The notes beneath the pieces are model-generated. The model made no database searches. It worked only from the letters and a program-made list of their open reading frames with translations, and had not been told where the DNA came from. The translations under genes were made by a program, and so were the position numbers. DNA of 61,775 nt, counting the filler, from Choristocarpus tenellus KU-1152 (Eukaryota; Protista; Phaeophyceae): the NCBI GenBank assembly GCA_964200185.2. It is 11 parts of 11 records of this genome, joined end to end, with 100 filler letters (N's around TTAATTAATTAA, not from the genome) between each part and the next. Parts side by side here need not be neighbours in the genome. Positions count along the whole stretch, not along the records: positions 33,718 to 42,991 come from CAXNAD020003825.1; 10 more parts are not named here. One strand, given 5' to 3'. This document shows positions 1-61,775 of the stretch, in pieces (position 1 is the stretch's first letter; each line of letters begins with the position of its first letter).

Positions 1-1648
1 AGAATGCAGAAAATAATACCAGATCTTGATCCTAACGAACCAATATTGAAACAAGTGTTACCGAGGATCCCTCTCGAGTCACTCATCCTCTCTACTGAAT
101 GTCATTCTGGTTCGTTCATTGATGACTAGTGAACCATTAATTCTGTATGTAGTAGTCTACTTATGAACAAATTATATCGTACTTGAGAGGCATCTGCAAG
201 TTGAGACTATAGCCTCTGCCCTCAGTGGCGTTGTATACATCAATGCATTTTTTAAACAACAAAAGATAGGACAACAAAAGTAATTGCAAAACGAAGAAAG
301 ATAACAGAGAAAAACACATCATTCATCCACAGTATCTGAAGTAGCACACATCCTCTGTGAAAAATGCACCGATGATGTAGTGAACCGAATAAAATTTCTT
401 GTATGGATCTAGTATGTTCACTCCCTTCATTAAACACCTACTACCCCCCGCCCCTTTCGGACTCATTCCCACAATTGTTGGGGGGGATTGACTATATATA
501 GTAAACTTGAGTGACACTGAGACGATTTGGTGGTGTGATTATTCCAAAGAGGTATTATGCACTATATTAGTGGTATCATGTTCTAGAAAAACACACTTCT
601 GATGAAAATAGAGTCGAAGGTCAGTAATCGAATGTCCATGATGGTGAAAGTACTCGCTGAGATTGTAATTTTTGATGTGTGACAAATACATGAGACTACA
701 ATAACTTATAGATGTATTAGGCGAACCCTTTCCACATCTCAACCATTATTCACCTAAATCAATCATCAAATTCTGATGAATCACAATAAATTATTGAAAA
801 ACCTGTATTTTTTCCCACCCTTTCTTCTTTGTAGTATCTCAAGAGTGTGAGAGAACAAGACTTCTTCCTTTCTTCCCACACTCACTTCTCTAGTTTTTGA
901 AATTGTGGTGTATACATGCGATGGGCCCATGGGTCATGGCCCATTGGTGTTTGGTCCCTGCGTGTCAACAATGCTCGCCATATTATTTGCCAGCTACGTC
1001 GATTTTGGATTTTATGTTATGACGTGTATGATGCAATCGAACAGGTACATAAGAGGGGGTTCAAGTTTTGAGGGACAATCCAACATAAGGCGGACTATCA
1101 TAGAAAATGTTATCGATAAATTCGAAAATGACGATATGCCGACGATTAGATTCCGTTCAAGAATTAATTACAGAAATATAATAAATATTTTCAAGAGAAA
1201 GAAATCAGTTCCGATACAAGAGATATCGATTATACAAAATTTGAATAGAAAAATAAAGATTTCAATCTTTGAGTATTTAGTGTATGGAAATGAGGGGATG
1301 AACTGCGTACTTGGGCATTGCTTGAAGCGTCACTTGTCAGTCCATTGTTCGTTTATTCTTGAAAGAAAAGTGAGTGGAAGCAATACCAAAAGAACTAGTG
1401 TAGTTGATGGTAGTTGTATGTTGTTGGAATATCTCTCTGACTATTTCCACTCTAACTACTAACTGGTTCGTTAGAGAGAGAGAGATTGCACTACGCTTAG
1501 TTTACATGCCTACAACATGAAGTGTGATACACATAATGTGGTGATAGGACACAATATTTCTTAATGGTGAGAGGAAGCGGTTGTCAATATCTACAATTGT
1601 CTTCATCTTCTGTTATACATACTCACACCCATTTTGTCGGTCAATATC

Positions 1649-4600
1649 ATGTCATATCATGAGCCGACCATCAAGGGTAACACGTCCGAGACTCCAACAG
1701 CTGGAAGTGAACGAGATGGCACCAGCAGTGCCAATGAGGGGTCGGGTGGTGGGATTGTTCAGGACGGAAGATTGCGAAGAATGGGAAGCTCTTCGTCATC
1801 TTTCGCAGGGACGGGATCGGTTAACCACTCTGATGTACCCATCAGACAACGCCGATATACTATGTCTACACCGATCCCATCGAAGGCAGTACAGGAAGGA
1901 GCTCCACGCCATATTCCAGTCTGCGGACAGCAGCACCCGCCAACTCGAAAGCGCTCGATGTCACATTTGTCAGGACAACATACGAACGTTCGTGTTGAAG
2001 ATGTCGAAGACAGAGAACGCAGCTTTACACATTCTTCGTCATTGAAACCACCACGGGGAAAGGTTTCATTCACCTCCAAACAGGGTGTGATCCGCAAACA
2101 CAGGGCCACAAGGTCGATGCCTAGCGTAGTAGACCTTTTCAACCTAACACAGGAACAAGCCCCAACTCTGAAAACGCGAGCACCGACTACGGATTCAATG
2201 AGCGCTCAACCCACTCTACTACAGGATCCTGCTCTGGAACTGTCTCGTCCGTCTCCGCACCCTCCTCCCCAACCCCCTCCAGGAGGGGGCGATGGAGGGA
2301 ATCTGCGTGTCGATCGTAAGGACCACTTATGTTCAAGGTACGGCTCTCCTCATCCACCCACAGGAAGAGATGATGGCGAACAGTTGCTAGGTCTGCTTGG
2401 GAGCTCCGACACTCAAGGTTCACAAGAGTCACTAGGACTAGGAGTGCTCTCTGAGCATTATGGTGTGGTACCAAAACAAAATAATGCTTTCGAGACAAAT
2501 GTGGATATTCTTGATTCGGGCAATCGGCGCCAGTCACTGAAGCTGAACCCTGAATTTCCCAGCAGTGAATTGTTGGCCGACTTGCAGGAGAATAGAGCAC
2601 GTTGCATGGGATCCGAGGAGGAGCCTGTAGTAGGTGGGGAGGGCGGAGGGGTTGGCGGTGGGACTCAGGATGGGCATGGGGTGGGATGGGAGGATTCGGA
2701 CAGTAATATAGTCAAGGAGAGATCGCAGCCGCCCAATAGCCCGGGGAAGAGGTTGAGAAAGCATTTGTCCACAGTGGAAACTTCAAGGAATGTGCCAAAC
2801 GACCGCTTCTCATGCAATACTAATGATGAGGGGAAGGTGCGAAGCATGTGTTTTGTGTTTGAAGTTAGTGTATTTCAGTGAAGTGCTGTTGTGTACTTGG
2901 TGGCTGTCTTGATTTCAACAGCACTCACTAGGAAGTAGAAATTGGAAGTTTTTAACCTCTAAATCCAACTGCTTAATTCTATCCTTGCCTGGTAGCAGAT
3001 GATTCATGCAGTGAACCTTGAAAGAGCAACATAGGGAGGTCACAGAGGATCTCATCGGTGATTTCTATTCTAGGAACAGTTACTTTAGACCAGCAATTGA
3101 TGCAAACCATACAAAAAACCTAGGCCCAACATTGAAAACAACTTTGACCCAGACGTTAGTAATTCCCCCCCTCCCCCCTTGTACTTTTTCCGTCTGTCTG
3201 GCTTGGATTCTCAGGATACTGAGGAGAGTCCCAAGGGCTATCGCTCACCTTCTAGTCTGTCTCCTGTTCCCGATCAATGCTCTGCCCCACTGGATTGTAT
3301 CCCCCCTTTATCGAAACCATCACCGCCACTCCCATCTCAGCAGCATGGTGATAACCATCACTCCCATGGCCCATCAACATTAAGCTCTGTCTTTGCTCCT
3401 GTCGAAGACAGTGATGGCAGTGGTGGAACCGACAGGATCTCAATGCAGGAGGAGGAACCATGGCCGGATCGGCAAAGGGGGCTTGCTTTCGCAACTTGCA
3501 TTTCGTCAGGAGTTTCTAGTAGCAGGGAGGGGATGTTGGACTTGGCGGCAGCTGTTGACCGAAAGAGGAAGGGTTTGATCCGCAGGAACAAGAACTATAT
3601 GAATGCAGCGTGAGTGTCCTCCTCGTGTGTGCAAGCATTGTGGGTGTTGTAAGTACACGCACGGAGTGTGCACCGGGGACAAGATGATTTTTGTACAGTG
3701 TAAGTGTAGCGTGACAAATGCCCCCCCTTTGAGCAAAGTCACTCTCAATGGAAACGTTGGGCGAGTGGAAATTTCTTCTGGTTGCAAGTTTGTCGTACTC
3801 ATTGGAGCCGCACACTTTTTTGTTTTTATTACGTAAAAAAATAAGCTTTTTTGTTAACCCGCAGTTTTAATTGTGACATCTGCCCTGCGCATTGCCCTAA
3901 ACTCCTGCGAACCGTATCCCTACAACGGTGAAAAAGGGTTTTCCAACACCTTTGTGAGGCTTCACAACTTTTTTTTCTTCTATTGTGGTTGAGTAGGGGT
4001 TCTCAAACGTGGAGTAACATATTTTGTGTGTGATCTTCATTTCATCTATAATCTGTGTGTTTTTGACATGTGTTTTTTGATGTTGGGGTGCGTTATTCAC
4101 TCTCATTGATTTACTGTTTTACTATCCTGGTGGTGCTCAGGAGTGGGGTTTGACTTTTCAAGGCTCTGGGGGCACAAGCTTGTAACATGATGTTGTGCTA
4201 TGTTGGAGTAGGTACTAACTAAAGTGTGGAGGATGAGGAGGTTAGGAGGTGTGTGCGCCAGGAGTAGAGGAATAGAGTGAGATCATACTATGCAATCATC
4301 CACACACACATGCTTGTGGCAAACAAATAACCCTAACCCTCAAACATCTAATGCATCCTTCGCTGTGGTGTGTAGTAGCAATAGCAAGACCAGTGGCTCA
4401 TGCTGGACCTCCCCCCCCTCTCGTGGTAAACAACACTGGGAAGCACGCACCCTCATCACAAGCCGTTGCACTACTAGATGTGTGTTGTCATTTTAAACAC
4501 GTTGTGCATTTGAAGTGTTATTTGGTCAGCGCTATGGAGTCCCTTAGCTACACTCACCCCCCCTACACGAGAAGGTATCTGACATCATAGTACATGATCA

Positions 4601-5335
4601 TGATGAGAGGTATCTATATGGATGACTTCATTTTCTTCCACATAGGAACCCGGTCTCCCATCCGTCCTCCCGACTGGCCGACTGCCCCGTCCATCTATCC
4701 ATCCATTATCTGTCTGTTCCTACACTTTTTTTTAACCTCCTGTTCCCGTGTCGGTGCCCCTTGTCATACATACATACATACATACATACATACATACATA
4801 ATGCATGCATCTGTCCATACAATACATAAATTATACTCTTTTTTTTCCTTCTCTCTTTGTTTGTTTGTAATGTCTTTGTCTTTGTTTTTGTTTTTGTTGA
4901 CTCAGCAAGCAAATAGCGAACCAGAAGAGGGGTGTTACAAACTCTTACAAGACCGAAGGTTCCTACACAAAGTACAAGAAGATCGTGTCTTTTCTCGTGC
5001 TGCTGGGGATCATCACCGGACTGGGCTCCAGGGGCATCGACCGCGCTATTGTGTGAGCAGAGAGTGTTCAACTGTGTTATCTGTGTGCAGGCTGGCATCT
5101 GTCTGCGCGCATGCACGCGCGCCTCTGTGTATTTTTAAACCGCCGTTAACCCTAACCCTAGTGTCTTGACATTTCAGTCCCGATGCTCAACGGGTCTCCT
5201 CTCGGTAACTTACCAGATAGTAATGAAATATATATATATATATATATAGGGGAGAGGCTTCATTCAGGGTGGGCAAGTTTTTTTTTCCGAGTAAGGTTTG
5301 TGTTGGTTGAGTTGGTTGTGTTGGTTGTGTAGGTG

Positions 5336-5373
<38 letters not shown>

Positions 5374-5871
5374 TTGTGTTTGATTGTGTCAAGAGAAATA
5401 ACTCCTTGTATCCCGCCGTAGCTCTTTTTTTTTCTCTTTGTTCTTTTTTGTTCTTTTTGTTCTATTTGCTCTCTTTGTTCTTTTTGTTGTATAGATTTCC
5501 CCCGCCCGCCCCCTGAATCCATGTTTCCTGTCCCCTTCCCCCACCACCCTCCACTTTCCTTTTTTGAAGTCGTGGCCAACCCCTAAGTCCCTTCCCCTTG
5601 CCCCTTGGCGAAATGCTTCACAATCTAGCTCGTGGTACGATGTGATATTTCCCTAACCCTAGCCCTAACCCTAGCCCTAACCCTAACTCTAACCCTGACT
5701 CTCAGTGAGATGCAGGCGCTACGTAGCTGGGCCACGGAAGAAGAGAATACTCTGGGGCTAACGTACTCAGTGCGGTTTGTCCTGTTTTGGTTGTACATGG
5801 AGGCTGGGGTGTGTTTGGCATCTCTAGTCACAGCCCGTTATGCACCAGATATTGCTGGGTCGGGTATCCCG
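1649..5871 (+). CDS. CLC-family chloride channel/transporter, 5' portion (exons ~1649-2836, 3215-3609, 4906-5052, 5706-5871; truncated by contig end)
   Basis: Phase-consistent GT-AG exons. A long low-complexity N-terminus is followed by TM segments (IVSFLVLLGIITGLGSRGIDRAI; FVLFWLYMEAGVCLASLVTARY) and the CLC selectivity-filter motif APDIAGSGIP, which ends at a GTAGGT donor. Confidence 0.85.
4766..4800. repeat. (TACA)n microsatellite in CLC intron
   Basis: Directly visible tandem repeat. Confidence 0.9.
5338..5371. repeat. (TG)n microsatellite
   Basis: Directly visible tandem repeat. Confidence 0.9.
5651..5700 (+). repeat. Interstitial telomere-like (CCCTAA/CCCTAG)n array just upstream of a splice acceptor
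   Basis: ccctaaccctagccctaaccctagccctaaccctaactctaaccctgactctcag|exon. Confidence 0.8.
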
Positions 5872-5881
5872 GTAGGTTGGA

Positions 5882-5930
<49 letters not shown>

Positions 5931-5970
5931 TTTTCCTCTCCCCCTCCCTCTCCTGATGTCTGGGGTTGTT

Positions 5971-6070
5971 NNNNNNNNNNNNNNNNNNNNNNNNNNNNNN
6001 NNNNNNNNNNNNNNTTAATTAATTAANNNNNNNNNNNNNNNNNNNNNNNNNNNNNNNNNNNNNNNNNNNN
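5971..6070. other. Artificial contig spacer N44-TTAATTAATTAA-N44 (also 15467-15566, 20671-20770, 29208-29307, 33618-33717, 42992-43091, 47432-47531, 51018-51117, 55149-55248, 59094-59193)
   Basis: Ten identical 100-nt spacers carrying stops in all six frames; genes are cut off at them. Confidence 0.97.
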
Positions 6071-6093
6071 GGGGCGGTGTGGTCTGGTGCTGA

Positions 6094-6243
6094 GGGGGGG
6101 GGGGGGGGGGGGGGCGCTACACCAGGGTGTCCATTCGGACCCTGACCAGGAGAAGTGCACTTAAATATTCCATCCGATGCATGCAACTATATCGCCCAAA
6201 AATCGTGACATGAAAATGGACCCCAAATTGACAGCCGCCACCC
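6094..6243 (+). mobile_element. MITE family A copy (G-tract type, partial)
   Basis: ctacaccagggtgtccattcgg...catccgatgcatgcaac...gacatgaaaatggaccccaaattgacagcc matches the copies at 15567, 19826, 23857 and 57555. Confidence 0.8.
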
Positions 6244-9200
6244 TACGTTAAGCCATGTGTCCACAGCATTTTATTATTCTGTTCTATGTTCATTTTTTTG
6301 TGACTTGAACATAAGCTCGACTTCCACACACACACGTCGCGAATTTTTGCTCTAGTATCTGACTAGTAAGGCCAACAAATAGTTCCAGCAGTCACTCACT
6401 CAGCACTGATACTGCTCACATGTCCCACTCAGGCACTTCTTCTGCTTCACCACATTTTTGAAGTTGATTTTTTTTATATTCACGTAAGAATTTTATCAAA
6501 TGAATAGACCAACTTTAGACAGTAGTAGTTGCCCAACACTCAAGAGTTCACATTTTTACCTAGATCTTTCTGTTGGGGTTCATTCAGTAGATAGTACTAG
6601 GATATTTATCATGTATTATTGTATCTCCTGTAGCCCAAAGACCCAATAGAAGGAAGGTGAGTAAACATTAAAGAAAAGCCCTTGCTGATAGCACAATCTG
6701 CTAGTAGTGTGTCACAGAGTGAGGCTTGCCTATGAAACAGGTGATACGTAAAATGAGTTGAGCGGGTGCTGACCCACAACCGGTCACGGACCGTTAACAC
6801 CTCTACCATTAAAAAAATCATTTTTTTGAGCATTATGATGCGATATCTTAAACTTAATGTCTACTTTGAAGTACTAGTATTAATAATAGTAGTAATAACC
6901 TTGTATGCATTATTAAATAATTACCATATTTGCTGCAAATTTCTCGAAAATGTAACTTCAATTAAATTCAACACAAACAATTTTTTTAACTACATTTTTT
7001 CGTGGTTTTTCCTGTTTGTTCGATCGTCATGCGTGTGTACGTAAGCATCGAATGAGTTGTACTTTCATGGCATCATTCTACATAGGCCATCGCCCACTAC
7101 TCACTCATGGTAGTGTGGTAGTGGTGGTGGTAGTTGAAAAAGAGATGGAGATGCGCAGTTAGTTCTTGTTGCACTGAACTACTCAACTATATATTATACC
7201 CTGGAGTACTTTTGTTAATTTTCTCCTTTTCGATGAAGGGTATATTATTAGTGGTTCATAAATCTGCATACAAAGAACCCAACACCATGCAAACAGAACT
7301 AATAAAAATGAATGAATAGATGCAATATCTTCCCCCCAATCCTTAATTACCGCCTGAAAAAAGGAAAACTGCAACCCCACTACGACTTCTCCCTATAATA
7401 TAGTGGTCAAGATTATGCAGTTGTGCTTGGTTATACAACCTGCATAGTTTATGCCCACTTTTGACATGTTGCTCTTGAAAGTTACGTGCTTGTTGCAAAT
7501 GATAGGTGCCCACATTCTGCTTTGCGACAAATCAAACATATTCATTATAGGCACATTTACACCATTTACTGCCTGACGCACAGTGTTCCATTCTCATCAA
7601 CATAAGAGGGACTATCAAATACTCCATAGTACTCACATAATAAGCATTAGGTGATATATATAGCTTTTGCACAAATACCTACAAACCAACCAGACAGCTC
7701 CACACCTGACTCTGTATAAAAGATAGCACCCTCCATCTAGCTATCAAGTGTAAATCTTTGTATGGCCTCCATATGGGGTACATGATGTATGCATCAAGAC
7801 AAGACGCAAAATTGTACAAGAGCATATTTTAAAGAAATAAATGTATATATACTTTGTATATGTATCATAATTTCTTGTCCCTCCACACCAACCTATCTGT
7901 TGATAGAGAGAGGGATCAACACAGATTTCTTTTTTATTCACAACCCCAGGAAAATTCTTTTGACAATGGAATGCAAATGGAAGTGGGCTCTACTGGATTA
8001 AAATAATATTAACAACCAGGATTCACCCTGCGTACTACAAATAACCCTTTCTTCCCTGCTAAAAGAGTAACACACATCAATCCTCCCAATCCCCGCAAAC
8101 CACAGGGTTTCCTCTGAGTTCTGACCCAGCTCGAGTGAGTGGAACCTTCCTGGACAGCGGCATTAGGGTTGCCCGCTTCCCTCTACACTGAACCCAACCT
8201 CTTTTGTATGTCCAAGTTCTCTCATCATGTAGATGCACATAAGTAGTCAATGTTACACCATCATCACAGTCATTGGGGAACCCTCAACCGATAAGGACAA
8301 TCAAAATGAAAAAAGAGAGGGAGAGGTCTACAGTGCTAAACTACTGCCACCATTGCAACATAAAAAACGATGCAGGTCATCCTTCCAACACAGAACAATT
8401 CTATCCTCTTACCACTCAATTTGAACAACAATCGATGACCCTCTATGTACCCCACCCCCTACACCCACTCCAGTTCTCACTAAACCCCAACGCAACACCC
8501 TAACTATCTACTGCTGAAGGGGCACAAGGTTAACAGTCCTGCGGCTACAGCATGAGCCCCACACAGACAACGCAAACCTGCATGTAACCTCTTGGACACA
8601 CAACTTTCAATGCGCAAGCCCTGACATTGCCTCCTTACAGGCTCAGCGGCCTATCTTCCAAGGCTCTTCTGATTTTCTTCCCCACAAACTTCAGTGCACA
8701 ATTTGAGTTGGTGACTCCTTTCACCCAGGTGGGCGTTGTTGGCACAGGGGAAGGCATTAGCTTCACTCTTCAAGGTCGCTTACCTGCACCTTGACCCCCC
8801 ACCCACCCGCCCCTCCCCAGTCCTCACTCAGTCTCTGCGTTTTGACCTGTTGGCATGGTGAGCAGATAATATCATTGGGGTACAGGAAACCCCAAAACGG
8901 CAATAGAGTGAAGTGGGGGGGCAACCAAAACAGTGGGGGAGGTTTTAGTGTTCAGAAATGTGTTAGCGTTATTTGAAGAATTATCACTATGTTGCGTTGA
9001 TGGTGGGTGCAAGATGAGAATGATGAGAATCAGAAAAAATAGAAGATATGAATCACCACACAAATTTCTCCCAGAGGAGCAGATACCCTCAACATCCATT
9101 GGCATAGCCTATATAGAAACATAAGAGAAAGAGCATAGTGGACCTGCAGATAGCTTGGCAATACTCACCATGTACTAAACCACCACTCAAGTCACCTTCC

Positions 9201-10504
9201 AATTAATGGCACTGCACTCCCTTACTCTACATAATATTTGCATCTTGAGAGAGGTGATGAATTCTACATTTAAATTTCTACGAAAGACCAAAATCACAAC
9301 TTACAAATTAGCCACTTTATCAACCTTGCTCCCGATCCTTGCCACTGGTGAGGACCCTGCCCCTCCCTGCTTAAGGTAACATAATCGAACAGCAGTCCAT
9401 TTTTCTTCTTCTTCAACAAGTACTTCAAAGGTACACCCTGTGCCTGGTTTGGTGTTTGGAGACTTCACAAAATGATTTAATCTACTATAAAAATGCCATT
9501 GGCACACTCTACTACTTCATGGTACCAGTTCAAACCACTTATGTAAATGCCACACTACTTGCAATCTGTGCACAGTAGGAGGCAGATATACAACCATACT
9601 GAATTATACAAACACATTGCCCATTATTGCATTGGGAGGCTTTTCCCTTCCTCATCATGCACCCAACAGCCTGCCCCCACATACACCATTAGGAAACCAG
9701 AACAAAAGCATAAGAGCTATCCACACAGGTCAAATAAAATGACCCTTCTGCAACAGTCCCATAAGAAATAGGAACAGCAATAATTGATACTGCATCTGGT
9801 ACCTCTACCCCTAATTAGGGGCAACAGGTGTGGGATATGTCATACACCAATAGCAGTCACAGTTGCAGCACCTTCTATGTTTTCAATTATGTCATGAAAA
9901 GTGCCTCCATAACATAGACAAAGTGCGTACACATACATACATATAAAAAGAGGAACTGATTTTTGGGACAGGGCATCTACATGATAGGAACCCTAACCCT
10001 AGCCAACTCCACAGTGCACAGTTTTTTTTTAATTTCAAACTGCATGCAATATGTTTTCGAGAGCAGTATAAGCAGTATAGAAGGTGTCGGAACTGTGCCT
10101 TTGCTACAATTGCGAATCAAGAGGGACTATCAACACAAGGTTTGCAACAAAAGTCAATCGATATTCTCACATTGAAAAAGAGTCAATCGATCAAAGTCTT
10201 TCACCCACAGGACAGCCACAAGTAATCCTAGCAAGAGATCATACCCAGGCTCACCGGTACTACCCAAAATTTGTCAAATATCGGTATTGGACATGCACTA
10301 TCTCTCTCTCTCCACACACACACACATATTATCCTAGTAGAAGTAGACATCAAGGCACTTTACCTAGAGACATATCAAAGCCCTTCCAACATACATACAA
10401 CAGAGGTAGGAGCGTATACCCATACCCTGGTGTGCATCATAGCTCTAGTACTTCAAAGCACATTGTTTCAAGCTACATTTGGAATAATGCACGCTTCACA
10501 AGTC

Positions 10505-13500
10505 TCACTTGGCCACCAGCCAACCCCTCCCTTCACTCAAGACAGCCAATGCCTTCCTGAGTCGTTTCTTTGTATCAGTGGTTTCCAGCAGTGCCTGACG
10601 ATCCTCCACCCCCAGCTCACAAGTCTTGAATAGTGGCATCATTGTCCATTACAGTGGCAGTAAGGCACACACACAATCAGAAAATAGTAGTCCTTGGGTA
10701 TTTGAAGGTGGGAAGTGTGGGCATGTCATGGGGGCACTTGCAGACTTTTTTTTTTTACCTCTGCTAATTGGCAGTTTCAAACAGCACCAATAGAGAGAGG
10801 GAGAAAAGTTCTTGAGAATATTCCCATTCATTTTTACCACAATAGTGTATGATATATGATGTGCATATATATATATATATATATATATACATACAGCTCT
10901 ATGTCTCTATCCCATACAAGGATGGAGATGAACGTAAGTTGAATCCCAATAGAAGGTACGAACTCTCAAATAGATAAAAAATATATATATATATATATAT
11001 AACAGAAATCTGACTTCAATGCTTTTAAAGCGATATTCGAAATAACAATAATCTTGAATTAAATATATAATAAAAAACAACACTGATAAAACTGCTTAAC
11101 CACCGGTAAGTACTTCACACAAACGTAAATTGCTTGGACTCAAAAAAAACTCAAGGATTTTCCTTCACTTTTGATGTAAAAAAAATTGCAATTCAAACTC
11201 AACACCCCTGAGAAACCTAGGTTTGCACATCACATCGCTCATTCATTACCAACTTGACAAAAAAAATACACTCGCAGAAAAAAAAGCTCTTGCCAAGAAA
11301 AAGTACCTCCAAAAAGGGTACAAAGGTACAGTGGTGAATTTTGATGCCTCTCCCAATCCAAAACAGGGCAAGAGATTACAGAGAATAGATGCCACCAAAG
11401 CATACACACACATACATACAAACACATACATACACACACATACATACACACACATACATACACACACATACATACAAACACATACATACACACACATACA
11501 TACAAACACATACATACACACACATACATACAAACACATACATACATACAAACACATACATACACACACACCAAAATCAAGACATTGCTGACCTTGACCA
11601 CAGCAAAGGAGAAGAGCTGCCTTCGACGGGCTTCGGAGCTCATAGGCCCTGAAGCTTCCACCAGCAGCTGTTTGAATGGGTGTATGTATTGTATTGCATG
11701 TGTACAAGATGGTGTTATTCTTCGATATAAAAAAAATGGAAAAATACTTGTCAAAAAAGAAAAAGAGGTCCATTCCTAGCTGATCAAAAAATAACTCATG
11801 GAAGAGGGGGACTGGACAGGCATTTTTTTTTTTAAACACTCCCACAAAAAAATGTGATTATTTGGGATGCCGTTTGACTGGGCTCGCCTGAACTATCTTG
11901 ACTATGCCGGCCCAGTAAAAGAAAAAATATATTTATCCATGGTCGTTGACTATTTCAACATGACTGGGCCACAGGCCAGCCCAGTATCAATATGATCTAA
12001 CAGGGTTCAGTCCATGATCATCAACTGCTTCAACGCCTCTGGGGCCCAGGGTAGACTACAGCCACGGCCTGGACCCCAGCCATGCTAACTGTAACTGCCT
12101 GGACCAATGAAAAGCCTTGAAAGTGATCCTTTCCAAAAGAGACCCCTGTGTGGGAACATGCTGAAAAAGAGGAAATAAATGTTGGAAAGAAAAGATAATA
12201 TCTTGTGGAAATTAATTTTCTTTTCCTTTTCTCATGTGAAATTTCAGGAGTAAAAGGAGCTGTCGTTACATTCGAAATAGCACTACGTACTTACCTGTTG
12301 TTGGGAGGAAGGACCCCGGGTAGGGTTATGGTCAACTTCTAAAAAGAGCATGAACAAAGCCTTGGAATACAACAAATACAACCCAGTTTAATCAAAATGG
12401 GTAAAAAATGGATCTTGAAGGATTGTTAATCTGAATCCTGTTACCTGTTAGTGTGCCAATGATATAGAAGAGTATGGAGTGGTCATCATGCTACACAACC
12501 CACTAGGTACTAATGTGGAGAACATAGCTGAGGGGGATGGGAGGTGGGATGGGAAGGATGTTGGCCTGCTTCCTCCCGTGAGAACACACTAATAGCACTA
12601 ACAGCACTAACAGCACTAACAGCACTAACAGCACTAACAGCACTAACAGCACTAACAACACTAGCAACACTAACAACACTAGCAACACTAACAACACTAG
12701 CAACACTAACAACACTAGCAACACAAAGAGAGATAAAAAAAGGTGCGTACTAGGTAAGAGTATTGGGAAAGGTGAGGTCAAGAAATTGGTCCAACAGGGC
12801 AGGAAAGAAGTGGTGACATTCCAATGTCAAACTGGTAGGTACGACTCAATACATTCAGTAAGGCGCAGTTGGGATGCCATACGGACAATGTAGATGGCAG
12901 TGCACCACATGCAGGCGGTGTTAACGTATTGCCTCGTCCAGAAACTCTTCATCAGTGCTGGAAGAGGGGAGGGGAGGGGGGTCGTGAGGCAAGCATTGCA
13001 GCAGGACTGCACTGCAGTGCAATTCCTCAGCAGTCAAATAATTCCTGCCCCTTAGTAACAAGTGCCAAGAGGGAATGCAACAACCCTTCAACCCTCCCTC
13101 GAGCCTTTCATTCTTGAGGTGTGCCCTTCTAGTATGTGCATATCTGTGATATTCACACAAGCGTGAGCAAATAGTAGTCGTATTGCATGCACATATGCTC
13201 ACTAAGGACATCTGCAAGACTGCTTGCAGTTGTGAAACTGCAACAACTACAGTTAGTGTTAGGGGCAAGTTTGGGGGCATTTTAGTAACATACTGAGTAC
13301 TACATAATTAGTACTGCAAGACAAAACCCACCGGCTCAGAGATGTATGCCTGCTCCAGAATGCTGCTCAACACTGCCCGCCTTGTACGTTGACCTTTTTG
13401 CAGGGGAGCATACCTATCATCACAGGAGATAAGATTTCAACGATAAAATACACACTATGCAACAAAACCATATGTTAGTCTATACACAGATCCCTCCCCC

Positions 13501-15019
13501 TCCCCCCTCCTCACCGGTACACAGCCTGGTATTGCTCATCCGCTTCTTCTAGCGATTCCTCCTTCCACAGCTTGCCTACATTGTTGTAAAGCCTCTCCAC
13601 CAGTCTTTCTACATCCCTGATGCAATCTAACACACGCTTCTCCAGCATGGCTGCCTGCAGCTCTTCCTCTTCGCTTTCAGAGACAGCATCATCCACCACT
13701 TCCACATCTGCCAACATGTAGGGCGGTCCTGATGCCCCGTCGTCAATGCCAACACTTACAATGTGGTGCACCTTTACCCAATGGCGATTGTTTATATTGG
13801 AGCGGTAGCAAATTTCAAGGTCAGTTTTGATGTAGAGCTTAAGAAGGGGGAAGGGAGAGGTAGGGTGGTGGTGGTGGTGGTGGGTGATATTGGGGGTGAG
13901 CTTGTTCCAAAAGATGTTGTCTTGTTTTACGCCAGAAAGATACATTGGTATATATCCATGCAACTTTCGCCTTGAGCATCTTATGCTATGCGGACTTAAT
14001 GCAATCTACAGGTACACGGGTATTGCTCTAGGATACTGGACAACAACGTCACTTCAATGCAGGTGTTGCGATCCTCTAGGCAATCCAAGATGAAGTCATC
14101 ACTAAATACAGCTAGGTGTCAGGGAAACATGGATACACGTGGTGGAGAGGCAGACCTTGAATCTACCAATGGCTATGGAGCGCACGTCCACTGTGCGTCT
14201 TCCGATCAAATCCACACCCTCTTGAGGTTCAGTCCAATCTGTAGGGACGGGAGTCAAGGATTGGGATTAGTCCACGTTTGCCAAGGAGGATCGGATAATT
14301 CAAACATTTTGGAAATGTGACACTTGACTGTACATACCTACTAACGACCCGAGGTCGGAGAGGGAAAAGGAAGGAGATTTGAATTTCACGGATTCCTCTG
14401 CGCTACGCACCTGTCATCTGGGCTATGATTCCGACGTCGCCTTGGCTTAGGGACGTCTTGTTCTCTGACCAATGAGTTGCAAGCGGAGTTAGCACATCGG
14501 TAGAGGAGTAGGAATAGGGGGTGGTAAGACGTAGTGGCACTGGGCTAGATATATATTTATACCGAGACAACGAAATTTACTAGGACAAGTGGGATCCACA
14601 CAATTTACTTTAAACAGATGACTTAAACAAGTATGCACCCAGTCATCAGGATATGCCATGTGCTCACCAACATAGAGAGCTCCAAATAGCTTGTGGTCAC
14701 TGGAATTCACTTCATCGAATAAGTGCAGGTAACGAGGCTCAAATAGACGAAGGTCTATGTGTTCAGTGGGCAGCTTGGCGGCTTTCTTGAATGGGAAGAG
14801 GGGAAGCCTCAACAGCTTCTTCCCAGGCTCATCACAACGTTGTTTCCCATCTGTAGATGCAAACAACTGGAGCACAGGAGCTTCATTCCTTCGCCAACCA
14901 CTTTCACTGACTTCTGGATGGAATCTGAGAAAGCTACGCCCACGAAGAACTGACAATGACCTGGAGTTGAACCCGTCTCCAACATAGGCCAGAGCCAGCA
15001 GGATGAAATACCTGACCAT
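10505..15019 (-). CDS. LON peptidase N-terminal substrate-binding (LON_substr_bdg/PUA-like) domain protein, probably plastid-targeted (exons ~15019-14668, 14464-14411, 14220-14156, 13771-13515, 13413-13332, 11648-11593, 10624-~10505; one internal exon unresolved)
   Basis: Motifs LPLFP...LPTEHIDLRLFEPRYLHLFDEV, GIIAQMT, VRSIAIGRFKV, PYMLADVE, RRQLFSFAV and DRQALLETTDTKKRLRKAL. Signal-peptide-like MVRYFILLALAYVGDG-F followed by an S/R-rich transit-like stretch. The first five exons are phase-consistent. Confidence 0.8.
11400..11571. repeat. Compound (CATA/CACA/CAAA) microsatellite
   Basis: Directly visible; it generates the spurious HTHTY/VCVCMY ORFs. Confidence 0.9.
11870..12110. repeat. Dispersed repeat family C (GGCCC/CCATGG-rich), related to 31690-31900
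   Basis: Shared blocks tccatgg..gttga..ttcaacatgac, ggccagcccag and agtccat...catcaactg.ttcaacg. Confidence 0.55.
12588..12722. repeat. 9-bp minisatellite (ACAGCACTA / ACAACACTA / GCAACACTA)n
   Basis: About 15 directly visible units. Confidence 0.9.
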
Positions 15020-15566
15020 GATGTCGCTCCCACCCATCAGTTTGTCCAAATACTTGCCTGTACAACGATGGTTTCTTCTACATATGAAAACGCTTGTTGG
15101 TCGTCCTTGGCCCTTGGCGAGAGCCTTTGATCTCACACCACAACACTACAACAGAGATGATTTTTGGTGTTGATTTTTGTGTATTGTGTTTGGACATGGA
15201 ATGACGTCTTTATTGGAGTCAGTTTGTTCAGTAAATAGATTTGTGATATACAAACCAATACATACCTACTACTAAAGAACACCTTTCTCTTATTACATTG
15301 ATTGGTCCTATCTCTGAGAAGCATGCGAACCTTACCAAAATATAATTTACCTCGGGTATAATATTTTACGTTATTATTTCTTTTAATTTAAACAACTGTT
15401 GTGTGAATCGTGTGATTCTGTGGCGGCATGGTTCACTCAGGCAAGGGTGGCGAAGAGAATCACTGGNNNNNNNNNNNNNNNNNNNNNNNNNNNNNNNNNN
15501 NNNNNNNNNNTTAATTAATTAANNNNNNNNNNNNNNNNNNNNNNNNNNNNNNNNNNNNNNNNNNNN

Positions 15567-15732
15567 GGGGGGGGGGGGCGAGGTCTACACCAGGGTGTCC
15601 ATTTGGGTCATAACCAGGAAAAGTGCACTTACATTATCCATCCGATGTATGCAACCAAATCGCCCAAATTCTTGACATGAAAAAATTGACCCCAAATGGA
15701 CAGCCTTCACCCCCCCCCAGATACTTTGACTC
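15567..15732 (+). mobile_element. MITE family A copy at contig start
   Basis: Family core plus right TIR cccagatactttgactc. Confidence 0.85.
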
Positions 15733-16777
15733 ACTTGATGGTTTGAGGTAGGGGTAATGATAGGAACTATTTGGTGATGGAATAGTAATGCTGTATACTT
15801 ATGTCTGGGATTAGCATTGTACAATCATACACAGTACTTGTCCAAATTTGCCTAACAAGAGTTTCCTGAGGCTTCCACAATTACACGTGGCTTCAAGTAT
15901 AATTTCGTGAGGGCGGAAGGGAGTATATTTGACTGCATTTGAGTTTTGATAAAGTCTAAGTGGTTGATCAGAGTAGACGGAAGAGATGGCAAGAATCCGT
16001 TGACAACTTACTAGAGCTGGAACTGAGGAAAAAAACAATAGCTGAGATTTTGGTAAGGGAGTAGGGTTGATGTCTAGGGTTAGGTTTATGTTTGGATTTG
16101 AGCTTTGAGGAATGGGGCGATAGGTACACACCTTAGAGGGTCGAATGAGGATGCTGAGCGAGGGTTAGGGCTAGATTGCTGAGTGAACGAATCTTTTTGA
16201 CTCATTGTGAGAAACTCGGTTCTCCATTCGTCATAGTGCTGCTTTTGGTACTATGCCTTCTGTTCATCAACCTTTACACGACTCAAAATGACTTTGAGCC
16301 TGCCCTGTGGGAAGGTGAATTTTGAGTTTGCATTATAGTTTTTGCATCTCTCAGAGTTTATCACTCGCAATGGAGCTAAAGAGGGATTGGTGATACCATC
16401 CATCCTGGAATAGCATTGTGTAAGGGTTGGAATGCCCCTCCATAGAGAAGTGGGCTTCAGTTCACTTAAGCATCCCCACTGATATGCTCAAGCCTGTCCT
16501 CAACTATCTCTATTCCTCTTCCAGGTGCAACACGTAACCCAACACTGCAAACTTCCATTTTGTCAATGACACATGGTTAAGCAGTTCCCCTCAGTCCAAC
16601 CAAGGCATCCAACTTAAACGTTTCTAATCAGCTGTTCCCCACATGCAGATTCCATGACATGCTCTGTGAATGAATATACTCGTGAGGACCAACAAGACAA
16701 TGGACAGAGTCTAAACATCAATAGGAGGGCAGCCAGACTAATCCCACCAGCCTGCCTGGAACCCTGAGCAGTCTCAC

Positions 16778-20560
<3,783 letters not shown>

Positions 20561-21844
20561 CTAAAGTATCTGTGGGGGGGGGGGGGGGGGGGCCTACCCC
20601 CGGGGGCCCGTTTGGGGCAAAACCAGAGAACGGGCCCTCACCCCAACCCCCCCCCACCACCACCAAAAACNNNNNNNNNNNNNNNNNNNNNNNNNNNNNN
20701 NNNNNNNNNNNNNNTTAATTAATTAANNNNNNNNNNNNNNNNNNNNNNNNNNNNNNNNNNNNNNNNNNNNCTTCCTTGGCTCTACGCTGCTCCAGGCGAG
20801 CTGCGCTTGGGCCCGCTCCCTCTGCACATGAGGGGGAAGGGGGGGAGGGAGATCTTTGGGACAAGAATAGTTAGGGTTAGTTAACCTTAACCCTAACACA
20901 CTTACGACTTCAATCGGATATGCCAGGAAAAGTCCTCCCAAAGCATTTGAGCTCGTTGGCACTGGTGTGGAGTAACAAGGAGTTCCATTGCATTTGTTGG
21001 CGTCTGGTTGAACTTGAAAATATATTGCATTTGTATCAGGGTATGGCATCATTCACAGAGGTGCAGACACTGTTTGCCGCAGTTGCATAGAAAAACTGGT
21101 CGGGTTTGCAAGTTTTGCTGGAGCGGTATGACTGCATACTTGAGTGACTGCATACTTGAGTGACTGCATACTTGAGAGATCTGATGGAGCGAGTCCTTTT
21201 TTGCGAATAGGATTCGAGCAGGACCTGTTGAGGCTACAACAGCACTCTTTCAATGACCAGATTGTACCTACTGCTTGGGTACAAGACCACTTTGTCCACA
21301 GGATCGTTTTAGGACCCAACTACTTGAATGATTTAAGAGTAAGCACAGTTGTACAATTCTTACAATTGTTCATACACCCTGGTGAGCCTCCCAACTCAGG
21401 AAAACGCTATCAAAGTATCCTATATCAGTGTTCTATTTGATTTTCATACTGAAATAGTGCAACTGCTTGACCATACGCAAATACACCGAGAACCAATGGG
21501 GAGAGAGGGGGTGTGACCTTGTCGCTCGTTGAATATAAAACCAATGGGATCTCGTCATCAATTCTATGTAATATGCCGAACCAATTCTTCGTATTGGAGT
21601 GCTTGGTTTAGGGTTGGGAGGCAGGGGCAGAGGTGGGAGACGAGGCAGGCAGGGGAGAATATTGCTGTTGAAAATCCTGATCTGACACCCAAAATCGGCA
21701 ACACGCTAGACCTGGTACAAGTAGAAGCACCCTAGAAAAAGGATCATCTCGGCTGCACCTACACTGGTCCTCTTGCAAGGACCTGCTACACCTTAGGTCA
21801 CTCGGATTATGAGGGAAGGATTGTGTAATGTTTTCAAGAATACA

Positions 21845-22605
21845 GGGTTTTGCTCGCCATTGGTGCCGCTACTGTCACTGGCACCGTTTTCCTTCGCAAC
21901 CAAGCTTTCCGCCATGAGTGCCGCATAGAGCTCTGGCTGCTCCTTTGCCAGCTCGGCCATTTCTGTGGCCATCTTGACCAACGCCTCGAACTCTGATGGA
22001 TTCGTTTCCTTTAGTTGCATCAGCTGTAAACCAGGTGTTAATGATGACACAACATGCGCAATACATCAACGGATAAAGGCAGGGGTGGGATACTACGCTA
22101 GTGTCGCAGTCAAGTCGTCACAGCGGAAAAACATTGGACTTCAGATCAAAATAGACCCGTGTCGAGGAACTAAGAGACAGTAAGATGCTGGTTGAGAATA
22201 AATATCTCATGCCACTGTGGCAACACCATCTACAGATATCGAACTGGATATTCCAGCCAGGCAGCAAGGTATAGTTCACATTGGGTTGCCTGATCTACAG
22301 GGGTGTAGCAACTATGCAAGCTAATCTATTCTTCATAGCAAGTACTCCCTAAGGACTACAGAAGGAACGGACAAGTCCACAGAAGGGGATACTGTCTGCT
22401 GTGGTGCTGGGTGGTGCTGGCAAAAGAAATGAACCAACGTGCACACAACCATGGAACAATGCCAAGATATCACCTCCAGAGCATCATGCACACGCTGTTG
22501 CTCATTAGTGTTCGCATCCTCTCCTGTGGGACCACTCTCCCGCACAAAGGAAGATGGCACTCCCGAGCTGGGGCGTATGGTCGGAATGTCGACACTGCAC
22601 GCCAT
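21845..22605 (-). CDS. Hypothetical protein, 5' exons (~22605-22474 and ~22023-21870), divergent from the BART gene
   Basis: GC-rich coding-like exons MACSVDIPTIRP...HDALE|gtgata and cag|LMQLKETNPSEFEALVKMATEMAELAKEQPELYAALMAES; family not recognised. Confidence 0.45.
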
Positions 22606-23171
22606 GGTCAACCAACTTTGTCGTTCAGTGCTGGCGCAAACGGACTATGAGATATCCTCACCGGTTTGCCTTCAACATTAGACTGGTAGTGAGAAAGTCA
22701 ATGAACTTGAAAAACATTCATTATGATGTATAGTACAATGGGTATCTCTTGAGGGCAAGAAGATCTGCAACAGGTTTTCCATTTGTTAACACCAATACGT
22801 TAAACTGGCAGGACCAGGAGCAATTTCACAAGAAACGACGACCTTTTTCCGAAGTAGAATCTCAACTATGCAAATAGCTACCTCCTATCAGAACAGGCAC
22901 GGCCATCCAAAGGGGAGGGTGACGGCATGGTGGATAACCAGATGTGAGCTGAACGAGAGTAGATGGCTCTACAACAACTCCATTTTGACCCTAACCCTCG
23001 ACACGAAACCGTATTTTTGTCAAGGGCAACAAAGAGACAGACAGACATAGAGTACAGTCCAACAAATCGCAAGATTACAAATAAACAAGGCAGAACATTG
23101 ACTGCACTTCTGTACTTTACTTCTAGTGACGGCAAAGAGGGGCATATTATCGCCCTCAGGGGTAGATTAGG

Positions 23172-25793
23172 ATGAGGAAGCGCGGGAATGAGAGCAGGGA
23201 TGAGAGCAAAGAATCGGGAGGTAGAAACGATCTCCTGTCCAGGGCCATCAAATTCTGCTGGGGCGACGAATTCCTCGACGTGTTCAGGGCGTACTTCAGA
23301 AAGTACGCCCACAAGTTCGAGGTGGGTAACGTTATATCGTATGGCAAAGTCAGGAATGATGAATGATAAACCATGCTCATCGTATTCTGTCTATTTTATC
23401 AAATAGTAATAGATTGAAAGCTGGTTTCTGCGGTGTTGGGTCCTCATTGTTCTGGACGTGGTTCATGATCGACACTGCCCATAGCATCCTCTATTTCGTA
23501 TGACGATGAGTACACTGCAACACAGCTTAATTTCCATTCATCCTCTGCCATTGCTCTTATGGTGACATGTCGTAGTGGCTCAGGGTGACACGTTGAAGTG
23601 ATACTGCCCCACAACAATGAAGTCTTTGTGGTAGACATCTTAGCAACATCCATTGCTCACCGCCCTTGTCCAACAGGTAATGGCGGAGGGGAAAACAGAG
23701 GAACACGATCTTGAGTACCAGGAGATATTCAACGAATACCTCCAGTTGTTTGAAGGTTCGCTGGAGGATTTCATAGGTACGAGGAGGGTGAGGAGGTGCC
23801 AGGTGACAATGGTTGCCATATCCTCCTGAATATTCAGGATATCCGACTTGACTTGAGGCTCAAAGTATCTGGGAGGGAGGGGAAGGGTCTATGCCAGAGT
23901 GTCCATTTCAATTATCCATCCGACGCATGGAACCAAACCACCAAAAAATCGCGACATGAAAAAATGGATCCCGAATGGACAACCGTCACCCCCCCCCTCA
24001 GATACTTTGAGCCTTGAACACAGAGAATTTGTGTGTCGCAGCAACATCCCCAAACAAAACAATTCTATGAAATAGTAATTCATGGTCATCTCCCGCATCC
24101 ACCCCAGTATATCTACACTAGTCAATGTGCACCCTTTTCAAAGCAGGGTGGTCCAGCAGCCCTTACGCGAACGGGAGTGCAAGAATATTTAATTCCTCTC
24201 AGCAAGTCCATCCCTAAATACCTCTGTCAAGATCGTTTACGATATGAAACCTCTATATGATTGACCCTTATTTCCTAGACTGGCAATGTGTGATCACCTC
24301 TCAGTCTCTCACATTGCTGTAATAACGTAAAGATGAGGACTATCACTCATATGGTACCTCCTAGCATATCCACAGACAACACCATACCCATTCAAGAGAT
24401 ATTTGTGAACTTGAATTATTGGTGAATGCTTTCCAATTGAGAGGGTTTAACATTCCGTTCGGTGCTCAATAGCCCCTGCCACTCGCCATCTGAGTCCATA
24501 TACCTGTAGCCCCTCGAAAATGTTGACACCATACCACAACCATACAATTAGCTGAAGCCTTGGCATGTCCTGATCCCGGCAGCAAGTGAGGGGAGCACAA
24601 TCAACGAGTTCTATACTGTAATACGAGATCATCAGGGAAGCACAGATCCACAGGTTTGTACTTCTACATTTTTGACAGCCCTTTGCCTCACTAATCTCCT
24701 TCATCAGCAAAGGAAGAAAATGCTAGACAGGCGAAGAAACAAATGGGATGGTGTTGAGTTTAAGGGCCCCTCTGACTTTCTTGTGGCACACATTTTTGGA
24801 GCATACAGTCCACTGTGGAGTGTAGTTGGGCTGTTTCGTAAGTGCACTCAGTTTGCAGAAGAAATTCATCCTTATCTACGCTCTTTATTTCTTATATCTT
24901 CATCTCCTTGTCTTCAAAGCAAAGCTGGAACCCACTCCCATCAGCCAAAACACATGACCCCTCTCTCACAACAGTTAATTTTGCTCAGGTGCGACAGTAG
25001 CAAGTCATTCGTGGATTTACAGAGACTAACCCTAACCCTCCTTGCATTCTGGGTGAAGCACTGAGAGCAGGTGTATGGAACGGAAATCAATATGCATTCC
25101 TTGAGTATTGAGGAAACTATCTCCCTTTGAAGATGGAGATTCTGTACTTAATAGCAGCAGAAGTGCAGAGCTTGACTCACTGAGCCACATGCAATTGATG
25201 GCAATGTGAAGTACATGTCTAATTTGTGGCCATTGAGTGAAAGTATCTTAGAGGGTACGAGTTTTGCCCTGTTTGTCCATTTGGGGCTTGGCTTCCCTCG
25301 GGGGTTGTATGACATTTTCCTTCTCCAAAAAAATTCAGAGTAGGTAAAAAGTGTATGTTATGAAACGATGTGTCCAGAATGAGGATATTGACATCTCCTA
25401 ATAAACACGATAGTCAAAATTACATCGAAATTGCAACAGTGGATTTTGCCCCCCAAATGGACGCGGCTCTACCCTCTAAGATACTTTGACTCCATTCCCA
25501 AACTCATACTGCCCAGTATCGCTGAGTTTAGTATTGACTTGCACTCAGCTCCTTCACTTCTTTTCTCCATGAATTTCGTGCCACAGTTCACACCAATGTC
25601 CTGTGCCCTCCCTACACTCTCCTACTCTCATGCAAAATGAACTGTGTAGGTGCAGCTCTTCATCAAGTGCCTCCTAGCCTCAGCAGACTACGACAGTTTT
25701 TTTAGTGTTATGACCAAGGAGGCGAAGAAATCCCTCAGAGCCAAGGAAAGGGAAGAGGGAAAGTCTTCAGAAGATCGATGGTCTCACAAATAA
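23172..25793 (+). CDS. BART (ARL2-binding) domain protein, CFAP36/ARL2BP-like; complete 4-exon gene (23172-23321, 23677-23776, 24583-24653, 25650-25793)
   Basis: Phase-consistent splicing gives ...EFLDVFRAYFRKYAHKFE VMAEGKTEEHDLEYQEIFNEYLQLFEGSLEDFI ASEGSTINEFY... VQLFIKCLLASADYDSFFSVMTKEA...*, with the typical BART EEHxLEY and DYxxF motifs. Confidence 0.88.
23857..24013 (+). mobile_element. MITE family A, intact copy with 15-bp perfect TIR and 4-bp TSD (TTGA)
   Basis: ttga|ggctcaaagtatctg ... cagatactttgagcc|ttga. Confidence 0.9.
25235..25492 (+). mobile_element. MITE family B, intact copy with 23-bp TIR and 4-bp TSD (CATT)
   Basis: catt|gagtgaaagtatcttagagggta ... taccctctaagatactttgactc|catt. 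Confidence 0.9.
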
Positions 25794-28700
25794 CAGGAGT
25801 CACCACCATCGTTCGGGGAGTGACTGCCTCCATCCTTTCCCAATCACCGTTGACTCTTAAAACCAAATGTCACGAATAATGCTCGTGGGCTCCTGAAAAT
25901 ATCATCCCTAAACTCTCCCTCTCCAACACGTGCCTATATTATATATACACACATGAATACCTACCTGTACACTCTGATTGAGGAAGAGGTTCAACCATAA
26001 GCTGCGAGGCCATGAGATGAGAGTTTTGTCAAGATCTCTAGGATGTCGCAAGTTTGTTACCACTGAGCAACGGCAGTGCAAACAGAACGTTGAGCGTTTC
26101 GGTATTGCTAGTGGGCAACCGAAGAGACGAAGTTCGCGAGTAATAACCAAGTGAACAAGCTTGAAAGTACTCTACACACACTTCATCATGGCATAGGTTT
26201 GTAGGTAATTTATTGTGATGATACTGTTCACAAACGGCCACAAGGAGAGTCTACTTATGACTGTTTGAACAAGACTGGGGCTCTAAGACAAGCTCTGGAA
26301 TACCCTATATATATGAAGTATCCTCCTGACTTCTCTCATGCTATGCAAACATTTGGAATTCACTCTCTACTATTGCAAATCTTAACCACACACTTATCAC
26401 AATATTTGTACCCTTACTCCTGTAGAATAGAAACTTTCAAGGAGGAAAGGTGACTTGACCATAACAGTCTAACACACGACTGCTACAGCTGCGAGGTATG
26501 GGGTAATGTAAGTCGACATGCTGCATTGAGAGCTAGAGCTACTGTCGCTACCAAAGCAACTGTATTGTGGTGATGGAATGACTCTGTAGCAACATCTATT
26601 TGTGAGCCGACACAAGAATGAACGTCAGGTACTTGAAAGTCCACCAAATAGTGTGAGTCATGCTTCATTTATTAGCCCTGGGTTCGACCTTCCCCTTAGA
26701 TTTCCAACCCACATTGAAGGCGATTCTGAAGTATGGAGGTTGAAGATTTGGAAATCAAAATGGACCGCTAGAAAGAAGGCACTATGACTAAACCAGCATC
26801 TGCCAAGTGGGTACCAAGGGATTTGTAACGAAAACGTGCTTCGCAGTACATGGGAGTGAAGAGATACTCGTATTCTCTCCTTGTCCACTAAGTGTTCATT
26901 TAGAAGGGAGAACGGCATGCTTAGAAGTGGTTGCAACACCTATATGCATCGTGCGTGATAAGTCATTTCTGATGGCTCACGTGACTCAGTTACTTGTCTG
27001 CGGGAAAGACAAACCTCTCTGTGATGTATAGAAAGAAAACAAAATCTACCACCTCAGCCCATCCTTATCGAAGTAGACTTCACTGCTGCTGAATATCTTA
27101 TGTGATATTGCTTTCCCCTTGAGTGTCATACTCTACCTTACCAACTCGGAGTAGGTTAAGACAACTGTCAGTTCAACCAGGTTCTATGGAGACAATTCTC
27201 CTCTAACATGCACCAGTGGAAGTGGATTGCACACGACATGACTCTCGCACAGAATCTAACATCAGAGGAAGGGTTTTTTGTTTTTTTTGTGGATTTGGGC
27301 CGAACGCCAGCCAAGGGCCATGTTGAGATTCACAAGGATGTGGAGCTTAGCATGTCACACACAGCGCATTGACCAGACAAATCGAAATTTGTTTATCATT
27401 TTTCCATTCGAAAAAATAATTCCAGATGCAACAGTAATTGACTCTGTTACAAAGACTCTTGCCTGCTACAAACCAAGAGTGCCCCAATCTACCTGGCAGA
27501 GGGGCACTAAGTAGAAGCCAAGAGGTTACTTCTCCTGAAGATATGTGTATGTGTCGGAATACTTCAAGGAAGGAATGGTGGCAAGGAGTATCCTACAGGG
27601 TAAAATTTGTCCATGCCCTTCATCAGGGGATCTCAATCCTTGCTGTCCCCACCAAAAGAGTATGGGCAGGGTTCAGCTGAGCCACCATGATCATCAATGA
27701 CAGCAAACACAAACCAGTGACTGCAACGCACTAAAGGGCAATGGACGATCTATATATTTTTTATTTTTTTTCCTCTTTCTGAATAGAAAGACAAGGGTTG
27801 CTGAGGTGGTAGGTCAAACCAAGTATCACCTATGTGCGAGCATTTTTTTTGTGCTCAATCTGACGCAGTCACTCAAATTGGCTTTGCATCCTTGTCTCTA
27901 GGAGTGCTCTGAGGTGAGTGAGCCCTAGTCGGTCTATCCCTTGCACTTCCCGAAGGTCTCTTCAGGGATGGGGTAGGAGAGAGAGACCTGCTTTTTGAGG
28001 AGGGGAAAGCAGCAGAGGGAGGACATGACGATGATCATGGGTGAATACGGTTTCATCCAAGAATAAACAAGGAAAATCACAAGTATTCATGGGCCCCGAG
28101 ATACACCCCTGGCCACAGGAGAGCTCTTACTTGGAATAAAAAGAACAGATCGTCATTCGTTCTAGGAAGTGGAAGCACTTTGAGCCCACCCTGTATTTGA
28201 TCACATCAGTGTCACACACTGTACCACTTCAAATGTCTCTCCTAAACCTTCTCTATTCCCTTTCCCATACACAGTCAGGGTAACCACTCCCATACAGTCA
28301 GGGTACCCACTTGGACCCTGACCCCCTCCGTCCATTGTATCCAGGGCCCTGTCTCTTTGGTTCTGCGCACTGGCTGGTGTCAGGAATCTTGCTCTCTACC
28401 CCTATCGCTATTCCCCCAGGTTCTTTTGCACCACATTGCCTTCCAGCAGAGGAAATGTCGTGGCTTCTCCTCTCCAACTTAATGCCCTTGGCCTCAAACA
28501 AATCTTGGCTTCCACTGATCTCTCCCACTTGGCCACCAAGATGCATTGGCACCAGGGTTGACCCACCATGTGGGGAAAGACTGCGGCTCTTGTTTCCGCC
28601 TCCGTGAGATATTCTACGCTTTGGTGATAGGAGTGGGAGATCATCACCCTATTGAATGTAGGAAAAAAAAGAATGATGGCAAACAAGGTGAGTACCCAGA

Positions 28701-29378
28701 TCAGGGACAAGTGGCAAACAAGCTGCCGCAACATTTTAAATCAAACAAACAGTATTGAAAACAGATCAATAGACCACTAGAGTGCAGAAAAGATGCTGTA
28801 TCAGGTGCATCCCCTATCGACATACATCATCAGCTGTGCAAGAGAGGCGACATCATAACAAAAGAAAATCCGAACCCTTTCATGGTCATACTTCTTCGAG
28901 AGGTCAACATGAATACCATGAACTATATGCAAAGTGAAACCGATGTATCTCCAACATGGCATGGATTGGATTGCTGTCGTGTTATACTATGCGCGTCTGC
29001 ACCACTGGTCATTGTTTACAAAAAAATAAGATGCAAGGCCAGCAGGCGAAGGTGGAACAACCACTGGAAAAGCCACGCAATGTATATGTTCACTCCACTG
29101 ATGGAAAAAAATACAGCAGCAACACTTCTGTTGTTTTTCACAGAGAAATTTGAGTTGATTGGCACATCTGGGTCAAAGTATCTGGGGGGGGGGTGGTTTT
29201 TGAGGGGNNNNNNNNNNNNNNNNNNNNNNNNNNNNNNNNNNNNNNNNNNNNTTAATTAATTAANNNNNNNNNNNNNNNNNNNNNNNNNNNNNNNNNNNNN
29301 NNNNNNNTTGTTCTTTGTTTTTTTAATTTTTTTTTTTTAACCTACTTCAAAAAAAAAAAAAAAAAAAAAAGAACCCAA

Positions 29379-29420
<42 letters not shown>

Positions 29421-29726
29421 CTCCCCACTCCCTTTTATCCAATACATTCTGACTACACTCAACAAGAGCACCGAGAGATGGCGTCAAACACTAAGAACCT
29501 CGAAATTCTTGCTGGAAGACCAGACAGCATCATTCGAATTGTACGCATTATTGCAAAAAAAAAAAAAAAAAAAAAAAAAAGACAAAATCCCCAAGAAAAG
29601 AAGGAAAAAAATAAACAAAACCGAAGCAAACAAAACCACCACNNNNNNNNNNAGAGAAGGAGACAAACATTACAAACCTAAAAATTCTTGGTGAAAAAAA
29701 AAAAAGAATCAATCGAATTGTAAAAA

Positions 29727-29757
<31 letters not shown>

Positions 29758-30642
29758 CAGAAGACAAGTTCCCGAGGAAGGGAGGGGAATATTTAGTGAG
29801 AACCGGATCAAGCAGAACCGCCATCAAGTACCTACTAAAGAGTACACACGCAAGGAAAAAAAAGAAGAAGAAATCTTCACAACAGCTCCAGGCAGGTTCG
29901 TACAGCCTCTGCAGCGGGCCATGCTCATGGACCACAGTGGTACAGCACGATGACGATTCACTTCAAATGGCACGGACACAATGCCGGCAGAGGGACCACT
30001 GAAAAATGACCCCTCCCCCCCCCCACCCCCCCCAAAAAAAAACAACAACAAAACCATCCACAACAAAGTTATCAGCGAGCACTCAACAACGGTCCTGGGT
30101 TGTAAAAGACCAAGCAAGTGGTCCTGTTCCCGAGCTTACAAACAGTCGAGTCCTGGATTCAAGTGCCTCCACAAACCACAGGTTCTTACTGCAAAGAGTG
30201 GTTCAAGAGATTCATGTGGACAGCAACACAAACGCGAGCGAGGGACTGCAAGCCGGTACCAGGGGAACCGAACCGGGTCAAGTGGAACCTTGAGAGTGTC
30301 TCTCTCACTGTGACCTTTTGCGCCTGCAGGCAGACGGGAGGAGGCTGGCCCTGATCAGGCGTTGTTGAAAATATAGGAAGAGGAGAATCAAACCCTTGTA
30401 TTAGACCTCGGTTCTTGCAAAAATCGAGAGCGAACCCATCGAATCACACAACACATGCTGCTGTATTTTTGTAGGGGAGTGGATACGGTCTGAAGTTCAC
30501 ACGCCTTTGGCATCACCTCACGGCGAGCCACATCAGGTGCTTGTGTATTGTGAACATTCAAACATAGGGCAGAGTTTCAACGCGTTGGCAAATTAATAAA
30601 ATGGTTCTGTCCGTAGTCCGGACCGGTCCCACAGCTATCTGC

Positions 30643-31240
30643 CATGTCCAGACCATGTCCACTGTGTATTATACTGGTTCATTTCTGCCGGTCAGATCGG
30701 GTCTAAAATTCTCTAACATGTCCGGACCAAGTCCACTGGGTATAGTATCGGTCCAGTTCTGCCGGTCGGACCAGGTCTAAGATTCTTGAACATGTCCGGA
30801 CCAAGTCCACTGGGTATAGTATCGGTCCAGTTCTGCCGGTCGGACCAGGTCTAAAATTCTTGAACATATCCGAACCAAGTCCACTGGGTATTGTACCAGT
30901 CCATGTCTGCCGGTCGGACCAGGTCTAAAATTCTTTAACATATCTGGACCAAGTCCACTGGGTATTGTACCGGTCCATGTCTGCCGGTCGGACCGGGTCT
31001 AAGATTCTTTAACATGTCCGGACCAAGTCCACTGGATATTGTATCGGTCCAGTTCTGCCAGTCAGACCAGGTCTAACATTCTTTAACGTGTCCGGACCAA
31101 GTCCACTGGATATTGTATCGGTCCACGTCTGCCAGTCAGACTAGGTCTAGCATTCTTTGACATGTCCACACCATGTTCATAGGCCAGTCTATTTTCCGGC
31201 ATGTTCGGCCAATGTCCAGTACATGTTGTACTAGTCCAAC
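30643..31240. repeat. 74-bp tandem array (~8 units)
   Basis: Unit starts at 30721, 30795, 30869, 30943, 31017 and 31091; consensus tccggaccaagtccactgggtattgtatcggtccagttctgccggtcggaccaggtctaaaattctttaacatg. Confidence 0.92.
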
Positions 31241-31689
31241 TGTCAAATTCGTTTGGCCACTTGATGTAAAAGATGAAGTATGTGTGGAAAATGTCAAAGG
31301 TTAAGTTCAACGTGCATATAGATAGTAACCTTTCTAATAATCTCTTAACTTTATTGATTCAAAATCAAGTAGATACACTGATTTAGGTGCAATGAGAATG
31401 CCAGGAGGCCTGTGTGAGAGGAAATTATGTTTGAACATTTAGTATTTAGTATTTCCAAATAGACAAAATATTAATATTTAATCCTTAGTAATCTGAAATA
31501 GAAAACAGAAATAATATAAAACATCGATATTGAAATTGAAAGCAGCAACCACCCAGTATCAGTTCTATTAGTGTTCAGTATTTATGAGATAGTATAGAAT
31601 ACAAGGCATAAATGGACAGCCTGGTGTAGACCCCCCCCCCCTCAAGGAGTACAAGATACAAGTAGAGTGAATGGTGAATGGGGACCCAT

Positions 31690-31900
31690 GGCTAAACGTG
31701 GCCAGCCCGAGTGAATAAAAATATCACCTAGCTGGGCATAGATTAAATGATTGAACATGACCGAGGTCCATGGCTGTTGATACTTCAACATGACCGGGGG
31801 TTGCCAACTGGCCAGCCCAGGTACAAGTAAGTACAGACATGGCCGAGTCCATAGCCATCAACTGTTTCAACGTAGCCACATGGCCAGCGGTGGACATGCT
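31690..31900. repeat. Dispersed repeat family C copy
   Basis: Similarity to 11870-12110. Confidence 0.5.
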
Positions 31901-32094
31901 TACTGCTCAGCAATGTGAAACGCCCTGAAATATATAGCAAAAATACTTTCTGAACATAAGACCTCCACAACAGGGGTACTTACAACCAATTATATTACAG
32001 AAAGTGCTGTAGAGTCTCCTCCTCTACTTTGATATGTGATACAATCAGGGGCTGCATTATCAAGGGTCTACTCTCCCTGCCCTCCACACCTAAC

Positions 32095-33505
32095 CTTCTT
32101 CTTGATGGTGGCCAGGTCCATGGGCAGTTTGACAACCTGGTGGTAGCCCGGAGCTTCCCCTTCCTTCACCGGGGTTGCAAAAATGTTGTACCCATCAGCC
32201 CTGGAGACACTCTCCCATGCACTGACCAGTACCTGATGGCAACAGCATGCGCCACAGCATCAGGTTACACATATTTAATCTGCTGCTGGTTTTAACAGTT
32301 CTGATTTCTTGGTTCAAAATCCATTGGCAACACACTTTGTAGCACTTGACTCGCAAGACAACAAAAGCACACAGAGGAATTGGGGGAGGGGGGGGGGGGC
32401 ATTCTCTCTTCCAATCAACCTCTCCCTCTTACCCCTTTCAACATTTGCTTTTCCTCTGCTAATCTGGACTTTCCAGAGGATGTACTGGTCGAACCTCCCC
32501 CCCCACTCCACTCCTGTTGACCCTCCTCTTCTTCATCCACCTTGGTTGCCTCTCTGAAAAGTCTGCGGTCCAATGACCAGACCCGAAAATAGGGTTAAGG
32601 GTTGGAGCCAATTAGGTGCAGGAGAAAGGGAGATTGTAGAGACCTAAAAGAGTGCGTTATCCCTTAACTCTAACCCTTATGGGCAAAACGGTCCCGACCA
32701 ATCAAAGAACCTTTTGAGGAGAAAGTGTACCCTTCCCGGTGTGTTTTTATTCTGTGCTGACCAAAATGGTAACATACACACTTTCGCCTTCCAAGCACTA
32801 CTATACCTCTCTTAATGCTACGGTCCTCACAACAAGTGTACGCTTTGAGAAGACGCAAGTAAACAGATATACAGTAACCTTACCATCAAGGAAGGGAGGT
32901 CCTACAATGAGCAGGTCCTCACCACACCACATGCACCATCTCCTACGGACTGGAACAAAAAACCCAACAGCCCTTTCCCACCTCTCCACCAAAACCCACC
33001 ATGCCCTTCCCAACCCCACAAAAATCCTGCCAGGAAACATCCGGTAGAGTCATCAAAATGTTGTAAGAAAAAAAACCCATACCTATGAGAGCACCTCCCT
33101 CCCCCAGCTGCAACACCACCAATAACAACTACCATAACATGTACATTCCCCGTCCCTTAATCCTCAATGCCCCCCCCACCCCCCCCCCCCCCCCCCCCCG
33201 GCCCCCCCTCCCCCCACCCTCTCCTCCCCCCACCCGCACTACTCCCCCCCCCCCCCCCCCAACGGCACCTTTACTCTCACCGTTGGATATCCCTCGTGGC
33301 TGAGTCTCTAAAGTTGTTTTCCCTTACAGCCAGATCGAGTCGACAGGCCAGTGCGCAAATCCTGTCCGTGTCCTGATCCGCTACGTGGCCATAGGCCCTC
33401 TCCCTGATGGCCACCAGAGCATCCGTCAGAAGCGTGGACCAGAGCCCAGCAAGGGCAGCTGAAGGCTCCACCTCATACCGGATGGCAACTTCGTCGCACA
33501 AGTAA
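32095..33505 (-). CDS. Bromodomain-containing protein, partial (exons ~33505-33280, ~32553-32432, 32232-32095)
   Basis: Exon 32232-32095 translates VLVSAWESVSRADGYNIFATPVKEGEAPGYHQVVKLPMDLATIKKK (bromodomain ZA loop, PMDL). The upstream exons are linked by inference only. Confidence 0.75.
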
Positions 33506-33717
33506 CTGCATCAAACAATGATATAATTTGGAAATGAGAGGGGGGGGGGGGGGAAGGAGGGGAGGTCAAGAGCAAAGTACTCTTGATAGAATACACACTG
33601 CAGCAGGAGGTGATTCANNNNNNNNNNNNNNNNNNNNNNNNNNNNNNNNNNNNNNNNNNNNTTAATTAATTAANNNNNNNNNNNNNNNNNNNNNNNNNNN
33701 NNNNNNNNNNNNNNNNN

Positions 33718-35818
33718 CCAAAGTTTAAGGCTACTATATCAGTGAATGATGCTGTGGCAAAGAGTACACTTCCCCCTGAGGGGGTTGAAGTGAATGCCAT
33801 AGTCCCAGGGGGGATTGTTGGGGGGGAGGGACCCACCCCAAAGATGGCATCGCCAGTTATTGATCCAGGGGGGTCAACAAGTACAATTGCAACATCAGAG
33901 TCCCCATACATGGATTTAGGCATAGGGGGTTTGATGCTTGAGGAAGTTGAACCAGGTCCGTGTGGGACTGTGGACGAGTCCAGTCAAGGTGCTGCTGAGA
34001 AAGTTCTGTTAAGTCCTGTGGTAGCAAGAAATGTAAGGGGTTTGGTTATGGAGAGAGAGGAGTTGGATGAACGGTTGGACAATTTCATTGGTGATGTGGA
34101 CCCAATGTCACAGCAGGGGAGTGTGAGGAAGAAGATACTGCGACATGTGGATCCCAATAGTGATCCTCCACCTGAGCCAGGCGAACTATTGGAGGAGTTA
34201 GGTGGAGGTGACACTGTGGAATTTGTTTCAAGTTCACAGGTACCTGGAAATGGGTGGGAATTGGGAGTGGAGGCAGTGAGATCTGATGGAGTATTAGATA
34301 CAGGCATAAGGTGTGAATGTGAATCAGAAGTCGTAGTAGGGGAGTGTGGGAAATACCTTGATACTGAGACTTGCGGATCACAACGGAGATCCTACACCTG
34401 GGTCAAGTTCACCATCTGAGCAACAACTGAGGTATGAGCAGAGACTGAGAGGTCTGCTTGTTGATGGGAAAGATAGACTCCTCCCACCAGAACCCAAGAA
34501 AATGCGAGAGGTATGGAGTCAGAGGAATGGTCCTTGTGGAAAGGGGCCGTGGATGAGGAAATGGACATACACAGCAGACATTCAAAGACCCAGTTTGCTT
34601 ACCCATTAAGTAGGGATAAGGTTTTTGACCAAGGCAGATGGATGGGAAAGGGTGAGTGCAGAGGTTCAAGGTGGGACTAGGATGACTGGAAAGACAAAGA
34701 GTGCGGAGCAGGAGGGGCCTATTCCAGATGACTACAGACCTATCATTGGTGGTATACAATGGGCCATTATTATGACTAGACCTGATGTATCTTTCGCAGT
34801 TAGAGAGTTGGCATCTAGTGTGGAGAATCAAAGTTGGTCTAATTGGTTGAATGCCTAGAGAATGATTGGGTACGTGTTGGGTACTAAAGAGCATGGATTT
34901 ACCTTTGGTGACTTTGGATTTATGGGAATGGATCATGGGGTCAGTTAATTAGCTAAACATATGTTGATTATGCAAACTGCAAGGACAGTAGATTGTCTAT
35001 TTCTGGTGGTATTGTGATGTTTGGGGGAGGATGTGTTGACTGGTGGTCTAGGAAGCAGAAAGCAATTACACTGTCTATTGCTGAGGCTGAGTATGTTGCA
35101 CTGTATGAGTTGGGGAAAGAGGTTTTGTTCCTCAAGCAGGTGTGCATGTTCATGCAACCATGTTGTAAGGATTACTTGGTATCAGAGTTTGAGGATAATG
35201 GTGGTGCAATTAAGATTGCACAGAAGGCAGTATCTGGTGGTAGAACCAAGCACATTGATATTGGGTACCATTACGTACACCAATTGGAAAGGGAAGGATA
35301 GATAGTGATTGGATATTTGTCAACGGAGTTCCAACATGCTGCTGATCTTTTTACTAAGGGTTTGTCTAAGGAATCTTTCAATAGGCATTCCAGTGTTATC
35401 ATGCGTAGAAGGAAGTCGGATTGATTTATGTTTTGAAGTTATGTCCAAGAATGTTTGAGGTGTTACTTCTCACTTGAAGTTCAAAGCAACAGAGTGTGTC
35501 AAGAATATGCTTTTTATTCATGTGTAAAAGAAGATTCTGTAGAAGAAACAATCTAAGGATGAAGAGACAATGTTTGTGTTCTGAAGACTAGGAGATATGT
35601 TTAGGTTCAAGAACTAGAATATGGAAGAATTCAGGAATAGGGAGCATTGTAGGAAGTAATTTGTGATTAGTTTGATTAGTCATTCACAGAATAGGATTGA
35701 TTTGGTGGTAAGGACCCCCCCCTCACCCTTTGGGTTTGGATGTTCACTCCTCCTTTCACCTTCTTTACTTCATCTACAACCTATTCCACAGAATAAGGAA
35801 TTGATCTAGTTATTTACA
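33718..35818 (+). mobile_element. Ty1/Copia LTR retrotransposon, degenerate 3' part (spacer, RT remnant, RNase H, PPT, 3' LTR ~35648-35818)
   Basis: YRPIIGGIQWAIIMTRPDVSFAVRELA, WWSRKQKAITLSIAEAEYVAL, EDNGGAIKIA, RTKHIDIGYHYV, ADLFTKGL; purine tract ggaatagggagca followed by TGTA...TACA. Confidence 0.9.
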
Positions 35819-36450
35819 TACACAAGTCTTGGGAACATCAATTTCGTTAGCAACCAGTCCACTTTTCAATTTGCACCCACCTTCCTAGTGAACATTTTCT
35901 TAGTTCCCCAACCATCTTATGACCATCTGTGGGATGAAGTACTTATCCACATTCCTCTGCTATCCATATCATTGACTTCCTCATCCACAGCCCTTTTAAC
36001 ACAAGGGCCAATCCCTCCAGTCACTCTTCCAACTCCATTGCCTCTCTCATTGTTCTGGTTCAGATGGTAGTATATATTCTCACTTTCCCACCAACAAGCA
36101 GACCAACCCATCTATTTTCATACCTCACTTGTTCCTCCAATGGTTTGCCTGGCTCAGGTGGAGGATCACAGTTGTGATATGCAAGTCTCAGCATTAAGGC
36201 ATTATTACTCCCGCTCCCCTGCTGCGACTTCTGATCCACATCACCCATGCCTGTATCCAATACAGGATCTGATGCCACTGTCTCTGCCTCCGACTCCCAC
36301 TCACTTCCTGGTACCTCAGGACTTGAAACAACCTCCACTGTATGATCTCCCCCCGAGTCCTCCAATTGTTTGCCACTGGAATCTGATTCCACTTCAAGTG
36401 TTAAACCTTGTCCTCCCAAATCCAAGGCCAGTCTTCGTTAACCTCAACCC
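35819..36450 (-). mobile_element. Second, inverted fragment of the same Copia family (spacer and RT start)
   Basis: HTVEVVSSPEVPGSEWESEAETVASDPVLDTG...DPPPEPG parallels 34150-34310; KRAVDEEVNDMDSRGMW is an RT N-terminus. Confidence 0.8.
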
Positions 36451-36739
36451 CATCATCAGTCGTGGCAGGATCAGTGTAAGGTACATGTAGTCCCTCCTAT
36501 GGGCTATTTTGAGAAGCAGGACCTGCAATGATGTAGAGGGTGTGGTTGGAGGAAAATTCCATAATCAAGTATGGTCCAGTTCTAGGAGCCAATTTATTCA
36601 TGTGTTTATCCACTTTGGCTTACCCCAAATTGGGAATAGATGGAGATGAGTAGGAACATAAAAAAAATCGAATGGGGACTTCCAGTGCGAAGTAGCAAAT
36701 GTGGGAGGGACAGGGTAAGAGTGTTGGCAATATTATTGC

Positions 36740-37150
36740 CTCTGCCCATAATCCCAGTTGATCCCCCAGACCAGCCACATGCATCATGACCAAGCCATTC
36801 TCTACAATCAGTGCAAATAACCCATTCCACTTTCCCGTTGAGTTGAAGAGTTCCTGGCAGTGTATGTATGCCTTATCTTGTGTTATCCAGTAAATACTCA
36901 AATGCAGTATTTTTTAATTCCATCCCTTTATCAGTCCTATGGAGCTATTTCTTCTACCCTGCGAACTACCTATTCCTCTACAACTGATTGTACTGCCCTG
37001 TCCATTCTTTGATTTTTCCTCACACTTTGGGTTCAACTGTCCCACCACTAATCGCCCCGCTTCATTCCTCGAGTTTTGTGCGTATTCCTCTGTCATTTAT
37101 CCTCGCCACCACAATCCAGATCTTTCTGCGCATCCCATTTTGTAGTTTAG
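36740..37150 (-). pseudogene. Possible decayed DNA-transposase C-terminus with a PHD-like finger
   Basis: EWVICTDCREWLGHDACG resembles the WxxCxxCxxWxHxxC tail of pogo/DDE_1-type transposases; surrounding frames are broken. Confidence 0.3.
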
Positions 37151-39574
37151 CGCAAGATGTAAGGTCAAGGTGTTACATACTTGCTTCCGTCATTCTAACC
37201 ACAGTGAGCAGTAAGTGTGCCCACAGAAAACCTAAAAAGGGAATGTTCCAGTTGCTATAGTTCCATTGTCGAATTTGTAACTTGAGAATAAAGAAAAAGT
37301 TTTCAGTTGAATGAGGGTTTGTGAAAACTTGACGTTTTAGATTCCAGTTATGGTTCTTCACCTCACCTTTGATTTTTAATCGTACAGATGGCTTGAGAAT
37401 AACTGTGGAACTTTTATCCAACAATCTGATATCATCCATATAAGTTGGCTATCAAGGTATCAATATATCACCCTATGGGCTCGTGGATCGGACTTATTTA
37501 TGTATCACATCAATGAAAGCTGTGGGATGGGTTGGCATGGATGTTCGAGGTGTCCATGGCAAAATTCGCCCATTACAAGGTCACAAAGGCCTATAAATAT
37601 GTAAAGCTCAGACCTGAGTCGGAAGAGTTGTTAACAGACCCCAAAAGATGATGCTAACCACCAGAAATGGGTGGTGATGTTCACTGTTGACAGTGCCACC
37701 ATCTAAAATGAGGATTTGGAAAGATCCATGATCCCAGTTCAAGTTTAATATTCTTCAGATTTGGAGGAAGGAGTGGTGGAATGGAGTGATTCTTATGGAA
37801 GGCTCTAGAACAGATTAGTATTATTAGGTAGATGAGGACTCCCACGAGGATGGATCTTCAAAGGATAGCAGGGAGGAGGAGTCTGGTATTGGGGCAAATG
37901 GGTCAGGCATCAAGGGTTTGGTGGTTGACAAAGGAAAGTCCAAAAATCCTTTTCAGCTGTGTGGGGATGCAGGCAGATACACATCATTAAAAATTGGCAT
38001 CCTGTGTTGCTATGGCAGGATAAGCTGTCAACATAGCCACTAAACAACCGATAAATTACTTAAACCTGATATTCCCTTGGAATCAGATCAATAAGATGGT
38101 GGATGTGATAAACATCAGCTTGAGTAGTGGTAGACCTCCTGCAAGTACCTCTCACATATTGTGCATATTGAGTGCTCTGCTTGCCTTGATTATTGTCAAC
38201 GGGTCATTGGGTAAAAGGGGAGATAACCTGGAATTGATGTTGGGTGTTGACCTCCGTTTCCTGTCCTCTCTTCCTCTAGGAAGTTCCAGGTCTATGCATA
38301 CAAGGAGGGAAAGATTTAGGACTATCTCCAGCTGTACTGACCTTGAGGCTTGCCACCGTAATTACATTCCATTCCACCACCAGCTCATTCAGCAAATTCG
38401 TGAGAGCAACTGACGGTCTAGAGCTTGATTTTGTGACCACAGGTAAGTACAAGATTGCATGCAGTCGAAAGGTAAGTGAAAGAGATGTGTTAGAGTTGCA
38501 AATCCGCAAGGGTGCAAATCTCGTCCACCTGCTCCTCCAAAGGCAAAAGAGAATGCACACTCTCCCGATTTTTTTGCAAAGCGAGTCCTTACTCCAGAAG
38601 AGGGGATGGATGGTCTTGTGGGGTGACAAGCGCGTGCAGAATCAAAAGGGTAGTATCACTACAGGTTCCACCAATTTATCTCCACCTTCAGTAGAGCCCA
38701 AACCTCAATGCCACATTTGAGCCTTTTCGTATTTTCAGTTGCTATGCACTTCAGGAAACTTTAGGTTAGCTCTTACTTTTGCAGTCCAAAGTGACACCCG
38801 TTTACTAGAAAAGTGTAACATTTGGGACGCCCAGAAATCCCTGGCCAAACCTCCCCAACCCATGCCGTTTTACAAAATCTCCAATTCAGCCCAAAGGACA
38901 TTCTCCATCCACTAGTTGGATTAGTTGGATATTGGTTTATTATACATGTTTCATTGTCTGATCTATATACCCTACCACAATGTTGTAACAAATAATTCAA
39001 ATAACATACTCAAAACAAACTGAAACGCAACTTCAGGGTGTGATCTTTCTCCAGTTGACTGAGACAATCCCTCATAACCTGAAAGTCATGATTGAATATA
39101 CACTCCTTTGGTTCGCTATACACTTCCAGTAACTGCACCTTCAGACGCAAAAATCACACCAAAAAAGCATATTAGGTTGGGCAGAAAAACAATAGCACCC
39201 CCAAGACATACCCGTTTGAAAGACACTCAAACAGATGCCATACACCTATCACACTGCACAGTGAATCGACATGCACTGCCTCTTAGAGTGTACATCGCAG
39301 ACCACAATAATTTCCACCCCGTCAAAGGAAGTTGCATAGTACATCTATCTCATCCAAATATCCTTCCATCACTCAGAAACCTTCACAGTCCCTATTTCTG
39401 GTTTCCAACCCTACTGGAACCACCACTTTTACACGCAGTCATACCCTGATCATTAAGATGGCAGAAAAGCTGCAAAGTGGCGAACATGATGGTAGGGTTG
39501 GGACTCTCTCTGCTGCTGCAGCACCTGCTCTCGGTCCCATCAGTCCTGCCATGTGAGCAGTGGATTTGCAACAA

Positions 39575-39768
39575 ACGTGGGTCTTTTTATGACACTTTTC
39601 CACTCCGAAATGTTTCGAAGTAGGTCAAATGTATGCGTCATGAAAAGGTGTATCCGGAACAAGGATATTGACACTTCCTGACTAACACGGTAGCCAAAAT
39701 TACATCAAAATCACAACATTGGATTTTGGTCCCCAAATGGACGTGGACCTACCCTCTAAGATACTTTA
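39575..39768 (+). mobile_element. MITE family B, right portion
   Basis: ggattttggtccccaaatggacgtggacctaccctctaagatacttt. Confidence 0.8.
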
Positions 39769-40802
39769 GAAGAAAGACACCTTCGCTTTCCGATTCCACT
39801 CTTCGATAAAGGTCTTCTCTTTCACCACTATCGCAAAGTTATTATTAATTTTAGCCAGTCTGAAATTTGAAGTATATTCTTAATTTTCCTCTACCCTCCA
39901 ATAAGACCCCACCTTTAGCACATATACATTTGTAAGCCCACTAGAGGATAATAGCATCCCGTAGGTAAGGCTATGGTGAACTTGGCATGAAACAATTTCT
40001 TCCAGCATCGAAAATTTATGGCTTTCATGTTTGTTAGTAACTACTGAGTGAGCTTAGTGAGTGTCTCCCACAGCCTTTCCAACACCTACATTGAATACTG
40101 TTGGGTGCATAAACTGTCCTTTCCAAATTTCTTCAAATCCATTCTTGACTATCTTCACCCGCTTGGACATTGCAGAAGATGACGTCTTTCTGGCGGTATT
40201 ATACCAAATGAACCCTGATATTGCCACGACGTGATTACACAACCACTTTTCCCAACTTCGCCCGCGAATCTTGTCCATAATCGAGCGCAGTATGGATGAC
40301 TAAGAGCCTTACGTGTAGGATGCATCCTAGACGCACGAGTAGTAGGACCTCTGGACCCACCTGGCTCGTGCTCTTCCATATTCGTTCCGTCCTTTTGTGG
40401 TTCTCACACTTGTGTTTATAGTTTCTGACTTACCAACCATATTAGTAAACATATCGCACATTTTGTTGTCTTTTTTTTTCAAAGGGACAACCATAATAGA
40501 TGTTTCTGCCTTTTTTTCATTGTCCAAAGGCCAGTAAAAAAAATAGTCCAAAATTTTGAGGAGCACAAAAAGTACCCACATGGACAAAAAACTCAGATTC
40601 CGAGGCCTATCTGTATTACAGACAAAACCGAAATATTCCAAAATCCTTGAAATAAGGTTTTACAGGTAAAGTGCAATAAGCATACTTCCGTTCTGTGCAA
40701 AAAGAGCTGTTCGAATAGAGTTTTAGCTTTATGTGATACGAAAATTATTAGCGGAGTGAGCACCCTCCATCGAGGTGGGGAGGTGAGGGGCGCTCTCTGC
40801 CT

Positions 40803-42991
40803 TGTTATCTATTGCGCACATCAGCAGACACGTTAGAAAGTGTCTGTCTCAGACGCACTACCACAACGTCACTTTCTGCGTCTATAGTACTACATCAGTC
40901 ATTCTGCGTCAGCCACCTAAATTAGCAATAAATAATCAACCCATCGAGATTCGAACCTATTACTATAAGCATACTCATACAAATCAATGACATTTAATCC
41001 ACTCTGCCAATATTTTTGTTACATAATAATGGTTACCAAACACATAAGAAACCTGCAAACTACCAGCCTATATTGCACACTCCCCCATGAGCGTGCGGCA
41101 AAGTTGCTGACAAAAGCTCACCCCCGACGCGAAAACACGGAATGCACAAAATCTGAAGTAAGGCTCTTGCGCTAAGACTTGCTCAAAATGTCGGCTAGTT
41201 ATTTTGATGTTGGAATGTATTCTACGTGGAATAGACCCTGGTCCACATATTCTCTGGTGCACTTCAGCTTCACGTACACGTGCTTGGTTCTCCCATTGAA
41301 ACCTGTGATGCTGCCCACCTGTATAGCACCACGGTTTTCACAGAACCAGGGAGTTTGGTCTTGTATGTAGTATACCGATCTCCCCCAGAATACCTCGAAG
41401 GAAAATGCAGTGGCGCATGCCGTATGCCATTGCCATCCACCTTGCCTCCGAGCTGTAGAGGGTGACGGTGCCTTGAAGCTTGCAGTGCCAGGCGATGGGT
41501 GATCCGTTGAACTATAGTAGGTAACCTGTGACACTTCTGTGTGTTAGGGAGTCGGTGCCCCAGTCGGAATCCTCACACCACACCAATAGCTCTCCGTCCC
41601 CTCCGTTCATATCTTTACTCCCCCAACTATAGTGAATGCAGACGTCCAGTATCCCTGCTACGTAGCGCAGAACGTGTTGTAGTCTGCGCCAGTGTCACAT
41701 GCATGGAAACACCTCCCTGTGCCCCAGTTCACGAACGCTGTTGGCTAGGTGCGGGCGAGTCATGCCTACTAGAAACATGAGATGGCCGAGGATACTGGCA
41801 TAGAGGTAGATGGTGGGATTCAGTTCCTCCTCATTGGCATGCCTATCAGAGAGGTATATGCCGGGGTGCAGTGGTGTGGATGTGTTGCACTTCCGTGGAG
41901 CCCATGCCGGCCATGACAATGCTTTCCGCGTATAGCTGTTAGTCCAAGGCGATGCCGTTCGCACCTACAGTGATGCCCCACCCCAAGGTCCAGCCCCTCG
42001 TATAATAATGCATCTCTAAATTTATTAACTATATATAGTTAATCCAGAGCCAATTAAATTCATTTGGGATTTACTTACGTAAGATCTAATAGCAAATTTA
42101 GACCACTTTTATTCTACATAAACTATATACTCCTAACTATTCTACACTCTTTAATCAATTTCTAGATTAACAACTCATTAAAATACAAATATGTTAGATG
42201 TGTCACTACTGCTTTATGGGTATTAATTAATGCTAACAAACCTTTGTTAGATGACATAAATCGAAAATTAAGGCTTAGTAAAAGTATAATTAGGTCGTCA
42301 ATAGTTAGAGTTAGTGAAACTAGTAAAGAAACATCTTAAGTTTTGAAAGCTAAGAACGCAGATGATAAAATGATTCATGTCACTTTCAGTAAGGCTCCTG
42401 AACGCTAAAACGAATATTAATAATAAAAATAGATTAAATTTTTTGTCTCAAGAAGAATATTTAGCTCTAGATATTACTCCCTTGTCAATCTTAATACTAT
42501 TTGCTAGATTTTGTTAGCTAGTATTTATTGTACACCTTGCTCCTTTAAGTTGAAATGTTGTAATTGTGTTTATGTTACGAGTTAATTAATTAATTGGGGT
42601 ATGGTATATTAAACGTATTGTATATTGAGTAGGAAATATTATTATTTTTTTAAAAATTCAGCAGCGGTGCGCTAATACTTCTCCAGCAGCGATGCCCTCA
42701 TCCTCTGGATCTCCTCCGTGAAGTCCCGAGTGGTGGCAGTGTTGTCAACGTAGGTGGTGAGAATGGTGATGCGTCCGTCTTCACTCTTCCTGAAGTAGAG
42801 GCACTCGTCGTGTTCGGTGCTCGTCCACCCTTCTCCTAGGATGGCGCCGCGTAGCTCGTGATACCACTCCATGGCTGACTGCTTCAGCCCATAGATTGCC
42901 TTCTCTGCCTTGACGGTGCGGCCGTCAGTAAGCTCCAGCCAGAAGTCCTCCTTCAGGTCTGCGTTGAGGTAGGCCTGTGTGAAGTCCAGAG
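40803..42991 (-). mobile_element. Ty1/Copia LTR retrotransposon (second family): RT, RNase H, PPT and 3' LTR (41079-40803), interrupted by the insert at 42003-42675
   Basis: LDFTQAYLNADLKE, KAIYGLKQSAMEWY, DECLY, TYVDN, LGHLMFLVGMTRPHLANSVRELG, RTKHVYVK, LADILSK; gggggag PPT followed by TGT...ACA. Confidence 0.9.
42003..42675 (+). pseudogene. AT-rich foreign insert resembling a degenerate bacterial rpsF-rpsR-rplI (S6-S18-L9) operon fragment
   Basis: Sharp composition shift and flanking TA duplication. Broken frames read M..Y*LYIVNPE and CHYCFMGIN/ANKPLLDDINRKLRLSKSIIRSSIVRV (S6-like), then NAKTNINNKNRLNFLSQEEYLALDITPLS (weakly S18-like), then VIVFMLRVN*LIG...SRKYYYF..KNSAAVR (weakly like the L9 N-terminus). 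Confidence 0.5.
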
Positions 42992-43091
42992 NNNNNNNNN
43001 NNNNNNNNNNNNNNNNNNNNNNNNNNNNNNNNNNNTTAATTAATTAANNNNNNNNNNNNNNNNNNNNNNNNNNNNNNNNNNNNNNNNNNNN

Positions 43092-46000
43092 TATCACCTT
43101 TATCCTCTTTGATGATTTTGGGGATACTTCAACACGAGGTTGTTTGAAGGGTCTCATCCGTCCAGTATCTTCTCTCACCCTCTTCTTCCTAATTGACGTC
43201 CTTTTCCCCTTTCCTTTACCCTTCTCGGAAGGCTTGTCCCTCGGGGTTGGGGTAGGATCAGCATGGACGCGGTTCTCACTTTTCCTCACAGTATGGTCGC
43301 AGGTGTACCCTGGCACTTGTGACTCGTCATCACCGCTGCCCACCGAATGGGCGTTTGGGGACATTCCGTGGTCACTCCCGACAGGAGTGGACTCTGAGTC
43401 CGTGCCTTAACGCCCTCCCACGTCCTCCTGTATATGTTCCTCTGGACCTGACAAAGCGTCACAATTGGGTCGGTCTCATCACCTTCAGAGTCTTCTCTCA
43501 ACCTGTTCTTCCGAATAATCGTCCTTTTCCTCTTTCCGTTACCTTTCATGGAAGGCTTGTCCCTCAGTGTAGTGGTTGGATGACCATGGACGTGGTTCTC
43601 ACTTCACCCCACAGTATTGTGGTACGTGTTCCCTGGCACCTTGGACTCGTCACCGCCGCTGCCCACCGAATGGGCGTTTGGGGACATACTTGGGTCACTC
43701 CTGACAGGCGTGGATTCTGAGTCCTTGTCTAGCCGCCCCCTCACGTCCTCCTGTGCAAGTTCCTCTGGACCTGACAAAGCTGTACAAACAGGTCAGTCCC
43801 CATCGCTTTCAGAGACGTGTTCCGAGGGTGTGATTGTATGCCTTCCCCCTTGTAGAGTCCTGATTCCCGTACCTACTGCAGGACTAGGCGATGGGTTATC
43901 TTGTTCCTCTTCATCACCTGGTGGGTTGGGCCTTCCACAAGGTATAGGCGTGGATACACCACCAGCTACCGGTGTCTTCACCAGTGCAAAATTGCGGAAG
44001 GTGGAGAGTTCGTCCATGAGGTTGTCCCCGAGGGCGGTGCATGAGATTACGATGCCTCCTGGTCAGTTCTGGAGAATGGCGACTTCTCTCTCGTGGGTGG
44101 CGCCCGTTTCGGACTTGAACGTTTCAAGGTCTTGCTAGGACGCGGCGTTTTTCTCTGGCGTGATCACAATGTTTGTGACTCGTGTTGTCTCTGTGATGGC
44201 GGAGGAGTAGGCAAAGGACGTGGTGAAGTAGGAGGCAAAACAACGGGAAGAGGTGTTAGCATTAGGAGACAAGGGGTGAGGTAGAGGTTGGTGAGAAGGA
44301 GTACGCAAGGCAGGATACAGAGGAGGAGGCAGGGGCTGAGGAAAAGATGGATGGATTATAGTACGTGCAGCTCGTTAAATTTGGGCGTATTATTCGAGCC
44401 CATAAATCAGGAAGGCAAGTAGGGCTTGTAACATAGAGTGAAGAGGGTGCGTATAGGACTATAGTAAGTGAACCGCGACGTAATTTCCCTTCTTTTGCTG
44501 GGTTCTGTCGATCGGTGCAACACAGCGAAAGTATGAACCAATCTGTTCGATGAGCAACTTCACAACATATAAAAACGGAGAACCCTGTTGCAATGTTCGT
44601 TGTCAAACTGTCCAACGTCGGTAAGATCTGTGAGGGTCAGGTTGTGTGTTTGGTGTAGGGAACGATGTTTGGATGTTAATGTATGGCGATGTTGTACAAT
44701 GATGTAATTGCTTGCCTGTGTGTTCGTCACTTGTGTTGAGGGTAACGCCCTCAGCGTATTTGACGATGTCCAGGTATTTTGTACCCTCCTCCACATCCTC
44801 CCTCAACACGAGGCCCCTTTTCACCTGTGGATTGTATGGGGTTACACTAATGTGCGCGATCAGGGCGTTTATTGTGAGGTGGCTTGATGAACCTCACACT
44901 CCGTTGAGTACCTGCTCGCTGAAGTTGTATTTTTTCTTTGGAGGACCCTCTTCTGAAGACCTTGCTGAGGAGTCATCGGCATAGGGGTCTATCCCGAGTT
45001 CGTCTTTCCTTTTGAGGTCGTTCATCACTTGTATGGCGACCTCAGGATAGCCCTCTTGATGAGGACATTCTTCGTGTGCATACGTCTTATGTATGCCAAT
45101 TGGACTATCCAGGGTTGAGATGCCCACTCCTCCTCCACCTGGGCGGCAGACGCAGGGTCTGGATCGCCGACCCCTGGTCTGTTTCTCTTCCCCTTTCCTC
45201 TTGTCTTCTTTCCTTTGTCCTGGTCGGCCGGGGGCCGTTTGTTTCGGACCCCCTTAGAGTGCGGGAGAACTGTCATGAAGAAGCACATTGGTAGTGGAAT
45301 GGTAAGTCACATTCATGACATGGGTGTCAGTCTCGCGAGGCACAAACTAAACGGTAAACATTGCGGCTGTTGCAGGGTCAGCAGGGGGGTAAATAGATAT
45401 GCATCCACACGTTACTTGAATCGTCACGGTCAAAGATTGACCTACCCATTCCTCTGGAAATGTCTCCGTCCCGACAACATACGTCAAAGAGAGCGCGTCA
45501 GTAGGCAATTTTTTGGCTGCCTGCTCTGAGAAGACGTGCACAGCCACCTCGACAATGTCGCACCATGATGGCCTTGGGGGGTCTCCCCTCAGAGGAAGGC
45601 TAGTCCGGCTCCAGCGAGGACATCAGTGCACACTCTTGCGAAATACTGCTACTTGACCTCGTCTGTGAGCTACATGTACATGAATTGTGCGATGGTGCGT
45701 CGTTAGAAGACCGATAAAGAACGAGCTTTGAGGATGTGGAGGATTTAGGGTCAACAGTGAATCGTAACAGTGAATCAATCAGAGGAGGGTTACCAGGGGA
45801 TGCGTGTAGTGCAGCAGAGCCCTACGGACTTTGGGTTCTTTGGAAACTGATGGCCTTTACCGTTCGACAGAACACATCAATTCCTTCATTACTGTCCGCC
45901 CTATGTCAAGTGTGGCGTCGTGTGGGGATAACATAGTTGGGAATGTTTAACCCACCTTCAACCTGTAGATGTGTGTGAACCCCCCGCTGTTCTTGAGGGA

Positions 46001-47330
46001 TTCGATGGTGGCGTCCGGGTTAGCGCACCATAGCATAGTGAACATGTGAACCGCACTAAAGTCGAATTTGTCCTAGTCAGGTGCGCATTGGGTGTTTGGA
46101 GAATAAGGTGGCATGATCAGGACAGAAGAACGTGGGAGCGGGAGTGGGTCTGTTGGTGAATGGTGCATGTCATAAGGTCGATAGTCATACACGTGTATAA
46201 AACTTCAATTCAAACTCAGTATGCGAAGGCAGGGGTTATTGCAGTGTTGTTGGACCGTTAGTGATGGGGTATTGGATGTACAAATGTGGGGATGACTGCG
46301 CCGTGCTTACAATTGACCTGTCGCGCTTCTTGTGCTCTCTCCACACACCGAGAGGATCTCCTCCAGTCCTTTTGTCTCTGGTGGAACATAATGAGGGGAA
46401 GAAAGGCATCGGGTTAGTTGGATCACCGACGCAGAATCAATATGGATATGGGCCGACGAAAAGTAGGCGATGCTTCATAATCGTTTCCCGAATCGTTTCT
46501 TATGGAAGGAGCCGCGAGAATCTCACCTTCTCCCTCACATATGTACTCAAGGGTGGCAATCGCGTTGAAGAACTGGATGGAGATTTGTTCGGTGGGTCTA
46601 CTCATCCCGGCTTCCATGTGTGTGTCCTCCCAAACTTCTTTGAGGAATGCCTTTATCTTGGCGGCTACCTTCCTCTTAGTAGCTAGCTGTCTGTAACGCG
46701 GCGTTAGCACTCCAGAAGTCTATGTCTCCGAGACAGGACTGGTCGCACCTGGTGACCAATGTCGTCATGCGCGTGCGACGATCGGAGTCCTTTTCAGTTT
46801 CCTGGACGTAGGGATGGGACCTGTCGGAACTGAAGTCGCGCCTATACTCCAGGGTAGCAGCAGCCCAAGACACCATCCAATGGAATATGTCGAGAATGTT
46901 GGGCACATGCGACCTACTGGCCGCCTCACTCTTTCCTATCGAAATGGATTCAGTCTTTTCTTGGCTACAGTGTGGATAGATCTTCCACAAGAAGCTGCTG
47001 TGATGGCCGAGGCCCATTGTGTTGTGATGTGGGCCGGGAGGTTGTGACATGGGACATTGTCCTCCTTCACGACGCATTCGATTGTCCTCAGCACCATTAT
47101 GCGATGTTGTCCATTCAGAAAAAATAAGAGGTCGTCGTCATCGTCTTTATCCCTATCGTCGCCAATATCGTTTACATCCAGTTTGCCATTGGCGATGTAT
47201 TTTTCAAGTAGTTCGCCATCGGGCACACTAGAGGGCACGTTTGCCCTGCACATATCCGCTTTGGAGTTGCTTATTATTTGCCATCTCCAGCAGAGTGAAA
47301 AAGGTTGTCCACTCAGGATCCCCACGAGCC
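43092..47330 (-). pseudogene. Decayed multi-exon gene, probably TE-borne, with a ParB/Srx-like (N)GQHR motif and a tandemly duplicated acidic/basic C-terminal segment
   Basis: LLFFLNGQHRIMVLRTI near 47090-47130; several coding-like blocks with splice sites, stops and frameshifts; a ~330-bp direct duplication (~43160-43460 vs ~43485-43785). Confidence 0.45.
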
Positions 47331-47334
47331 TATC

Positions 47335-47348
47335 GGGTCAAAGTATCT

Positions 47349-47389
<41 letters not shown>

Positions 47390-47431
47390 GGAGGGGGGGG
47401 AGGGAACGGGTCTATTCCCCACCAACCACAA
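47335..47431 (+). mobile_element. MITE family A left end at contig break (similar ends at 20558, 29170, 55129, 59047)
   Basis: gggtcaaagtatctggggg followed by a long G-run. Confidence 0.75.
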
Positions 47432-48884
47432 NNNNNNNNNNNNNNNNNNNNNNNNNNNNNNNNNNNNNNNNNNNNTTAATTAATTAANNNNNNNNNNNNN
47501 NNNNNNNNNNNNNNNNNNNNNNNNNNNNNNNCACACGAAACCATCACAAAAACCCAACATTAAAAAAAAAAAAACCAACAAAAAAAAAACCACACCAATG
47601 GGGGTGGGGGGGGGGGGGGGGGGGGGGGAAGGAGGGAGCAAAGGAGTCAGCCACACACAAAAATAATAGCACAAAGTCAGGCACAGTACGACTTCACAAA
47701 GGCAGTATCATACACACCCTGACCCTAACCCCATTCAACATCACCACACCATTCATTGTGGGACTGATTATGGTCTACAAATCCAGAACCCCTCCTATGC
47801 TTCCTAATCCAAACCTGCGAAGACAACAGAGCAACCCCTAACCCTAAGCACAAACCACAAAAACATGACCTTCAGGCCTTTTGCCCCAACAGTCATAGTA
47901 CTTGAGCCATATGTGGAAAGCAGGCAGTGGGGTCACATATTAATAAAAATCCCTGGTAATAACAGCGAGATCACTTTCTCCACACAGCAAAAAAACAAAA
48001 ACACGAACTTGAAAATGCTCTCACTTTCCCGGAACATCGAGGTATGTCACATGTTACACTTGATGCTCTGCAATCTGCACTATTATGGAACCAATTGCAT
48101 TCAAATCCTTCTCCCCTCACCAAGGAGAGGACATGACTTTAACCTATATATATATATATACAGCAGGTGTTGAAACATTAGTAAACCCCTGAGCTACCGA
48201 GAAGGATTTACTAATGTTTCAACAGCAGGGACCCGGATCCTCTATCTCAGCTACACTACCTTATCTAGGAATGTCCTTACACTGAAGATATCATAACATA
48301 CAACATAAACAACAGGTAGGCTAGAATTCCCAACCAAAGCACTACACATTGCAACATCCCTTACACACTACAAAACCAAACTGCCACAGTAAAGCCTAGC
48401 AAACAGACCCACAACCGTTGATACAATCACAGTTGTACATGCAGTGGCTACACATAGCAACACATGCATCCCGAGTCACCACCCACCTCCTGTGCGCCCT
48501 TTGTCGACTGCTACCTACTTTCCACCAACAAAAAAACAAAAAAAATCAACAGCTGTGCCGTCCAACTTGCTTCAACCTCGAGTTTCTTGTTCCATCTCAC
48601 AGTATTGTATCCCCACAGACGCCCACATTCTCCAGGTGAGGCATCCTGCGCTTTACATTGCTGCAACCATAACCTTTTTTAAAGTGTACTGAAAAACTAT
48701 GAATTTGTATTCTACCCCAGATCTCTACCCCAGATCTCTCGGATTTGAAACGAAATAGCATGGTCAATTATTCACAACCCTGAAGTATTCAATGCAGATG
48801 CATGACTGTGACCTAACTATTTCAGAATATAACTGGAACATACGTTGGCACAAAATACGCCACCCCTCCTTGTACAGAGCTGAC

Positions 48885-49471
48885 CGTTGAGACATTTCTT
48901 CGTACAGCTTGTGCACAGCTTTGTCATCTCTTCCCAGAGTGGCTGCGGTAAGTCTGCAGGGATTTAGAGGTCTGCAGCACCACTTTCAACAAAAATTTCA
49001 CATCATCATCTTCTCACACACGCATCATTCCTCTGAAGTAGAAACTGTTCAGTAAAGCACCTAGGACCATCCCAACTCGATACCTTGGGTGCTTAATCTT
49101 TGGTCACCCAAACTCCAACCCACTTGTCCCCAAAAAGGTGTTCATTCAAGTAGAAACCGCCACCCCACCCCCCAACAAAACATGTGTATATATATCCTTA
49201 GCCAGGGGACAAAATGCAAAAGCTACGCCAACGTACCACAAAAGACATGCCTTGTACATACAAGATCTATCATTTACTATTTATTAACAAGAGTGCTTGC
49301 CGTTTCCTTTCCACATCCAGCTGCTCCAGGCGGTTCTGCAACTCGCCCATGTACCCAAGCATAGCACTCAGGACAGACGACTTGTTGGACTTGACCTGGA
49401 CGCCATTGGCCTCCAGGAGAATTCGCAAGTTTTCGATCTGCTTGGTGATCTTGAAAGATCTATCAACACAC

Positions 49472-49503
<32 letters not shown>

Positions 49504-50832
49504 TAAAAATATGTTTGTTAACACAGACACAAACAAATAAAATGAAACAGTGAACAGGGATTTTACCACGCAGATACATTTAAAATCCTGTTTTCACCCC
49601 CCTCTTCCTCCCCCTTCAAGACATCCTAACACAGAATAATAACCAAGCCAGTGCAATAAAAAAAATATTCAAAACAAAAATACAAGAAAAAAATCACAGC
49701 TGCAGGATTTACTCACATGCCCAAAATGATATAACTATTGATTTCATACTTCGCAAATCAAATCCAGACAACCTACTTGAGTACTTGGAATTGAAAAATA
49801 CAAAAAAAAAATTGCCATAATCTTGCAGATCAGATGGATTCATACTAAGTACCACATCGTCCTATCCCAAGGTGTGCATCATCAAGGTCTCTTAGTCGTA
49901 TACGCCAAGAATTACAGCCTTAACACTTAAGAATCCCTCCCAATGATGGAAAATTCAACTCAATTCCCCTTCTAAGTATCTCCCCTCCCCAGTCCCTTCA
50001 ATGATGACAAATGAGGCCAAACATAAAACCTTTCTATGGTCCAGATGCCTGTCTGCCCACCTTTCCCACCTACCTATTCCCCCTCAGCCAGTCAAGTCTG
50101 TAAAATAATCAAAAATGCCTTTACCACAAAAAATATCAACACACAACTCCCACCAGGGCGAAAGTAACTTCCCTTTCCTCTCACCCCCAACCTATAGCCA
50201 CGATCCCATTTGCTCATGTTTGCCTCTTCCATCGTCACCATTTCTGTCTTGCAGCATTCCCCTCACCTTTGCTGCTCCCTCGCGTTCCGATCCTGTCGCT
50301 TCCTGTCCAACATAGGGAGAGTACTGTCAGATCCACACTTCCTCATCCTTCTGCGAGGGCGGCCAAGGCATCCCTTCGCAGCAGCTTTGCTCTCATTACC
50401 ACCTCCTCCTCCACCACCACAATCAACACCCTTTTCTTGACTCTGCTGCCCTTGCCCGTGCTCAGAAGTCTGCTGAGGCAGCCCTGACATCCACCAGCAA
50501 TCACCGCCAGCCACTCCGAAACTTCCTCCCGGTGCCATTGACACTGCACTTGGGGTAACTGTTGAGGTGTCTGCATTATTATTAGGGAACAACAATGTAC
50601 CCTGCTGCATGATCGACTGCTGTTGCTGCTGTTGGATCATAGGAACTGCATTCTGCACAAAGATTTTGCTGTTCATCTGAGATGCAGCAGCAAAGGGGCT
50701 GGGGGTTGCAGAGGTCGAGCAAACAGACGGCATTGAAGGCGGTAGCATCTGCATGGTGTTGGGGACCACCAATGACTGTTGATTGAGCTGCATGCCTGCC
50801 TGTCCCATGTGGAGTGGCATAAGGGTAGACAT
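48885..50832 (-). CDS. bHLH transcription factor, partial (exons 50832-50267, 49459-49301, 48953-~48885)
   Basis: Q-rich N-terminus; basic-HLH RKRQDRNAREQQR|SFKITKQIENLRILLEANGVQVKSNKSSVLSAMLGYMGELQ; phase-consistent splicing. Confidence 0.85.
49473..49504. repeat. (AGT)n microsatellite near the bHLH acceptor
   Basis: Directly visible. Confidence 0.9.
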
Positions 50833-51322
50833 ATCTATTTGACCCCCGAACAGTGAATTGCACCCAACGCCGTCCCTGACACAGCATTTAAGGAGAGCAG
50901 TCACACAGGGCAGCAGCAGCAGGGGGGGGGGGGGGGGGGGGGGGGGGGGAGAAAATCCGACATGGGTGGGGAAGGAAGTGTGCACAAAGCAGGAGCCAAC
51001 CAGAGGGGAAATCCCACNNNNNNNNNNNNNNNNNNNNNNNNNNNNNNNNNNNNNNNNNNNNTTAATTAATTAANNNNNNNNNNNNNNNNNNNNNNNNNNN
51101 NNNNNNNNNNNNNNNNNCAAAATTACATCAAAATTGCAACATTGGATTTTGGCCCCCAAATGGAAGCGGCTCTACCCTCTAAGATAGACTCACCGGCAAG
51201 ATACATAATACTCTTTGATGCCTCAGGATTCAACTTCAAACAGTCCAACTATCCCTAGAAAATTGTTACCTCGTTTCCACTTTCATTCAACCTGCACATT
51301 GACCATACTACTGTCCCTATTC

Positions 51323-51579
51323 GAGTGAAAGTATCTAATAGGGTACGAATTTTGCCCTGTTTGTCCATTTGGAGCTTGACTTCCCACCTATTTCTTAATA
51401 CATTTTCCTAGTCTGAAATGTCTCGTAGTAGGTAAAATGTATACGCTATGGAAAAGCGTGTTCAGAACAAGGATATTGACACTTCCGAACAAACACAAAA
51501 GCCAAAATTACATCAAAATCGACTATTGGATTTTGGTCCCCAAACGGACGTGGCTCTAACCTCTAAGATACTTTGACTC
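51323..51579 (+). mobile_element. MITE family B, intact copy with TSD ATTC (partial copies at 51118-51190 and 51744-51795)
   Basis: attc|gagtgaaagtatctaatagggta ... ctctaagatactttgactc|attc. Confidence 0.9.
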
Positions 51580-53646
51580 ATTCCTCTTCCCCCCTTTCCC
51601 CTTTTTTTTCATGAGGTATATAAATAAAAAAATGTGGCATAGGCTGTATCTGTACACTCATCAATTGACGCATATTAATTTGCAACCCCCCACTCAACTC
51701 AACAATACTGAAGATGCTCGTGGCATTGAAGTGATACATTACTGAGTCAAAATATCAGAAGAGGGTAGAGCCACGTCCATTTGGAGTCCAAAATCCTCAT
51801 GTATTGCCAACTTTACTACCAGGCACACTATGCGTATCTCCCCTTTTCGAATTCTCACCGTTACAAACAAAACTCATTGTTCTTCGTAACCTTTTCCTTT
51901 ATCCACTAATTTTCAATTTAATTCTAGGATGCCAGCTGTTTTGAGGCCATTAACAAACTAACCCTAACCCTAATCCTCCCTACCTTTTTCTTTTTCCCTT
52001 TCCACAATGTCGCCTAGTTTACCAGATTTCTAACATGACGGCAAATCCACACATCGGACAAATCATGATTTAACTCATCTATGCTTCACAACTCAGTAGG
52101 TTTTTTTTTTAATCTTTGCATCTGAAGGTTGAAGGAGTGCTGAGGATGAACAAATCATTTCAGAAATGTTGCAACACAAATCATACACTCAGTACAACCC
52201 AACGTTGAGGAATAATGTAAAATCGCGATTTGTTGATAAAAACCTTGTTGATTTCCATGTACACATGATTTGTACATGTCGCTCACTATTTTATCAACAT
52301 ACATGTACGAATCGTCTCTATTTGTGTATCAGTGATCTGTACCTACCTCGTCTTAATATACAGATCTTAGGTGGTGATATGAGAGGAAAGAACAGTCCTG
52401 TACATATTGTACGTTGATATTTGATAGGAAGGAACAATCATGTGGAGATGCTATGATGCTGTATTTCAATAGGAAAAATACATTTGTAGATCTAATCTAA
52501 ACCTTCTACTACTACTGTAACTACGTACAGTAGTATATTACTTCATTCCCTCGTTCATCTATGATAGAAATATATATACATATCCCCCCCTTCTAAACAC
52601 AATATTGTGGAAACCTTAGTAGGGTCTTGGGATATCTCAGAGGAAAAGCCGTATCTATGTATCACAAGGACCCAATAACTGTTGTGTTTAATGTAAAATA
52701 TACCTCTCTAGAAGTTACTTACTATTTGAATATTAGGTACATTGCAGTTCAAATATTTGTCATACCACCCTAACCCATTCACGAAAATGTAAACAAACAA
52801 CGGTCGCACCGCTCTCCCATATGTGTACAATTTTTTGTATCTATCACTTTCCTACATAGGAAAGATGTACGAACAGTTCCTTCACACAAAATACCTATTC
52901 TAATCCCTTGCCAAAGATTTTACCTTAGTGTTTTGATTTTTCAATATTTTTTCATGTTGTCGGAAGATTAGTCCGCACCACCCTCAATAATAGGGATGGC
53001 TACAAATGATTGGAATCCACCAATGGAAGGATTTAGTCCTAAATCTTTTATTTGTGAGAATGTGTCCCAATGTCCATTTAGATTTCTGATCAGATGAGCA
53101 AAGATTTGTCGAAATTTGATTTGTAGGCGACAAATCGGATTGGACTTATCCGATGTGTACAATTCTGACACTCACAAAAATCAGATTACTTCATAAACCA
53201 TCTATTTGCTTTTCTCGCGAGTTCTGGAGTATTAATTGGCCCTGTGTTAACATTCCATCCATTCTACTCCTCCAATATTGTATCACCACTGGTGACCAAC
53301 TAGTGCGACCAATCTTCGTCACTGGCTTCCAGTGTCCAACCAATACAGCCAATCCCGCGTCCCAGTGACCAACCAGTGCAACCAACCTTCGCCACCAGTT
53401 TCCAGTCACCAACAAATTCGTCCATTTTCCGCGAATCCATCCACCTTCATCCGCAACACTTTCCATCACTTTCAACTACACCACACCACTCAGCACCACT
53501 CCACATTTATCCAAGAACATCCCTTCATCATCCACTCCAATACCATGCCTTTGAACAAGAAGACATCTACCCCGCCCAAACTTGACCTCTCCTTTGCATT
53601 GGTGTCTGTACGTAGTTCACAGTTGCACCTCCTGTCCACCACACGA

Positions 53647-53715
53647 GGGTTAGGATTAGAGTTTTGGGTTAGGGTTGGGATTGGGGTTAGGTTTAAGAAA
53701 AGCTTAAACCCTAAC
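53647..53715. repeat. Degenerate telomere-like (TTAGGG)n patch downstream of the Penelope-like element
   Basis: gggttaggattagagttttgggttagggttgggattggggttaggttt. Confidence 0.7.
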
Positions 53716-54189
53716 AAGAACTTAAACTGAATTACCCACCTATATACACACTAGCTCAAGCCGTTGGGATACTTCAACGTGGTCTTAAACGCGTTTCCCT
53801 CACCTAAACGGTGTGTATAAGGAAAACTGATAAACACACTAACGGTCAGCCAAAATCGCAATAGTATTTGATTTATAAAACCTGCGAAGCGGTACACTAA
53901 AATTTAAGATGTCTATATTTGATATTTTAAATTGTCAATTAGTATAAACTATGTGTAGTTGTGTGTATTATATACAATGTCACCGTGTAATACCATTAAA
54001 TACCTCTATCTCTTTTGAGCAGTAGTGTAAAAATTGTAAGACACTTACAAAGGCAGTTTAGCCCGCACTAATTGTTTACCTCAAGAGTCAGATTGTCTGA
54101 AAGAGATAAGGGGGAGTATACCCTTACCTTCGTCAACTATCTCCTCATCCGTGATTAAGAGCGGGAGTTGATATAAGCGTCAAGTGAGT

Positions 54190-55125
54190 CACTTCTTAAA
54201 GTATGGGATGTCCCACATGGGATGGTATGTTAATACACAAATAGTATTTTTTATTAGTATATAATAGTGGACGTGGGATCCTCTCTGGGTGCTGTCGGTT
54301 AGAATTGCTCTGCTCGTTGAGCAGAATTGATCCGCTTGAAGCATTGGAGAAGGAACCAAGGTGGGTAGCCCCTATTTCTGAGTCTGAAGTAGAATTTGTT
54401 TCTAAAATTCAAGGTAGGCTTCCTTATCAGAACAGGTAAGTACATATCGAAGGAGTTCACCAGTGATGAATCCTTTTTTCGAATGTATGGGGTGGCTAGA
54501 CTGGTACAGTAAATGCGTGTAATCATAATGCACCATTTGATGTGTTTTAAGGTCCAGGCGGTTGTGGCCGCACCATCATTTACCTTGTATATAACCACAT
54601 CTAAGAAGTCAAACGAGGGTTTGGAGATAGCTGATGTGGTTTTAAGCCCACGGTCAGCATATAGTCCTGTAAACGTATCTTGGGCTTGTTCCTCAGTACC
54701 CTCATAGAAAACAAAAATGTCGTCTAGATATCTTCCTAAGCAGAACAATGTTTGGTCTAGTGGACAGAAAGAGACGTTCTGATTCTACCAGAGTAATGTT
54801 TACTAGGTCTGGGGCGGCAGGGCTGCCCATTGCTAATCCTTTGATTTGCATATACATAGTACCGTTGAATTCCACAGAGCAGTTATGCAGAACAAAGTCG
54901 AGTATATGGAGAACAAGGAAAAACATTTGAGGGGGCCAGGGTAGACGGTAGCGTCTACGAATGGAGGTCATTACCCTGTAGAACACTTGTTGGTTGTTAA
55001 GCGGAGAGTAAAGACTAAGAACATCAGCAGTGATGAGAATGTGTGATCTGTTGGGACCAACTTGGGAATCCTCTAGTTCATTGACTAATTGTGCTGAGTC
55101 CCTAAGGATGATATATACTATGGGT
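54190..55125 (-). mobile_element. Penelope-like element reverse transcriptase (frameshifted)
   Basis: ILRDSAQLVNEL, LITADVLSLY, YMQIKGLAMGSPAAPDLVNI, RYLDDIF, FDFLDVVIYK, SSHPIHSKKGFITGELLRY, FYFRLRNRGYP, LTYHP. Confidence 0.9.
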
Positions 55126-55499
55126 TGAGAGTCAAAGTATTTGGGGGGNNNNNNNNNNNNNNNNNNNNNNNNNNNNNNNNNNNNNNNNNNNNTTAATTAA
55201 TTAANNNNNNNNNNNNNNNNNNNNNNNNNNNNNNNNNNNNNNNNNNNNGCAATGTTTTATGGTAGTCTCATGTTTAGGACATTTTATATACATCTGTATA
55301 ATTTTCATTGGTTTCCCCTCTGACACATCTGCAAAATGTCAGAGGGCATAATAATAAAATAATAAAAGTACTATGAAATCGCTACACCATGTAACATACA
55401 TATATTTATTATTATGCTCTCTGACATTTTAAACATATCATACTTAACAAATCAATTATTTTGTATTTGATATGGTTTGATGATGGAAGAAGGCAAGAA

Positions 55500-55790
55500 A
55501 ACACACCCACTACAAAAGTTCTTTTGATCCTGGTAGTTGTAATCTCAACACCCTCCTGGTGGAAAGTTCAGGGCACCTCGACAAGCAAACGGAATGCTTC
55601 CTGGATGAGCTGGCTACACACATGGTAAGGGGGAGAGGATCTGGAAGATATAGCAGGAAAGGAACGGTTAAATCCCGGCTACGCCAGATTGTCTCAGTAA
55701 CTACGCAAGTGGCACTGTCTAGACGTGTCATGCGTTTTATGCTGGAGTCACGAGGGAGATGGGCACGGAGGGGTTTGTTGTATTCTTGGG
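55500..55790 (+). mobile_element. 3' remnant of an RLE-type (CRE-like) non-LTR retrotransposon
   Basis: HYKSSFDPGSCNLNTLLVESSGHLDKQTECFLDELATH...KSRLRQIVSVTTQVALSRRV resembles the (P/T)LxxESxG...LRQxxSV tail of restriction-like endonuclease LINEs. Confidence 0.65.
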
Positions 55791-55907
55791 ATACCTCCCT
55801 AACTCCTCACCCTGGGGTACAGGAATAGGTAGATTGGAGGCACAAAAAGGCAGTGGTACAACATAGATTGTAGTGAAATAATAAATAGATAAGTGGTTTC
55901 CACATTC

Positions 55908-56169
55908 GAGGCAAAGTATCTTAGAGGATAGAGCCACGTCCATTTGGGGGTCAAAATCCAATGTTTCGATTTTGATGTAACCTTGACCATTGCATTTGTT
56001 AGGAAGTATCATTATCCATATTCTAATCACACCTTTTCGTAATGGATACATTTTACCTACTCAAAAACATTTCGGAGTAAGTAAATGTCATTTAAAAAAA
56101 CATGGGAAGCCAAGCCCCAAATAATGGACAAACAGGGCAAAACTCCTACCCTCTAAGACACTTTCACTC
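55908..56169 (-). mobile_element. MITE family B, full-length reverse copy (TSD ATTC/ATTT)
   Basis: attc|gaggcaaagtatcttagagg ... taccctctaagacactttcactc|attt. Confidence 0.85.
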
Positions 56170-57554
56170 ATTTGCGACATATTTTATTTCCTTAGGGCAT
56201 ACACTGACATGCTAGTAGTTTTCATTGGTTTCCTCCCTGACACATCTGCACAATGTTAGAGGGGAAAATAATATAATATATGGAAGAAATAAACTTCTAT
56301 ATGGGTTGTCATACCAATACAAAAAGGTGGGTTAAGAGTTCTGAAAAACATGTATTGTTTGCATTTTTTTTTAGTATGTACAAATATATGTTCAAGTTGC
56401 GTTGGTGAGAGGTACTACAGCTTAGAGTCATTGCAGAGAGTGTGGGAATGACATGGCCAAATCCAACACAAGCTAAAAGAGAGAAAACAACCCAAACACC
56501 ATGAAAATAGAGGACACCAGCCAAAAGAGTTTGCAAAAAGATTTGACATGGGGGTACGTTTGTCTCCACCATCCCTACCATTTCCTGCTATCTACACCTT
56601 CCACACTCGAGCACCGAAGTCATCCACATCAGACCACAGCACCACAAGTGTAATCATCAACTACGTCCCAAGAGAGACGATTGCACTTGGCGGCAGCTGG
56701 ATTTGAAGCCCTAGAATTATATGTTGTGCCTCTTGACTAAATATTTATTAGTTATTTTGAGACCATTTATTGGTCATCTCAAGTTTGATCAGTTCTTTCT
56801 ATATCTCAACCAAACCATAGAGCAAATAATCAAAGTGAGAGATACAGTATATTTGGTGATATTTCCATTATGGCGCCATCTGCAAGCCTCATCTTCACCC
56901 TACAGGCTTGTGGATTGGAGCTACATATCCCATCTTGGTAAGCTACAGAAAGTTTTGTAATACTTACTCATCTCTCTAAAAACCTCCTCTTTCTCATAAA
57001 ATTTTGAGGAGATCACCAAGCTCCTCCACCATATCCTCATCCATTGGTTGCATACCAAAGTATACCTCCAGCTATTATTGCGGTTGATCCTCATAGGTGA
57101 TCTCCAACCGTACCCTATCGTGGGCACTTCCTCCACTTCCATCTCTATATGAGAAGACCTCGATACCTTACTTCTGTGTATGTGATGCCTTGGTCGCCTT
57201 CTTGAGCGCAGTTTAGTCGTGCTGAACTGCTGGTTGCTCTCATCATCAGAGGGGGAGGTCTCTCCTCCCTCGAAGGGTTTGCATTTCTCTGCAAGGCATT
57301 TAGCCCTCAGCTTGAAACGACTGCCACGACCTATGAAAGAATTTCCAACTCGGTAACCTTCCTTTGGTGTTGGGGAAAAATTGCTAAGTCAATATCTCCA
57401 TTTCACCATCGACTTCCTTGTTATCCTCTTTGTTGTCTTCCTCTATATCATTCTCTTCTTTGAAATCATCGTATTTGCCTGTGCAGTAAAGTGCATTGTC
57501 CGCCATGCTTGCACAACCCTCATCTGCCAAGATCACAACAAGCAGGAGTATAAC

Positions 57555-57724
57555 CCAGAGGTATTGGTTATGGCAGCTGTCCATATGGGGCCCATTTTTC
57601 CATGTCGCAAATTTTGGATGACTTTGGCTGCATGCGACAGATGGGTAATGTAAGTACACTTATCCTGGCCAGGGCCCGAATGGACACCCTGGTGTAGCCC
57701 CACCCCCCCCAGATACTGTGAGTC
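57555..57724 (-). mobile_element. MITE family A, reverse copy
   Basis: gaatggacaccctggtgtagcccc...cccagatactgtgagtc is the reverse complement of the family left end. Confidence 0.8.
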
Positions 57725-58569
57725 CCTACCCGCTATAAATTTTCGTCAGTTGCACCCACAAAAAAGAGCTTCGAAGGTAATCCTCCGTTCCATCCGCATG
57801 TTCTTAGGCACTAAAGTTCTTTTGTAACAGAAAAAACGTCAATAGTTTGAAGAAGGGAAGAAAGATCTACCAAGTTGATCCAATTGTTTTTATAAGATAT
57901 GATCACACCATTTGATGCAATATTTGATATGTCATACATCATATCATATCCATATAATTTTTTTGCCAGTATCAAACCACTCCAAAAAAAATGAGACTCG
58001 TCAGAACTACCTTTATTTTCGAAAGTGGATTATTCATGTTAGTAAACTCCAGTTGCTCTAAGTATACATGGACTGGTGAGAATGATTTGCCCTCTTCCTC
58101 ACCAAAGGTGCTCCCACCTTTTGAGAACAGTGACCACACCGTTGTTCCCTCTTGGGGAACAGTAACCTCGTGAAGCCCTTCTTCGATAACTTTTTGTTGG
58201 AGTTCCAATTTGTAAGGTCGTCAAATCACCTACTACAGTATAAATCATAATATCAATAGTAGTAGGAACTTACAAGGACTAGAGTACTTCAGTCATATAG
58301 TAAGGGTTACACAGTACCATTATAGCCAATCAATGTTGTTCATGATGTTGTACTACATACCGAAAGACCGACAGGTTTTTGTTTATTGGTTGATTATCAT
58401 ACATCAACATTAGTTCGATGTATTTATCCAATAATGAAGCGAAACATTATTTGGTGATATTTCTATACTTACTGATCATAGAGAGGCAAACCAATTGAGA
58501 GGTAGGCAATTTTCGACCCTTTTGCATTCTAAGCCACTTTTCTACCCTGTGCAATACACTCTATTTCAA

Positions 58570-58750
58570 TTGCTTGATGTGCACAAAAGTGTTCACAAAA
58601 ATTATATTCTTCCTTTCCACATACAAAGGCACATTGCAATTCAGCAAAGAAAGGCTCTTTCTGCTTTTTTTGTACAAAATTTAATATTTTCGCCCTTTCT
58701 AGGAATTCTAAAAATGCAACCCCACCTACCTCTCAGTTCCTTTGACTCAC
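58570..58750 (-). pseudogene. Possible piggyBac-type C-terminal Cys-rich domain remnant
   Basis: RGRWGC... and NCNVPLYVERK..F resemble the CxxCNVPLC..CF tail; heavily decayed. Confidence 0.25.
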
Positions 58751-59291
58751 AACAACACACAACTTATTATGGTAGGAGAAGTGGTAACACCGAAATATCA
58801 AAAGGTGTACATATAGTTTGTATATGTTCGTTTTGGAATGTCAGTGAGGGACGAGTGAAAGTGGGGTTCACAACTACTACTGTGGAGAGGTGTTTATCTC
58901 CAACGAGGTATGTTATCGCTGACGCAATGGCACCATAACCAGGGCAATAGAAACTACCCTTTTCTCTTTAATGTGCATTGCAATTTTTTTTTTTTATTCA
59001 ATAGAGATTTTTTGGTAAATGACCAGGGGAGAACATGATTTGTTTTGACCCAAAGTATCTGGGGGGGAGGGGGGGGTCTACACCAGCGTGTCCNNNNNNN
59101 NNNNNNNNNNNNNNNNNNNNNNNNNNNNNNNNNNNNNTTAATTAATTAANNNNNNNNNNNNNNNNNNNNNNNNNNNNNNNNNNNNNNNNNNNNCCCCCCC
59201 AGCAAAAAAGCGCTCATCCCTGGCTGCATGAGTTATAATGCATTAAATACTCAACAATTCATGTTCCTCACCACAGCCTCACCACACTCAC

Positions 59292-60676
59292 TTTCTTAGG
59301 TTTCTTGAACTTGGCCATCTCCTCCGAAGTGAAGTACTCCGACGCTGTCTTGGTCTCCACCTTCAAGCTCTCTGCAACTCTACGCTGCGACTTACCTCCT
59401 CCCCCCTCCTCCTCGCCACCCTCTCCAGCCCCAGCCACGGCAAGACCACCCTGTCCCAGGGTCATCTTGGCACCGGTCTTCTTGACTTCGTCGTAGTGAG
59501 AGAGCACCTGGAAAAAATAAAAATGTAACCGACGAGGACGGGCGGCCAAGGAGAGGGTGAGGGAGACACATACACACACTTGTTAGAGGCCAGCTTGAAA
59601 CAGGGGAAGAGAGAGAGAGAGAGAGACTCGAGAGGAGTACGTGTCAACATTAGTAATAAACAATAGTGATAAATGTTAGTTCTAAACAACAATAGTTACA
59701 AACAACATTAGTTCTAAACAACAATAGTTCTAAACATTAGTCATAAACAACAATAGTTATAAACATTAGTTATAAACAACATCTTCACAGGAGAGAGAAA
59801 TAGAGCATATATCACAAAGACCAATTTTCACACGAAAACACCTCAACTTAACATTGACGGAATAGGATGCACATCTACTCTCTCTCTCTCTCTCTATCCT
59901 CTATTGTAATCAAAGTCTCATTTTTTTATGTTCCTTTCATCTTTCAAGTTTTTATTGTTATTTCTCTCCGTGTAGTTATTACTATCAACCTTGGAATAAC
60001 CGCAGAGTGAAAAAAACAGGGCTCCAGGGCTCCATGTATAGCTACAACATACTAGTGTGAACTGCCTTCAGTTGACTAGGTGGAGAGACTACCGTTTGTC
60101 TGCACCTAGACTGCTCTAGAGCCCCAGACACAACCCCCAGTAGCAACGATGACTACAAAAACAAACCAGATAGATATTCGATCCTGTTCCCTCAAATAAA
60201 TGTATACCACCATCCTCACATACCCACCCTCCACTCCCCTTCCCACCAGTCCCATCCCTCCCATCCTCTGCTGCAAGCACAACTTTTAACAAATACCACC
60301 TGCCTGCACCCACACCCATACATACACACAAGCACAAGCACAAATCTTCTATTCCTACCCCTAATTTACTTCATTATTATTATTATTTTATTATTGTTGT
60401 CGTGTTAGCGCGAGGGATCCCCAGACCCATGGTCAAAAACGTAGTCCTAAGGCAATGCACTTCTCTAGAAAGACACCAAGCCCAACGAAACAAAAAAAAC
60501 ATAACAGCAAAAAAATAAAAAAAATAAGAAAAACAATAAAATAAAAAATAAAAAATAAACTTGAGCACCTTCCGCTGTGCCCCTGGACCCACTTCGCCCT
60601 CGAACTCATCATCATCATAGGCTTGGTATGGACCTCGTTTCGCACGCAGCGACTCGCGCTCCACCTCCGCACGACG
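59292..60676 (-). CDS. SART1: U4/U6.U5 tri-snRNP-associated protein 1 (SART1/Snu66), internal exons 60676-60569 and 59507-59292
   Basis: YQAYDDDEFEG...RK|VLSHYDE... and ASEYFTSEEMAKFKKPKK are SART-1 family motifs; both exons are in phase 0. Confidence 0.85.
59655..59781. repeat. Degenerate minisatellite (AAACAACAATAGTT/AAACATTAGTT)
   Basis: Directly visible tandem units in the SART1 intron. Confidence 0.75.
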
Positions 60677-61775
60677 CTGGAACAAAAATAAGAAATAAAA
60701 AATAAAAACAGAAATAGGTACAGTGACCATGGTGAAGGGCGCATCAGGTGAGAGCTAGTGAGTTAGTGGGTTGGTGGGTTGGTGGGTTGGTGTTGGGCTG
60801 TGCAACAAACCCCATCGAAAACAAACCTCTCATGCAGGCGTTGGAGGTTGACCAAAGAACGCCTATATTCTCGTACAATTTTTTTTTTTTAAAGGTGCTA
60901 CCACACAAAACCCAAACTCTGTGAAGCACCAACAACTCAACTCATATGATAACGTGAACCTACTTTTTGGAGCAGTAAGACATGGCGTTTATTACGGCAA
61001 CCAAAAAAATAAAATAATAATAATAATAAAAATTCTACATGGTGCTTGTAAAAAATGTTTTAGGAACAACAACAACAACTAACTTCAGCGGCAGACTGGC
61101 AGCAAAGAAGATCCCCTCATAGAGGCTCCATCGCAGACATTTGATGCTCATGGAAGGCGTGCACAGAAAGGCAATTGATCCTGACTTCTCTACAGTATGA
61201 TAATAGTGCACCTCAATCCTCCTCTATTTACCAGAAGGGTAGAGCGTATATTACCTGGCCTACAATGCCTTCTTGTGCCTTTGAAGTCTCCAACTGTACC
61301 ATTGCATTATAACTCTTAAATTAAACATTCTCACAAAGTACCCGGCGCTACCAACAGCAAGCATCAAGTAATACTTGCTGCTGCTCCTTCGGAAACCATG
61401 ACTCTTTCTTCGCAGAGGTCAGCAAACGGAGTAAAAATAAAATAAAATAAAAAACATGAAAGAAAAGACAAAAAAAAACGACGGCTCAGTTCTTCCTACA
61501 CTTCCTACACAGCAATCACAGTACAGAACCGTATCATGTGTGAGGTAATGGGACACAATCGTTCAAAAACTCATCAACAGCTGTTTGTTCAAAAGAAGAC
61601 AAGCGGCACCTATCACACACACACTAAGAGAGATGAGATGAGTTCCAAAAATAATCCCATGTATCTTCAGAAAATTGTGAAAGCATTCACTACGCACAAC
61701 TATAGTCACTTATCATCTGCCCCCCCCCCCATAAAACAAAAAAAACTCTGCCCACTCTCCCCCTCCCCCAGCATT

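Follow-up and report, generated by a model that had tools for sequence, protein, structure and literature searches.

Within the reverse transcriptase of a nuclear Ty1/Copia element of the discosporangialean brown alga Choristocarpus tenellus KU-1152 lies a block of very AT-rich DNA, and the question raised by this locus is what the block is, by what route it entered the retrotransposon, and which genome supplied it. The window (the whole stretch of DNA that was analysed, 61,775 nucleotides including filler, joined from 11 records of assembly GCA_964200185.2) contains the locus in the part taken from record CAXNAD020003825.1 (positions 33,718 to 42,991). The host element, the block and the junctions between them are as follows.

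41059..42002, minus strand: further part of the Copia pol (EGLDLG...), degenerate; it contains stops and frameshifts and carries a 20-bp deletion private to this copy.
42001..42002, no strand assigned: TA, left copy of a 2-bp junction duplication or microhomology; a single TA in the paralogues.
42003..42675, plus strand: inserted block, 673 bp, 27.2% GC, single copy, missing from paralogous Copia copies.
42676..42677, no strand assigned: TA, right copy; the paralogues have one TA, and this copy has TA, block and TA.
42676..42991, minus strand: upstream part of the Ty1/Copia reverse transcriptase, open for 105 codons, ending ...SLLEKY and cut by the edge of the piece.

The contrast in base composition on which the original prediction was founded is confirmed: the block (42003-42675) has 27.2% GC versus 51.5% and 57.3% in the Copia flanks (41000-42002 and 42676-42991, respectively). 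The identity of the host element is clear from its upstream part, which matches Pfam RVT_2 above the cut-off of 31.6 bits (38.7 bits, E 1.1e-9); the piece at 42675-42989 shares 84-95% identity with C. tenellus proteins and 61-83% with proteins of Discosporangium mesarthrocarpum. Two paralogous Copia copies from assembly GCA_964200185.2, L082 and L083, were available for comparison, and the upstream part of the reverse transcriptase is 97.5% identical to L083 in DNA sequence. When the block and one TA are removed, the alignment gives GAGAAG-TA-CGAGGGG, identical to the empty site of both paralogues, where it encodes LEKYEGLDLG; the earlier statement that excision restores the host sequence at LEKYEGL holds exactly. 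The block is a single-copy insertion in one Copia copy.

The insertion had also been called clean, which is correct as far as the exact restoration of the empty site is concerned, but the block ends in 17 nt of host-like sequence, and 20 bp of host sequence are missing 20 bp away from the insertion site. The missing sequence (CACACCAGACAAGCTGATTA in L083) would lie between 41983 and 41982, and this private deletion is the cause of the frameshift between LDLG and WGITV. Many positions in the Copia flanks differ from nearly all other copies represented in short-read contigs, and private change in this copy is estimated at approximately 2-6%. The insertion is younger than the Copia copy that carries it. 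With this amount of private change, and 97.5% identity to L083 on one flank, the insertion is young, so that the block should still closely resemble its donor.

The private deletion also accounts for an appearance of splicing. If the block were a minus-strand spliceosomal intron of Copia pol, running from GT at 42678-42677 to AG at 41998-41997, its removal would fuse LEK with GWTLGWGITV and keep the downstream reverse transcriptase in frame. This in-frame effect arises only from the 20-bp deletion of this copy, however, and further stops follow downstream; the paralogues are intron-free at the site and read YEGLDLGTPDKLIRMGITV uninterrupted, and no RNA run is on record. An intron is the least probable of the explanations considered here.

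The original prediction had allowed for a chimeric or artificial insertion, and had proposed read mapping across both junctions and a search of other copies of the Copia family. Both junctions are crossed by a 794-nt short-read contig from one run (X1), which spans 41912-42705 with 0 differences at a depth of 29.7, close to the 24.3 of the unique flank, whereas the Copia flanks reach depths of thousands. The left junction is crossed a second time in another sample (run X2) by a contig over 41907-42349. Loose ends before 42676, found in 8, 5 and 3 contigs of the three runs, read ...GGTCCCGCCCCTCG, and it is from the GGTCCCGCCCCTCG reading that other copies of the Copia family can be seen to have the empty site, as L083 and L082 do. 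A chimera of assembly or library, in which the junctions would be missing from the chromosome of the alga, could draw on the fact that the three runs come from a single study and may overlap with the data of the assembly, so that their independence from it is incomplete. Against this, junctions were recovered in two samples, and in one of them together, without differences and at the depth of the unique flank; furthermore, a TA duplication with a templated patch bears the marks of cellular repair, unlike ligation artefacts. A chimera is accordingly very improbable.

The templated patch occupies the right end of the block:

42659..42675, plus strand: terminal 17 nt of the block, 65% GC, an imperfect copy of host 42684-42700.
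42684..42700, plus strand: host Copia sequence that is the template of the patch, identified by repeat match and shuffle test.

The two sequences agree in 14 of 17 nucleotides (p 0.0004 versus shuffles) and, with the alignment continued over the junction, in 17 of 21; none of 278 host 17-mers reaches an equal match. Since the end of the block is a templated patch, an inexact copy of flanking sequence located 8 bp past the junction, only 42003-42658 (656 bp, 26.2% GC) is foreign DNA proper. Inexact copies of this kind, short and taken from sequence close to a junction, are a known signature of polymerase-theta-type alternative end joining.

A repeat finder detected neither terminal inverted repeats nor a poly-A tail at the ends of the block, in agreement with the earlier description. 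A retroposon was considered and rejected. Among transposons of the Tc1/mariner, Stowaway or MITE kind, only the TA duplication fits, and with no inverted repeats and a single copy this class is largely refuted. A non-autonomous TA-targeting DNA transposon (Tc1/mariner or Stowaway type), or a Helitron, with a chance resemblance to ribosomal protein S6 inside it, would explain the TA on both sides and the CTAA at the 3' end, which is preceded by a small hairpin; it is hard to reconcile with the missing inverted repeats, with single-copy depth and with one unbroken contig across both ends. Helitrons have 5'-TC...CTRR-3' ends and are inserted between A and T. Here, the empty site is G-TA-C, without an A/T insertion point, the 5' end of the block is TAATAA, not TC, and the 3' hairpin end was copied from the host flank. 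A mobile element of either kind is highly improbable. Instead, the lack of inverted ends and of poly-A, together with the 17-nt host copy, points to end-joining repair with captured filler DNA.

The content of the captured DNA was examined by translating both strands of the block and testing each stop-free piece of at least 20 amino acids against profile libraries. Only one piece (42166-42336, plus strand) matched any family, and the family was the bacterial-type ribosomal protein S6:

42178..42336, plus strand: bS6 (rpsF/rps6) relic, profile positions ~47-97 (end of beta2, beta3, alpha2, beta4), in one frame.
42058..42177, plus strand: putative extension of the relic towards the S6 N terminus, read in the same frame and interrupted by one TAG only.

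S6 was the top family in three libraries: Pfam (PF01250 Ribosomal_S6, E 0.0075, 16.9 bits, profile positions 60-90 of 90), NCBIfam (TIGR00166, E 0.0017, 18.5 bits) and the ESM atlas, where the top matches of a protein-language-model search were all S6 clusters (score 0.87, 189-198 of 256 features). The Pfam and NCBIfam matches cover only profile positions ~60-94 and miss the curated cut-offs (16.9 versus 27 bits for PF01250, 18.5 versus 42.9 for TIGR00166); the stretch is accordingly to be regarded as a relic or fragment rather than a gene. Comparison with an S6 alignment by hhalign yielded P 3.2e-5, and a phmmer search of PDB placed E. coli S6 in the correct register, but only at E 1.7.

Custom profiles of S6, S18 and L9 were built from the E. 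coli operon and 80 gamma- and beta-proteobacterial rpsF loci with their downstream genes, and were run with hmmsearch on six-frame translations in which stops were replaced by X; 1000 dinucleotide shuffles in six frames served as the control. The custom S6 profile scored 21.5 bits in the block, versus a maximum of 4.6 in the shuffles, and a frameshift-tolerant dynamic-programming (DP) alignment of profile to DNA scored 35.2 bits versus 13.3±1.6 (maximum 19.8). The S6 match is thus beyond chance for DNA of this composition, and the C-terminal half of S6 proposed in the original prediction is borne out by every one of these methods: Pfam, TIGR00166, the ESM atlas, hhalign, the custom profile and the DP alignment. 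The coordinates proposed for it need correction, however: S6 is best read in a single frame at 42178-42336, without the CHYCFMGIN piece from frame 1. The frameshift-tolerant alignment, also in a single frame, spans 42178-42369, but its extension through the TAA at 42337 scores like shuffles (p 0.36), and the TAA (42337-42339) may be the natural stop of S6.

The N-terminal half is a different matter. An S6-like start had been assigned to the ATG at 42008, which scores no better than shuffled sequence (p 0.4-0.9); with a profile that is gamma- and beta-proteobacterial only, the region 42003-42180 gave p 0.41-0.89 against profile positions 1-50. The pieces 42058-42162 and 42064-42162 have no Pfam match, and the scarcity of stops in frames across the block is not significant (p 0.10-0.14). 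The frame that contains the relic nevertheless extends from 42058 to 42336 with one internal stop, a TAG at 42163-42165 that falls where S6 has its conserved tryptophan, and the entire S6 gene may be present in divergent form. With the in-frame TAG and no ATG start, the gene is dead here. The suggestion that it was already badly decayed when inserted is not supported by a frame holding a single internal stop.

Downstream of the relic, the original prediction had placed weakly S18-like and L9-like stretches, and had read the whole block as a degenerate rpsF-rpsR-rplI operon from a reduced, AT-biased endosymbiont:

42340..42658, no strand assigned: AT-rich DNA, 26.3% GC, with no S18, L9, tRNA, Rfam or Pfam match on either strand.

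The supposed S18 stretch (~42400-42550) is indistinguishable from shuffles with the S18 profile (p 0.64 by hmmsearch, 0.75 by DP, 0.87 on the minus strand). With the L9 profile, which bears on ~42560-42675, five of six tests over both strands gave p 0.26-0.85 (plus strand, 0.26 by hmmsearch and 0.72 by DP; minus strand, 0.85 by frameshift-tolerant DP), and the sixth, hmmsearch on the minus strand, gave p 0.036 for a match of -2.0 bits. Pfam and NCBIfam find nothing at either stretch, and searches of the block for Rfam families and tRNA were likewise blank. S18 and L9 are thus undetectable by the same kind of profile that finds S6 at z about 13, and the operon reading is not supported; with it falls the argument from gene order for an alphaproteobacterial or endosymbiont donor. 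What survives of the bacterial interpretation is AT-rich DNA of non-nuclear type, with a bacterial-type S6 relic, in a Copia copy. The C-terminal part of bS6 is the only solid gene relic in the block.

The donor must be sought among genomes of low GC content that may hold S6, and there is about an even chance that it was a low-GC bacterium or another foreign genome. To our knowledge, rps6/rpsF is universal in bacteria, and very few bacteria are as AT-rich as the foreign DNA (26.2% GC). In most low-GC bacteria, rpsR or ssb comes directly after rpsF; no gene like either is detectable in the 320 bp downstream of the S6 relic. The relic itself carries no lineage signal, scoring 16.4 bits with the gamma- and beta-proteobacterial profile versus 16.9 and 18.5 bits with the general profiles.

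Database searches gave no bacterial relative. A homologous-protein search with the 57-amino-acid S6 piece gave no match under a length filter of 31-100 amino acids, which excludes the plastid rps6 proteins (103-106 amino acids), and exhaustive phmmer gave a single match, to a probably repetitive protein of 531 amino acids in which 7 stretches aligned to residues 5-25 of the query. At least 600 pattern matches each were obtained in genome contigs (GTDB species) and in metagenome contigs, with none confirmed among the matches listed; 117 pattern matches in viral contigs (IMG/VR) included none that was confirmed. Codon-degenerate scans for T-A-L-W-V-L-I-N-A gave 0 matches, searches of plasmid and phage sequences by blastn and tblastn produced no more than a chance match of AT-rich sequence, and 15 ORFs of the window plus the junction ORF had no exact protein on record. 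Given the length filters and the shortness of the relic, these blanks are weak negatives.

The chief rival to a foreign donor is the alga's own plastid. By this explanation the same end-joining capture would have taken plastid DNA as filler, making the insert a NUPT, and the C. tenellus plastid would hold rps6 or an unannotated remnant of it, unlike those of other brown algae. The plastid has 26.5% GC and the mitochondrion 30.6% GC (PMC13280774), the former being very near the 26.2% of the foreign DNA. The filler found where breaks have been repaired is usually organelle DNA, and NUPTs continue to form in many eukaryotes (PMC3101015, PMC12863932). Diatom and Nannochloropsis plastids do have rps6, and where its neighbours are named in ochrophyte plastids (ccsA-rps6 in Nannochloropsis; psbA, psaC, rps6 and clpC listed in a Rhizosolenia duplication) none of them is rps18, which is in keeping with the lack of S18 downstream of the relic. 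The plastid rps6 proteins are also divergent; they fell just outside the length filter of the homologous-protein search and could escape phmmer.

Several observations weigh against the plastid. There is no rps6 among the 144 plastid genes of Ectocarpus or the 139 of Fucus (PMC2765969, Table 1 and Table S3), the gene is missing from the Heterosigma plastid (PMC2410131), and the C. tenellus plastid is reported only with further gene losses (PMC13280774). The plastid is densely packed with genes, yet for 500 of the 656 bp there is no match to anything. Finally, although the insertion is young, the three runs, which are expected to hold deep plastid DNA, contain no contig at least 90% alike on the block besides the locus itself. 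Plastid DNA is therefore an unlikely, though by no means negligible, source of the block, and in the choice between host plastid and low-GC bacterium the bacterium is mildly favoured. The donor is most likely not the present plastid of the host but rather a low-GC bacterium that was associated with the alga or lived inside it. We know of no intracellular bacterium of C. tenellus.

Taken as a whole, the locus is best explained, at odds close to even, by end-joining repair in a Copia copy that captured low-GC extrachromosomal DNA, most likely bacterial. The TA at both junctions, the patch matching its template at 14 of 17 positions and the empty site of the paralogues are what distinguishes templated or filler insertions, and the insertion is a filler-DNA capture of an already known kind; the repair pathway and the donor are what we infer from it. 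A double-strand break would have occurred inside one nuclear Copia copy, and end joining would have ligated in a free fragment of extrachromosomal DNA, with a low-GC non-nuclear genome supplying ~656 bp (42003-42658) that included the C-terminal part, possibly all, of an S6 gene. The 17-nt patch would then have been synthesised with errors from flank 8 bp beyond the junction, as in polymerase-theta-type end joining, with the 2-bp TA either shared or duplicated at the junctions; the nearby 20-bp deletion may belong to the same event or to a separate one. The insert has no function, and adds to the disruption of a retrotransposon that was already decaying.

A narrower reading is more tentative: that the block is a recent transfer from bacterium to brown alga, being a fragment of a very AT-rich, possibly intracellular or tightly associated bacterium caught at a repaired break. 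Transfer from bacteria has been given as the origin of approximately 1% of genes in this brown-algal lineage (bioRxiv 10.1101/2024.02.19.579948). If the donor was bacterial, the locus would show the material from which horizontal transfers arise at the point of its arrival in the germ line of one of the earliest-diverging brown algae, as a dated and mechanism-revealing case of foreign DNA entry in which empty site, junction homology and patch are all visible. If the donor was the plastid, the insert would be a rare documented NUPT in brown algae, and its source, the C. tenellus plastid, would contain a remnant of rps6 previously unknown in this group. With either donor the insert is a non-functional scar, and the claim of a three-gene endosymbiont operon fails.

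Comparison with known systems places the locus among repair-mediated insertions. Like NUPT/NUMT and polymerase-theta insertions, it is single-copy, has no transposon ends, and shows 2-bp homology with a copy of the flank at one junction; the base composition of the block is organelle-like, as in NUPT/NUMT, but no brown-algal plastid or mitochondrial genome is known to carry S6, its only recognisable gene. The rpsF-rpsR-rplI (S6-S18-L9) operon occurs in Alphaproteobacteria and Bacteroidota, and the block resembles it in its AT-rich, bacterial-type S6 frame (~91 codons if 42064-42336 is all S6), but differs from it in that, with profiles from 80 genomes, neither the S6 N-terminal half nor S18 and L9 (on either strand) are detectable. 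The rps6 of ochrophyte plastids (diatoms and eustigmatophytes; 103-106 amino acids) is similarly short, AT-biased, divergent and without adjacent rps18, whereas its neighbours ccsA, psaC and clpC are unrecognisable in the block and rps6 is absent from raphidophyte and brown-algal plastids. Bacterial DNA fragments residing in the repeats of eukaryotic genomes, such as those of Wolbachia in arthropods, offer a further parallel, since the block likewise has the remnant of a housekeeping gene, short and dead, from an AT-rich genome of prokaryote type inside a transposable element; unlike those, the insert described here is one fragment only, and its host is a brown alga.

Comparison of the Copia copy carrying the 673-bp AT-rich block (window 41059-42991) with its nearest paralogue, L083 (positions 580-1889), which lacks the block, reveals unequal similarity in the two flanks of the insertion site, with 97.5% identity over 316 bp in one but just 87% over 960 bp in the other; this disparity suggests recombination or gene conversion between Copia copies. 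The block-bearing copy also lacks 20 bp at 41982-41983 (CACACCAGACAAGCTGATTA as found in L083) that are present in L083, in a second block-free paralogue (L082) and in other copies. This deletion, which has GG microhomology, is located 20 bp from the insertion site of the block, and may have arisen in the same repair event as the insertion or in a separate one.

Candidate GT...AG ends surround the block on the minus strand (42678-41997), and splicing there would remove the block plus 9 nt. Such excision would repair the reading frame disrupted by the 20-bp deletion; the GT...AG ends are probably a coincidence.

Within the element, the segment at 41004-41171 has a summed contig depth of approximately 16,000 in short-read run X1, versus approximately 25 for unique sequence, and its copy number is in the hundreds, far above that of neighbouring segments.

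Three further stretches of the window were distinguished:

34610-35298, plus strand (opposite to the block-bearing Copia): second Copia-like pol fragment, judged by eye

33718-34416, plus strand: open stretch

36063-36437, minus strand: open stretch encoding a protein related to that of 33718-34416

The Copia-like motifs of the first (...MTRPDVSFAVRELAS..., ...AEAEYVALYELGKE...GGRTKHIDIGYHYV...) were recognized by eye, and Pfam returned no match to this stretch at E ≤ 0.01. The proteins of the two open stretches matched no Pfam family. They are 43-58% identical to each other (E = 3e-11) and encoded in opposite orientations, one of the stretches contains an internal repeat, and both are probably pieces of another repeat family in an inverted arrangement.
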